A stretch of 64,000 nt of DNA from Vitrella brassicaformis CCMP3155. Its lineage: Eukaryota > Protista > Chromerida. A program made the position numbers and the translations under genes. The notes beneath the pieces were generated by a model that did not search any database, was not told the DNA's origin, and saw nothing but the letters and a program-made list of their open reading frames with translations. Where the stretch lies: assembly GCA_001179505.1 (NCBI GenBank), contig CDMY01000571.1:124001-188000 (forward strand). The letters are read 5' to 3'. Of this stretch, positions 1-64,000 are shown one piece after another. How positions within the stretch are numbered: position 1 is the first letter of the stretch; every line of letters starts with the position of its first letter.

Positions 1-76
1 ACACGTCGCATCCATCACACAGCCAGCCATAGAAGCCGCTATCAGCAGCTGGTGCAACCAGCAGCCCTTCGTCTGC

Positions 77-900
77 TCATGCCTCATCAGGCGGGGCCTC
101 CTCAACGCCCTCGCCGAGTTTGAAGATCTTGAAGTCCTTAACCTTGATGGGGCCGCCCACCTCGCCCTCGGCATCCTTGAGCACCTTGGACACCTTCCTC
201 TTCGTGTCGTCCAACATCCACTCCTGCACCGACACACCACACACACACACACAGGCAGACAGAGGGGCATCATCGATTTGTGTGAGTGTGCCAGCTATGT
301 GACTCGGCTCGGCTGACCTGTTCGGTGAGGACGACTTGTTCGTAGAATTTGCGCAGTCGCCCCTCGACCATTTTGTCGATGATCTCCTCGGGCTTGCCGC
401 TCTCGCGCGCCTGCTCCTTGAGCACCGCCCGCTCCTTCTCCAACTTGGAGACATCCAAGCCGCCCACATCCTGACCACAACACACGACCCGCAAGTGCCC
501 ATGCATCCTCTCCCTCTTCTGTGTGACTTTGCTTACCACTGACTCAGGCCTAGCCACCGAGATGTGCATGGCGACCGTCTGGCCGACCTCTCTCAGCTTG
601 GCCTTGTCGCCGCCCGACTCGAGAGCCACCAACACGCCGATCTGGCCCATGTTGCCACTCAGCGGATTGTGCAGGTAAGTCGCAACCACCCCATCTGCGC
701 CATCAAGGCTCACGCCGGCCGACCGACGCAAGTCGAGCTTCTCGCCAATGACGCCTGTAAGTGCGGGCACCTCCTGCTCAACGGTCTTGCCCTCTGTGCC
801 CTCTGGGTATTCCGCCGCCTTGAGAGCGGCGAAGTCGCCCCCCTTGTCAAAGGCGATGTCGGCACAGGTGAGGGCGAACTTCTGGAACTGCTCGTTCCTC

Positions 901-931
<31 letters not shown>

Positions 932-1328
932 CGAGCACCCCCTTGGCGTCGTCGGCCTTGACCACCACCAGGCCCTCAGATGCCTTGCGCCCCGCCCGCT
1001 TAGCGGCCGCAGCCAGCCCCTTCTTCTTGAGAATGTCCAGGGCGGCTTCCATGTCGCCCTCTGTGTCTGTCAGCGCCTTCTTGCAGTCCATCATGCCCGC
1101 GCCGGTCTTCTCGCGAAGCTCCTTGACCAATGTCGCTGACACAGCTGCCATCTGCAGGGACGTTGCTGCTGATCTTGGTGCTCGCCTCAGCTGCCTCAGC
1201 TGCTGCAGAGGCCCTGCATGTGTTGTGAGCGGCTGGGTGGAGGGGGAAAGGGGCAGCGGGCGAAGCTGGAAGCATTGGGAGGGCGTAAAGGCCAGCAGAA
1301 TCGTCGGCAGCAAGAAGAGGCGCTTCAT
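77..1328 (-). CDS. tsf: Translation elongation factor Ts with bipartite (signal + transit) leader, probably plastid-targeted; 3 exons (~1328-537, 470-318, 223-77)
   Basis: Canonical EF-Ts motifs [71 protein letters not shown] introns join the exons in frame. N-terminus [20 protein letters not shown] followed by an S/P/R-rich stretch. Confidence 0.95.
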
Positions 1329-1526
1329 CAACGATGCTGCCGGCAAGAGATGAAGACACTTCATTACGTAGACCACGGTCAGAGCAGATCTGAACGAGAT
1401 CTGGCACACCCTGAGGCAGACAAGTCAGCACCAGCCTCTGCCAGCCTCTCAGACCGTCGGGGACCGTTCGTGGTCAGTGCGCGCTGTTCATGCGATCCTC
1501 ATCTGCAAGCTTATCACGCATTCACC

Positions 1527-2714
1527 ATGAAGCGCCTCATGCTCTCGACGATTCTTCCCCTGTTGCTGTCCCTTACACCCTCCCAGTGCTTCCAGCTTCG
1601 CCCCTTGCCCCCCTCCCCCTCCCTCTCCCAGATCAGCCCATCGCACTCATCAGCCCTAAGGCGTCATGCGCCACCTACCGGCCCTCTCACCCTTGCGCAC
1701 GCCGCCGTCACAGCAGATCTGGCGGAGAAGGTGTCAGCGGAGCTCGGCCGGCCTGAGGGCATGTCTGAGGAGGAGTTCCATCGGATGCTGGAGAGCGAGT
1801 CGAATGACATCGAGTACGGCGTGGCTGTCATGGTGGGCGGCATGACGCGCGAGCAGTTCGCGACCTTCAAGGACCTCATCCTGACTTTCTGGGAGGATGA
1901 GTCGCTCAAGGGTGCAGCTGGTGGTGCGGGAGATGACATGGGCGAGTGGGTGCTGGTCCACGACCTGCCTGTCGCGCGGATCACCAAGCGGATGCTCGTC
2001 ATGCCGCTGGAGGAGTGCATCTACGACGCCATGGGGGTCGACGTCCGCGACGACTCGAGCGAGGAGGACGTCGAGGTGCCGCCGGTGATCATCCTCTCCG
2101 GGCTGTGGAACTTCCAGATCCTCAAGGTCGTGCAGATGTACAACGCCCTGGCGGAGCAGGGCAAGCTGCCCGTCGACCCGGCGTGGGCCAAGGTGGTGCC
2201 CAACGCCATTCGCAAGCGGATGTCGCAGCTGCTGGGCGAGATCCAGGGTGACCACGTCAAGGCTGGGATGGGGGAGCCCTTCACGAGCGGGGACCTGAGC
2301 AGCGAGCCGATCGACGAGACGGTGGAAAAGGGCGAGGCCAAGTGGTGGCACTTTCTGCTGGAGAAGATGCTCACCAACAATAAGATGTCCGACGAGTGGC
2401 AGGGGGAGAAGGTCGACGTCTCGTGGGCGAACGAGCCAGACGTAAGCCAGCCAGCCAATCCCCACTCTCCCTCCCTCATGTGTGTGGCATCTGTGTGTGT
2501 GTGTGTGTGCGATGGGTCCTCGCAGCAAGAAGAGGGCGAGGAGATTGACTACAACGCCGAGTTCCGACAGGCCTTCTGGCTGAGGCAGTACCTCGAGAAG
2601 GGCCAGGATGAGTACGACAAGATAAGACAGCCGGCCAAGCCCAAGGAGCTCATACTGAGGGAAATGGCCGCCAAGGAAGCTGAGGGCACCGCGTCAGCGC
2701 CGTCATCATCATGA
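1527..2714 (+). CDS. Probable plastid-targeted protein with a DUF3783-like domain; one intron at ~2442-2525
   Basis: Signal+transit-like leader [26 protein letters not shown]. Segment PPVIILSGL...PAWAKVVPNAIRKRMSQLLGEIQGDH resembles Pfam DUF3783 as recalled (not searched). Confidence 0.65.
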   Translation: MKRLMLSTILPLLLSLTPSQCFQLRPLPPSPSLSQISPSHSSALRRHAPPTGPLTLAHAAVTADLAEKVSAELGRPEGMSEEEFHRMLESESNDIEYGVAVMVGGMTREQFATFKDLILTFWEDESLKGAAGGAGDDMGEWVLVHDLPVARITKRMLVMPLEECIYDAMGVDVRDDSSEEDVEVPPVIILSGLWNFQILKVVQMYNALAEQGKLPVDPAWAKVVPNAIRKRMSQLLGEIQGDHVKAGMGEPFTSGDLSSEPIDETVEKGEAKWWHFLLEKMLTNNKMSDEWQGEKVDVSWANEPDVSQPANPHSPSLMCVASVCVCVCDGSSQQEEGEEIDYNAEFRQAFWLRQYLEKGQDEYDKIRQPAKPKELILREMAAKEAEGTASAPSSS

Positions 2715-3349
2715 CCCAGCGCATCGCATCCACGTGAACGTCCAGTCGATTTTTTGAGTTTGTGTGAGTGAGAGTGTCTTTCAGTGGGTGTCGCACATTC
2801 ACTCATAGGAATGAGATGAGAGATTTTCAGCGAGACGGGAAGAGGGCATTGGATTTGGGTGATGGATATGGTGGGTGATGGGTTGTGGGTTTTAAGACAG
2901 CCTGTGTGGTGCAGTCAGTGCGTGTGTGGACGAACGGACAAGGAGCGCCGCTGGAGTGAATAAGTGTAGCTTCACCTCTACGGATGTTTGTCGCAGTCAT
3001 CCCTCTCCATGGACATGTCCAGATGATCTACACAGTCCCCTCTCCCTCCCTCCCTCCCAAGAAGCCAGACAGCATCCGCTCACACACACGTGTATCCCTC
3101 TCATGTGCACAACGAAAAAACAAAAAGTCAGTCGAGTCGTCAGCCATCCGTCCGTCCATCTGGGGAGGGACATGTAAGTATCTAACGGGGAAAACAACAA
3201 AAGGCGGTCCAGTCGGTCGAGTCGGTCGACAATCGTTACGGTAGATGGATGGTAGTATGGTAGTGTACAAATCAAATGGACGAGTGAGTGTGTCTCATAT
3301 CGTTGAGTATCGTATCGTTGTGTGTTGTCTTGTCCGTCCGCCGGTGTGT

Positions 3350-5652
3350 TCAGCCCATCTCCATGGGGTCGTCCCGGGGAGGAGGAGGCTGCACCTGCAC
3401 CTGCACAACACACACACACATCCATCCATCCACACACACAGAGTGTGTCGAGAGTGTGGCGCGACTGACCTGAGGCAGCGGTGCACGAGGCAGAGGCATC
3501 ACAGTGGTCATCCTGCAGACGTTCGGAGCATCACTCACGCGAATGAACCTGACAGCCAGCCAACACACACAGACCATGGTCACATGCATCTCTCTCTCTC
3601 CCTCTCTCTTTGGGTGTGCAAACAAACGCAGCTTACAAGGCGAAGCGCTCCCAGGGCCTCGCCATGCGCACAGCCTCCCTGCCGATCGCGTCAGCCTGCT
3701 CCTGCATCGTGGGGGGCCTCGGGGGCTCCGCCGGCTCGTCCAGCTCATCGACGATGCCCCTCCTGCCGCCATTCTTGCCCTTCCTCCCTCTGGCCTTGGC
3801 CTTGGCCTTGGGTTTGGGGGGCTTCCCGCCACCACCACCCTTTGCCTTGGCCCGTGTGCGCTTGGCGATGCCCCCGACCTCACTCACAGACGAGAGACTC
3901 TTCGCCGCCTCCGGTCGACGCTTCCCGCCGAGCTGCACCTGCCAGTAGCTCCCGTCCAAACCCCGACAACCAACAACACCAACAGCGCCACCACCAGCGC
4001 GACCCTTGAGAGCAACACCTGATGCGGCCGCGGCAGCAGCTGGCTGCATGTCGACCTCCATCGGCTCGTCCCTCTTGGCACCAGCACCAGCACCAGCAGC
4101 AGCTGCAGCTGCAGCAGCAGCAGGGGGCTGGCCCACTGCCATGGTCAGTGACGGTTTGGACGGGTGGAGGGCATAGAATTTCTTGTGCTGCTGCGGCGGT
4201 GCGCCGAGCAGAGGTCCGAATGGCATGGGGCGGAGAGGGGCCAGCGGCGGGGGAGGGGGAGGGGGAGGAGGGAATGGCTGGAGGGGAGGGAGGGGAGGGA
4301 AGGGGAAGCCTCCACGCAACATAGGCGGCTTGCCGCCGACGGCCGGGCCGGGGTAGAGGGGCGGGTAGACGGGGGGCGACACCTCAAACACCTGAACCAA
4401 CGAACGAACAAGTGCAAGATGGGCAATGTGCATCAGCTCACTCGATCACTCTGTGCGTGTGTGCGTGCGTACCTTGGGTGGTGTCTTCGGCTTGTTCTCA
4501 GACATATCCTCAAGCACCATGCGATTGCCACCCTGACTCCCGCCATTCACACCCCCATCACAACCACCACCGCCACCAGCGGCAGCGGCAGCAGCACCGG
4601 GACTGCCCTCCGTCTTGCCCACGCCGTCGCCAACGCCGTTCTGCACCACGCTCTCAGTGTGTTTGTTCTGCATGGTGAGGTTCATCGCGGCCTCGCGCAC
4701 CCTCTCGGCCTTGACCACGAGTGGGGAAATGGGCCGGGGCGGGTTGGCAGCATAGGCAGCGAAGGGCTCGTCAACATCGACAGTGGGCTGAAGACAGACA
4801 CACAACGACATGGATGATGGGAGGAATGGATGGGTGTTTAATTGGTCTGGCGGCCGTCCTCCCTCCTGTCCACCCCACCTGCTTGCGCGTTTTGACCTTC
4901 TTGCGCTTGTTTTCCTCCTCCGGATCCCACAGTGCGTCGTTGGGATCGGCAGCAAAGGAATCCTCGGCCAGTGCGCGAGCAGCGGCCTGCACCAACGACA
5001 AGCAAGCCAGACGATCGCCGGTGCGGCGCCATGTGTGTCTTCCCACCAACCCACCTACCTCGCGGCGTGTGTTGATTTTCTTCTTGCGCTTGCCCTTGCC
5101 CTTGCCCTCCTCGGCCAACTCGTGGTGCACCAGGTCGACGTCAACAGCCCCAACGCCCTTGCCCATGCCGTCTCCCTCCTCTATATCACTGTCGTCATCA
5201 GCCAACTCGCGCAGCCGCTGCCCACGCTTGTCCTTACGCAAACCAGCCCGACCCACGAAGCCGCGAGCATCGATGCCACCAGCGGCGGCGGCTGCTGCCG
5301 CGGCACCCTCAGTACCCTCACTTCCCTCCTCCTCCTTGTGCACGCTCGACTCCTGACTCGACGCGTCGCCACCCGCTGCCTGGTCCTGGTCCTTGGCCGC
5401 CGTGCGGCCGTCCCTCTTGCTGCCCGGGGGGGTGGTCGGCTCCCGCTTGGGCGTCACCGCCTTGCGGCCTTTCTTCTTCTGCACGGGTGGGGGGGTCTTG
5501 GACTCTTCCTCGGCATCCAGCTCCTCCAGGTCCTTCCTCAGACCGTTGCGACGCACCGTCGGGGAGCTGGCGGCCGCACAGAGGGTCTGGCGAGTTCGTT
5601 TAGAGCGCAGGATGGGGCCGTGCGGTCCTTTCGGCTCACGGAGGGGGTCCAT
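3350..5652 (-). CDS. Hypothetical multi-exon low-complexity protein (K/R-rich NLS-like tracts, Pro/Ala/Gly runs), probably nuclear
   Basis: Successive minus-strand ORF segments (MDPLREPK..., KKKGRK, KGKRKKKIN, poly-P) are separated by microsatellite introns with GT-AG ends. No family recognised. Confidence 0.55.
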
Positions 5653-5949
5653 GCCGCCCCTGGGCGCCGACTGACGTGGAATACGCTACCTGGAGCAGGA
5701 GGGAGACGCAGCAACTGATGAAACGGGCCAGAAGGTGTGTAGGCGCCCTCCGAGCGGAGCGGTGAGCGAGGAAAACGACTTTTTACCGTCAGTTGCTTTG
5801 GTACAGAGGAGAGTAGAGCGTTCGTAAGCCTTCTCGTACGCGGAACGACAACATTTTCTTCAGGGGGCGAGGATGCGAGCTTTGAGCTCGCAAGACAAGC
5901 AGGAAAAGAGAGAAGGAGGAGGCGTGGCGAGTCAAGCGAAGCGAGATCC

Positions 5950-6864
5950 ATGAGAATCGAGAAGTGTTGGTAACCAAAACAGGAAAAATGGAAACACCTG
6001 ACACACCACAACACACATCTGTCCGTCCGTCTGTCTGTGGTGTGTGATGATGATGTGGGTTGTCTGGTCCAGGTACTGTTCCAGCAACATCTACCCTGGT
6101 TGGTGCAGCATCTCGTCGATGACGGACTCTCACACCCAATGGCACATGACGCGGGTGTGTGTGTGTTTGGCAATCTGTTCTGTTCCATTTGGTCATCAGG
6201 TCATGGGATTCAGTTTGTGCGCAACGACGCGAAGATATTTCGTTTCTGCCGGTCCAAGTGCCACCGGCACTTCAAGATGAAACACAACCCTCGCAAGGCC
6301 AAGTGGACCAAGGCATACAGATCTTCTCACGGTGAGAGAGGGAGGGAGTGACAAATGTGCGTGTGGTTGTGGACGATTGCCTTGTGTCGTGTCGCCCGTC
6401 GTGATGATGCAGGGAAGGAGATGACCATAGACCCCACCCTCGAGTTCGAGAAGCGGCGCAACGCGCCTGTGCGCTACGACCGCGACTTGATGGTCCAGAC
6501 CATCCAGGCCATGAAGGCGGTCGACCGCATCAAGACCAAGCGCCAGGAGCGGTTCCAGAAGACGCGACTCGCCGCCCAGCAGAAGTTCCGCAAGTCGATT
6601 GCCGACTCGGTGCTTGCCAAGAATGCCACACTGCTGCGCGGCCCCGCCAAGGCCATCAAGGACGAGAACCTCATGGCCGACACAGTGAGGGTGGGCGAGG
6701 CCGCCACGCAGAAGAAACGATCGACGGCGGCTATCAAGGCGGTGGACGGCAGCCTCCGGAGGAAGAAGGGGCTGAAGAAGGGTATGGTTGGGAAGGGGAC
6801 GCTGTCAGGGGGAAAGGCCAAGGCGGTCAGGCGGGACAAAGACGGGGACGTGGAGATGGCATGA
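5950..6864 (+). CDS. RLP24: Ribosome biogenesis protein RLP24 (RSL24D1, L24e family); 4 exons
   Basis: Spliced MRIEKCW|YCSSNIYPG|[44 protein letters not shown]|[23 protein letters not shown] matches the RLP24 consensus, including FEKRRN. Confidence 0.93.
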
Positions 6865-7177
6865 TATTACATAGATATGACAGTGACAATGAGCGTGGGT
6901 GTGTGTTGGGACCTCTGTCAATGGCTGGCTTGGTGTTTTTCTGCGCCATGCATGACGACATGTTAGTTAAACAAGTGATGGATACTGCCTGCCGTCGGAA
7001 TCAGTGCGTCTGATCGATGTAGTACCATTCGATCGCTCGAGTCTAGCTATACACACACGTCTATACGGTCGGTCACACAGTCACGGGTCTGCCAAACGCA
7101 TCACGGCACTGCAGCAGCGCACACACTCACGCGAGACACTCTAGTGATGCATCACACACGCACCAACCCACCAGCCC

Positions 7178-10100
7178 CTACAGCTCTTCATCGAGCATTC
7201 CAGGCGGCCCACCCGCGGGGTCCTGCACCACATGCTCAATCACACCGTCATCACCTCCCTCCCTCTCCCCCTGTGTGTCTTCCTCCAGCGGCCCCGAGGC
7301 CAAGACACTCGCCAAGCTGGTCTTCTTCTTGCCCATGAAGGCCGAACGCTCCTCTGCGATCTCACTGGCAGACAGTGTGCTGGTCTGCGTGACGAAGGCC
7401 TCCTTCACGGCGGGAATGCCAACTTCGCGCGAGGGCACCTTCTGCATGAGACCAGGCCGATCGGGGGCTGGTGGGGGTGGGGGTGGGGGTGAGGGCGGCG
7501 GCGGTGGTTGTGGCTGTGGTTGTGGTGGACTCTCAGGCGGCCGTGGAGGGGCGGGCTGTGTCTCGTCTGTCTTGCGAGTCTCTGGCTCGGGTCCACCAGG
7601 TGTTGCGGCCACCGGGGGAGGTGTGGGTCCACCCGGCACAGGTGACGGAGGTGGCATGGCCGCCTCTCTCTCCTCCTTCTCTTTCTCCTCTTTTTCGTCG
7701 TCGTCTTCTTTTGGTGGCTCTTCAACTCTCACCTTGGGCAGCTCGGGCGGCTCCACACCCACCAGCCCCACACCCGCCCCCTCTGTCGCCTCCTTGGGCT
7801 CCTCGACCACTGTGACCGTCTTGGGAGGGGGAGACTCGATGTCCGGGGCGATCGCGACTGTTTTGCCCCTCCTGGGGGGCTTCTCGCCCTTCATGCGTGC
7901 GGCTGTCTGTCGGGCCCTCTCCGCCAGTGTCGCGAGCATCGTGTCCCGCTGCGCCGCTCTACGCCTGAGAAGGAGCGGATTTGTATGAGAGTGGATGGTG
8001 TCTTGTGTTGCCTTGTGTTGTCTTGTGCTGTTGGTACCGAGCGTTGAATTGTTGGATCTCCACAATGTTCTGCACGAGCGTCTTGAGGCCTTCGAAGCCC
8101 ACAACGAGATACAACACGGCCATCCTGCACACACAGAGACGGACACGCAGGGCACAGAGAGAAGCTGCCTTGCTGCGGGAATCGTGTGTGTGTACCCCAC
8201 CCTGAAGCTCTGAGCCACAGCTTGGCCGTGTAGTCGTCGAAGTAGAGGGCGAACAGCAGAAGGAAGAGCGTCGCGATGAAGATGAAGAACAACACACTGA
8301 AGTAAGCCAACTTCTCTGCCAACTGCAGACAGACATAACAACGGTGTATGTCGAATATATGAAATGGGGAGTTCCTTTACGTGTCGATGTCGATCTCGCT
8401 GACCTCTATTATGGTGTTGGATGCGGTCGCCCGCATGTCTACACGCTCGTCAAAGGCCAACCGATCGGCGTCACGCAGCGGCTGAGACACACCGAGAGAG
8501 GCAGAGACAGAAGGAAGGGCTGTCGGATGCATGTGAATGTTGCTGACCTGCTGCTCCATATACATCTTCCGAATGCTCTTCATGAGCGCCTGCTTGCCGT
8601 CGTCCTCCATGATGGTCAATGTGGGCGGCGGCAAAGGCGTTATCACCAGGGAGTCGTCCAACAACTCAGAACTGCACTCACACACAACACAAGGGGAATG
8701 CAGACAGACACGAGACACATGCATGGGATGCTCACTGACCTATCTGCAGGTGGCTCTGGGAGGGCTGCGAGTGTCATGGGCGTCACGGGCAGCGGCGCCA
8801 GCTGAAACATCGATGGCGCCAGGCCCGACAGGCTCATCGGCGATGCCGTCCTCCTGCTCCCCCGCTGCTCGGAGGGCACCAGGCCGGCCGACTGGATGGC
8901 GGGCAGGCCTTTCTTACGCATGCCCTTGTCCGACTTGTCCGTCGCCTGACGCAGGAGCGCACGACGCGGGCGTGATGGCGGGGCCTTGGCCGGATCACCA
9001 GATCCCTCGCGACTGTAAGGGGTCGACATCTGAACCACAAATGTCGGCTTACACATCATGTCGGCTTTTCGCTCCTTCTCTCACCCCGCTCTTCGGTGTC
9101 TCGAGTGGCGGCAGTCTGTGTTTGCCCCTGGGCGTGGTGAGGGGCCCCTCCCTCTCCATCCCGCTGCTGACCGGCCCCTCTTGCTCACCACCGCCCCCCT
9201 CAGACGGGATCGGCATGGGCAGTGGGGGGATGCCCAAGGCGATGGCCTCCCCTGGCGGCGGCGGTGGTGGTGGAGGCGGGAGGGGCACCATGCCCGGCAG
9301 CCGGGGTGACGTCTGGCCAGACTGTGGGTTGGGCAAAGCCACCGATGGGGTTTCGTGGGACGGGGGCGGAGGGGGAGGGGATGGGGGTGGAGGGAATGGA
9401 GGGGATAGGCCAAGACCTGAAGAAACAACATGGACAAGGCTCATCAGCCATGGAGGGCGTTCTTGTTGATCTCACCTTCCTTGTCCATGCCCTTATGCAT
9501 TTCGTCCTGCAGGAAACAACAAACGAGAGCTGGCCAGTGAGTGCATGGTGTCCTCCCCTCTTGTGATGCCTTCCTTTCTCACGTCGAGAGGTATGGGCAT
9601 GGCCTCGAGCATCTGCACTTCATCGGGGTGCTTTTTGCTCTTCTTCATCGCCTCCCTCTCCATCTTCATCACATACTGGGGCGACGAAAACGCCAGCATC
9701 GGCGGCCCACCCTTGCCCTCACCAGCCATGCCGGCCTCGGCGTCCTCATACGGCAGCAAGGGGGTGAGTGTGGGTGGCCGGTAGGGGCGCTTAGAGAACA
9801 TGAGATGCAGCAGCCGTGCGATGGGGAAGGCGAAGAAGGCGCCCATGAAGCCAAGAGCGGCCCACTCCTCCTTGCGGCCGGAAAACTTGCCGTATACCAA
9901 GGCGGTGGTCGACATGCAAGCCTGGAATGTACCGGCACAACACAACACACACTGGGATGAATCGCCTCCCAGAGCCCTTTCGCCCATCTTTTTACCAGCA
10001 CGGCCGCGAGAAGGCAGGACGCTTGCTGCAGCCGGGTCATCTGCAGCCAGCAACACGGCGGACAGCACTTCAGACATCAATCAGACGCAGGCAGGAGACA

Positions 10101-13100
10101 GACACATGCGCCCCTCCCTCCCTCTCTCGGCTGACCTTTGCCTGGCGGTCTCGGTAGAATGCGGTGATGACCAGGTGGTGCCGCTTGAGAAGTATCCAGA
10201 AGGTGCGGGCGAAGCGCACCAGGTCACTATTGGTCTTGTAGAAGATGGGGTCCGTCTGCGATCGGGGACCCGTAACTCCGTCGGCAAGCTGAAAGACAGA
10301 CGGATGGATGGATGGATGGAAGGGCTCACACAAGGGGAGGAGGGCCAAGGCTGTCTTGTCTTGGTATGAGTGTTTGCAGCGTGCTCACCTGTTTGAACTT
10401 GATGGGTTTGTTGACGTCCTTTTCGTCTTGTTTGAATGCCCAGTAGTGGAGTGCGGCGAAGAAGAGGAGGATGCCGGCCATGACGTACATGACCAGAAAG
10501 GATATGTCCTCCGCCGTCAGGAAGAAATCCAACGCCTGATCCACTCAACACGCACACGCATGGCCGAGGCCGCAGTGTACATCTGTGTCTGTCTGTCTGT
10601 CTGTCTGTGTCACCTCTGTGACGACAGCAGGGACGCCAAATGGCGCCACGGTGACGTCCAGGAACTGACCCACCACACCCAAGGGCTCAGCCAGCAATGT
10701 CGTGCTGCAGAAGACACTCGTGTGGCAGGGATGGTTGTTGGCGCGTGCGACGTGAGCTGACCGACCTGCATCCCTTCTCGTTGTTGAGGATGCCAGCCCG
10801 CGACCACTGACCCAGCCCTAAGTTGCTCTCCCAATCCCATGTCCTGACACAACGTGCACACGCATGGATAACAATTTTGTGAGGGGCACGGCTTACCAGC
10901 AGGTGGCGACGGCGAATGACGAGTGCTCTGTGAGTGTGTTGACCGGCTTGGCCTCCTCCTCTACCGCCAACTGGGCACCAGCCTGAGCACACACACGGAC
11001 AAACACACACAGATGAGGGCCGCAACAAACCACGAGATGGGTCTGGTCTCCCTCTGAGCGCTTGTCTGCTCTCAACGCACATCGTCGTATACGGCGAAAG
11101 CCTGCATGATGAAGGGGCCAGCGGGGCCCTTCTCAGCGTACGCCCACGGCTGCAGCTCCATGGTGAACATGACCTTGCAGTAGCCGTAAGATCGCTCCTC
11201 ACCTGCATCACACACGACACCATCGGACACGTCCCTTTGTGTACCCCCGTCCCTCTCCACCGTCAGGTATCTGCCAGTTTTCCGACTGGAATGAGAAGGA
11301 CTCGTCCGACTGTGTGAGATTGCGGGTGCGGCCGACGCGCACTCTGCCCAGGGGGAAGTCGAAGTCCTTGGCCTTCTCGCCGGGATTCTGGCACACACAC
11401 ACACACACACAACACATGACTCCTGCACGGATGTCGGGGTGGTCTGCGTGTGCGTGTGTGTTTGGTTGCTCACGAGGAGTCTGAACACCGACGAGCAGAC
11501 CTGGCTGATCATCGACGCCAGCCGCTTCACCGTCTGGTATACACAGAAGAGACACAAAAGAGACATGGACCCACCCACCCACAGCAGCACCTCTGTGCTG
11601 CTGTGTGTGTATTCTGTCTGGTTGTCTTGGTGACCGACCAGGCCCTTTTGGAAGAAGACTTTGGCTTCCTGCTGTGTCGTGCGGGCACGCTCCTCCTTCC
11701 AACGAAGGCGGGACACACTGACATTTGGAATGCAAGTCACGAGATACACACCAATCCATGTGGTTTGTGCCAATACTGTGAGTATCATGTGCTCACTCCC
11801 TCTCCCCTGCCGTCAGGTAGTCCGACAGGTTGATAAAGAACTGGAAGTCCTGAGCCCGGAATGTCTGCACACACACAGCGAGACACCTCCAGTGTTGATC
11901 GCCCCCGCAGTCATGTGGTGTGTGTCCCCCGCTCCACTGACCGTGATGTTCTCTTCGCCTTCGTATAAGTTCTCGATATACGATTGCCAGCTGATCTCGA
12001 ACTCCTCCTGCTCGATGAACATCTTTTCCAGCACGTCAGAGCTTTGCCCCTCCATGGCGTCGCTGGAGAAGACGCGCATCTGCTGACCCTGAGCCGCCCC
12101 TCCTCCACCGGCCACCTGAAAGTACTGCGGCTGTGCCGGAGGCTCCACGCGCACGATGCCGTAGCGGCCGCTCGGGAACGACTGTGACGTGGGGGCGTGG
12201 TAGGGGAAGGAGACCGGCGGCTGAATGCACACATGGATGGATGGATGAGCGTGGGTGTGTGTCTGTCTCTACAGGTGCTGTCAGCTCACGAATGGCGCCA
12301 TCTGCGGTATGTTCTTCGGCCTCCCAGCCATCCATAGCTGCAGCCGACGGTAGTAGGCCGCCCCCGCAGGCGCTCCACGCGGCTGTATGGGTGGCGGGTC
12401 ATACCGCCCTCTCGGCTGTGGCGCCGCATTGCGGTACCTGGCCTGCCAGTTGTTGGGTGCGTTGGGGGGCGGCCAGTCGGATCGCGGGAAGAAGACGTTT
12501 CCCTCGGGGTCGCCGGCGTTGACCGAGTCGAAGCTGAACGCGCTGGCCTCGTCGTCTGAGGGGGCCATCATCTCGCCGAGAGAGTTGAAGATCGTCCCAG
12601 CCATCTGGTCCTTCTCCTGCAGACAGAGAAGAGACACGATGGCCATGCGATTAGTTGTTGAGCTCCCGTGCCATGTGCTGGCGAACGTACCGATTCGGAG
12701 AGTGAGTCGTCGGCTGTGAGTGTGCTCTGCCAGCCGACCATGGTCTCCATGAACTCCACCATCCTGTCGGTCGACCCCACCTCCTCTGCCAACGCCAAGG
12801 CCACCTGCTCAACACACAAAGAGATTCTCGTCAAGTGGGTGCGCATCCAGGGGTTTCTCGCATTCATTCACCGTGGCGTATGACCCGACAACAGACGGCG
12901 TGATGGCCGCTTTCTCGCTGCCGCCGATGAGCACATTGAGGATGCCGTCTGCGTGCATCTCACTGATGCGACGCTTGCGGGTCTTACGCTGACAACACAC
13001 GAAGGCAAAGCCAGGGAGTCACATTGCGGGCCCTTCACTGCGTTCGTCTGTCTGTCTGAGTGTGTCTTGCCCTTCTGGCTTCATCTTCGCCACTTCGTGG

Positions 13101-16100
13101 ATGGGGCGTTGGGGGTGCCGTGGTGGCGTTCGGATCGGGGGCAGGGGTGCTGACTGGACTCACACCACTCCCCTGGCACAAACACATACACGTGACTAAG
13201 ATGGCAGCCTGCCTTTGTGCCTGTGTTGGGTCTGTCTTACGGAGCTGGGCCCTCCTCCGGTGACGACGAGCACGGCCTGCATCAGTGAGAGGGCCGCTGT
13301 CTCAGGGTCACGGTTGCCCGCCTCGGCCAACAACTCGTTGAACAAAATTCTCTTCTCCTCATTCTAAATCCGATAGGGCAGCCAGCTCAACACACACACA
13401 CTCGATCCACATCAGTGTGAAGCTCACCGTCGGTGGTGGGTATATCTTGTGAGTTGTCTCGGCATAGGTCATGACGCCGTAGAATGTGTACACCTGGGGA
13501 AGAAGATCGACATGTGCAGCAGGCAGTTCGGGCAGATTGAGACGGCTACCTTCTGTCGGATGCTGTATACTGACCTCGACGAAGATTCGCACCAAGTAGT
13601 CATCGTCTGCGTTGCCGGCAGGAAGGGCATCGGTCCGCTGAGTAGGGGACGCTATAGGATTGGACCTGACATATGAAGACAGAGAGAGCTGATCACGCCA
13701 TGCCACTTTCCTGATTGTGGTGGCGGCTGTTTCTCACCTGAGGTTGACCTTCTGCCCTCCTCGGATGAAGCCAAACTGGTAGGTGAGTGGGGTGTCGGAT
13801 GAGCTGAAGTCGGTGGCAACGATGGTCTTGCTGTCGTATATGGAGGAGTCCGCCGCCTGCAGAGAGAGAGAGAGAGACACACACACATGCACACGTGTGT
13901 CCGCTGTCACTCTTAAGCGTCTTGCCGTTGCTGACCTCTTGCTCGTCGACGAACAGGGCGAGAGAGCCCATTGTCTGATTGATGCGTGTGAACGATGGAA
14001 CAGGTGCGAGAGACCCTTGGTATCTTCCCCTCTTCTTACCGGCGGCGGCCCTGCGGTTTGAACGGACACCTGAGCGCATCCGGTGAGGGGCGCTCTGTCG
14101 GGAAAATAAGGATTGGACACCGTCACACACAACCTGCAACCACAACGAGAGGGAGCATTTTGCCGGCCTCTGACTAATCCCTGGGTGCCTCAACCCACAC
14201 GTACCTGAAGGAATATCGAGCGTCGGGTCCGAGCACGTCCGGCACCAGACTCAAGCTGCGAGAATTGCTGCAGAGACAAAGATGCACACGCGACACATGT
14301 GTATGGGTCTGTGCGTGCGTGCACTGCGTGCGTACGTCGGGTCTGACGCGAAGGCGTCAGGGCTTCTCGCCGGTGTGAGCTCGTCCGACATCAGGAACAT
14401 GCTGCGAGGCACCAAGTACTCCTTGCCCTGGGCAACACGGCAACATCATACGCCGACAGCAGCCAGCGAGCGGGCATGCAAACAAAGCTCACCGCTTTCT
14501 CTGCAGCGGCTTTGTCTGCGAGGTTCCACTTTGGGTTTGGCACCTCCTGGAATATCGTCCAGTTGTAGACAACCTGACACACACAAGCCAAGACCACCCT
14601 CAATGGCTGTACCTTTGGTGCGGGCGATGGATCTCACCTCGGGCTTCGATTTGTCGATCTCGTCTCCCGCCTGGAGCCGCCGGATGGAGGAGTCGGGCTC
14701 TGACGTCAGGTTGAAGCGGGCCTTGTCTTGGTCGGCGATCTGGCCTGAACGACATGGATGAACACGTGTCCACGTGGCGAGCGAGGCTGCCGTGTGTGTT
14801 GTTGATGCCTGATATCCTGAACGCTTGTGTGGCCACGACGGTCGAGTCGGTGAGGGGGTCGATTACCACCTGCACACACACAGGAGAAGAAAAGGTTGTT
14901 TCCTTTGCTGCATTGCTGGAGTGTCTCTCACCTGTGGTGGCGAGACAGCTGCCTCCAGGATCGTGATGACGGCCTGACGGCACGAGACACATGACACACG
15001 CGTGCTTCGTTCGTCATTTGTGTCGGAACCCATGCCTCACAGTTGCGGTGGCGTTCCTGCCGTCGGCCTCTGTCGTGACGCTGAAGATGTACTCACTGCC
15101 GCCGAACAGGGCATCTTCGCGACGGGTGTTGAATATCACCACACCTAAAGACAGACGCACACACAGCCGCAGTGAGACACAGAGAAACGCTCTTGTCTCT
15201 TTCGCACCGGGCACGTAGTATTTGCAGATGTACGTGCCGGGTACGCCCGCCGCGTTGGGGAAGAGTGGGACAAAGTATGTCTTGCCGACGTCTTGGAAGG
15301 TCTCCTCCATGTCCAGGTCGCAGTTGGCCGGCTGCGGCAGCTGTGCGGTGGTGTACGGCAACACCTCCTCGAAACACGGCCTGCATCGGTCAACCAACAT
15401 ATCTCGGTCAGCTCTGTCTGTATCTGCCTGAAGTGTTCTTCGTTGCACCGACCGTCCATCCGGCGTGATGCAGGTGAAGTTGAAGAACCAATTCTGCGAC
15501 ACAACAGGAAACACACCCCAGCGAATGAGACACAACATAGAGGGGCGCATGCGTGTGCGTGTGTCTGACGGGCGACTCCTCGATGGGTTTGTCAGGGAAG
15601 TCAGGGTCCACCGAGTCCGTGGCGTCGATGGCAAAGTAGTGCAGCTCAGACACCGAACGAGATCCGCCGCGAATGCTCGCTCTGAAATTCAGCACAAGGG
15701 ATGCAGCATGGCCGGCCACACGTGTGTGTATGTCTGTGTCTGTGTTTGATGCCTGATGGGGCTTTTCTCCACGTTGACCTCCACCGAGTCGAATGTCAGC
15801 GAATCAGGGTCGTCAAACGACTCCTCGTAACCGACCTGACTCCCAACACACAAGACACACGCATTGCGTCAGGCACAAAGATGGGTGCGTGCTCCTCGGC
15901 TGACCTGACAGGAGAAGATATACTTAGTGCCTGGTATGAGTGTGCCTGCGGGGATGACCAGCGACGCTGACCCCGTTCGCAGATTCAAGTCCTCCAGGTT
16001 GAGAGGCACAAACTCCACTGACCCTGCACAAACACAGAGCAACCACAAGCGCGCCAGCCTCCAGCCTCCTGAGGTTCGTGTGGTATATGCCGGTGGCGAG

Positions 16101-19100
16101 GACGGTCTGCTGCTGCTTCCCCCGCCATTCAAACTTGAGCTTCTGGCTCGCTATCTGCCACACCAAAACCAAATGGTGACCTGATCTGCACGCTGTGTGT
16201 GTGGGCGTCTCATCCTTGGCTGTACCTGTGTTGAGTCGAGCCCTTCACATCTGGATTTCTCGGCCTGGACACTGAGTGTGAGGACCTTCCTGCGGAAGGT
16301 CGGCACGCTCTGGGGGCCCTGAATGAAGGCCTGCGGGGCGGGGATCTGACGCTTGTAGAACTCTGCGAACGGCAAGGAAGGAAAGGACGATCGATGAGTG
16401 CATGGATTGCACTGCCCGCGTGTCTTGTCTTGTCTTGTCTTCTCTTGTGCTGTGTGTGTGACCGAGTGTGGTTGAGGTGGTTCGCGGGGGATCGCCCCAC
16501 TTGGAGGTCATTGTCACCTCAATCATGTAATCGCACCCTCCATTAACAAACACATCAACAAGACACACGCAGGCTTTCACGCTTCACAGAGCGGTGGGGG
16601 CACATCTGCGCTGTACCGACCTCTCCTGAGGTCGTTTGCGCCGATGTAGACCTTTTCAGAGCCGTACAGTGACCCGCTGCCCGCCGAGGAGCCCGCAAGC
16701 AGACCCTTGATGATCTGAACAGACGCCCACATACGCAGAGAGAGAGAGCGGGACTCCCACAGGCGTACGTGCCTGCGTCTGTGTGCGTCGGTCTCACCGT
16801 GACGAATCCCGGTCCGTCTTCGTATTCGGTGATGTCTCTGTAGAGCACGTTGCCGTTGTCGAAGTAGCGGCACTGGGCCCTGATGAATTTCCACTGCCAC
16901 GACGGACGGCTGCCGTGGTTGTAGGACGACGACGCGTCGATCGTCATCTGCACACATGGCGAACGAAGGTGGCTTACATATCCCTCCCTCGGCGTGTGTG
17001 CGTACGGGGCTGCAGAGGTCGATGTTTCTCGGGATGGACACGACCACCACTGGGTCTTCAATCGGATCAGGCTGCTCAAGCTGCACAAGGCAAGGAGGGA
17101 GACAGACGCAATGGTGGATGGTAGCAATGATGCATGCGCCCTCCCTTGTGTGTGTGCTTGAAGCCCACCCAGCTCACCTTGACACCTCCTGACGCCGCGT
17201 TTGACCACTCGCCGTCGACGTGTGCATACACCGTCCTCTCGCGCACGATTATGTCGTCACCAGGGTTCGGTGTCAGATACCTACAAAGGACATCTATACT
17301 TACTCGCGGCTGCGCCTCATCCACGAGTGGGCTCACCTGGCGGGCAGTTGTACTTGCACGCTGGCTGCCGTGGTCCACTGACAGGAGGTGCCGTTGCCAA
17401 GTGTCCCCAGAAGCGACGCCGTGTGAGGCGCGAAGACCTTGCTGCAGTCTAACAGACCTGAGAAAGCAGCCAGGCGGCACAATGGGCGGTGCTGCTTTCA
17501 TTCTTTCGTTGACCCACCTCTGTGTTGAGTGGACCAGTCGACGCCATCGGGGATGAAATCTCCGTCCTCGTCCATGGGCACAGCCCCCTGGATGGTGAAG
17601 GAATCGAACGTCACGTAGATCTTCCTGAAGCCCCAGACACACATTGGATTGCCCGAGTGTTGGCTCGTCTTCCCGCTCATGTTCACCTGCCGTCCATATC
17701 GAAGATGGCCTTCTCGAGCTGGGGCGTGGGGAGGGTCAGGGGGATGATGGGGTCGCTGTTGGTGAGCAGTGTGGTAATCTGGTGAGAGAAGAAGCGCGTG
17801 CACAGCAGATGGATCGCTGCTGCTGCTGCATGAGACATGACACGTGTGTCCACCAGTTACCACATGCGACCCTCGGGAAAGCTCCTCTGCCACCTGCACT
17901 CACGCAGGCACAGCACAGACAGGCAGCCATATGTATGTCTTTCTTATCTCGTGCTGCAGTGCAGCCAGCCACGGAGTCACCTCAAGGTTGTAGTATTCGC
18001 GTGTGAATCCGTCCCTTGTGTTGACCTCCACGATCTCCCACGGCTCAGAGTAGTCGGGGGAGTCCTTGGTCACGAAGAACGACACGTTCGTCAGGTGATC
18101 CGTGCATGTCGCACCGTAGAGAAAATGCCTGGAGGGGGTGGGGTGGGCGATGGATGAGAGAAGCAGGCGGCTTCCACTGCTTGCGATGGTTGGCTTGCTG
18201 GCGTACTTCTTTGCGTATTGCGTTCTTGTGGTGGGGTTGACAACCACCGTGCCGCCGTCGACATAGGTGTCCCGGAACTCAGTCAGCTGACAGAGAAAAG
18301 AAAGAAAGGACAATATGATGATGGATGGATGGCATCTCCTGTTTACTTGGGTATCGTTGTCTCTGTACGCTTGGCCTAGCTTGACGTAGTGGTAGTTACA
18401 CGACCGATAGTCCTGCCATTCCCCCGCAGTCGACAGACACACATGGTGAGTGAGACACACGTCTCGCTCCACGTGTGGGTGTTCTGTGTGGCACCTGGAA
18501 GGTTGGGTCGCATGAGAGGACGGCGGCGTAGAGGTCGTGGTACTTGGAGTTGCTCTCCAGAAGCGCCAGCGGCTCCTGAACCGGACGACTGCACACACAG
18601 AGAGAAGACAATCATACATACCCTTTTTTAGCTGCAGAGTCGAGGTGGTGTTGACTTGAGGAGAAGCCGTGGAGTGTCGATTGCCGGCTGGCCCGTGATG
18701 ACGGTATCCAGAGTCACATTGAAGTCAAACGCATACACGTTGTGACTCCACGAAGTGAAGTCGTACCCTCCTACCAACCTGCAGTGACACAGCCGACCAG
18801 CAGCCCAACACCGGCAGGCTTTTCGTTCCTTCATTGTCGCATTATGCTCACATAGGCGCTGCCACTAGCTGGGAGGCTGACAGTGCGAAAGGGGAGGTGC
18901 CTGATGAAGCCGTCACGGCCGGTAGTGCGAGGTAGTAAATGTCGAAGAGCGAATCGACGGCGGCGAGCGCTGCGTTTATCCGTCCAGCCACCACAGGACA
19001 ACAGGCAGGCTCCGTATGCACAGCGGGCTTTGGTCCGTGCCGCCGACCTGTGTTAGAGTAGATATCTCGCGTCTGGCTCTTGATCTCATTCGGCAGCTCC

Positions 19101-20581
19101 AGGGTGGTCGTGAATACCTGACACACAGAGGGAGAGGAGAACAGACCAAGAAGGCTCGGGCTGCACGTCATGCCGCTCGGCTGTCCGTCCACCTGAATGT
19201 TTTTAGTGTCTCTCGAGTCGAATCTGAACATTTTGATGTTCATGCTGAAGTTCTCGAGCCGCTGCTTCTTGGTCCAGAAGGGCACCTCAAACCCCAGCAG
19301 ACGGCTGTCGTCAATGTCGTACTTGAGACCCTGGACAGAGAGAGAGAAGCGGCATGTGGTGACATGGACAGATGGACACACTGAGGGAGAGTCCACCCAC
19401 CATGAGGAGGAACTCCTTCAAACGGACTTGATACGGGAACCTTCAGACATCAATACACAAAATCAACAATAACGTTGCGCCATGTCGTCTCCCTGTCTCT
19501 TGTGTGGTCGGTCAGCCAGACATATAGGTATCCGCTGCACCGGTCTTTTCTCACATGGGTCTTCCGTCGCTGAGTGAAACGGTATGGACGTAGAAGCGCA
19601 TGTCGCTGCTGATGACGTTGCCGAGGTTGTCGTACGTCAGCTCCTCCATCCCAACAGTGCGATACAGATTGAACCGCTGCAGACAGACGCAATACAACCC
19701 ACCCACCCACACACGAACAAGCATTCTATCTATCGGTGTGTCTGGTCTGGCTAGGCATATATCTCATCTTTCCTACCCATGGGTCGTATGCGTCTCCGGC
19801 CGTGGCGTGGACGAAGTCATACATCTGGTAGAGCGAGTACATGTCCGGCTGCAGCACCCCGCCGCAGAAAAGCTTGGTGCCCTCGAAGTAGCTCGACGGA
19901 CACTCCATCTCACACAAATCCTCGTCGATGATCTGAAGCTGCACAACACAACACATCCCCACAAATCCACGCACGCATCGCATACCAGCCTACTCCTCCG
20001 GGCATCAAGTGTCTCACGTTTCTCCTGGAGGTGAGGCACCAGCAGCTGCTGCCCCTGACCACAGCCATCGAGAAGTCACGAATCTCACAGGCCTCCACAC
20101 ACGCAACCGGGCCGTCCGTATCGCCCAGCAAGAGCGAGTTGGTCGAGTCCACATCGCCTTGATAGCAGCCCAGGAACGTCCAGGGACCTGACAGACACCA
20201 CACACATGCACAGGCACCCGATGGGAGGGCCTCGAGGACCAGCCCGTCCCTCGCCCCACTGAGTCGCGAGCGTGCTGTGTTCTTTGGGTCAGGGTTGAGC
20301 TGCTTTGCATATGTGTTGGACGGCAGGTAGAGGGGCGTGATGGAGCCCCCAGCCGCCTCCACATCCGCCCAAAACTGAACAGACTTGAGACTCAGACCTG
20401 AAGGGACACACCAACACACACACAAGAGCAGACAATGGACGACAGCGGCAAGAGCGATTGACAGATCTCTCTGCGCATGCTTTGCGCCGCTCTGCGGGCG
20501 ACGGCTGGCGGCCGTCTTACCACTGCAGAAACGCAGGGCCGCTGAGAAGACGAGGACAAGGGCGAGGGTTCTGGCCATCAT
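7178..20581 (-). CDS. Polycystin-1/REJ-like large multi-exon membrane protein: signal peptide, WSC, REJ-like ectodomain, GPS-like motif, about 5 TM segments, Pro-rich loop and tail
   Basis: Signal MMARTLALVLVFSAALRFCS. WSC-like FLGCYQGD...CVEAC...GSSCWC...CEMECPSS...CGG. REJ-like TIDASSSY, SASLVIPAGTLIPGTKYIFSCQVS, LPAGNADDDYLVRIFVEV. TM segments at ~10500, ~9800, ~8270 and ~8100. Continuity across every exon was not fully verified. Confidence 0.72.
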
Positions 20582-20687
20582 GCATCCTCAAACACCGTGC
20601 ACCATGACCAGCGCAGCTCCAGCCTCACTGCCACGCCAGCCTGACGCCATCTGCAGCCGAAAGAATAGGCGCGACCTCACCGAGTGC

Positions 20688-20709
20688 AGGGTTTGGGTTA
20701 CAGGGTTTG
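20688..20709 (+). promoter_or_regulatory. Degenerate telomere-like (telo-box) cluster between divergent genes
   Basis: agggtttgggttacagggttt lies between the starts at 20581(-) and ~20797(+). A regulatory role is inferred only. Confidence 0.4.
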
Positions 20710-20796
20710 CAACGCCAAAGTCATCCGGAAAAGTAGAGATGGGAGTGTGTTGATGGGAGTGTGTTGATGCGAGAGTGTGTGGTGGTGTTTTGACGA

Positions 20797-22863
20797 TGAC
20801 CGACGGGGGGGTCAGTTTGCGGACGTTGCTGGATCAGCAAGAGGCGCTGTTGGGTGGTCGGTCGGTCAGGCAGCTCGACGAGCGCGAGTACGCCGCCTAC
20901 ATGGAGAAGGAGAAGCAGATCACCATCGCCCTGCAGAACAGCACCAGCGTCGAGGTCGATGACGAGATTCTCCAGGCGGTGCGGACCGTCCACGAGCGAA
21001 CCAGCAACCAGCTGGCAGCTCCAGGCGCCTCGTCGTCAGGCGGGTCATCCTCATCCTCGTCGGCATCTTCATCGCGTTCGAGTCGCAGCAGCAGCAGTAG
21101 CCGGGGTCGGCACCGGTCAGATCTGGTGGAGCTGTCGGTGCGGGGCACCCGCTTCACGGTTCCGCTGACCACCATCGCCGTCGTGCCCGACTCCCTGCTG
21201 GCCACAAGCATCCACGGCGGCTCACGGGAGCTCGACATCTCACCCCGATACTTCTCCAAGATCCTCGATGCGCTCAGGCGCGGCCGCAGCAACCGGACGT
21301 CGTCGATCGACTCGCTGCCCGAGGCGGACCGTCCGGCGTTCGTGTCGCTGGTGCGGCAGCTGGGGGTGGAGAAGCTCTTCATGCGCCTCGAGACCATCCC
21401 AGAGGAGGCCACCGACGCCGAGGCCGCACAGGAGGTGCAGACCGAGGAGACCACAGCTGTGGCTGAGGGCCAGCAGGCCGCCACCGCCGACGAGTCCGGT
21501 ACGCAGACTCACCCACGGAGCGAAGGGATGGGATACATGCCTGTCTGTATGCCTGCATGCGTGTGTGCGTGTGTGTGTGTCTGTGTGCGATGTGTTTGAC
21601 AGATTCGCCCCCGGACTCCCCGCACCCGAATCGCATCGACATCATCCTGCGTGGTCAGCGCGTGTCGCCCGTGGACGCCATCACGTTTGAGGAGTCGATC
21701 AGCTACAGCGTGCACCCGGACGGGGTGCTGCTGTCGTGCCTCGTCGAGGCCGTCGTCGAGACCATCAAGGGGGCCGTCTTCTACAGGCTGCTCTACCAGA
21801 TCACCGACAAGGAGGCCGACTACCTCAGGCAGCTCCTCCATAGCAGGCCGCCACCCAAACCCACACGATACACTGACGACACCGCCGCCGCAGACGAGGT
21901 CGAGGACGCACGCGCAAAGGCGCCGACGGAGCCCCCCAGCCCGCCGAACGCGACCTCGTCCAACAACGGCACGTCGACCAACGCTGCCACATCCAGCAAC
22001 GGCAGTGGGAGCGGCAGCAGCGGTGCCGCGGCCACCACCACCACTGCAGAGGCGTCACCATCCCAGCCATCACAGCCATCCCCGGCTGACACGCCCGCAC
22101 CCACACAGACCCAGCCGTCCTCTGAGTCGGCGCCCCCTCCCCCTTCCCCTCCCTCCGACCCCCCACCCACACCCACACCCACACCCACACCCGCACCGGC
22201 CCCGGCAGACTCGCCCGCCGCACAAGCACCAGGAGAGGCGGAGAGTGCGGCCAAAGAAGGCGAGCAACAGAGGGAGGGCAGCGAGGCAGTGGCGGCCAGC
22301 AGCAGCAGTAGCGGCAATGGCAATGGCAATGGCGGGGATCAGGCAGCAGCAGCAGCAGCTGCTGCGGAGGGCGAGGGCCCATCGAGCCCGCCGACGCCCG
22401 CGCCGTCGTCGATAGCTGAGCCGGTGCAGATGACGCGTGCCGAGAAGATCGACAGGAAGGTCGAGCTGGCGTTGAAGGGCAGGGTGCAGGCCTGCCGCAT
22501 CAAGGACCACCACACCTTCCCCGTCGACCACTGGAAGGACATTCACATCCACGTAAGTCACTCGGGGGGTCGGGGGGTCGGTGGGGCTTGGGGGGTGGGT
22601 GGGCTGGGCACCATCACACGCACGACAGACCACCCACATAGATATGATGGGGCTTTGTCTTCTGTCGTCTGGTGTGGTGTGTGTGTGGTTGTGTCTGTCA
22701 GACGATCTCGATGGACGGCGACGTGTGCGCGTACAGTCTGGCGGACCTGATGGTGGATGGGGACACAATTTTGCGGGGGGACGAGCCGTGCGGCGGGCTG
22801 CCCAGGCAGATAGTCGTAGAACTCACTGTCAACGTCGAGATCGACGTCAACGGCAGAGTCTAG
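20797..22863 (+). CDS. BTB/POZ (KCTD/T1-like) domain protein, multi-exon, with S- and P/A-rich linkers; start approximate
   Basis: LVELSVRGTRFTVPLTTIAVVPDSLLATSIHGGSRELDISPRYFSKILDALR fits the T1-type BTB pattern (V.L.V.G..F......L...P.S.L ... D..P..F..IL..LR). Confidence 0.75.
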
Positions 22864-25800
22864 CAGCCCACACCACACACACATACAGGCATACAGACAG
22901 ACACCTAGACAGAGAGGGAGAGAGATAAGGTGGGGCTGGCAGGTGGGAGGGGAGGGGGGTGGAATAGAGAGAGAGAGAGAGAGAGAGAAATGGGGGTCTT
23001 GGTGCATTGAGATGAGGTGTGATTGATGTGTTTTGATGGATGCTTCATACGTACGCGCGGCTGTGACAAACGGACGGGTCGGATGCGGCGCGTATTTTGC
23101 GCACTTAGCTTATTGGCGCCCTGGTCGGCCATTGCACCCCCTCCCCCCTCCCTCCCTCCCTCCCTGTCTCCCTCCCTGTCTCCCTTCCTCTCTCTTGCTT
23201 GCATAGCTGAGTAGACAAGAGAAGCGCCCACCCGGAGGATAGATACGATGGCAGATGGGTGCGTGGGCGGCCGGCCCAAACAGACACGGCCTCCATCCAT
23301 CCATCAGCCCGACTCGTTTTTCGTCCTGTCTATCTGTCTGTCTGTCTGTCTGGCTTTCTGTACATATCCTCTCCCTCCCTCTCCTGTCTTCCTATAGTCT
23401 GCCTCTCTCTCCCTCCCTCCCTCTCTCTCTCTCTCTCTCTGTGGGTCCCGGCTGTAGGCTGATTCGTGAGTGTGTGTTGGTGTGGAGGTGGGTGGGTGGG
23501 TGGGTGGGAGAGAGAGGGGAGGGCTGAAGGGGAGAAGTGTCGTTGTCGTGATGTGGTATCTCTTTATCTACTTGCTGCTATGTCCGTGTGTGTGTACCTT
23601 CCTGCCTGAGTGAGAGAGTGAGTGTGTGTGCACGAGATCATGGCTGCAATGGAACGGAACGGAATGCCAGCTGGCGAGGGAGGTGGTCGTCGCCGCCCAG
23701 ACAGACGCTCAGACGTTAAGACAGACAGAGAGAGAGGAACGGCAGCGTTTTAATGTCGTTGTTGCGCTAGCGAGCGGGCGAGCGAGCGGCAGCGAACGGC
23801 TCCCTCTTGTATCTCCTCTCTTCGTCTCGAGACGTCTCATGCTCTCTCTAATCTCATCTCATCTCATAGCAGGCCATGGATGCAGTGCACACCTAATTAG
23901 CCAGCGAATGACGGGTGGGCGGGGCGGGTGGGGCTGTGAGTGGCCATTTTGTTGTTTTCGTTGTTCTAATTTACTTTTCCTTTTGGTCGAACCGCTGCTG
24001 CCATTCAGTGAGTGCGTGTGAGTGAGCGACGGGGGGAGGGAGAGGGGGAGGGGGCAGAGAGAGAGAGAGATGGGGGGCGGGGGCTGAGGGCTGAGAGTTG
24101 GGAGCATTGAGATCGCCTGTGCGGAAGTATTTTCCTGGCTATTGTCTGGCGGCTAGTGTATACAGCAATAGAACAGGCGTGCAGCGATCGATCTCACACA
24201 CGGAATGGTTGCCGGAGGGATGGGAGGTGATGTGATGTGATGTGTCTTGTGGTGCTGTGTTGTGTTGTGAGACCTCTCCATGTCTATTTGGCGCTTCGTC
24301 GGGGCGTGGGACGGTCGGAGGAGGGGGGGACACATAGGTCATTTCACGACGCATGGACACACGCCCCCCACACACAGAGGGAGACGTGGGCCCCGTGTTG
24401 CCCGCTGCGTGCCCCTCTCTCTCTCTGACTCTGACTGCTGCTCTCGCCTTGTTCCTTGTTCTCCTTCTAAAGACAGAGAGGGTGAGTGAGAGCAGCTTTG
24501 GATGCCATCTTCTATGCAGGTCGGTCCGTGTGCGATGTGGTGTGGTGTGGTGTGGTGGTGTGTTGGTATGTTTTGGTATGTTCTATAGCTTAGCGACGTC
24601 TGTATAGGGCGGGAGAAGGGAAGGAAGAGGAGAAACGCAGAGAGAGAGAGGAGTAGCAGGCTCTCTCACGCTCACATGGATGCATTGACGGGATGGGTCT
24701 ATGGAGTGCACAACACACACACAAACGAACGAACGAATGCACAACTGAGGGAGCCAGTAGGGAAGGGGACGAACCAGCGGGTGGGAGAATGAGTGACTAG
24801 GGGATACTGAAGAGAGAGAGATATACCCTCTGCTAATTCGCTGTGCTCAACGGACAGCTGGATGGATGGATGGATGGCGAGAGTGTCCCTGCCTGCCTGC
24901 CTGTTTGCCTGTCTGCCTGAGTATCTATCAGTCAGTCATATGTACCTACCACACACGAGCGATCGGTTGTTGTTAAGAGGACTGGGTGGGGGTGGGTGCC
25001 TGGGGAGAGTGCTGGGGTGCGTGTGTGCGTGAGGGGGAGGGAGGGAGGGAGGGAGTGACCGGGGAGTGCCGTGCCTTTTTAGCTCACTTGGACTTGACTT
25101 TGTGGATTTGTGACCTCACTCGCCCCGCTGACCGATAGAGCGACTGCTGCATGCATGGATGAACGAATGGTGTCTGTCTGTCTGTCTGTCTGGCCTGACC
25201 ACTTACCCATCGCCCGACTGCCTGCCTGCTTCCCTGCCTGCCTGCTTCCCTGCCTGCCTGCGTCACCTGACGCCCCGCTTCTCTTACCACTTGCCTTAAT
25301 TGCCGGCACTTCTGCCCCTCCCTCCTTCCCCTCCCACTCCCCCTCCCCCTCCTTCTCTGCCTCGCTGCCTAGCCGGTGTATTTTTTCACCTCTCGTCTGC
25401 ATGGCGTGGCGGGGCGTGGCGTGGCGTGGCGTGGCGTGGCGGGCGGCGTCTCGCTAGCTAGCTGGCCAGCCTTCCCGCCGGGCAGGCGGTGCTATGCGGC
25501 CACAATCACAATCGTACTTACGTAGACAGGGAGAGGGTGGGCGGGGGCGGGAGGGAGGGAGGGTGACCCACACGCACACACATACACATACACATACACA
25601 CATTCCTGAGCACACAGAAGCCGTGCGAGCCAGTGGTTTTAAGAGGGGCTGGCTAGGCTGAGTAGCTGAGGTCCTGCCGGCTGGCGGACCGACCAGCGAG
25701 CGCAGGTGGGGTGGGATGGGTGGATGCGACTCATTTTTGGCCTGACTGACTGACTGACTCACTGACTGACTACTCATACGATACGATGGATGACGACTGC

Positions 25801-27047
25801 CTAGCCTTCCTTCCTGCCTTAATACAAATGCATGCGGCACTGTGGGTGGGGTGGGGTGGGGGGAGGGTGTGTGGTGTGGGGCAGGAGAGAGAGAGGAAGT
25901 CGTTTGTTCTGACGTGCACGTGACGCCCGGCTCGATCGATTCCATTGCATTTTTGGCTCCGCAGGTTATCATATCAACCATATCGCCACACACATCCACA
26001 CACACACACACATGCATAGACACACGCACACACACGTAGAGAGAGGAAAGGGCACGGCGCAGACAGGGCAGGACAGATCGATGGTTGGCAGGCACGGGCG
26101 CACACCCTGACGACTGGACGGATGGATAGATGGATGGGCGCATGGGTTTCCGCGAGGGTGTGGGTTCTGTTTCTTTCTTCCTTTCTGTTTGTCAATGAGC
26201 GATGGATCGATTGGTGTGATCGAGAACAGACATCTACATGATGATATGGCTGACCGACCGACCGACTGCGTGTGGCTTGCGTGATTGGTAGTATGGGGCG
26301 TGCAGCAATGCTGCGTGCACTCGTCGCCTCCTCCTTATGCTATCCTGCGCTTCAACCTGAATGGCTGGCTGCTGGTTTCTTTTGCCTGAATGCATGAGTG
26401 AACGTGTCTGCATAGCATAGCACATATTATCCCACAGCCGAGCATTATTCTGTTTGTGAACGATGAGTGTGTGAGTGCATGATTGATGAGATAGATGTGC
26501 GTGTGTGGGTGTTTATGTGTTCTGTGTGCCTGGGTGCCTGCGGTGCGTGTCCGAGCAGAGAGCAATGCAATGGGGACGCCCAGCGACTGATCCGTACATA
26601 CCATGGACCGATCCCGCGAAAGAACCATCAACATCACATGATAGCATCATGGTGGGGGGCTCACTGCAACCACAGCACTCCTCTGTAATGAATCAAATCA
26701 TCCCTCCGCAATTCCTCCAGCAAATCTGCGATCTCGGCCTCTTGTGCAGCTCTGGGGTGTCTGTGCTGTCTGTTGTCAATGCTGCTGTGGCTGGTTGCTC
26801 TCCATCGAATCGCCTCTCTTGCAGATCTCGCCGATTCGTCCCATCCTGCTGACAAGAGGAGCACATTCTTGACTCCTCGGCTGCAGCCTGACCTCGTGAG
26901 GCGGCATCACACTCAACACGTGACGACTCGCTCGGCATGGGTAAGCAGGGTGGGAGTGAGTGGACAGCCTTCCCACACACAGATGAATGAATGAGTGCGT
27001 GAGTGTCTGTGTGCTGTGTCGGTTTGCCCAGGGGCGGCGCAGGCGGG

Positions 27048-28272
27048 CGATGCCGTTTGCAAAGGAGGCTTCTCTCATCGAGGCTGAGGCCGGTAAGACC
27101 GATAAACACGAAACGCATCTCTGTCTGTCTGTCAGTCTGTCGTTTCCTTTCTCTGCGTGTGGGTTGGCCGTGGTGTCTGCAGGGATTGTGGCGCCTTTGC
27201 GCGAGTTTGATGAGGCCGGTCAGAGGGACGACGAGCTCCTCTTAAATCACTCCTACGCGGAGTTCCGGGCAGCGAAGCAGCGGCTCGAAGCTGCCAAAGA
27301 CGCGCTGGCGGAGCGACTCGCTGCAATGAACGGTATGTGTGCACACGATGGATGGATGGATTGATGAATGGATGGGTCCAGATACTCTGTGTTGGCAACT
27401 GGTGGAGCTCTACTGGGCGTCCGCTTTGCTTCTGAGGGCCGGGAAACGCGAGCTCGAGGATAACGCTGGAAAAGCAGCAGTTGTCGGGAAGCTTCTCTCG
27501 CGAGTCTTCGGCAGAACGCTCTCGCGAGTTGTGGAGGCCGTCTGGGGGGAAAAGGCCATCGCAGCGCGCATCAGCGGCTTACGAGCGGAGGCCGAGAGGT
27601 ACGATCGCCGAATGGACTTGATTATCGAGGATCTCGCCAAACGGCAGCAGGAAAACGACCTGAACGGTCGGTCGGCCGGCCAGCCAGGAGACTGAAGCAC
27701 ATGTGGGCATTAATGTAATGCAGGCACCGCCACCCTTGCGATGCTCGAGCAAGCGGAGAGGGAGTTCTGCGCGACAATGGCTATGGTACAAACCCATCCC
27801 GACAAGTATCGACCGAGAAAGGGAGACGATCCCTGGGGCGTCACGCGCCAGGCCTTTTCCAAGTTCAGCCGCCAAAATGCGTGGCACAGCATCTACTACA
27901 TACGCCGACGTGCGCCCAATGCCCGTAGGTGCAGTGCACATATGTGCTGTCTGCTGATCTGATCTGCCTGTGCGTTCTCCCTCCTTGATGCATTGATTCA
28001 TTGTCACTGTGCAATCAGCGCTGCCGCTGCTGATGAAACAGAAGGAGAGGGCCCGCGAGATGAAGGAATGGACGGAGAGAAGGGGGGCACCGTGGGGAAC
28101 TAGCGAGGATACGCAGGAAGTCCTGGAGCTGTACGAGCAGCAGCTGAAGGAGGCTGACGAGCGCATCAAGGAGAGGCTCGAGGCAATTGGAGTGGCGGAG
28201 CCGGCCATCGACACACAGCGCACCGCAGCGAGCAATAAGACCTCAAACAGGACGACCGATGAGTTGCTGTGA
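27048..28272 (+). CDS. Hypothetical coiled-coil protein, ~5 exons
   Basis: In-frame helical exons (MPFAKEASLIEAEA; EFRAAKQRLEAAKDALAERL; ELYEQQLKEADERIKERLE) are linked by GT-AG introns. No family recognised. Confidence 0.55.
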
Positions 28273-28786
28273 CTGGCCTATGAGTCAGAGGACGGGCAGG
28301 CAGGCCGTGTGTCAATCAGGTTTTTCCGTCGTAAAGGTTGTGTGTGCGTGTGCGTGCAGTGTCTCCGACAGGCAGGCAGGAAGTCAAGCACATACACACC
28401 ACAAGATAGCTAGCTAGGACGTCTCCGCGTGTCTTTTCAGTGAGGGAGCCATGCATGGCGGTGGCCGCTCAGTCGGACAAGCATGGCCGACAAGAGGGAT
28501 GTTGCGTCTGTGGGATGAGGAAAGGGGGACGGGGCGGTGGCGACTCGGAGTGCATATCCGTGACTGCACACATGAATTACCTGGCGCATGCACGACACAG
28601 GGTCACGAGCGACCACGGCTGAAATGCCTGCAACGCGAAAGATCCCCTTGCGGGCGGATCGCCGGAGGCTGTGCGAGCTTGACTTCGAGACGCGCTTACG
28701 AAAAGAGTCGTTTAGATCCGAACAAGGGCCCTAAGGGACAAAAAAGAGAGGGCTCGCGTTCGCGAGCGTCTATCTGGTAGCCGGTC

Positions 28787-29683
28787 ATGGCGTCCACGTC
28801 GAGCGAAGTCGATGAGGTTCTGAGAGCATGGTGCACGGACAATCCCCAGGTGATCGGCTATGTCGTCATGAACTCTGACGGTGAGTGGACCCACAAACGA
28901 CCAGAGTCACACGGACAGAGCGCCATTCAGCCGGGGGGAAAGGCAGCATATCCGCAGAAAGACAGACAACGGGCAAATGGGGGCGTGCAGATGAGGGCAG
29001 GGAGGCTGGCAGGGTAGCTCATGCGCACAGAAGCCAGGAAGGTCGCTGCTGGGCCGACACACGCGAACAGAAAGCCCGTCACTTTGTAGTGACTGTCCTC
29101 ATGGGGCCACTTATGCTCATCTCTCTGGCTCAAGGCTTTGCTCCGTCGTTTCCCCCCAGGCATCCCAGTCAAGTATCACGAGAAGCTGCCGTACGACAAG
29201 GCCGTCCAGTACGCAGCCCTGCTATCGTAAGGGACGCGAGGGAACGTATTGAGACGTCGAATCGCTGTCGCTCCTGTTTGTCTGTGTGTGGGGGGTCGGG
29301 TCGGATTTCCTCCTACAGGGATTTCTGTACGAGTTCAAGAAAGTGTCTCAAGGAGCTGCTGCCATATGTCGAGGTACGGGCCATGCACTAGGCTCATACT
29401 GTGTCTCGATCTCTCTGCCTGTGCGCTTGTGTGGTGGGTGGCAGAACGACTTGAATGCCGTGAGGATACGCACCAAGGAGCGCACAGAGATCATCGTGGT
29501 CAGCGCCATGGACTACGTGCTCATCGTCGTGCAGGCGAGTGACAAACGAACGAATGCACACATAACTCAGTGGTTCATCTGTGTCATGTCTGTGCGTTGC
29601 TCTGCTGTCGCTGCCTACAGAACTGCAGTGGCAAGCCCATTAACTACGATGAGGGCGAGGCCGCCAAGCCAGCAGAAGCGTAA
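28787..29683 (+). CDS. DYNLRB: Dynein light chain roadblock/LC7 family protein; 5 exons
   Basis: Spliced MASTSSEVDEVL...VIGYVVMNSD|GIPVK...AVQYAALLS|DFCTSSRKCLKEL...|NDLNAVRIRTKERTEIIVV...DYVLIVVQ|N matches the roadblock consensus (G..V.N.DGIP; L..LRIRTK..EI.V; Y.LIV.QN). Confidence 0.9.
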
Positions 29684-29864
29684 GGGCGGGCCTCGTCTGT
29701 TGTGTGCGTGCTTATGTGCCCGACGTTCAATGCAATGTTGACCGCTTTCATGCCTCCATGAACTGCTGCTACCGTGTCCTGCCGCTCTCTGTTCCACCCA
29801 CTGCACACACTTGGTCCCGCCCCTCCTATACACCTATCATCCCCCCACCTGTACCTCTCTCTCA

Positions 29865-30566
29865 TCATTGCCGCTTCGTGGTCATCAACTCCCCCGCCGT
29901 GAGCACGCTCGTAGCCAGCAGCCCCAACTGCATGAGCGCCAGCAGCGGCCCGCCCCCATTCAGCTGCTTCCGCTTGCTAGGCGACGCCAGATAAGACCAC
30001 CCGAAGCACACACGGCCCAGCAGGTACCCCACGCCGAACACGGCCGCCATGACAGGGTGGCGGAGACCGCCCCACCCCAGCAGCACCAGCACAACGGGCA
30101 AATTCTCGGTGTAGTTGCTGTGCATGCGGATGGCGCAGTTGAGTCGGAACCAGTCGACGTACGGCAGCTGGCTGCTGTACACGCCGCTGCCCATGTCGGG
30201 GTAGCCCTCCGGGTCGATGCCCTCGCCAAATGCCAAGAAATGCTCGCGCGCAATGGCTACCCACGGAGGGCGAGAAGAGGGCGGCAGGTGCGATGGTTGG
30301 AAGGGCTCAGAACTCGCCGCTGCTGATGGCGCCTCGTCACCATCGGCTGCCTCGTTGTAGGTCTGCTGCTGCTTGCTAAGTGCCTCGAGTCTGAGGATGT
30401 GCCGCCGGATCTGGGCCACGTACAGACCTTGGAGCGTGCTGCACACAACACAGCAACAGCCACATTCCGCAGACGGAGTTGCTGCATGCTTCATTCTTCT
30501 CACCAGTGTGTGACGAGGGCGCTGCCCGTCACGATGACCCATCCGTAAGCGCGCGGGTTGCTGCAC
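29865..30566 (-). CDS. MAPEG family membrane protein (microsomal glutathione S-transferase 3-like); 5' end uncertain
   Basis: GYPDMGSGVYSSQLPYVDWFRLNCAIRMHSNYTENLP followed by TM segments and YLLGRVCFGWSY fits the MAPEG FN..QRAH.N..E and GR..Y motifs. Confidence 0.82.
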   Translation of the reverse strand: MQQPARLRMGHRDGQRPRHTLVRRMKHAATPSAECGCCCVVCSTLQGLYVAQIRRHILRLEALSKQQQTYNEAADGDEAPSAAASSEPFQPSHLPPSSRPPWVAIAREHFLAFGEGIDPEGYPDMGSGVYSSQLPYVDWFRLNCAIRMHSNYTENLPVVLVLLGWGGLRHPVMAAVFGVGYLLGRVCFGWSYLASPSKRKQLNGGGPLLALMQLGLLATSVLTAGELMTTKRQ

Positions 30567-31057
30567 AGAGGTGCAGACGAAGTCATCGACAGTCTCTCTT
30601 TTCCCCTTCTCGTGCGAGCTTGCGATTTGCGAGCTTGATCGCGAAGGAGTGACGAGAAGGCGTCAGATAAGCAGTTTCGGCGTCTTCGTTGCTGCGTACA
30701 CCGTGCTGAAGAATTGGCATCAGATTCGCGCGAAATCTCACTATCTCTCCAGACAGCCGTCTTTTCCCGGCGACACATCTCTCTCTGTGCGACAGCCACG
30801 AGCGAAGCGCGTCAGCGGCGAGTCAGCAAGCAGTCGACGGGCAGATCGAAGCCGTTCTTGACTCGGCGGAAACCAGCAGAGCACTTGTTGACCCCAGGTG
30901 TGACGTGTGACGGTTCTGTCTGCTAAAGGAAGGTACAACGGACAGCAGCAAGGCACCGTGCTGCGCTAGTATTGGGAATCTCCAGTCCTTGTTGCGTTGC
31001 TTCGTGTGTGTCTGTGGTGTGTGTGTGTGTGTGTGGGTGTTTCCTCCAGTCAGCACA

Positions 31058-31962
31058 ATGGCCGGTTGCTGTAAGGGCTGTGGCGTTTGCGTCGGCCAGT
31101 CCATCCTGATCTTCAGCGGCCTCCTCGAGATACTCGCCGGCGCCCTCCTGATCGTCCTGGGCACCTCGGTGATGCCTGATTGGGCGACCGAGTCGACAGA
31201 CTTCTACCACTTCCACTCAAAGATGGGGTTCCTCATCGCCGGCATCGTTATCTTAGTGGTGGGCTGCTTCGGGCTGCTGGGCAACTACACCAAGAAGTGA
31301 GCATGGCATGGCAGAGAGAGAGGGAGGCCAGACGGGAGGGTTGTCTGAGGGTCGGTCAGTCATCACACACACCCCTGTCCTTGCTGCCCTTGTTGCGTCG
31401 TGTGTGTGTAGCTGTTGTTTGCTGGGTATCTATGTGATTGTGAGCATCATCATCGCCCTCATCGTCATGGCCACGGGAGCGACGCTGATGGTCTTCGGCT
31501 ACGCGGGCCCGTCGCAAATGCAGGCGGCCCTGTGTGACGACGACAACGACTTTGGCAAGTGGTGGTCGGCCGCCGAAAAAACCGTCCTCGACGAATGTAA
31601 GACACACCAACACACCCGTACAGGCGTCTCCTCTCTCTCATGTGTGTGTGTGTGTGTGTGTGTGGATGGCCTTCATTCAGGTGCTCCCAAGGGCCACTAC
31701 AACGCCTTTGCCTGCGGCGACGCCTTCATCGACCAGTTCGAGTCAGAGCAGGGCAGCCTCGATGAGGGCCACCAGCTGCCCAGAGACCAGCTGAGGTGTG
31801 TAAGCAAGCACCAATCAACCACAAACGTGTCACCACCCCAACACACCCCAACACTCTCTGGTGCCGTCTGTCTGTGTGCAGGGAGTTCCTGCTGGTGGGT
31901 CAGAAGATTGAGATGGGTTTGCAGTGCGGCGGCTTCTGCGAGTCGGGAGCGCCCATCTTCTC
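31058..31962 (+). CDS. Tetraspanin-like protein, copy A (3' end lies in the assembly gap)
   Basis: Three N-terminal TM helices with VVGCFGLLG and CCLLGIY, then an extracellular loop containing QCGGF. TM4 and the tail are seen in the downstream copy. Confidence 0.75.
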
Positions 31963-32262
31963 NNNNNNNNNNNNNNNNNNNNNNNNNNNNNNNNNNNNNN
32001 NNNNNNNNNNNNNNNNNNNNNNNNNNNNNNNNNNNNNNNNNNNNNNNNNNNNNNNNNNNNNNNNNNNNNNNNNNNNNNNNNNNNNNNNNNNNNNNNNNNN
32101 NNNNNNNNNNNNNNNNNNNNNNNNNNNNNNNNNNNNNNNNNNNNNNNNNNNNNNNNNNNNNNNNNNNNNNNNNNNNNNNNNNNNNNNNNNNNNNNNNNNN
32201 NNNNNNNNNNNNNNNNNNNNNNNNNNNNNNNNNNNNNNNNNNNNNNNNNNNNNNNNNNNNNN
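31963..32262. other. Assembly gap (300 N)
   Basis: N run. Confidence 1.
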
Positions 32263-33551
32263 TTCTCAACTTCTGCTGCCGTATTTTCGCTCTCTCTCTC
32301 TGTTTCTCTCAACGCTGTGGTGTGTCTGTCTGTCTTGTGTGTGGACGAAGAGGGCTGGGGCGGGGCTACTAGCTGAGCGGGTGCTTTGGTCAAGTCATTT
32401 GTGAGTGCGTGGCCGGCCTCCCCGCCTGACCACCTCGTGGCCATCGAGCAGACAGAAGGGCGGGCGAGAAAGGAGGGCATCAGCCAGCCTTTGCACACAA
32501 CGGCCTGCTTTCCCCCCTCCCCCTGCTGCTTGGCTTGGCTTGGCCTAATGTTTCTCGTGTGTTGGTCTGGTCTTTTTATCAAAGGACGGATGGGTTTGGC
32601 GCCGTCTTGCCTGGCTGAGAGCCGTGCGGACTGACTCATTAATTGTGATCGATGTGTTTATTGTGTGTCATGTGTGTGTATCTATGCATTTGATCAAAGA
32701 ATGGTCCACTCATGCCATGCAGCCACGGGCTCTCTCAGCGGGCCAGACCAACACAGAAATCACGTGAAACAGTCCACGCACACCACCCCGCCCTCTCTGC
32801 ACACACAGCCCACCCCTGCGCACATCCGTGTGTGGGAAGGTGCCTGCCTGCCTGCTGTGCAGTCCTGCGCACGCGCATTCACGAAATTCGCAAACCCTAC
32901 GCATAACTAGGGTTTAGCTGAGCACGTCAGCCGCCGCCCGGCTCCCCTGCAATGGGAAAAAGCCCTCAAAATCAGAGGGTGTTTACAGTTGCGAGCTTGA
33001 GTGGTACTAGGGGTCGCTAACGGCACATGCCCTCTCCCAAAACACAACAGCAGCAGAGAGGCTCACACACAGAGAAGCCACACACGAAGCGAGAAGCAGC
33101 CAGAAGGCGCCCCTCATGACATTTTCCTCTGTCTGTCTGCCTGTCGGCTCAGGAAGATGCTGCTGGATCTCAAGAAATCGGCCACGCCGTCAAGGGCCCT
33201 AGCAGACCTTTTCTCACCTCTTGATGAAGGTGCGATTCTGAGCTGGAGAGGCCTATATGTTATTTACTTCGACTACTTCCGGGTGATTGATACCTTTTCA
33301 CCAACTCGGGATACCTTTTCACCAACTCGGGATTCTTCTCATTACCCGCACACACAACCTCATTCCCTCTGCTTGGTAAGGCCTGATAGCCCATAGTCAC
33401 ATTATCTTGGAACACACGCCCTCACCTTCTGGCCTGCACCTTTTAAATTTCTGCGCGTCTTTCTCAGCTGCGACCCCGCCCCCCAGTCTCTCTCTCTCTG
33501 TCTTGTGTCGCTCAAATGCGCGTGTGTGTGTGTGTGGATGGCCTTCATTCA

Positions 33552-34240
33552 GGTGCTCCCAAGGGCCACTACAACGCCTTTTCCTGCGGCGACGCCTTCA
33601 TCGACCAGTTTGAGTCAGAGCAGGGCAGCCTCGATGAGGGCCACCAGCTGCCCAGAGACCAGCTGAGGTAAGCAAGCACCAATCAACCACAAACGTGTCA
33701 CCACCACAACACACCCCAACACTCTCTGGTGCCGTCTGTCTGTGTGCAGGGAGTTCCTGCTGGTGGGTCAGAAGATTGAGATGGGTTTGCAGTGCGGCGG
33801 CTTCTGCGAGTCGGGAGCGCCCATCTTCTCGGCCAACTCAGAGGAGGTACCCTACACAGAGAGACCAGAGGATGGATGCATCAGCTGTTCTCATGTCTGT
33901 CTGTCTGTCTGTGTGTGTGGCCGCCCGCCCGCAGGAGCTGAGTGAGACCCGCCCCGGCTGCGTGCGCGAGATCGGCGAGTGGCTGCGGACCAACGACGTG
34001 GGCCACTGGGGCACCGGCCTGCTGGTCGTTGGCGTCATCATCCTGCTCAGCACCTGTGTGGCCTGCGTGAGGTGTCGGCGGCAAACCACCAATGCGGCCG
34101 CCAGCAATGGCAACCCCGATGCGCCGTATGTTGTCAATGTGTACGGCCAGGCGGCCGACCCCAAGCAGGCCGGCTACGTCAACGGCGGATCCAACGCCAC
34201 CACTGCGCGGACCGACCAGCAGGGCTTTGCCTATGCCTAG
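33552..34240 (+). pseudogene. Duplicated 3' half of the tetraspanin-like gene (loop exons, TM4, tail), lacking TM1-3
   Basis: 33531-33831 is near-identical to 31661-31962. It continues with PGCVREIGEWL...TGLLVVGVIILLSTCVAC...GFAYA*. No 5' exons lie immediately upstream. Confidence 0.6.
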
Positions 34241-35664
34241 ACAGACGGCCGAGAGAGAGGGGGCAAGGGGCAGGGAGGGCTGGTTTGGGGCTTGTTTCTG
34301 GTTTGTGTGTGTTTCCTTGTGTATATGTTTGTTTTCTTTTTATGGAGAGGGGCAGGTCTGTCTGTGCAGCTCTGTGTGTGAAGGGGTGTGTGTGTGTGTA
34401 CCATACGTGTCGTCTATGTGTGTGTGAGACACTCTGAGGTCTGACTGACGACTCGACTCCACAAAGGACAGCGAGGCCTGCCAGCGAATTGACGGCGACA
34501 ATTCAGACTCACTTCTCAACTTCTGCTGCCGTATTTTCGCTCTCTCTATGTTTCTCTCAACGCTGTGGTGTCTGTCTGTCTGTCGTGTGTGTGGACGAAG
34601 AGGGCCGGGGCGGGGATACCCTGAGCGGGTGCTTTGGTCAAGTCATTCGTGAGTGCGTGGCCGGCCTCCCCGCCTCTGACCACCTCGTGGCCATCGAGCA
34701 GACAGACGGGCGAGAGGGGAGGGCAGCCAGTGTTTCCACACAACGGCCTGCCTTCCCCCCTCACCCTGCTGCTTGGCTTGGCCTAATGTTTCTCGTGTGT
34801 CGGTCTTTTTATCAAAGGCTGGATGGGCGCCGTCTTGCCTGGCTGAGAGCCGTGCGGACTGAGCCATTGTGATCGGTGTGTTTATTGTGTGTCACTCATG
34901 TGTGTGCATGTGTGTGTATCTATGCATTTGATCAAAGAATGGTCCACTCATGCCAGCCATGACCAACACAGCAATCACGTGAACCAGTCCACACACACAT
35001 GAATGATGCACACACAGCCCACCCCTGCGCACATCCGTGTGTGGGAAGGTGCCTGCCTGCCTGCTGTGCAGTCCTGCGCACGCGCATTCACAAAATTCGC
35101 AAACCCTACGCATAACTAGGGTTTAGCTGAGCACGTCAGCCGCCGCCCGGCCCCCTTGCAATGGGAAAAAGCCTCATCAAAATCAGAGGGTGTTTACAGT
35201 TGCGAGCTTGAGTGGTGCTAGGGGTCGCTAACGGCACATGCCCTCTCCCAAAACACAACAGCACCAGAGAGGCTCACACACACAGAGGCCACACACGAAG
35301 CGAGAAGCAGCCACAAGGCGCCCCTCATGACATTTTCCTCTGTCTGTCTGCCTGTCGGCTCAGGAAGATGCTGCTCGATCTCAAGAAATCGGCCACGCCG
35401 TCGAAGGCCCTAGCAGAGCTTCTCTGACCTCTTGATGAAGGTGCGATTCTGAGCTGGAGAGGCCTGTATGTTATTTACTTCAACTCCTTTCAGGCGATAC
35501 CCTTTTAGCAACTTGGGATTCCCCTAATGACCCGCACACACAACCTCATTACCTCTGCTTGGTAAGGCCTGTCTCCCTCTCTACTGCCTCAAGGAACCAC
35601 CCAGCGGCCCAACACGTCCCCCCCCACACACACACAACACCACATTGCCCCCTCTCTCGGCCAA

Positions 35665-37478
35665 CTAGTTGATGCCAAGTGTCACTCACTGCCCCCGCTC
35701 GTCGATGCGGCCCAGCTGCTGCCACCCACCAAACTGACAGTCGACATTACCCAAATGCTCGTTGAAGCCCTTGTTGATGGCCCCCTCCTCTATGCCGTGT
35801 CGGGCCGCCTCGTCCAGCCGGGCGATCTGCACCACCTCACGCACACCCACACGGCCCCGTGTGTGGACCACCTGGTGTGGGCGGCTGTCGGCTCTGATGG
35901 CGAAGCACTGCAGCGGCACCCGCACCGTCACGCCGCCCACATTGGCCGTCCCGCCCACTACCTCCCTGTTGCTGCTGGCATACAACGCCGACTGGATGAA
36001 GTGGTGGACGGCCGCACACACACGGCGGGCCATGTCGCTGTGCCGGATGCCGATGTTGACAGCGATGGCCTCACTGGCGGCGCCTTGGTCGAAGCACATG
36101 GCGGCGATGCGCCAGCCGATGGCCTCTGCCTCGTGTGGGCCGTATCCAGCGGGGGCGGGGGACGGACTGAACAGAGGTGTGCCGGGGGGCTGCAGCAGGT
36201 GGGGGAGGAGACTGGGGAGGGACCTCATCAGGAAGGCCGCCAGCGACCGCTGAGGGGCGAGGGCGGCATTCACGGCCGCCATGACCTCGGTGTGGATGTC
36301 GTTGAGCACTGCCGTGCACTGGGGCAGCACCAGCTGGCGATAACAACGGTCTTCGTGTGTGTCTGTGGGGATGCGGCAGATGTCTGCTTCGCTTCGCAGC
36401 AAAATGCGGACGTTCGTCTCATGAATGGGAATCTCACTGGCGGCATGGTCTCTCTCGTCTTGCTGATCGTTGACGTCTTGCGATGCCTCAGTCGATCCAT
36501 AGATTCTGCGGGCGGCCACATATAGGGGCGTCTCGTTGCGGTACCGCGTCCCTCTGTCGATGTCCGCTGCTGCCACATGGCGGCAGAGGTAGTCGGTCAC
36601 ACAGAGAGCGCCCCAACGTGCCGCCTCGTGCAGAGGCGTTGATCCAGACCCATTTACTGCCGTCAGACTCGCCCCGTTGTCCACCAGCAGGTCCAGATAC
36701 GAATCGATGAACGCCTGCGAATAGTGGCCTTGCTCCCTGTGGGCCGCGGTGTGGACCAAATCGCGTTCAATTGCGAGTGTGGCGTCGTGCTGGATGAGCC
36801 GCCGAAATATCGACAGCAACCGCTGCTCATACGCGGGGGACATCTGGATTCGGTCCCAGATGGGCCGCATGGGAAGCTGCATGACGAGGACAGGGCCACG
36901 GGGGGGGCGCACCGCAGCACCGCGCGCCAACAAGACCCTCATTGCGCTCTCATTGCCCCCACGGATAGTCATCCTGATGGGTTCGTTGTCCCAAAAGGTC
37001 GGCTCGTTCATGTCGGCGCCTCCGTCGATGAGGGCATTCAAGCTGGCCGCCTCGGCCTCAGGAGACGACCAATGAGGCAACGTGAGTGCGCAGCGTCGAC
37101 CATGGATGCCGAAGTCCACTGTCGGGCGCTGCCACTCTAATTGTCGATAGCAAGCGAGAGCAGCCCATACCGCCCTATGCGATGCCGATACCCGCAGTCG
37201 CATGCCTGGCTATCCAGCATCCGCAGCCGGACCTGATGGTTCGGGTCGGCACCATTGTGGATGAGGTCCGTCACCTGCTGCTGATTAGCGAAGGTCCGAC
37301 GAATAATGCCCTCAGTCAGCTGTCGGGTGGCTTTGCTGATACACAAACGACACAATCCAAGACTGCCAACATGGTGTGCCGACGGGACGTACCCTGTGCC
37401 ATCCCTGTGCCGGATGTCGATGTCCTCGAGCCGCAGACAGCCGTCAGGCAGCTGGCCCTGTGCGCTGGAGGCCATCAC
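35665..37478 (-). pseudogene. Ankyrin-repeat protein of an expanded lineage-specific family, copy 1 (disrupted)
   Basis: GSTPLHEAARWG and ETPLYVAA ankyrin motifs. TAG at ~37137 (TCG in copy 4), an adjacent 4-nt deletion, and TGG>TGA at 35686. Confidence 0.85.
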
Positions 37479-37906
37479 TCACGCGGCCTGCTCACACACA
37501 TCACAAGCAAAAGGCAGGTCACACAGGATGCCTCCTTCTCTCTCTGTGTGTAAACCCATTCGCACCTTATCAGTGAGTGTGTGATGCGTCGACTGTTCGT
37601 GTTCCTTGCCGTCTGTCAAGCAACACACACGTTAACAACAAGTTGCGTAACACCAAGCACACAAAGAGCCTTCACGGAACACGCAAGAGTCTTTTGTCCA
37701 ATGTAGGGAGGGATAGATAGGCGGAGGGGAGAGATGGCTACGCTATCCATCCATCTATCTATCGTATCTATCCTTCCTCATTCCGCAACACCTGTGCCCT
37801 CGGCCCTCTCTGCCTCTCTTCCAGGCACCTCTTCTCTGTGAGCGGAACAGAGGTTTGTACAACGGTTGATTGGTATCTAACCTTCCGCTGCGGTGAGGTT
37901 AAAGCC

Positions 37907-37930
37907 GGTTTAGGTTAGGGCGTAGGGTTC
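37907..37930 (+). promoter_or_regulatory. Degenerate telomere-like cluster between ankyrin copy 1 and ferredoxin
   Basis: ggtttaggttagggcgtagggtt. Confidence 0.4.
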
Positions 37931-38422
37931 CGAAAAAATGCTCTGCACGAGAAACCGCTGCTGCTCTGGACAAGCCTCAGGTAGGATGACAGGAGAGAAG
38001 CAGAGGAGCTTTGAACTTTGCGTCATTGTGTGACTGCAGAAATCTCGCATCTGAACTTCTGAATCTGAAGGGACTTGCATCATTCGGCTGCGAAGAGATC
38101 TGAGTCAGGGATTCCTCCCAATCTGTGCAGCCAGTCGCACCGTATCAGTGATTGTGTGCTTCATCACCCCGGCCTTGCCGTCAGAAGAAGGCAGCACGAG
38201 CAAGGCGGCGAAGAGGGAGCGAAGGCACACGATTTTCAACTCCGAGGGTCTCGCGGAGTGATAAGAGGACTTGCGAAGCGCCAGCCACTCCTCCCACACC
38301 CAGCCCCGCTCGCAATCTTCGCTGCCTGGTACGCGCAGCCGCACCCTTCATCTCTGGCAACGGGCAGACCTGACCTGCTTTGTCTCTCGCCTTCCCTCTG
38401 TGGGTGTCTCGGTGTGCAGATC

Positions 38423-38830
38423 ATGAAGCTTGCCGTCGCGGTCTTCGTTGCCCTCATCGCGGCCTGCTCGGCCATCAACCCGCGCTTCATCAACCGCTAC
38501 GTGCACAGGAACGCCCAGCCGGCCTTCATCGCGACGCCCGGGGGCTGCTCTCAGCTGTGCCACATGCAGCCGCTCAAGAGCCACCGCCGGCTGCCGGTGC
38601 AGACGGAGCTGGCACACAAGGTGACCCTCAAGACACCTGAGGGCGACAAGGAGATCGAGTGTGCTGACGACCAGTACATCCTCGACGCCGCCAAGGAGGC
38701 CGGCATCGAGGTCCCCTGCTCATGCAGGTGCGTGCCTGCGGCCGGCGGGGTCGCCGGTGGAGAGAGCGGGCTGTTCAAGTATGTCGACAACTCCATCATA
38801 CACGGCCCGGATGCTCACCTCCCCAAGTAA
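38423..38830 (+). pseudogene. petF: Truncated plant-type [2Fe-2S] ferredoxin with signal+transit leader
   Basis: MKLAVAVFVALIAACSA leader, then HKVTLKTPEGDKEIECADDQYILDAAKEAGIEVPCSCR. The C-terminal half (GACSTC...DQS...LTC) is not found downstream. Confidence 0.75.
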
Positions 38831-38990
38831 TTAGTGCCCAATGCTTGCTTCTTGGACGCAATCTGTTGTGTCATGTGTGTGTGCGACAGATATCCGCGTG
38901 CGGCTGACTGGTGCCTCATGTGCGGCAATGCGGTCTGTGTGTGTTTTAATGAGCGTCAGTGAAGGGCCCGGAGGGCAGATACACATTCGT

Positions 38991-39222
38991 CTCTCTGTGT
39001 ATATGTGTGAGCCACCATCCTGACGGGGCGCTGGATGGGGTCACTGGTCGTTTCATCATCACATCTCTCTCTCTCTCTCTCTCTGTGTATATGTGTGAGC
39101 CACCATCCTCACGGGGCGCTGGATGGGGTCACTGGTCGTTTCATCATCACATCTCTCTCTCTCTCCCTCTCCCTGTATGTGTGAGCCACCATCCTCACGG
39201 GGCGCTGGATGGGGTCACTCGT
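38991..39222. repeat. Minisatellite, ~87-bp period, ~2.7 copies, each containing an imperfect inverted repeat
   Basis: gtgtgagccaccatcct(g/c)acggggcgctggatggggtcact recurs with its gagcc at ~39009, 39097 and 39183. Confidence 0.9.
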
Positions 39223-39600
39223 CGTGCGTGTGTGCAACAGACGACGGTCCATATTTGGTGCGGGCTGCGGCACCATGGTGCTTGGGCGTCATGAGTGGTG
39301 TGCGGCAGGCGATGTGGTCCGGTGCGTGCGTGTGTGGTGTGCCTATGTCTTGCTCTGTGTCTCTAATTGCTGCCCCTCCCAAGTACATAGGTCAGAGGAG
39401 GTTATATACGCTGATATAGCTGCCTGCGTCAGTGATGTGTGCATGGCTGTTGCTGTGGACCGCCTTTTGCGTTGGCCCTGCCTTTAAATTAACCCATAAC
39501 CCAAGTTGCTGAGGATCCGTGCCTACTGATTTCATTTCATTGCACACACAGGGGGTGCTTAGTTGACAGAGGGTCGGTCGATCTTTCGCTCTGCCCCCAT

Positions 39601-40487
39601 CTATATCTCCTCTCTCTCTCTCCACATGCTTTCATATTCCTGCACTAGGAAGGCGTATTGGGCAGCATCCTGCCGCACACATCACACACACACACACCAG
39701 GGAGTATATCCCTGGGTAAGTGGGTGGCATCCTTACCACGCAGGCGCCGTAGAGGCAGCGGCATGAGTTCATATCGCCGGACTCGTCGTCTGGCGAGAGG
39801 CCACACGGTTTTCCGTTACTGGCGTCGGACGCAATCATCTCGCCGTTCTCGTCTTGAACGTAGCCACCACACGAATCAGTAATGGCAGCACAAGTGCCTG
39901 GCACACACACGCACCCACACACCGACCCATTGACGTGTGGTCCACACACTCAGACACGCCCATGCATACTCCTCACCTTCTTGACTGCCACCTTTCTTCT
40001 CCTTTTTCTTGCCAAACTCGAAGGGAGAGTCAGCGTCTTTGGCAGAGAGTGCGCCTGCCTGCCCCTCGGCGATGAGATCCATCTGCTGCTGGGCGGTGTC
40101 GAGGGTGGCGAGGGCGGTGCTGGCCAGCTGGTGGGCCGCCTCGCTGACCTTATTGGCCACCTCCATCATGGCCTTGGCCTGCTGCAGCTGCTCCTGCTGC
40201 TGCTGCTGCACGAGCGACAGCTGATGCTGACGGCCGGACGCCCCAGACCACACACTGTGAAGGGCCGTCGTGGCCGTGGTGGCGGTTCCGGTCAGCTCAT
40301 GGCCGGCGGCGACGGACGGCAGGCCCCCTACACGAAAACACGTTTGCACAAGACACAAACGTACAATGCACCACAGAAACCTTCGCACAGGCCCGAAGAG
40401 ACGAGCTGCAGCTCACCCACCACTCGTCTGCTGTCCGGAGACGGCAAGAGTGCCGGCGAAACAGAAGAAGAGCAACAGGCGGACCAT
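39601..40487 (-). CDS. Hypothetical secreted protein (Q/A-rich helix plus Cys-rich C-terminal module)
   Basis: Signal-like MVRLLLFFCFAGTLAVSG, QQQQQEQLQQAKAMMEVANK, and exon CAAITDSCGG...KPCGL...NSCRCLYGAC. Confidence 0.6.
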
Positions 40488-41123
40488 TGCTGACTGACGA
40501 AGGGGATCGGATGGGGGATCAACAAAAAACCTTACACACGCGGCTGGACGGCTTCTCAGAGAGGGGAAGATGTCGCGAGAGGGTGGGGGCCAAATTGCGG
40601 CCAGGATCGGGACGCGCCTTTCTAATGTGCGCCAAGCTGGCCCTGCCGCCGGAAGGCTGGCATGTCCGCCTGTGGGGCCAGCCCTGCACTCACAGGGCCA
40701 GCCTTGCAGACACACGGCTGGCCTCTGCGGGACGAGCTTTGTCTCAGATGCTGCAGGGGCGTCAACCTGTGGCCATCCCAGGCACGGAATACCACCAGAA
40801 TACCATCGCCGTCACAACGACGAGTGCACGATCGCAACGCGAGTCTTCCTCGTGTCGGCGGCTGCGCGACGACACGTAAATTTGGAAATTACGCTGAGAT
40901 CGAGGATACGATATCGCTAGTGCTACTGCAGAAGTGCTGGCGGGTGAATAAATGAAGCCCATCTCTCTCTGTGTGCGCACACAGCATAAATTTCATTACC
41001 ACGCACACAGACAGAAAAGCAAGGAGCCCAACATGACAGAATTATCGATACACACACACTTCATCGTCAAGCAGTCGACCAGATAATTCTACATAATTGC
41101 ACACCCCTCTCCATCCCTCTGTC

Positions 41124-42979
41124 TCAGTTGATGCCGAGTGTCACCCACTGCCCCCGCTCGTCGATGCGGCCCAGCTGCTGCCACCCATCAAACTCACAGT
41201 CGGCACTGCCCCAATGCTCGTTGAAGCCCTTGTTGATAGCCCCCTCCTCTATGCCGTGTCGGGCCGCCTCGTCCAGTCGGGCCCTCTGCACCACCTCACG
41301 CACACCCACACGGCCCCGTGTGTGGACCACCTGGTGTGGGCGGCTGTCGGCCCTGAGGGCGAAGCACTGCAGCGGCATCCGCACCGTCACGCCGCCGACA
41401 TCGGCCGTCCCGCCCACCACCTCCCTGTTGCTGCTGGCATACAGGGCCGACTTGACGAAGTGGTCGACGGCCGCACACACACGGCGGGCCATGTCGCTGT
41501 TGCGGACGGTGAGGGTGGCAGCGATGGTATCGTTGGCGGCGTCTTGGTCGAAGCACATGGCGGCGATGCGCCAGCTGATGGCCTCTGCCTCGTGTGGGCT
41601 GCATGAGAGGGGGAGGGGGCAGGGTCTTCGCCATCATTGTGGTCGACGAGCGGCAGCAGGTGGGTTAGCAGGGCAGCCAGCGACCGCTGAGGGGCGAGGG
41701 CGGCATTGAGAGCCGCCATCGCCCCAGTGTGGATGTCCGTGTTGAGCACTGCCGTGCACTGGGTCAGCACCAGGTTGCGACAACGGCGGTCCCCTGGCGT
41801 TGTTATGGGAAGGCGGCCGATGTCCGCCCCGCTTCGCAGCAAGCTGCGGATGGTGGCCTCGTAAAGGGGGATCTCGCCGCTGGCTCGGTTCCTGGTGTCT
41901 TGCGGTAGGTGGCCAGCTTGCGACACCCTAATCGCTCCGTCAAGGCCACTGACGGCCAAATACAGCGGTGTTTCGTTGTGCCAGCCCGTCGTCCCTCTCG
42001 TCCCTCTGTTGATGTCCGCTGCTGCCACGCGGCGGCTCAGGAAATCCGCCACATAGGGAGAGCCGGCACCTGCCGCCACGTGCAGAGGTGTCAATCCCCT
42101 ATTCACTGCCGTCACGTCGGAACCGTTCTCAACCAGCAGCTCGAGATATGAGTCGATGAAGGCCTGCGAATGGGGGCGTCGCTCGTTCCGGGCGGCCATG
42201 TATATCAGATTGCCGCCGTCCCGGCTTTCTTCGGCTGCGAGTGTGGGGTCGTACTGGATGAACCGCCGGAAGATCGACAGCAGCCGCTGCTCATAGCCGG
42301 GGGACACCCGACGGCCGAATCGGTCGAAGATGGGCGTGGGCAGCTCCATGATAGGGGGCATTCCATACTGAAGCTCTTGACCTGCCGCCAAGAAGACGTT
42401 CGCGGCACTCTGATTGCCCGCACAGACCGCCATCCTGACGCTTTCGTAAGCCCCCCTCCCGTTGATGCGGGCGCCTCCGTCGATGAGGGCATTCAAGATG
42501 GCCGCCTCCAACTCAGGCGACGACCAGTGAGGCAAGGCGAGAGGCCACCAACGACCGTTGCTGTCTACAGCCTCGATGATGGCGTTGTCACTCATGTTGT
42601 CGATAGCAAGTGCAAGCAGCCGGTATGGTCGCCCAGAACCGCCGCTGCCGCGTACCCGCAGCCTGGGCCGCAGGCATGGCGCACTGTTCGGGTTTGCGCC
42701 ATCGCGTCGTATGAGATCCGTCACTTGCTGCTGGTGGGTGAAGGTGCGGAAGAGGATGCCCTCAGTGAGCTGTCGGGTCTGACGAAGGACGACAAAGGGT
42801 GCAATGGATGCGTTCATGCCATCTCTCTTTCTCTGCCTCTGGGCTACCCCTACCGCATCAGTGGTGGCAAGGTGTGTAGTTTGATGCCTTATGCCTTCGT
42901 AAAAGCCGTGCCCAATCTCGATGTCGCTGAGCCGCAGACAGTCATCAGGCTGCTGGCCATGCGCGCTGGAGGCCATCAC
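41124..42979 (-). pseudogene. Ankyrin-repeat family copy 2, full length with one -1 frameshift at ~41610
   Basis: GLTPLHVAAGAG and ETPLYLAV motifs. The 530-aa ORF shifts into the conserved C-terminal frame (PHEAEAISWRIAAMCFDQ...GQWVTLGIN*) if one C is restored in ccccctccccctctc. Confidence 0.8.
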
Positions 42980-43323
42980 TCACGCGACCTGCTTACACGC
43001 ATCACACACAAAGGCAGATCACACACGATGCCTTCTCTGTCTCTGAGTGGACCTCTTCGCACCTTATCAGTGAGTGTGTGATTCGTCGAGTCGGTCTGCC
43101 GTGCAAGCCATGCAGCAACACACACTGAGAGATCAGCGAAGGAGAGCACGATGTACTGCAAAGCAAGCAGAAACAAAACACACCGTCATAGGTTCGCCTC
43201 CCTCGACGCACCTGCTGTTGCAGTTAACACTTCAATCAGGATTGACTGGATCAGGTTTAGGTCTGACCCGGCTAGTCAACTCCTTCCTCAATGGCATCCT
43301 TCTCTCCTCCTCTCCGTATTCTC

Positions 43324-43357
43324 GGGTTTGGGGTTTGACGCTTAGGGTCGAGGGTTT
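43324..43357 (+). promoter_or_regulatory. Degenerate telomere-like cluster between ankyrin copy 2 and the F-box-like gene
   Basis: gggtttggggtttgacgcttagggtcgagggttt. Confidence 0.4.
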
Positions 43358-43359
43358 CA

Positions 43360-44773
43360 TGAAATGCGCTCAAGAAGGGGCTCCCGACGCCCGACCGGCC
43401 AGGCCATCAGCGGCCCCTCCCTCCTCACAGATCATGGCGAAGCGCAAGAAGGGCTTGGCGGCGTCATCGTTAGCCGCCACCCAGCAGCCTCGCCTCTTCG
43501 GCTTACCCGATGAGGTTGAGAGGGACAGCATCCTGACGCTTCTCGGTCCCGATCTGGCCATCAGCCTCGGCCGCCTCCGCCGCACGTGCAGTCACGGCAG
43601 AAAGCACGTCGATGCGGACCTCCTCGAATTGCAGATAGACAACCACCTCGCCGACAAAGGCATCCAGCACCTCATTGCCTACGACATCGGCAATGCCGGT
43701 TTGGAGTTGCGGCTTCTGTACATCATTCCGCAGGGGGGCGACTGGGCGGGGTGGGCAGCGCCCCTCATCTGCATAGCCAAGCATCGGGGGCGGGAAGTGC
43801 GGGACCTGCCGATAAGGCTCAGTCGCCGCGATGTGTCGGGTGTGGGCAGCCGCGCCCTGTTCGACGAGCGGTGCGAGGCGCTGCGGCAGCTCTCGCTCAT
43901 CTGCCGGCACCTCAACCGCCGTGGCGAGGGCGACATGACGGTGAAACGCGCCTACGGCAACGAGCACGTGGGCCGCGACAAGGTGACTATCCACACGGAG
44001 GAGTCCATGGAGGAGGGCAATCCCTTCCGAGCTGCATTCGACGCGAGCGACCCCGTGTGCGAGATTACACGAGGGCTACATGAGTATGCAGGTGAGGGAA
44101 GGAGGCAAGAAGGGGCAGTGGACAGGTGGGTGGATGGATGGATGGATGGCTTGGTAGGTTGGAGTTTGCATGCACGTTGCGAGTGCTACGCTTCGCTTCG
44201 GACGTTGGCGGTGCAAAAGTAGAGGGGAGGGGGACACACACACACACACACACACACAAAAGCAGCCGGCAAACCATGTATCTGTGGTGCTGTTTGAGCC
44301 ATCAGGCTGTGTTTTGGTGGTGGGCGGACGGCCAAGGTGGCGGAGGCGTTTGCATCCGCCGACTCACCCACTGAAGCGGCGCGATACGATCGCATGGTCA
44401 GTCAACCACACAGTCGCGCCTCTGCATCTCTCTCTCTCTCTCTCTCTGCCCCTTTCGTTGTGTTCAGCGGGCTCTCGCCACCCAGCAGCCGCTGGTGTGG
44501 AACCGCCACAGCGTCGGTACGAGCCGCAAGGCTGACCCCTTTGAGCGCATCATCGTACTGCACGGCGACCAGGCGGGCCATACCTTCGAGGCACACATTC
44601 TTTTCTCCACCACGCCCAGCACTGCACAGGCCGCTCTCTACACGACGGAGCGTCCAGTGGCGGGCAAGAAGGGGGCAGCGAGGTTCCCGCAGACGGTGCA
44701 AGTGGCGCTGCTCGTCATGGGGGCCGATGCAGAAGTGGTGTTTGGCGATCAGCTGGCGGTAGATGTGGACTGA
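43360..44773 (+). CDS. Hypothetical lineage-family protein with an N-terminal F-box-like motif; multi-exon
   Basis: RLFGLPDEVERDSILTLLGPDLAISLGRLRRTCS resembles the F-box pattern. Long exon to ~44090 and terminal exon ...FERIIVLHGDQAGHTFEAHIL...QLAVDVD*. Confidence 0.6.
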
Positions 44774-45135
44774 CACACAAACACACGCACACACATCCAT
44801 CGCCCGTGTGCGGTGATGCTCCCTTTGTCTGGCCACGCCAGCACATGGCAGCAGTGAGGGGAGGTGGACGGTTGTAGCGAAAGTAGAGCCACGGCTGAAT
44901 GGACAGTTGCCTGCCTGGTTGACGTATTCTATAATGTGGTGTGTACGGGTCCATTTGCTTATGTGCCACGTCAGGCCAACCAAACATGCCAAACTGTCAG
45001 ACGACGCCACACACTCGCCACACACACATAACTGAGGCGCCCCTCCCTCCCTCCCTCCTGCCTGCTGCCACACGGAACCACTCAGCAGCTTGGCACGCCC
45101 CCCACCCACACACATTCAGCACACCGCACTCCCTC

Positions 45136-45890
45136 TCAGTCGATGCCGAGTGTCACCCACTGCCCCCGCTCGTCGATGTGGCCCAGCTGCTGCCACCCAC
45201 CAAACTCACAGTCGGCATTGCGGATGGTGGCCTCGCAAAGGGGAATCTTGTGGGTGGCTTCGTCCCTGGCTCGCTGGGGTACCACCCGCCCGTCGTCCCT
45301 CTGTCGATGTCCGCTGGTGGCAGATGGCGGCAGAGGTAGTCGGTCACACAGGGAGCACCGACCTCAGCCGCCACGTGCAGAGGCGTCCAACCAACCCCAT
45401 CCACTGCGGTTATGTTGGCGCCATCGTCCACCAGGAGGTCGAGATATGAGTCGATGAAAGCCTGCGTTATGTTGGATGAGCCGTCGATAGATCGACAGCA
45501 GCCGCTGCTCATAGCGGGAGGACACACGATGGCCGATTCGGTCGAAGATGCAAGTGGGCAGCTCCATGGTGTAGGAAATAACAGCGCACCACCAGGACCC
45601 TCACAGCATTCTCATTGCCATAAGAGATTGCCATCCTGATAGGTTCGCTGTCATAAAAGGTCGGCGGTGGGTTTGTGTAGGCGCCTCCGTCGATAAGGGC
45701 ATTCATTATGGCCGCCTCGAGCTCAGGAGACGACCACTGAGGCAACGCGACGTACTGCCGACCAAAGACGCACGCGACGGTGGGCATGGTGTTGGCATTC
45801 ACCACATTGTCGATGGCGAGAGAGAGCAGCCCATACCGCTCCCCCCGAGCGCCATGCCAACACCCGCAGTCGCAGTCATCGCTACCCCGC
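45136..45890 (-). pseudogene. Ankyrin family copy 3, 5'-truncated with several internal deletions
   Basis: Fragments GLLSLAIDN, LPQWSSPELEAAIMNALIDGG, WTPLHVAAEVG and WQQLGHIDERGQWVTLGID* occur in shifting frames, with large blocks missing relative to copy 2. Confidence 0.85.
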
Positions 45891-47018
45891 ACACAGCTCG
45901 CGATAACGGCGGTCCTGCTCAGTGGCTGTGGGAATGCGGCTGATGTCTGCACCGCTTCTCAGCAAGCTGCGGATGGTGGCCTCGCGAAGGGGAATCTCGC
46001 TGCTGGCTTGGTCTCTGCTGTCTTGCGGGCTGTCATCGTCCTGCGACCTCTCAATCGCTCCGGCGAGACTGATGGCGGCCAAGAAAAGCGGCGTCCGGTT
46101 GGGATCGTCCGTCGTCCCTCTGTCGATGTCCGCTGGTGCAACATGGCGCCCAAGATAGTCGGCCACACAGGGAGAGCCCCAGTATGCTGCCTCGTGCAGA
46201 GCAGTCGATCCACGCCTATTGGCTGCCATCGTATCGGCCCCATTGTCCACCAGCAGCTCGAGATATGCATCGATGGCGCGCTGCGAGTAGAAGCCCAGCT
46301 CGTGCTGGGCAGCAACATGGATCAGATTGCCAAACTCCGGGTCTTGTTCGGTTGCGAGTGTGGGGTCGTGCTGGATGAGCCGCCGGTAGATCGACAGCAG
46401 CCGCTCCTCATAGGCGGGGGACACCTGGATTCGGTCAGAGATGGGGGGCGTGGGCAGCGCCAAGACTAAGGAAGGGCCATGAGGATGGCGCAACGCAGCA
46501 TCCCGCGCCAAGAGAACCCTCAAGGCCTCCTCGTTTCCCAAACGGATTGCCATCTTGATGGGCCGGTCGTCCGAATAAGCCGGCTCGTTGATGTCGGCGC
46601 CTCCGTCGATGAGGGCATTCAAGATGGCCGCCTCGAGCTCAGGCGACGACCAATAAGGCAACGTGAGTGCGCAGCGTCGACCATGGACGAAGCCGAAGTC
46701 CACTGTCGGCACAGCGCTGCCATTCGAATTGTCGATGGCAAGCGAGACCAGCCGATGCCGCCCTGTACGAAAGCGATGCCGAGACCCGCAGCTGCATTCC
46801 TCGCCACTCAGCATCCGCAGCCGGACCTGATGGTTCGGGTCGGCACCATTGTGGATGAGGTCCGTCACTTTCTGCGCATCACTGAAGGTCCGACGAATAA
46901 TGCCCTCAGCCAGCTGTCGGGTGGCTTCGCTGGTCTTGTCGGCCCAGTAGCCAATGTCGATGTCCTCGAGCCGCAGACAGTCAACAGACTGCTGGCCTTC
47001 CGCACTGCCAGAGGCCAT
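45891..47018 (-). pseudogene. Ankyrin family copy 4, 3'-truncated and fused to copy 3
   Basis: MASGSAEGQQSVDCLRLEDIDIG...GSTALHEAAYWG...RTPLFLAA...DRRYRELCAG*. It lacks the ~180-aa conserved C-terminus. Confidence 0.82.
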
Positions 47019-47396
47019 CCCTAACGCGGCCTGCACACACATCACACGCAAAAGGCAGATCACACACGCGGGTTGCCTCTCTCTCTCTGTGGACCCATTC
47101 GCACCTTATTAATATCAATGAGTGTTGGTGCGTCGAGTCGGTTCTTCCTTGCCGTCAGCCCGGATGGTTACCGAGAGATCAGTGCTCAGGAGGAAGGCCA
47201 CGACCAAGATGTCCTGCAAAGCACACAGAACGACGCACAATGTGTGTCATGCTTGTGATTTCAGCCCTCTTTGCCTCCCCTTCTCGCACCTCAGGTGAGG
47301 CAAAGCTCCGGACAGAGTTTATTGCGTGTGATTGACAACATCTCGGCACTCTTACCGATGCCTCACAGCGCCACCCTGTCATTCATCATTCCCCTG

Positions 47397-47420
47397 AGTT
47401 TAGGGTTTAAGGGTTTGAAA
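47397..47420 (+). promoter_or_regulatory. Telomere-like cluster upstream of ankyrin copy 4
   Basis: gagtttagggtttaagggtttgaaa. Confidence 0.4.
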
Positions 47421-47879
47421 CCCGGCAACACCTCGGCGTTTGATTTTCAGTCTGAATGGATGGATGGATCGACACGTCTCCCTCCTGGTTTGCAGGAGAA
47501 TGAATCCACAGCAGTCAGCCACACCAGCCACACCACACCACACCGAGCACAAAGAGCACACAGACAGCTCACATTGAAAAGAAAAAGGTCAAAAAGAACC
47601 GACCGTAGGAAGTGGGATGGTGTTGGTGTTGGTGCTGGTGTGGATGTGTGTCATTCATTCATGAGACCGACAGATACGTACGCAGAGGGAACGATGGACG
47701 GGGAGGCGTGATCTGCCGCAAAAACTCAGTGTTGGCCTTCGTGGTGGATGGATGGATGGATGAGACGCATCAGCTCCTCCCTCGGCAAAAGAAACAAAAA
47801 TGGGGCAAAACATCCACACGCGCGCACACACGACGACAGCGACAAGAAACACACCACAGCCACCTGTCCATCTCTCTCC

Positions 47880-48179
47880 NNNNNNNNNNNNNNNNNNNNN
47901 NNNNNNNNNNNNNNNNNNNNNNNNNNNNNNNNNNNNNNNNNNNNNNNNNNNNNNNNNNNNNNNNNNNNNNNNNNNNNNNNNNNNNNNNNNNNNNNNNNNN
48001 NNNNNNNNNNNNNNNNNNNNNNNNNNNNNNNNNNNNNNNNNNNNNNNNNNNNNNNNNNNNNNNNNNNNNNNNNNNNNNNNNNNNNNNNNNNNNNNNNNNN
48101 NNNNNNNNNNNNNNNNNNNNNNNNNNNNNNNNNNNNNNNNNNNNNNNNNNNNNNNNNNNNNNNNNNNNNNNNNNNNNNN
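47880..48179. other. Assembly gap (300 N)
   Basis: N run. Confidence 1.
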
Positions 48180-48533
48180 CCCCCTCCCCCCCCCCCCCCC
48201 TTCTCTCTCTCTCCCTCTCTCTCTCTCTGTCCGTGTGTGTGGGGGTTTACCTGCGTGCCAGCAGCAGGGGGAAACACTCCCCTGCCGCGCTGCGCAAGGC
48301 AGGTATTGAGGCGTTAGTCAATGAAGGCAATGAAGGCAAGGAAGGCATTCACACAAATGGTATGGTCGTCCCTCCCTCCGATGATGATGATACAGGTGTT
48401 ACTCTACACTCTCATCCACCCTGCCAGCCAGCCAGCCAGCCAGCCACAGCCATACATACCCACCCGCACCTGTGCGTGTCTCTCTGTCTGTGTGTGTGGG
48501 GGTGCGTGTGTGTGTCGACAAACTTAGACCGCG

Positions 48534-49020
48534 AAAGCCACCCAGCCATGTGTGTGTGTGGTCATAATGATACATCCATCCACACACTCTTCAAAAACGC
48601 CCTTGACTCTCCCGCCCTCCCTCCCTCCCCTGCCAGCCGCCCTGCCACAAGCCAGCCAGCCTTTTAGGTGCGTGGCTCGTTGCTCATGACAAAAAAACGG
48701 CGCGGCTCTCTCTCTCACTCACTTGAATGTCTCAACGTCACCCCCCCCGCCCCCCTCCCTCCCCGCCGCTACGCCCGGTTGTGGTAGGGGTGGTCAGTTT
48801 CGAGCTTGGACTTTTCCTCTCTGGGCGCCATGCCGAGCATTCCGGCGAGGGACTCGAGCACGTCGGTGGACTTGACGATGGCGAGCATCTTACCGCGGTT
48901 CTTCTCGAGGATGACGCGGTGGGTCTTGGTGGTGACGAAGGCCTCGAGGATGTCGTGGGCGGAGACGGAGGACTGCAGCTTGAGGAAGGGCACGTCGGGC
49001 TGAGGGAGGGAGGGAGGGAT
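48534..49020 (+). repeat. Near-identical direct copy of 56820-57304 (last exon and 3' UTR of the CBS gene); both copies abut gaps
   Basis: Essentially identical sequence by eye. The same ORF text (PDVPFLKLQ...DHPYHNRA) appears twice in the ORF track. Confidence 0.9.
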
Positions 49021-49320
49021 NNNNNNNNNNNNNNNNNNNNNNNNNNNNNNNNNNNNNNNNNNNNNNNNNNNNNNNNNNNNNNNNNNNNNNNNNNNNNNNN
49101 NNNNNNNNNNNNNNNNNNNNNNNNNNNNNNNNNNNNNNNNNNNNNNNNNNNNNNNNNNNNNNNNNNNNNNNNNNNNNNNNNNNNNNNNNNNNNNNNNNNN
49201 NNNNNNNNNNNNNNNNNNNNNNNNNNNNNNNNNNNNNNNNNNNNNNNNNNNNNNNNNNNNNNNNNNNNNNNNNNNNNNNNNNNNNNNNNNNNNNNNNNNN
49301 NNNNNNNNNNNNNNNNNNNN
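49021..49320. other. Assembly gap (300 N)
   Basis: N run. Confidence 1.
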
Positions 49321-49397
49321 CAAAGGAAGAGCACAGAGTCTCTCTCTCCTTCGTGTAGCGTATAATCTTTTTTTTTTTGTTATTGTTCAGCTCGTTT

Positions 49398-50818
49398 GAT
49401 GACCGGTTGCCTTACGGGCCCGATTGTGTCGTGGCTGATCCACAGAGAGGAGCAAAGACGAGAGGTGGCACCCAAAGTCTTCTATGACTGGTCCAGCGCG
49501 GCCCTCTCTGTGGACGGCCCCCCTGCTGCTGCCTCTGCTGCGTCGGGCAAGTGCCACCCCTCCTTCGGCCGGCCGGTGCACCGTGTGGTGACGGCCATGC
49601 AGCTGACGTCAGCCGCCATGCAGGACGTCATCGAGACCCTCAAACTCACACATGTCCCCAGCGACTTGTAAGCCCACGACTCCCTAGCACAGCTCGCCTG
49701 TGCGCCTCTTTTGTGTGTCGTCGTTCAGCCATGGGTTTCTGTGGAGCCACGCCTTCCTGGTGCAGAGTTTGCGTCAGAAGACAGTGGAGATGCGCAGCCG
49801 ACGACGAGGGCAGGTGGTCGTCCACCTGCCGAGACCCGACGAGACAAGCGCCACGGTGAGGCATTCCTGTGGCGGCTGTGATGGGCAGACACGTGTGTGT
49901 GTTGGCAGGGTTTGCGGCACATGGGGACGAGCGACCTCTCCCACGCATTCGCAAACCAGCGCTCCCTAAGACATGCCGGTCATCCTGCTGCTTGATGCAC
50001 TGATACATATCGTAAACACCGATTCGCCGTGTGCTGTCGTGATGGTGATGGTTTCAGTGTCCAGTCGACTGAAGGACGGCAAGGCGTCTCGTGACGGTAG
50101 TGTTGCTGAGTGGACGGCGGACAGTGACGTACAGCCGACAGACAGGTACAAGGCCGTTGTGGAGCGGCCAATATGACCCTTCGGTGCTCTCTCTCTCTCT
50201 GTCAGTTGTCAGTATTCTGTGGTGTCGCCGGGCATAGCTCTGCATGACCTCCAGGCCAATCTCGCCTATGTGGTGGACGAGCTCGTCACGAGAGAACAGC
50301 TGCACCAGGCGGCACTGCAAAAGGCCGGAGACACTGACCTGGAGAAGGCCGACACTGAGGTGTCGCAGCGGCATCACACTGGCGGCTGGAAGGCCCTCTA
50401 CGAGGCATTCAAGAAGGCCAAACGGACACTCATCAAAGCCGGCAGCCCGCCGGTCAGCGGACGAGAGCAGTCGATGTCCCTCTGTCTGTCGATGAGCATA
50501 AACCCACCTCTGTTGCGTTGAATGCAGGGGGCCATCCCGGAGGTCCTCGCAAGCCTCGTGCCGATGGTAGTAGATACGCCAGCCGCCACAGAGGACGTGC
50601 CGATGAGCGGCATGTCGTCGCCCGCCAGCTCAACCCGGTCGCAGCAGAGCGATTGCCAGGAGGCCCTCACGCCCCTCTCTCAGCTCGTGTGGGTCGATTG
50701 GCATCGGCTCAGCAGCCAAGACAAGGACAGCGCAGCCCTGTCGATGTCAGTGGAGGCCGTCTACGATGCCGTGGCGGCGATGGACGGCACCGCAGCCAAC
50801 GAGGATGACGACAAGTAG
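49398..50818 (+). CDS. Hypothetical multi-exon protein, copy B1; start uncertain
   Basis: Exons MQDVIETLKLTHVPSD, HGFLWSHAFLVQSLRQK, IALHDLQANLAYVVDELVTREQ, GAIPEVLASL...ANEDDDK*. The inverted paralogue shows synonymous differences. Confidence 0.6.
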
Positions 50819-51559
50819 CTCTGTCAAGGCCGCGGCGGCCCATGTGAGGGAATGTCAGCCGAGGCGATGGGACAGGCATACGCAGACTGGACGGGACGAT
50901 CAAATTTATCCTATACATATATATATGCTGTGGATTGAGGGTGTGTGTATGCTTGTTTGTTGCGTTGTGTTTTCTGATGGTTTTCATCGAAACTCAAGAC
51001 GAAACTCAAGACGAATACACGTGTAATCGACACGTGTCTGCAGGTGAGAGAGGCGTGCGTGGGACGAGTGCATGTGGGCACGCACCCTTTTCTGTGGCTC
51101 TGCCCTTACATGGCCGGCTGGGCCATACCGTCGGTGCGGTACGTCTTTTGGTTTTATCTTGGTACTGTTTCGGTGTAAGGCCCATTTTGACAGTGCATGT
51201 GTTCTGCGTGGGTGAGCCATTTTGCTGGTGTGTTTTGTATAGCCATAGGAAGACTTGCATTGAATAAATTTGTACAAGCGATATGATTGGTCTGTTCGCA
51301 TTCATATGGGAAACCCGCGTAGACAATCTCAGACAGCCTCCTCTCATGTGCTGTTCACTTCCCGCCCATCTTTGCTAAATGCATGTGTCCGATGCACACG
51401 CATGCCAGCCGTCACTCAGCCGGCGAAGAGACACTGCCGCACACACGCAGAAGACTCGCTAGGGACTCTATCAGGTAAATCGTGATGCAAAGAGCACCAG
51501 ACCGTTCTGACAAAATGCCTGCGGGGCTTAAACACCCCTGCAGGCACACACACACACAT

Positions 51560-51593
<34 letters not shown>

Positions 51594-51885
51594 GGACAAC
51601 GAAGATGCATTACAAAGACGCACGTGCACAGATTGGTTGGCGAAACCCTTCCTACAGATGAGGGTACTGTTGGTCATGCATTGAGTGGCCAAGACAGAAA
51701 GAATGACAGACAGACAGACAGACATACATGAACCGTAGGTGGACAGGCACAACGCCACGCATGCATGCATATCCCTCCCTGCACGCACTCTTGTCCTGCC
51801 ATCTGGGATCGGCCTTCCCTCCAGGATTTCGGAGGCAATCATGGCATTACAGTAGTCAAGAAGGAAGGAACGACCGGCGATGCCG

Positions 51886-52954
51886 TCACTCATCACCACC
51901 GCCGCCACCTCCGTCACTTCCAGAATCCCCACTGTTCCCACCATCGGAGCCGCTGTCAGTTCCACCGCCACCGACACCACCTGCTCCGTTATCTCTGTCA
52001 TTACCGAGACCACCCCCTCTGTCATTGTTGTCTTCCAAGCCGGTAACACCTCCATTGTTGCCTCTGTCGCCAATACCGTTCACGCCGCCACCACCCCGCC
52101 CGTCATCGCTCCCGTTGTCAGTACCGGGAAAATCGTCGCTGAGACCACAGAAGTCAGATCAACATTCACACGATGCGTGGGTCGTCAGCAGGAGGTGTAT
52201 GCTTACTCATCAGGGCGCAACTCTGGAGCAGGAGGGGCCGCATGTGGAGGTGAGGGATCGGGCCTGATCAAGGGAGGTCAGATCAACATTCTCACTATGG
52301 CTGGGTCATGAGCACGAAGCATCGCTTGCGGATCGGGCTCAGATCGTGGCGCCAAGCTTTCCTCGCCCCCTTGGCCTATCCCTTGCTCGGGTGTCTGCGG
52401 GATGACGCTCTCTCCTGCTGCCGACCCTCCTGTGTTCCCGCCTGTGGTCCCAGGACTGCCGGAACTGCTGCTTGCGCTGCCGGTGGTTCTGCTGCTAGTC
52501 CCTGAAAGAAACACACGATCATTAGACCGCACATGCATGCTATCTTTCTCTTGTCATTTTGCTCACCCGAGTCCCATCGACTGTAACCCAAGCCCGTCGA
52601 GTAGGCTGGAGTCGAGGCTGAGCTTGAACTGTCGGTGCCGTTGAATATGCCGGTCAACCGATCCATTTCCTCATCCGTCAGCACGGACTGCAGCTTTCGC
52701 CGCTGATCCCCGTCTCGTTGATTCACCACGGCACCTCGGCCGCCATCGGTCAATCGCTCCTCCTGCACTGCGCGGAGACGACGGCGCTGAGTGCAGAGAC
52801 AGAACAGAGCAGACGCAGAGGTGCGTGACTGACTGTCTTGGCGCCTGTCTTGAGTGCGACGTACCTGTCCGACGTGGCAGGAGGTGGCGGAGAGCACCGT
52901 GGCTGTTGTGCAGCACGCCGTCAAAAGGACCGCAGCGAGCCGCGCTGATGCCAT
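51886..52954 (-). CDS. Secreted low-complexity acidic (G/D/N/S-rich) protein, paralogue 1
   Basis: MASARLAAVLLTACCTTATVLSA signal | RRRLRAVQEER...QSVLTDEEMDRLTGIFNG | S/G-rich exons | ...GGGGGDE*. GT-AG junctions checked for exons 1-2. Confidence 0.7.
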
Positions 52955-53311
52955 CAGCTTGATTTGGGGCTTGCTCTGCGACACACGCAAAGATCTGGTT
53001 GCGTGCTTTGCGCTTTGTCGTGCCGGGGAGGGGGGAAGACAGGCACACGCCGGCAGACGACCTGCTCTCCTCTCCTCTCTTCTCAAACCGATTGTCCCGT
53101 CTGCGAGCACTTTCACGGAATGTCATGTTTGTACCCTAAAGCCTTGATGGTAGGGTCTTTCCCGAAACCGCTGATGGGAGAGGGGCGCGAGAGAAGAGAG
53201 AGCTTCTCCCGGCCTGTCTCCTCCCCTCCCCCGCTGTGGCAAAGCACAGAGTACACACTGTCAACCAGATCTTTGACTGTGTCCCACACTTGCCGCGTCC
53301 CAAGTCAAGCC

Positions 53312-54022
53312 ATGATGACATCAGCGGTCTTTCTGTGCAGCCTGGCGGCCACGATGCTCTCCGCCACCCCCTGCCAGGGCACCGGAAGTTCTGACGTCGG
53401 CCAGGTCAGTCAACCGTACTCAAGGCAGACAGTCACTCACGCATCGTCTGCGTGATTCTGTGTTCTGTCGGTCTGTATTGCACCAGCTTCGTCGTCTTCG
53501 TGCAGTGCAGGAGGACCGAAATGAGGTGATGGATCAGCGGAGAGAACTGCAGCCGCAGCAGCCGCAGTCCGTGCTGTCGGCGGAGGAAATCGAGGCTCTG
53601 ACGAACATGTTCGGAGGCAACACGGATTCCAACAACGCCGCTTCGGACTCAATCTCACCTCCAGCGCAATCTCAGAGCTACTCCGGGCTCAATAGATGGA
53701 GCTCTCTTGGCAGTGACAGCAGCAGCTCCGGCAGCGGGGCGCTGCGACGACCAGACTCGTAAGCATGCATGCAGGAACTCCTGATTTCGCTGCAATGTGT
53801 GATGCATGCAGGGCCGATAGTTCTCTCAATCCCAACGGACCCGGTCGAGATACTGGGGATTCCTTGGACCCTGACGGACCTCGGGGAGATACTGGGGATG
53901 ATGACAACGACCGGCGCAACGATCGGGACAACGACCGGGACGATCGGCGCGACAACCGGCGCGACGAGGCTGATGACTCCTTCAACAACGACGGACCTGG
54001 GGAAGATACTGGTGATGAATGA
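53312..54022 (+). CDS. Secreted low-complexity acidic (D/R/N-rich) protein, paralogue 2
   Basis: MMTSAVFLCSLAATMLSA signal | LRRLRAVQEDR...QSVLSAEEIEALTNMFGG | ...DRRNDRDNDRDD...DTGDE*. Confidence 0.7.
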
Positions 54023-55293
54023 AGCCCATCGGCGTTCCTCGTGTTGTGCGATGCCACACATGAATGGTTGCCTCCGAAACCCTGGAGGGAAGGCCAATCC
54101 CAGATGGCAGGAGAGAGTGCGCGGGATGTCCACCTACGGCTCAACCTGTCTGTCTGTGTGGGGCTGTCTGTCTGTGTTGGCTGCTCTGTGGACAAATTGC
54201 TTGGTTAGTTAGTTAGTTGGTCAATTAGTTAGTCAGTTAGTACGGTCAATTAGTTAGTCAGTTAGTACGGTCATGTCTGTAGGTACGGATTTGCCAAAGA
54301 GAGTCGCTTGCTGATGCGCGTTTGTTTGTGAAGTGGCTTGGTGTGGTGGGCGAGTAATGCTATGCTGCTGCCAACGCTCTCTCTCTCTCTCTCTCTCGCT
54401 CTCTCTATGTGGTGGGGAGCGGGGGGAGGGACATCGTGTGTGCACGTGGATGCCGGAATGTGGGCCACTTTTACTTCAAAGGATAAAATGCTACTGCTGT
54501 GTGCCCTGCCATTTTATCAGTGTGCACATATCCTTTTCGGCTGCTGCTGCTGCTCTCTGATTGCGATGTGTGTGGTGGCACATGGTACAGCCACAATCAG
54601 GTGGCTTATACATACATGTTGGTTGGCTGCATGTGTGCGGTGCGGTTGTGATTTTTTCCAGCTGCAGCAGAGCGGTGGCATGCGTGTGTATATCTGACGC
54701 ACGGGGTGGGGGTCGGATGTGGCTCATGCGAACATATGGATGGATGTGGCTCGTTTGTTTGACTGAATGTCCTCATTCAGAAGCGTCAGTGATGTGATCC
54801 GTTCACACGTTCACACACTCCCTGAACGAGACTGAGCATGTCAAGCGACTGCGTTCGTTCTGCTGACAGCGGCATAAATTTCCTACATGGAATGGACCCA
54901 TCATGCATGTACACGTAAGATGTGGACCTATGCTCTGTCTGCCACTCGCGCATTATCGATCAAAATGGGCCACAAAAGGACGCTTAGATGAATAAAAACC
55001 ATGATAAAACCACCAACTACCAACGGCCATGTAAAGAGCAGAGCCAAAGAAAGGGTGCGTGCCCACATGCACTCGTCCCACGCACTCCTCTCACCTGCAG
55101 ACACGTGTCGATTACACGTGTACGTCTGAGTTTCGATAAAAACCGTCAGAAAACACAACGCAACACACCATACACACGCGCCCTCAATCCACAGCATAGG
55201 CATAACAATGAATTTGATCGTCCCGTCCCCGTACGCCTGTCCCATCGCCTCGGCTGACATTCCCTCACATGGGCCGCCGCGGCCTTGACAGAG

Positions 55294-56519
55294 CTACTTG
55301 TCGTCATCCTCGTTGGCTGCGGTGCCGTCCATCGCCGCCACGGCATCGTAAACTGCCTCGGCTGACATCGACAGGGCCGCGCTGTCCTTGTGATCGCTGC
55401 TGAGCCGATGCCAATCGACCCACACGAGCTGAGAGGGGGGCGTGAGGGCCTCCTGGTAATCGCTCTGCTGCGACCGGGTTGAGCTGGCGGGGGACGACAT
55501 GCCGCTCATCGGCACGTCCTCTGTGGCGGCTGGCGTATCCATCACCATTGGCACGAGGCTCGCAAGGACCTCCGGGATGGCCCCCTGCATTCAACGCAAC
55601 AGAGGTGGGCACATGATCTGCTCATCGACAGAAAAAAGATGGACATCGGTAGCTCTCGTCCGCTGACCGGCGGGCTGCCCGCTTTGATGAGTGATTGTTT
55701 GGCCTTCTTGAATGCCTCGTAGAGGGCCTTCCAGCCGCCAGCGTGATGCTGCTGCGACACCTCAGTGTCGGCCTTCTCCAGGTCAGTGCCGTCGGCCTTT
55801 TGCAGTGCCGCCTGGTGCAGCTGTTCTCTCGTGACGAGCTCGTCCACCACATAGGCGAGATTGGCCTGGAGGTCATGCAGAGCTATGCCCGGCGACACCA
55901 CTGAATACTGACAACTGACAGAGAACGAACCACAGGAAGAGAGAGAGAGAGAGCACCGAAGGGTCAGATTGGCCGCTCCACACAATGGCCGCCATTTACC
56001 TGTCTGTCGGCTGTACGTCACTGTCCGCCGTCCACTCAGCAACACTACCGTCACGAGACGCCTTGCTGTCCTTCAGCCGACTCGACACTGCAATCATCAC
56101 ACGACAGCACACGGCGAATCGGTGTGGTGTGTAGTCATGTGTCAAGCAGCAAGATGACCGGCATGTCTCAGAGAGCGTTGGTTTGCGAATGCGTGGGAGA
56201 GGTCGCTCGTCCCCATGTGCCGCAAACCCTGCCAACACACACACGTGTCTGCCCATCACAGCCGCCACAGGAGTGCCTCACCGTGGCGCTGGTCTCGTCG
56301 GGTCTCGGCAGGTGGACGACCACCTGCCCTCGTCGTCGGCTGCGCATCTCCACTGTCTTCTGACGCAAACTCTGCACCAGGAAGGCGTGGCTCCACAGAA
56401 ACTCATGGCTGAACGACGACACACAAAAGAGGCGCACAGGCGAGCTGTGCTAGGGAGTCGTGGGCTTACAAGTCGCTGGGCACGTGTGTGAGTTTGAGGG
56501 TCTCGATGACGTCCTGCAT
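55294..56519 (-). CDS. Hypothetical multi-exon protein, inverted copy B2 (5' end in gap)
   Basis: Reverse complement of 49618-50818 with scattered substitutions; the ORFs are nearly identical. Confidence 0.6.
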
Positions 56520-56819
56520 NNNNNNNNNNNNNNNNNNNNNNNNNNNNNNNNNNNNNNNNNNNNNNNNNNNNNNNNNNNNNNNNNNNNNNNNNNNNNNNNN
56601 NNNNNNNNNNNNNNNNNNNNNNNNNNNNNNNNNNNNNNNNNNNNNNNNNNNNNNNNNNNNNNNNNNNNNNNNNNNNNNNNNNNNNNNNNNNNNNNNNNNN
56701 NNNNNNNNNNNNNNNNNNNNNNNNNNNNNNNNNNNNNNNNNNNNNNNNNNNNNNNNNNNNNNNNNNNNNNNNNNNNNNNNNNNNNNNNNNNNNNNNNNNN
56801 NNNNNNNNNNNNNNNNNNN
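56520..56819. other. Assembly gap (~300 N)
   Basis: N run. Confidence 1.
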
Positions 56820-57054
56820 AAAGCCACCCAGCCATGTGTGTGTGTGGTCATAATGATACATCCATCCACACACTCTTCAAAAACGCCCTTGACTCTCCCG
56901 CCCTCCCTCCCTCCCCTGCCAGCCGCCCTGCCACAAGCCAGCCAGCCTTTTAGGTGCGTGGCTCGTTGCTCATGACAAAAAAACGGCGCGGCTCTCTCTC
57001 TCACTCACTTGAATGTCTCAACGTCACCCCCCCCGCCCCCCTCCCTCCCCGCCG

Positions 57055-57354
57055 CTACGCCCGGTTGTGGTAGGGGTGGTCAGTTTCGAGCTTGGACTTT
57101 TCCTCTCTGGGCGCCATGCCGAGCATTCCGGCGAGGGACTCGAGCACGTCGGTGGACTTGACGATGGCGAGCATCTTACCGCGGTTCTTCTCGAGGATGA
57201 CGCGGTGGGTCTTGGTGGTGACGAAGGCCTCGAGGATGTCGTGGGCGGAGACGGAGGACTGCAGCTTGAGGAAGGGCACGTCGGGCTGAGGGAGGGAGGG
57301 AGGGATGGCACACACGAAGGAGGCACACACACATCAGAGCGCCTGTCACTCTCC

Positions 57355-57389
<35 letters not shown>

Positions 57390-58243
57390 CGTGTGTGTGT
57401 GCCTCACTGACCCTGCAGCCCTTCTCGCGGACGAACTTGACGAAGTCGATGGCCGGCGCGTGGAGAATGTCCTTCTGGGGGAACTGGGCCGCAGCGAGAA
57501 ACAGATACTGAGCAACAGACAATAAACAACATTCAGCAACACATCCATCCATCTATGTGTCTGTGTGTGTGTCTGTGTGACGTAACAAGGCACCTTGATG
57601 TCTCTGGCTGTGATGACCTCCTTCAACTTGGTGGGGTCCATTTCCGACACGATAGGCACGGCGGCGAGGTTGTTGCCCTCCATCACAGCCATGGCCTGCA
57701 CATACACACACACACAGGGCACAGAGGGGCCGTGTGTGTTTCTATGGCTCTTTGTCTTGTCTCTCTGTGCGAGTGGTGTAGGGGTACCTTGAGGAGGCTG
57801 CCCGACTCGAGCATGGTGATGATGGGCTCTTCCAGCGCCTTGCCGAACGACAAATCCTACAGACACACACACACTTGTGTGTTGTGTGTGTGTGGGGGGG
57901 GGGGCGGGAACGTACCCGCCCTATCTCCTTGACGACATTGAACTTTTGCACCAGCGTCAGGATGTCCGAAGGGCTGATCACACGCACAAGACGGTCGCCG
58001 TCGAAAATCGGCCTGATACACACATGGACACACAGATAGACAAACAGACAGACAGACAGACAGACATGGACACACAGCTGTGTGTGTGGGGCCAGCTGTG
58101 GGGTGTTTGGCTTTGGCTGCTTACACTCGTGTGCAGGGTTTGAAGGCGGCGATGATCTGCCCGACGGTGTCTGTGATCTGGTGGCGGATGAAGGGGCTGT
58201 GCTTTGATATGTCTGCAGCGTCCACACACACACACACACACAG

Positions 58244-58280
<37 letters not shown>

Positions 58281-59781
58281 AAGGCAAATACAGAGGCCAC
58301 ATTGCACCGAGTGGAGCTCTCTCTCCCTCTCTCTCTAAGGGCAGGGGTGGTGGGAAACGTACTTGCGACGGCGTCGATTTTGGTTTTGCCGGCCATGGTG
58401 AGGACCTCTCTGAAGTTCTTGTTCTTCCAATCCTTGTTCATCCGCATCAGCAGATAGCTCACGTCCTGCACAAATCATGACACACACACACACACACACA
58501 CGTATCCACCTCCCCCCCCTCTCTCTCTCTCTGTCTCTGTCTCTGTCTGTCTGCGCGCGCGTGTGTGTGGCCGGCCCGTTGATCTGACTTACCGTGACGT
58601 CCATGAAGGAGTATGTGGGCCGGCTCTTCCGCAGACCGCACCACTTGCGCCGGGGATGGTAGACAACCGCTGTGCGCAGCCTGCAAGAAAGAAAGAAAAA
58701 CATCCACGTCCACCAGCCAGCTACACAGACGCTGTGAGTGTGTGTGTGTGAGTCCGTGTGCGGCTGCGTAAGCCACTGACCGTCTGTTGTGCAGCATCTC
58801 GCAGAACTCGAGCACGGTGACGGTGTCGGGCAGTGAGAGCAGCTCCTGCTTACCCAAACATGACAACACCTGCGCCCACCAAAAGAGACACACACACACA
58901 CACACAACACCATGTTGACCGAGCCGCCGCCCCCCTCCCCTCCCTCCCACTCACCTGTCCAATCGGCGTGCCGAGCAGTGTGGTGAGCCTGGCCACGCCC
59001 GACTGGCCGCTCACGTCCCTCTCCACCCCCTCTCCCTCCCCCACACCGTCTGTGCGAACCGCAAACCCACTGGTGGCTGCGCCATTGTCGGCGTCACCAC
59101 CAGCGGCGGCATCCGCGGCACACGCCTCGAGGGCGTCGTCGATATCCATGCCCATGCCCTCCTGCTGCTGCTGCTGCGGGGGGTGGTCGCTGTTGTTGAC
59201 AGGCGAGCCGTCCTGGCTGCTGCCGAGTCCTGCGGGGGCGAACTCCACAACTTTGAGGTCGTCCGACGACCATAGACCGCTCTGTGTGCCGATGCCTGTC
59301 ATGGTGGACTGAGTGAATCCTGCAGTCCAGATGGCGGCCTTGTGCTGCTGGTGGTGGTGTTTGCCGGCGTCGTGGCCGCCGCCCTTGAGGTGTGTGAGTG
59401 AGGTGGACGAGGTGGGCGAGCTGCTGGCTGGAGAGGGGGGGAGGTCGGGAGAGGCGCTCATCCAGCCCTCATGGTCCTCATGCACCTGACACAGCACACA
59501 GAAAGACAGACACAGACACACTCAGCAGCAAGCCACAGAGAAGACACACACAGAATTTGTCTACTCACCTGTGGCAGCCTCTGTGTCTTCCCCTCTCCTC
59601 CTCCCTGTTGACCATCATGATGTGGGTATTCCTTCGAGTCGCTTCTCAGCGCGTGAAAGGCCTCAGCGAGCGTCGCGGGACAGACGCGGCCTCTCTCCCT
59701 CTCACCGGTGCTGCTCTCCTTGCCGGCCTTGCTCAAGTTGCCAGTGACATTCCGCCCCTGGTGCACCACGGCGGCGCTCAT
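57055..59781 (-). CDS. CBS-domain protein (AMPK-gamma/SDS23-like), multi-exon; start uncertain
   Basis: CBS-like exons LSLPDTVTVLEFCEML...SFMDVT, RPIFDGDRLVRVISPSDIL, MEGNNLAAVPIVSE...VITARDIK, THRVILEKNRGKMLAIVKSTDVL. Confidence 0.75.
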
Positions 59782-60159
59782 CCTCAACGAAACGTCTGGT
59801 GTCTGTCGCAAGTAAAATTCGCAACAAGAAGCTCTCAATCACCTGTGCGGACGTGAGGAATGCTTGATGAGAGCAGTTTTTGGTAGGGAAATTTGCGAGC
59901 TTAGCTCGCGGAGCCGTGCAGAGTGATGAGGGAGAAAGGTGCAGAGAAAGCAGCGCAGAGCCTCACGCGAAGCGCGTTGTTGAATGAAGAAACGAAAAGA
60001 AACAATCAGACATCTCTGTGATCTCTGGTGGTGCGTCAAGTGCAGAGCCACTGCAGACAGAGAGAGAACTCTGTGCACACACTCACACCGTCTGCGCGCC
60101 TGTGTCAGTCTGTTTGTTTGTTTGTTTGTTTGTTTGTTTGTTTGTGTGTGTGTGAATGA

Positions 60160-60883
60160 ATGCAGCGCAGCAGCACGTTGGCAACGATGGCGTGTGGCTT
60201 AGGCGGCATAGTTGACAGGGAGATCTGCAGGGCATACCGACAGGTGTGCCGGACGGCCGTCAGGGTGTTCGGGGCGGACCTTGAGCCTCAGCTGATGCTG
60301 AGGGCTGACGTCAAGAACCTGCTCAGGCGGAACGAACTGGGCTTCACTAAGGAGAAACTGCTCTCGGAGGTGAAATGAGATGGGCGACTGCCTGGCTCGT
60401 CCGTGGCCATGTGTGTGTGTGTGTGGGCGGTGTGTGGTGTGTTGGGTGCAGCTGAACAATGCGTGTGTCTATCTGAAGGAGAATGTCGTCCAGGTGCGTG
60501 AAAGACAGACAGACAGACGGCTGACTCAGCAACTGTTGCTCCGCGTGTGTGTGTGTGTGTGTGTACGGTCGATGCCACCGATGAAGGTGAAGTACGAGGA
60601 ATCCCGCGACACCTACCGTGAGCAAAGCAAAGCAACCACACAAACAAACAAACAAACGAACCATCCACTCACTCCCCCTCTCCGTCGGTCCATGTATGGG
60701 TCAGAGATCCAACTACGAGAGGATCTGCAGGGCAAAGTGATCGATTTGCGGACCAAAGAGGACTTCCTTGCCGAGATGGAGAGACTGGACGAGAGGGAGA
60801 GGAGGAGGGCTGCGAAGAAAGAGAGAGCAGACAAAGAGGGCGGCGCGTCTCCATCGGGAGAGGGGCAGACGACCGGGAAATGA
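60160..60883 (+). CDS. LYR-motif protein, LYRM7/MZM1-like (complex III Rieske-protein chaperone)
   Basis: RAYRQVCRTAVRVFGAD...RADVK...ELNNACVYLKENVVQ resembles MZM1 AYR..LRA...F..D and L...A.FL..NLVQ as recalled. Confidence 0.6.
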
Positions 60884-61286
60884 CGTATGTGGTTGATGAA
60901 TGGCGTGCTGGTGGTGTGGTGCGGTGTGGTGTGGTGGAGGGCGGCGGTTTGATATGGCATTGCAGACGAGTCCTTATGTGCGTGTGTGATGGATCTTGTA
61001 CAGAGAGCATATATGTGCTGGTTGGTCTTGTCTGTCTTTTTTCTGTAAGTGAGATAGAGTGGCTGGCTGTCTGTCGTGACATCCGCTCCCATCAAACCGA
61101 TCGCTAATAGAGTCCCTGTCAAACCGATCGCACGCTTGCTGGGATCCTCACTCGCAACGTGTGGCGAAGAGGGCGTGAGAGGTTCTTCCAAGGTAGGCCC
61201 CACCAGGCTCTGTGCCGTGCCATACGCCTCCCCTGACTCTGACTCTCTTCTGTTTGATGGCTGGCAGTGAGTGACACGGGACCGTC

Positions 61287-63204
61287 ATGGCTGACGGGCG
61301 GTCGCAGGCCCCCTCGACGCTCGAGTCGGTGACGGGCGAGATGGTGCAGAATATGATGGACGACATGCGCGGCGCCATGGACAGAGAACGACAGCAGAGT
61401 GACAAGCGCATCAGCGAACTCGAAAGCCAACGCGACGAATACAAAAAGAGAGGGAGGCCTACAAGAAGGAGCGAGATGAATACAAGAAAGAGAGGGATGA
61501 GTGGAAACGCCGATGTGAAGAGGTACACACGGACACGCAAGCCATGAGGCAGAGAGAAGTACACCAACACGCTGTCTGCGTGTGTCTGCAGGCCGAGGGG
61601 AAGCTGAAGGCCGCCTTCGAGCACGAGCCTTCGTTGGCGAGTCTGCATTGGGAGGGCGGAATGTACCACGGCAATGTCCGCAACAAGATGCCCCACGGTG
61701 AGGGCACTCTGCGCACACTGACGGCCAGAGCTCACTCTACGAGGGCCAATGGATGGACGGCAAACGGCACGGCAAAGGCAAGGAATACGCCCCATGCCAA
61801 GTGCGCAACCAGCAAGGCGGCCAGTATGAGACCAAGATGTGTCTCGTGTATGAGGGCGATTTTGCGGAGGGCAAGCGGGAGGGACGGGAGGGCACCGAAT
61901 ACCAAGCCATCAACGGGCAAATGGTGCAGGTCTATGAAGGAGAATGGAGAGCCAACAAGCGGCATGGACAGGGCAGGGAGCTTCCCCACTACGATTCGAG
62001 CACAGGACAACAGATTCTCGAGTACAAGGGGGACTGGATGGACGGCAAGAGACACGGCAAGGGTGAGGAGCTTACTGACGGCAAGGTGATCTACAAGGGC
62101 GGTTGGGCAGATGGAGAGAAGAACGGAGACGGCGTGGCGACGGGCATGCGGTGGGAACAGAATTACAGATACCACGGCCCGACACGCGACGGCAAAGCGC
62201 AGGGCGAGGATGGGGAATTGCGAGATGGCAACGACCGTGTCGTCTACAAGGGCGACTGGCAAGACGGCAAGCGGGAGGGAAACGGTGTCGAATGTGCGAT
62301 GTACAGGCAGAAGGAGGTGAAGGTCTACGAGGGAGAGTGGAGAGACAACAAACGGCATGGCCGAGGGACAGAGTTCCACCATGAGGACGGCCAGCTGTTG
62401 TACGAGGGCGAGTGGGTCAACGGACAGAGGACAAACATAGGAGAGGGAAGGGTGGGCTTCATGCCGCTCCAAGACGACAAGAAAAAGCTGGTGGGCTACT
62501 ATCACGGCGAGACCCAACACGGGGTGCCAAATGGGAAGGGGGAACTGCGATATGGCATCAATGTCGTCTACAAGGGCGATTGGCAGGACGGCAAACGGAA
62601 CGGGAAGGGTGTCGAGTACGCAATGCATAGTCAGAAGATGGTGAAGGCCTACGAGGGAGAGTGGAGAGACAACATACGGCATGGCCGAGGGACAGAGTTA
62701 CGTCATGAGGACGGGCAGCTGATCTACGAGGGCGAGTGGGCCAATGGAGAGAAGACAAAGAGAGGGAAGGGAAAGGTGGGCTTCATGGAGCTCGAAGGCG
62801 ACCAGGGACAGGTGCTGGGCGACTATCACGGTGAGACACAAAACGGGCAGCCAAATGGGGAAGGGGAAATACGAGATGGCAACAATGTTGTCTACAAGGG
62901 CGGCTGGAAGAACGGCAAGCAGCACGGCCAGGGCAAGGCATACTACGGCTACGGTGGTGGTCCTATGTTGTGGTTCGAGGGTGAATGGCGGGAGGGCCTG
63001 GCCCACAGCGGCACCCTCTTCCCGGACGGCCACTGGAGTGCGTACAAGAATCCTGACGGCACCCCCTATTGTCCCATCACGCCCATTCGATGGCAGGACG
63101 GACAGAAGATACCCGACAGGGACCTGGACGGTTATGGGACGAAATTGTATGAGTGGCTGCAGAATCAGGGTCTGTCGGGGTATTTCCCTGCTGATGCATT
63201 CTGA
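61287..63204 (+). pseudogene. MORN-repeat protein with N-terminal coiled coil; two apparent -1 frameshifts (~61445, ~61719); intact 483-aa ORF from 61753
   Basis: Many YEGEW.NG.RHG.G repeats. The upstream KKERDEY heptad exon and the GMYHGNVRNKMPHGEG segment are each out of frame with the next segment. Confidence 0.8.
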
Positions 63205-63754
63205 CAGCGAGCGTGTCTCTTGCCGCCCGGCTGTCTGGCTGTGTGTGTCGTCTGTCTACGGTTCTGTCTTTGCATTGGAGGGAGGGAGGGAAGCAGTGGC
63301 TGCTCTTCTCCTTCTTCTCTCTCTTGTATGGCTGCCTGGCTACCCATTGGTGAAAGTGTGTCGGACAAGAGACTGAGGACTCACACGCATCTGTGCATGG
63401 CAGTGGTATTTCGATTGTTGTCGGCCCTCCATCTGTGAGCAGTACAATCGACCGATACGCTGTCTAAGCACTCCCATCAGTATCTTGTCGATTGGACACG
63501 TCTGTATGTGCCTGTCTCTCTGGCTGGCCGACTGGCTGCGGGATTGAATGATCGATGGCCGTCTTCCTGCCGTCTTCCGTGTCTAAACAGAGGCCAGCCA
63601 GACAGACAGGGAGGGGATAGTGATCGAGTGGGTCTCTCGTGGGCGCCTGTCTCGCGTGTCTATCTGTCTCCCCAGACAGTAGGGCACAGCGTGAAACCGA
63701 CATCGCGTGTCGTGTCGACTTCGCGCGATTTTCGGCGCTTCCAAATCATCAGAG

Positions 63755-63885
63755 ATGATGAGAGCGATCGGCCTCCCTTCTTTTGGCGTGTGCGTTACCG
63801 TCCTCATTGCCCTGGCCACCGTGGCTGCCTCTCAAGAGTCTGACCTGGAGAGATCCGACGCCGACCAGAGGGCCTTACAGTTTGG
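63755..63885 (+). CDS. First exon of a probable secreted protein (continues beyond the window)
   Basis: MMRAIGLPSFGVCVTVLIALATVAASQESDLERSDADQRALQFG followed by a gtacg donor. Confidence 0.5.
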
Positions 63886-64000
63886 TACGCAGTGGGAGAG
63901 GACAGCCTGACCTGACACAGTGTCTTTTTGAAAGGGGGGGTAGCGAAAGGCAGGCAAAGACAGTCATTGGAGGGAGATCTCCCTACCCCCAAATCATCAT

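What the first reader, a model, noticed from the sequence alone, without database searches (positions are those of the whole stretch)
7178..20581. Polycystin-1-like receptor with WSC + REJ + GPS + 5-TM architecture in an alveolate alga
Seen, by manual splicing: signal peptide; WSC-like Cys pattern (~20190-19830); long beta-rich REJ-like region; GPS-like motif; then TM segments. The TM-region motifs align with human PKD1 as recalled. FWILLKRHHLVITAFYRDRQ compares with HIWLSIWDRPPRSRF. WAALGFMGAFFAFPIARLLHLMFSKR compares with the TM3 VYPV...LFR pattern. Spliced WLRASGMAVLYLVVGFEGLKTLV compares with WLLSSSASFLASFLGWEPLKVLL. Known: WSC-REJ-GAIN/GPS-TM order is the hallmark of animal PKD1-family ciliary and sperm receptors. 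Inference: a flagellar or gamete/zoospore carbohydrate- or mechano-sensing receptor predating animals. It is easily missed because it is fragmented over dozens of short exons.
Basis: partly seen in the sequence, partly recalled or inferred. Interest (0 to 1): 0.8.

Follow-up and report, generated by a model that had tools for sequence, protein, structure and literature searches.

The report
Channel-less polycystin-1-like algal receptor
This is one real, already annotated 67-exon gene of the alga Vitrella brassicaformis for a large surface receptor that shares its sugar-binding (WSC) and REJ modules and one membrane-helix motif with human polycystin-1, but lacks that protein's PLAT domain, self-cleavage site and ion-channel half.

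Summary
Observation confirmed. Window 7178-20581 (minus strand) is one gene of Vitrella brassicaformis CCMP3155. It has 67 exons and 66 short canonical introns, and encodes the public 2,817-aa protein P0001 (UniRef name 'WSC domain-containing protein').

- **Supported by Pfam:** a complete WSC domain (aa 71-150, above the curated cut-off) and a strong REJ domain (E 5.8e-27), with a second partial REJ upstream.
- **GPS:** a single GPS-like Cys/Trp motif lies 68 aa before the first membrane helix. Pfam GPS does not match, and the His-Leu|Thr cleavage triad is absent.
- **Membrane part:** five helices are predicted. There is no PLAT domain and no channel-like 6-TM half.
one holds. The TM5 match is only suggestive, and the TM3 match is at chance level.
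- **Not found:** no sequence relatives in three word searches, one exhaustive search and one metagenome scan. The fold prediction was unusable.

This scan's notes report many similar channel-less GPS/5-TM receptors elsewhere in the same genome. REJ/GPS or GAIN proteins outside animals are already published. Verdict: a PLAT-less, channel-less, probably uncleaved variant of the polycystin-1/REJ family. The flagellar or gamete role is untested.

The parts
7178..20581 (-). Whole coding region: 67 exons, 66 introns, 8,454 nt of CDS including the stop. Encodes P0001 (2,817 aa), Vitrella brassicaformis CCMP3155, contig CDMY01000571.1.
20521..20581 (-). Exon 1: start codon and hydrophobic signal peptide (aa 1-20; the signal region ends about aa 21).
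   Evidence: Hydropathy peak at aa 1-24. A divergent neighbouring gene starts about 200 nt upstream.
19858..20176 (-). WSC domain, aa 71-150, 8 Cys, split by one intron.
   Evidence: Pfam PF01822: 29.3 bits against a cut-off of 27.8, profile 1-82/82. The single-exon half scored E 7.8e-4.
17012..19857 (-). Ectodomain stretch of about 560 aa (aa 151-711) with no recognisable family.
   Evidence: No Pfam match. Atlas feature search gave only chance-level scores of 0.82 or less.
15821..17011 (-). Partial REJ-like module, aa 712-931.
   Evidence: Pfam PF02010 E 4.4e-5, profile 100-298/452. A faint single-exon hit was seen.
13349..15793 (-). Main REJ domain, aa 941-1387.
   Evidence: Pfam PF02010: 94.8 bits, E 5.8e-27, profile 72-422/452. 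Also on record for the public protein.
10614..13348 (-). Juxtamembrane region, aa 1388-1973: helical part, Pro-rich insert, then a beta-rich part. GAIN-like by position and predicted secondary structure only.
   Evidence: No Pfam family. The single-sequence AlphaFold2 model has pLDDT 41.6 and is unusable. Atlas feature neighbours are GPS-domain clusters at 0.90, which is weak.
10683..10901 (-). GPS-like motif, aa 1916-1950: C-x2-W-x10-W...G...C followed by STTLLAEP. No His-Leu|Thr triad.
   Evidence: The pattern is unique in the protein and rare in shuffles. An RNA contig joins this exon to the TM1 exon.
10437..10505 (-). TM1, aa 1984-2006.
   Evidence: Hydropathy 2.5. The exon is confirmed by an RNA contig.
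9889..10234 (-). Pre-TM2 helix and TM2 (aa 2041-2099), the block that matches human polycystin-1. It spans three exons, including the 45-nt exon 9996-10040.
9796..9864 (-). TM3, aa 2108-2130.
   Evidence: Hydropathy. Its similarity to polycystin-1 TM3 is at chance level.
8314..9795 (-). Cytoplasmic loop of about 359 aa (aa 2131-2489), 19% Pro, with poly-Pro runs.
   Evidence: Composition. No Pfam family. No RNA contig covers it.
8236..8313 (-). TM4, aa 2490-2515.
   Evidence: Hydropathy 2.9.
8070..8217 (-). Short outer loop and TM5 (aa 2522-2545), with the motif W-L-x2-S...G-x-E-x-L-K that resembles the end of polycystin-1 TM5.
   Evidence: The splice junction 8201|8124 is confirmed by RNA.
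7178..8069 (-). Cytoplasmic tail (aa 2546-2817), rich in Pro and Glu, plus the stop codon.
   Evidence: Composition. No Pfam family. RNA contigs cover 7178-7366 and 7888-7964.

Best explanation
The region is a single expressed gene for a type-I-oriented, five-pass surface receptor of the polycystin-1/REJ family, in a reduced form.

**Shown.** In order, the protein has: a signal peptide; one WSC carbohydrate-binding module; about 560 aa of unassigned ectodomain; one and a half REJ modules; a juxtamembrane region ending in a degenerate GPS motif; then five membrane helices. The cytoplasmic pre-TM2 helix and TM2 are homologous to those of human polycystin-1.

**Missing.** Three polycystin-1 features are absent: the PLAT domain between TM1 and TM2, the last six channel-like helices, and the His-Leu|Thr autoproteolysis triad.

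**Inferred working.** The ectodomain binds a glycan, either of the alga's own wall or of a partner surface. Strain or binding is passed through an uncleaved GAIN-like stalk to the 5-TM bundle. The signal is read out by the two long proline-rich cytoplasmic segments (loop 3 and the tail), which act as docking sites. The protein cannot itself form part of a channel pore.
For: - **One gene.** 67 exons join exactly to the public protein. All 66 introns are canonical and 123 nt or shorter, so no gap is long enough to hold a gene boundary. The public record has the same gene ends.
- **Expressed and spliced.** Contigs of run X1 skip six annotated introns.
- **Domains.** WSC scores above the Pfam cut-off. 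REJ scores E 5.8e-27.
- **GPS-like motif.** It is unique in the protein and correctly placed. Language-model neighbours are GPS-domain clusters (weak).
- **Topology.** Five hydrophobic helices fit the positive-inside rule. All 13 N-glycosylation sequons lie before TM1.
- **TM2 block against polycystin-1.** Ungapped score 59 against a next-best of 3; 0 of 23,000 shuffles reach it; the maximum over the six-frame translation of the whole window is 25. BLASTP E is 1e-5. A HMMER profile extends the alignment into the pre-TM2 helix, where the profile comes from the algal protein alone.
- **Absences.** Pfam finds no PLAT, PKD_channel or GPS, and the TM1-TM2 loop is only about 73 aa.
Against: - Unbiased searches did not connect the membrane part with polycystin-1 or with anything else. 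phmmer against the PDB found nothing. The exhaustive search with the exon that holds TM3 and part of TM2 found only the protein itself. The word searches found only the protein itself or nothing.
- The TM5 match fails BLASTP (E 0.66), and TM3 and TM4 show nothing.
- The GAIN fold is not shown: the model is unusable.
- Only 6 of 66 introns have RNA support. The 45-nt exon that carries the core of the TM2 motif has none.
- Ligand, location and signalling are all inferred.
Confidence: 0.7

Rival explanations
1. Domain-shuffled mosaic. WSC and REJ modules were grafted onto a lineage-specific chromerid 'GPS/5-TM' anchor that is unrelated to the polycystin-1 membrane domain. On this reading the TM2 resemblance is chance or convergence at a membrane boundary.
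For: - No unbiased search links the membrane part to polycystin-1.
- TM1, TM3 and TM4 show no similarity.
- There is no PLAT domain.
- Scan notes describe many Vitrella GPS/5-TM receptors with quite different ectodomains. One follow-up could not show kinship with polycystin-1 (not tested here).
Against: - The TM2 block includes polar identities (H, R, T-R-x-Q-x-A-x-C, Y-G) rather than mere hydrophobicity. It exceeds all composition-matched shuffles and scores BLASTP E 1e-5 with composition-based statistics.
- It lies at the equivalent place, after TM1 and before a TM2-TM3 hairpin.
- It sits in a protein that also carries REJ, a domain I know only from the PKD1/REJ family (my own knowledge, not checked here).
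Confidence: 0.2
2. Accessory subunit of a polycystin-type channel. The receptor works like polycystin-1 with polycystin-2, docking onto a separately encoded TRPP-like channel and gating it.
For: - Kinship with polycystin-1.
- A scan note mentions a polycystin-like multi-pass protein elsewhere in this genome (not tested here).
Against: As I recall the solved polycystin-1/polycystin-2 complex (not checked here), polycystin-1 joins the pore through its last six helices. Those helices are missing here: there is no PF08016 match and only five helices. No coiled-coil or other known polycystin-2-binding element was found in the tail. No partner gene lies in the window.
Confidence: 0.12
3. Annotation chimera. 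Two adjacent genes, one for a secreted WSC-REJ protein and one for a small membrane protein, have been merged by the gene predictor.
For: RNA contigs cover only parts of the last 6 kb laid.
Against: - The frame stays open across all 66 canonical introns, none longer than 123 nt, which leaves no room for a terminator and a promoter.
- My own gene finder, which was made to run from the first ATG to the last stop as one chain, rebuilt nearly the same exons.
- An RNA contig links the GPS-like exon, the stalk exon, the TM1 exon and the loop exon.
- There is one signal peptide at the start, and membrane helices only at the end.
Confidence: 0.04

Closest known systems
Human polycystin-1 (PKD1; PDB 6a70_B, 8z6f_A)
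   Same: - Signal peptide, a WSC module and a REJ domain, followed by a juxtamembrane GPS region and then the membrane helices.
- A TM1 / TM2-TM3 hairpin / long cytoplasmic loop / TM4-TM5 hairpin layout.
- A homologous pre-TM2/TM2 block and a suggestive TM5 motif.
   Different: - No LRR, C-type lectin or PKD repeats.
- No PLAT domain in loop 1.
- No HL|T cleavage triad.
- No TM6-11 channel-like half.
- 2,817 aa against about 4,300 aa.
- Proline-rich loop and tail with no recognised domain.
Sea-urchin REJ proteins with few helices (SpREJ1, 2, 7-10; PMC1934368)
   Same: They are PKD1-family members that keep REJ, usually with GPS, but have 0, 1, 2 or 6 helices instead of 11. SpREJ6, 7 and 10 carry WSC, and some lack PLAT.
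   Different: They are animal proteins. None is described with five helices.
Ectocarpus Esi0130_0068 (male-gamete REJ protein; PMC4700764)
   Same: A non-animal protein from the wider stramenopile-alveolate grouping, with REJ + GPS + multi-pass membrane part.
   Different: It has 1,427 aa, 6-7 helices with a reported polycystin cation-channel match, a recognised GPS domain and no lectin domain. Its expression is gamete-specific, which is unknown here.
Other Vitrella 'GAIN/GPS + 5-TM' receptors noted by this scan (s1-212016, s1-226934, s1-231185, s1-242801 and others)
   Same: Same genome and same plan: a huge modular ectodomain, a GPS region, five helices, no PLAT, no channel half, and poly-proline loops.
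   Different: They are known to me only from notes. No sequence similarity to them was detectable from this protein in the searches run. Several are said to keep an intact cleavage site, whereas this one does not.
Fungal Wsc1-type cell-wall stress sensors
   Same: An extracellular WSC module on a membrane-anchored sensor of a walled cell. This is a functional analogy for wall-strain sensing.
   Different: From my own knowledge (not checked here), Wsc1-type sensors have a single helix and a Ser/Thr-rich rod, with no REJ or GPS. Only the WSC domain is shared.

Membership tests
Polycystin-1 (PKD1) family | REJ domain (Pfam PF02010) | tested here: met
   94.8 bits, E 5.8e-27, aa 941-1387, plus a partial copy at aa 712-931.
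Polycystin-1 (PKD1) family | GPS motif within a GAIN domain just before TM1, with an HL|T/S cleavage site | tested here: inconclusive
   - The Cys/Trp core motif is present once, 68 aa before TM1.
- Pfam GPS and GAIN give no match at E up to 10.
- The cleavage triad reads L-L-A or T-T-L instead of H-L-T.
- The fold model is unusable.
Polycystin-1 (PKD1) family | PLAT/LH2 domain in the first cytoplasmic loop | tested here: not met
   No PF01477 match. The loop is only about 73 aa.
Polycystin-1 (PKD1) family | Eleven helices, the last six being TRPP channel-like (PF08016) | tested here: not met
   Five hydrophobic helices. No PKD_channel match.
Polycystin-1 (PKD1) family | Sequence similarity of the N-terminal membrane domain (TM1-5) | tested here: inconclusive
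   - The pre-TM2/TM2 block is significant pairwise.
- TM5 is suggestive only.
- TM3 and TM4 show nothing.
- phmmer against the PDB finds nothing.
Polycystin-1 (PKD1) family | C-terminal coiled coil that binds polycystin-2 | not tested
   No coiled-coil predictor was run. The tail has no Pfam family.
WSC-domain proteins | WSC domain with eight conserved cysteines (PF01822) | tested here: met
   29.3 bits against a cut-off of 27.8, full profile. Cys at 74, 96, 100, 115, 117, 132, 136 and 148.
Adhesion GPCRs | GAIN/GPS followed by a secretin-like 7-TM domain (PF00002) | tested here: not met
   No 7tm_2 match and only five helices.

The most novel reading that the evidence does not exclude
The free-standing REJ-GAIN-like-5TM unit of chromerids is the ancestral form of the front half of polycystin-1. 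Animal polycystin-1 would then have arisen by inserting PLAT into loop 1 and fusing a TRPP-type channel behind TM5. In that case the conserved pre-TM2/TM2 block marks a signalling element older than the split between alveolates and animals.
Probability: 0.2. Interest if true: 0.7.

Novelty: new variant of a known kind. Interest (0 to 1): 0.42.

Why it matters
What the first five helices of polycystin-1 do is, to my knowledge, poorly understood. A natural protein from a distant eukaryote that keeps only REJ, the juxtamembrane region and those five helices suggests this half can work without the channel half. It also points to the pre-TM2/TM2 block as the part under longest conservation, which is a concrete target for mutagenesis in polycystin-1.

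For chromerid biology, it adds a WSC/REJ member to what this scan's notes describe as a large, unstudied set of surface receptors in a close relative of apicomplexan parasites. The chromerid genome paper mentions neither REJ, GPS nor polycystin.

The value is limited. The gene is already annotated, the kinship rests on short stretches, and non-animal REJ/GAIN proteins are already published.

Tried and rejected
- **Pfam on 30 single stop-free pieces**. Only half a WSC domain and a faint REJ hit appeared, because exons are too short. Other weak hits (DUF4666, BTB_2, IL32, SPACA9, Ser_hydrolase) are chance.
- **Own dynamic-programming gene finder**. It rebuilt about 66 exons. It was superseded by the public protein, which maps exactly.
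- **Exhaustive phmmer search** with aa ~2036-2230. It returned only the protein itself, so no relatives were available for an alignment.
- **Word searches** with aa 1640-2140, aa 700-1400 and the stand-alone piece 1730-2135. They returned only the protein itself, or nothing.
- **Metagenome scan** with aa 1900-2135. Nothing found.
- **tblastn of the protein on the window**. No paralogue.
- **AlphaFold2 without an alignment**, aa 1700-2135. Mean pLDDT was 41.6. The Foldseek PDB search on it gave only TM-scores near 0.1 (TRPML, SSB and others), which is meaningless. The second fold job was not spent, because no alignment could be made.
- **Atlas feature search**. For aa 160-710 it gave chance-level scores. 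For aa 1730-2135 it gave GPS clusters at 0.90 with low recognition, which is a lead only.
- **Profile searches A1 and A2** against the PDB. They are circular over the typed polycystin-1 fragment. Only the extension beyond the fragment counts: there is none at TM5 and about 19 residues at pre-TM2.
- **TM3 'VYPV...LFR' claim**. Chance level.
- **Literature** on REJ in alveolates. Nothing found.
- **A 30-letter loose end** of an RNA contig at 13046. It was not found anywhere in the window.

**Method notes.** No self-made spliced model was sent to any search. All whole-protein work used P0001, which a tool returned. Exons were joined only inside scripts, to check identity with P0001. Three short polycystin-1 fragments (23, 40 and 29 aa) were typed, and each was verified as an exact match to PDB 6a70_B. 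The 65-residue polycystin-1 stretch printed has no reference, so it was not re-entered as one string and its gapped significance was not computed. Only its first 23 residues, the part that adjoins the 40-mer, were typed and tested on their own.
Full report
**What is there**

The window has about 58% G+C and looks eukaryotic. The minus strand between 20581 and 7178 carries many short stop-free pieces that read like protein. Pfam scans of 30 such pieces found only half a WSC domain (E 7.8e-4) and a faint REJ hit (E 0.26), because each exon holds only 10-110 codons.

A gene finder written for this locus chained about 66 exons into one frame. The exhaustive protein search with one stop-free piece (window 9496-10080, minus strand) found a single protein in 1.8 billion: P0001, 2,817 aa. 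A source names it as an unnamed product of Vitrella brassicaformis CCMP3155. UniRef calls it 'WSC domain-containing protein', with Pfam REJ on record. The public record (GCA_001179505.1, contig CDMY01000571.1) calls one gene with exactly the finding's ends.

Joining 67 exons of the window reproduces P0001 residue for residue. The 66 introns are 53-123 nt long (median 72): 62 are GT-AG and 4 are GC-AG. With no gap longer than 123 nt, one signal peptide at the start and membrane helices only near the end, a two-gene reading has little room.

**Expression**

One run (X1), guessed to be RNA, holds about 9% of the sampled words of the last 6 kb. Its contigs skip five annotated introns exactly at GT..AG on the minus strand: 7965-8037, 8125-8200, 10289-10388, 10536-10613 and 10705-10765. 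A 9-nt overhang matches the exon beyond a sixth intron, 11865-11941.

- One contig links the GPS-like exon, the stalk exon, the TM1 exon and the loop-1 exon.

Only 6 kb could be laid, in one call, so the 5' 7.4 kb has no RNA test. The DNA runs X2 and X4 cover the stretch without differences.

**Domains**

- **REJ.** On the whole protein Pfam finds REJ at aa 941-1387 (94.8 bits, E 5.8e-27). On pieces it also finds a partial REJ at aa 712-931 (E 4.4e-5).
- **WSC.** A complete WSC domain covers aa 71-150 (29.3 bits, cut-off 27.8), with the eight cysteines.
- **Not found at E up to 10.** GPS, GAIN, PLAT, PKD repeats, PKD_channel and 7tm_2.
- **Unassigned.** The 560 aa between WSC and REJ have no family.

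**GPS and GAIN**

At aa 1916-1942 the protein reads C-x2-W-x10-W-x3-G...C, the Cys/Trp core of a GPS motif, 68 aa before TM1. The pattern occurs once in the protein. It arises in 0.3% of shuffles anywhere and in 0.16% of shuffles at that distance from TM1. A language-model search of aa 1730-2135 lists GPS-domain clusters first (score 0.90), but recognition is below the tool's guide value, so this is only a lead.

Where the His-Leu|Thr triad should be, the sequence has S-T-T-L-L-A-E-P. In either register the base and the nucleophile are missing. By the mechanism described for GAIN domains (PMC3321182), self-cleavage is therefore not expected; this is an inference.

The fold itself is not shown. 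Without relatives, AlphaFold2 gave pLDDT 41.6, and its Foldseek matches are meaningless.

**Membrane part**

Hydropathy gives five helices: 1984-2006, 2080-2098, 2108-2130, 2490-2515 and 2528-2545. Basic residues flank the cytoplasmic ends as expected, and all 13 N-glycosylation sequons lie before TM1. This supports an N-out, C-in topology.

- Loop 1 is about 73 aa, too short for PLAT.
- Loop 3 (359 aa) and the tail (272 aa) are about 19% proline and have no Pfam family.

**Is the membrane part like polycystin-1?**

Unbiased searches say nothing. phmmer of the whole protein and of the membrane pieces against all PDB chains did not find polycystin-1.

Three short fragments were first verified as exact stretches of human polycystin-1 chain 6a70_B: 572-594, 245-284 and 309-337.

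- **TM2 block.** 6a70_B 245-284 aligns without gaps to P0001 2060-2099.
  - There are 10/40 identities: H, R, T-R-x-Q-x-A-x-C, A, Y-G.
  - The BLOSUM62 score is 59, and the next best window in the protein scores 3.
  - None of 3,000 whole-protein shuffles or 20,000 membrane-region shuffles reaches it.
  - The best of about 128,000 positions in the six-frame translation of the whole window scores 25.
  - BLASTP with composition-based statistics gives 26.9 bits, E 1e-5 for 586 x 40 residues. Scaled linearly to full length against full length this is about 5e-3 (my scaling).
- **Pre-TM2 helix.** A HMMER profile made from P0001 2020-2145 plus the fragment extends the match about 19 residues upstream, P0001 2041-2058 against 6a70_B 222-239. 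There the profile comes from the algal protein alone. Taken alone, that piece reaches P 0.03-0.09.
- **Register.** That exon has canonical splice sites but no RNA cover.
- **TM5.** There are 9/23 identities, score 41 against a next best of 15. Shuffles give P 0.001 and 0.0002, and the six-frame maximum is 28. However, BLASTP keeps only nine residues at E 0.66, and a profile does not extend into TM4. This is suggestive only.
- **TM3.** Chance level.

These tests were post hoc and cover short stretches. Together with REJ they make kinship with the polycystin-1 family likely. They do not show that all five helices are homologous.

**Relatives and what is known**

No relative was found by the word searches, the exhaustive search, the metagenome scan or within the window.

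The scan's own notes, which I could not test, list 26 'polycystin' notes in this genome. They include follow-ups describing channel-less GAIN/GPS five-helix receptors with varied ectodomains, and at least two more with REJ. So the scan has found this kind of gene before, on other DNA of the same genome.

In the literature:
- GAIN domains are reported from Tetrahymena (more than eight) and Dictyostelium (PMC3321182).
- An Ectocarpus gamete protein has REJ + GPS + 6-7 helices (PMC4700764).
- Sea-urchin PKD1-family members have 0, 1, 2, 6 or 11 helices. Only five of the ten have PLAT, and three have WSC (PMC1934368).
- The chromerid genome paper does not mention REJ, GPS or polycystin. It mentions WSC only for Chromera perforin-like proteins.

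**How it most likely works**

*Shown:* a secretory-pathway protein with a large glycosylatable ectodomain that carries a WSC carbohydrate-binding module and REJ modules, anchored by five helices, transcribed and spliced.

*Inferred:* it binds a polysaccharide, either of the alga's own thick wall (as fungal WSC sensors do) or of a partner surface. It passes strain or binding through an uncleaved GAIN-like stalk to the helix bundle. Its conserved cytoplasmic pre-TM2/TM2 element and proline-rich loop and tail recruit cytoplasmic partners. It cannot contribute to a pore as polycystin-1 does, because the six channel-like helices are missing. A role on flagella or gametes is possible but has no support here.

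**Verdict**

The gene is a PLAT-less, channel-less and probably uncleaved variant of the polycystin-1/REJ family. It is already present in public annotation and is one of several such genes noted in this genome. Interest is moderate.

Noticed in passing
window 12989-13070 and three other introns (16024-16090, 15682-15752, 14745-14808): Four of the gene's 66 introns can only be drawn as GC-AG, not GT-AG, while keeping the public protein. That is about 6% of this gene's introns.
   Followed up: partly
window 13046-13177: An X1 contig covers 25 nt of the annotated GC-AG intron. It then continues for 53 letters that match nothing in the window. This could be unspliced RNA, an assembly break at the (GACA)n repeat, or a different donor for the low-complexity exon 13071-13172.
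   Followed up: partly
introns across window 7965-20520: 21 of the 66 introns hold short CA/TG, GA/TC or GACA-type repeats. Intron G+C is 55% against 61% in exons.
   Followed up: no
window 31963-32262, 47880-48179, 49021-49320, 56520-56819: Four runs of exactly 300 N, either masked or gap stretches. All lie outside the gene studied.
   Followed up: no
window 20796-22863 (+ strand): A divergently transcribed neighbour of 604 aa starts about 200 nt from this gene's start codon, so the two probably share a bidirectional promoter region. No Pfam family is on record for it or for its first exon.
   Followed up: partly
window 5950-6864 (+), 28868-29683 (+), 29865-30581 (-): Ordinary housekeeping neighbours according to the public gene calls: ribosomal protein L24e, a roadblock/LC7 dynein light chain, and a MAPEG-family protein.
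   Followed up: no

Follow-up and report, generated by a model that had tools for sequence, protein, structure and literature searches.

Two small genes of the alga Vitrella brassicaformis CCMP3155 are described here as a modest candidate for a class of secreted proteins with a putative pro-region that would be removed at an Arg-x-Leu (R-x-L) site. The genes, A on the minus strand and B on the plus strand, lie head to head in the 52.0-54.0 kb region of the window, that is, the whole stretch of 64,000 nucleotides that was analysed (scaffold C571:124001-188000; 59% G+C, with four 300-N scaffold gaps). They belong to a small family found only in Vitrella, whose members are acidic, have a high content of Gly, Ser, Asp and Asn, and are predicted to be secreted and intrinsically disordered. 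Two short motifs that contain R-x-L follow the signal-like N-terminus. The second of these, DQRRxLQ, is the most constrained segment and the truly invariant element of the family, while the likeness of the first to the RxLR-EER signature of oomycete effectors is neither conserved nor statistically unusual.

The genes themselves are not new, as both had been annotated before and both carry the UniRef name "RxLR effector protein". Because no family model matches either gene, this name is counted as automatic; it records the RxLR-EER likeness and constitutes no evidence of an effector.

The locus and its gene models

The A/B pair occupies the middle of an inverted duplication centred at about 53130. 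The stretch between the two divergent start codons is the centre of this duplication and presumably serves as a two-way promoter (Table 1). The outer arms of the duplication (~49600-51100 and ~55000-56519) share 90-100% identity, and the inner part, which carries both genes, only 50-60%. Since the outer arms form a dispersed family present at at least 25 genomic places, they are probably a repeat flanking the pair and provide no evidence on its age. A second copy of the whole unit (arm, gene, gene, arm) occurs on scaffold C291 at 92-96% identity and in the same head-to-head A/B order.

According to a preliminary description of this DNA, RRRLRAVQEER and LRRLRAVQEDR open the second exons of the two genes and are followed by RKLQS and RELQP, respectively; the sequence reads as claimed. 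Splicing also keeps the motifs in frame, as the junctions GQ-RRRL (gene A) and GQ-LRRL (gene B) are used in both deposited models, and the type B splice pattern is present in three MMETSP transcripts (P0004, P0010 and P0011), from which it follows that genes of type B are expressed and that their splicing agrees with the reading given here. No type A transcript was found, so that the expression evidence, from MMETSP, concerns type B. The first intron of gene A is in frame and free of stop codons, and motif 1 would stay in frame even if this intron were retained. The deposited model of gene A, CEM23780.1, looks as though it terminates within an apparent retained intron; the full-length paralogue used for comparison was CEL99918.1 (P0002), of 257 aa. 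The spliced proteins employed in the searches were database records (P0001-P0004 and P0009-P0011), with no hand-joined exons; the hydrophobicity sums given below were calculated on three N-terminal strings shorter than 50 residues.

Downstream of both genes a short element is conserved in the 3'UTR, with 92-94% identity between A and B; in the aligned coding DNA of exon 2, identity is mostly 50-70% and reaches 83-86% only at the two short motifs. RNA folding of the element gave no signal (z = 0.08).

Table 1. Features of genes A and B, in window positions; for gene A, the list covers exons 1-3 and the last exon and omits a small exon that lies between these.
Feature	Position	Strand	Description
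Gene A	51886..52954	-	CEM23780.1 / UniProt A0A0G4G5F5 (P0001, 177 aa); start 52954
Gene A exon 1	52865-52954	-	30 codons, signal-like, MASARLAAVLLTACCTTATVLSATSCHVGQ, ends ...SCHVGQ
Gene A intron 1	52787-52864	-	78 nt, GT..AG
Gene A exon 2	~52566-52786	-	opens at 52786 with RRRLRAVQEER
Gene A exon 3	~52326-52505	-	exons 1-3 identical to deposited CEM23780.1
Gene A last exon	51889-52137, stop 51886-51888	-	ends ...GGGGGGDE and stop; 93% identical to end of paralogue CEL99918.1
Gene A motif 1	52754..52786	-	RRRLRAVQEER, first 11 codons of exon 2; holds RRL (TEXEL-like) and RxLR...EER
Gene A motif 2 core	52688..52708	-	DQRRKLQ, holds R-K-L-Q (RKLQS)
Gene A amphipathic segment	52637..52687	-	SVLTDEEMDRLTGIFNG; follows motif 2
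Gene A 3'UTR element	51784..51842	-	conserved; ~44 nt past stop codon
Shared inter-ATG region	52955..53311		357 bp between divergent start codons
Gene B	53312..54022	+	CEM23782.1 / UniProt A0A0G4G5W1 (P0009, 191 aa); deposited model identical
Gene B exon 1	53312-53404	+	31 codons, ends ...SSDVGQ
Gene B intron 1	53405-53486	+	82 nt
Gene B exon 2	53487-53758	+	opens with LRRLRAVQEDR
Gene B exon 3	53812-54022	+	ends ...EDTGDE and stop
Gene B motif 1	53487..53519	+	LRRLRAVQEDR, first 11 codons of exon 2; RRRLRAVQEDR in other copies of type B
Gene B motif 2 core	53532..53552	+	DQRRELQ, holds R-E-L-Q (RELQP)
Gene B amphipathic segment	53568..53618	+	SVLSAEEIEALTNMFGG; preceded by PQQPQ insertion
Gene B 3'UTR element	54064..54121	+	conserved; 42 nt past stop codon

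A protein family confined to Vitrella

Six-frame genome searches with exon 2 of gene B and with an exon-2 profile delimited a family of about eight loci and three types, all in Vitrella. Type A is represented on C571, C291 and C1020, where exon 2 starts with RRRLRAVQEER, and on C220, where it starts with RRRLRAVQKER. Type B comprises the copies on C571 (LRRLRAVQEDR) and C291 (RRRLRAVQEDR, with a frameshift that is found too in transcript P0011) and a truncated fragment on C1019. In type C, on C221 (CEL94542.1, P0003), exon 2 starts with RCHLRRANRLSDDG and the corresponding region reads RCHLRRANR.

All types are built alike. A signal-like exon with a final Q is followed by a phase-0 intron; the protein continues with a charged N-terminal stretch and a Ser-rich middle in which RW[D/S]S occurs, and its acidic Gly/Asp/Asn-rich tail ends in DE or GE. 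Signal peptides were judged by simple rules (hydrophobicity and the (-3,-1) residues), a heuristic rather than a trained predictor. By these rules the N-termini of types A, B and C are signal-like (best 12-residue Kyte-Doolittle mean 2.0-2.6), and in types A and B small residues occupy (-3,-1) near residues 22-27, with no such site in type C. The ESM Atlas model is predicted disordered (pLDDT 0.42) and yielded no usable look-alike. The motifs thus lie, as had been proposed, directly behind the signal region, in a disordered stretch just past the signal-like N-terminus of both proteins.

The five spliced database proteins had no match in Pfam, with E values up to 10 allowed, and none in NCBIfam, and Pfam/NCBIfam scans of the exon translations gave no match. 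When 1.84 billion representative proteins were searched with a profile, no true relative beyond the Vitrella members was retrieved. A match to a Phytophthora infestans protein (P0005, 5143 aa, without any RxL) was discarded as a repeat artefact. A repeat protein from Symbiodinium natans (P0007/P0012) and one from a bacterium (P0008) were likewise set aside, since their resemblance is confined to the short amphipathic segment (pairwise E 0.3-0.5, hhalign probability 1%). The profile also drew unrelated proteins with repeated 'LTQEEIDRL' or 'RALLQALGEEE' helices.

Constraint on the two motifs

Motif 1 starts at residue 31 in A and 32 in B, which places RxLR at residues 32-35 and 33-36, respectively. 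The EER-like triplet varies across the family: three copies of type A have EER, the C220 copy has KER and type B has EDR, while type C has no such triplet and its RCHLRRANR contains no RxL, RxLR or EER. As type C has neither R-x-L nor EER at this position, the RxLR-EER look is limited to two of the three lineages. Its frequency is also near that expected by chance: in sequences of this composition, an RxLR within 40 residues after the signal peptide is expected in 2-3%, and an RxLR with an [ED][ED][RK] triplet within 20 residues in 0.05-0.1%, i.e., about one per 1,000-2,000 secreted proteins, so that one RxLR plus EER-like family per proteome is roughly what chance gives. Any R-x-L in a 40-residue stretch of this composition is found by chance in ~25% of cases. 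The RxLR-EER pattern put forward in the preliminary description is not taken as a feature of the whole family.

The same description had singled out both motifs as conserved blocks between otherwise divergent proteins, which holds for the core of motif 2. In motif 1, identity between A and B is 8/10 residues against 59% over the aligned exon 2 (binomial P ~0.15, not significant). In segment-wise Nei-Gojobori estimates motif 1 gave pN 0.09 and pS 0.38 between A and B, which suggests constraint between these two types, and pN 0.61 with pS 0.67-0.82 between A or B and type C. In motif 2, which reads RKLQS, RELQP or RELQG in the family, the core DQRR[K/E]LQ is invariant across the three paralogue types apart from the K/E position, and pN is 0-0.06 in all three pairs with pS up to 0.4 (Nei-Gojobori). 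The corresponding pN is 0.2-0.6 in the rest of exon 2, and the helix block after motif 2 has pN ~0.3 and pS ~0.3. Invariant columns of the A/B/C alignment gather in DQRR-x-LQ and, within the amphipathic segment, at L36, E39, E40, L44 and F48. With only three divergent lineages, however, the invariance of motif 2 carries little statistical weight.

The Leu of motif 2 occupies position 62 of protein A and position 52 of protein B, ~25-37 residues past the likely signal cut. When the extended pattern DQ[R/S][R/S]xLQ was searched in the genome, 22 matches were obtained, 7 of them in the family; as the other 15 fall within the control level of 5-16, the extended motif does not define a wider class.

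A plasmepsin V/ASP5-type protease in the genome

A search for ASP5 or plasmepsin V orthologues, suggested in the preliminary description as a check, yielded a protease of this type. The genome contains at least 12 pepsin-family loci. One of them, on C688 (G000:C688, L028), has P. vivax plasmepsin V (PMV) as its best solved-structure match (138 bits, E 4e-39), with the next family at 33 bits. The gene combines DTGS and DSG catalytic motifs, a Cys-rich Nep1-like insert and a C-terminal membrane helix, and judging from these sequence features Vitrella encodes a membrane-anchored protease of the plasmepsin V/ASP5 type. Its flap YTEGSQ aligns with YCEGSQ of P. vivax PMV, and in both proteins a Gln stands 42 residues further on. 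According to a modelling preprint, a Glu and a Gln hold the P3 Arg in ASP5/PMV (bioRxiv 10.1101/2023.02.16.528815), and the flap Glu and downstream Gln of the C688 protein may correspond to this Arg-binding pair.

A second pepsin-family locus that was examined groups with proteases of the cathepsin D and plasmepsin X types. When the genome was searched in six frames for a kexin/furin P-domain, none was detected, which is weak evidence because exons fragment domains.

A proposed maturation step and its alternatives

The reading that we tentatively prefer, and to which we would give slightly less than an even chance, is that a pro-region is removed from these proteins at R-x-L, chiefly at motif 2, by a PMV/ASP5-type protease, in the manner of diatom RXL and Toxoplasma TEXEL proteins. 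It is proposed from the fit to the diatom layout (signal cut at 22-27, motif-2 Leu at 62/52, disordered acidic rest). The protein would consist of a signal peptide encoded by exon 1, a charged pro-region, the amphipathic segment and a low-complexity acidic tail, and the pro-region would hold up to two Arg-x-Leu sites: RRL↓R at motif 1, restricted to types A and B, and RR[K/E]L↓Q at motif 2, common to all types. After removal of the signal peptide by signal peptidase, the pro-region would be cut off in the ER or Golgi behind the Leu of R-x-L, mainly at motif 2, and the mature protein would start with Gln; motif 1 would represent an extra, dispensable RRL site. We infer that the proteins are secreted and cleaved, that the membrane-anchored C688 protease is the enzyme paired with them, and that the step serves the maturation of an algal extracellular or wall protein, with no host-translocation signal involved. 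The predicted disorder of the family suits such cleavage sites, for which a disordered region behind the signal peptide is required (PMC11754927).

Several observations speak against cutting at R-x-L. Motif 2 is R-[K/E]-L and not RRL, and an REL site was left uncut by Toxoplasma ASP5 in vitro (PMC4764566). Neither motif has the E, Q or D of PEXEL at P2', and type C has no RxL at motif 1. The two invariant Args of motif 2 are just as compatible with a dibasic site.

Alternatively, the motifs may remain uncleaved. The DQRRxLQ core and the amphipathic segment would then act together as a short linear motif in binding or sorting, for instance in secretory routing or in docking to a wall partner, and motif 1 would merely reflect the shared ancestry of A and B. 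We regard this as possible but rather unlikely. The invariant residues of the amphipathic segment run past the RxL with helical spacing, and the 'LTQEEIDRL' and 'RALLQALGEEE' proteins drawn by the profile suggest that the segment resembles common amphipathic interaction helices; the loss of motif 1 in type C, and its A-B identity no higher than background, also agree with an uncleaved role. In the helix block, however, pN about equals pS, and the constraint is concentrated in the 7-residue core that bears the RxL, whose location right after the signal peptide, together with the disorder and the presence of a PMV-type protease, fits a processing site. A further alternative, which we consider improbable, is that the motifs are dibasic sites cut after Arg-Arg by a subtilisin-type convertase, at RR↓[K/E]LQ in motif 2 and after RRR or LRR in motif 1. 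R29 and R30 are indeed both invariant, type C keeps RR at motif 1 (RCHLRRA) while having no RxL there, and the RRLR of motif 1 is also compatible with a minimal R-x-x-R site. Yet L32 and Q33 are as invariant as the two Args and a dibasic site needs neither of them; the negative search for a kexin/furin P-domain points, weakly, in the same direction.

It seems highly improbable that the proteins act as RxLR-dEER effectors of the oomycete type and enter the cells of a host, be it coral or another partner. Type A fits the regular expression of signal, RxLR and EER, both genes bear the UniRef effector name, and Vitrella was isolated from coral. On the other hand, neither the Pfam RXLR family (PF16810) nor any other family is matched, no folded effector domain is present in a protein predicted to be disordered as a whole, and the only P. 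infestans match is the repeat artefact mentioned above, so that a true oomycete homologue is lacking. The signature itself is unstable (EER becomes EDR in B and KER in one A copy, and both EER and RxLR are missing from C) and is expected about once per proteome by chance.

Extending the preferred reading of pro-region removal at R-x-L to an evolutionary proposal, cutting at R-x-L by a PMV/ASP5-type protease could be ordinary pro-protein maturation in free-living photosynthetic relatives of Apicomplexa. The Vitrella family would be a true substrate, in which cleavage at RRL↓R and RR[K/E]L↓Q leaves Gln at the N-terminus, and PEXEL and TEXEL would derive from a pre-parasitic housekeeping pathway that is in principle common with diatom RXL and oomycete RXLR processing. 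This wider proposal is doubtful. In the literature surveyed, no paper was found that connects Vitrella or Chromera with RxLR, or that describes PEXEL-type processing of proteins of these algae. Provided that cutting at R-x-L truly takes place, the family would offer a simple, expressed orphan substrate for testing whether the plasmepsin V/ASP5 pathway predates parasitism, a question that becomes approachable now that the enzyme is known from Vitrella and that the sister alga Chromera is transfectable (PMC12407925).

Comparison with known R-x-L systems

Plasmepsin V cuts at RxLxE/Q/D. The Vitrella family resembles PEXEL proteins in having an Arg at P3 and a Leu at P1 shortly past an ER-entry signal, and P. 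vivax PMV is the closest solved relative of the C688 protease. Its P2' residue, however, is A in motif 1 (RRLRA) and S, P or G in motif 2, instead of E, Q or D, and the likeness to PEXEL drawn in the preliminary description breaks down at this position. Motif 1 lies only 5-10 residues past the likely signal cut, and the resemblance does not imply any export machinery. In Toxoplasma, the Golgi protease ASP5 needs a strict RRL (Arg at P3, Arg at P2, Leu at P1) and cuts after Leu before secretion (PMC4764566). A contiguous RRL is present in motif 1 of types A and B, in a genome with a membrane-anchored protease of the PMV/ASP5 type, but type C has no RRL and the invariant motif 2 is R-[K/E]-L; moreover, a host cell is lacking, and Vitrella is not known to offer a dense-granule context.

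Oomycete effectors are cleaved ahead of secretion, in a disordered region near the signal peptide, between the L and R of RXLR and behind the R of EER (PMC11754927). Type A of Vitrella has the literal series of signal, RxLR and EER within 10 residues, and the step proposed here would be mechanistically of the same kind. The family nevertheless shows no homology to these effectors, and neither an effector domain, of the WY kind or another, nor a match to Pfam RXLR is present; RxLR and EER are variable, and Vitrella is an alga with no known host delivery.

Among the known R-x-L systems, the Vitrella proteins fit the layout of diatom RXL proteins best. To our knowledge Vitrella makes no silica. 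The pro-regions of silaffins, cingulins and silicanin-1 have no sequence homology to the Vitrella family; removal of the pro-region is known for diatoms and is only proposed for Vitrella. The diatom RXL domain comprises a signal peptide and ~30 residues ending in R-x-L, often RRL, and is proteolytically removed before the disordered protein reaches the wall; the mature proteins are of low complexity and often acidic or Ser-rich (PMC5525289). A like layout is seen in Vitrella, where the motif-2 Leu stands at a similar point behind the likely signal cut and is followed by a Ser/Gly/Asp-rich, predicted-disordered rest.

Coding Sequences and 3′ Ends of the Gene Pair

The model deposited for gene A (CEM23780.1) terminates in ...QAMLRAHDPAIVRMLI, apparently by read-through into an intron, and does not include the conserved last exon, which ends GGGGGGDE. 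The true gene A protein is probably about 250 aa long, like its full-length paralogue CEL99918.1. In gene B, exon 3 encodes an acidic tail that includes three units of the form [N/D]P[N/D]GP(G)[R/E](G)DTGD, one of which contains RGD, as well as a run of DR/NR dipeptides. Proteins of each family type (A, B and C) terminate in DE or GE. A putative role of the acidic tail in calcium binding, or as a C-terminal signal, is conceivable.

Downstream of the stop codon, both genes carry a conserved 58-nt element in the 3′UTR, with 92-94% identity between A and B, against mostly 50-70% for the aligned exon-2 coding DNA. Copies of this element occur in the genome at five places only, each in the 3′UTR of a gene of this family, and its predicted RNA fold was not significant (z = 0.08). 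The element may be regulatory or represent a patch of gene conversion.

Features of the gene pair, its surroundings and related loci (window positions unless a scaffold is given)
Feature	Position	Strand	Remarks
Outer arms of inverted duplication	49600-51100 and 55000-56519		mutual identity 90-100%
(CA)n/(GA)n compound microsatellites	51540-51598, 54380-54400, 57341-57404, 58223-58285		intergenic, around gene pair
3′UTR element, gene A	51784-51842	-	~42-44 nt past stop codon
Conserved last exon, gene A	51889-52137	-	
C-terminus of deposited gene A model	52278-52330	-	
Part of exon 3, gene B	53830-54019	+	acidic tail
3′UTR element, gene B	54064-54121	+	~42-44 nt past stop codon
Second type B copy	G000:C291:122539-122792 (L002/L009)		frameshift after ...LTNMF
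Plasmepsin V/ASP5-type aspartyl protease gene	G000:C688:131100-134591 (L028)	-	ORF L028:1468-2631, minus strand

Genomic Surroundings and the Second Pair

Both outer arms are members of a dispersed family found at a minimum of 25 places in the genome with about 70% identity. On scaffold C291, the second A/B pair lies between these same arms. A search of their ORFs for Pfam domains found none; the arms may represent either a transposable element or a multigene family. Many of the short "inverted repeats" detected in the window are accounted for by the recurring (CA)n/(GA)n compound microsatellites.

The MMETSP transcript P0011 (199 aa) gives a frameshifted reading identical to that of the type B copy on C291, which shows that this broken copy is real and transcribed and not an assembly error.

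Protease Gene and Comparison With Other Systems

In the protease ORF on scaffold C688, the two catalytic motifs (DTGS and DSG) and the flap Glu are present, together with a Cys-rich insert and a membrane helix at the C-terminus. Its closest solved relative is plasmepsin V of P. vivax (E 4e-39).

The protein CAE7517314.1 (P0007/P0012) of the dinoflagellate Symbiodinium natans was considered as a homologue of the Vitrella family and rejected, the pairwise matches being not significant (E 0.3-0.5). It carries a tandem array of 12 or more 58-aa repeats, and every repeat includes DGDADSRHRALLQALGEEEVDEGDL, in which an acidic stretch is followed by R-x-L, Q and an EE helix, an order that bears a superficial likeness to the motif-2 block of Vitrella.
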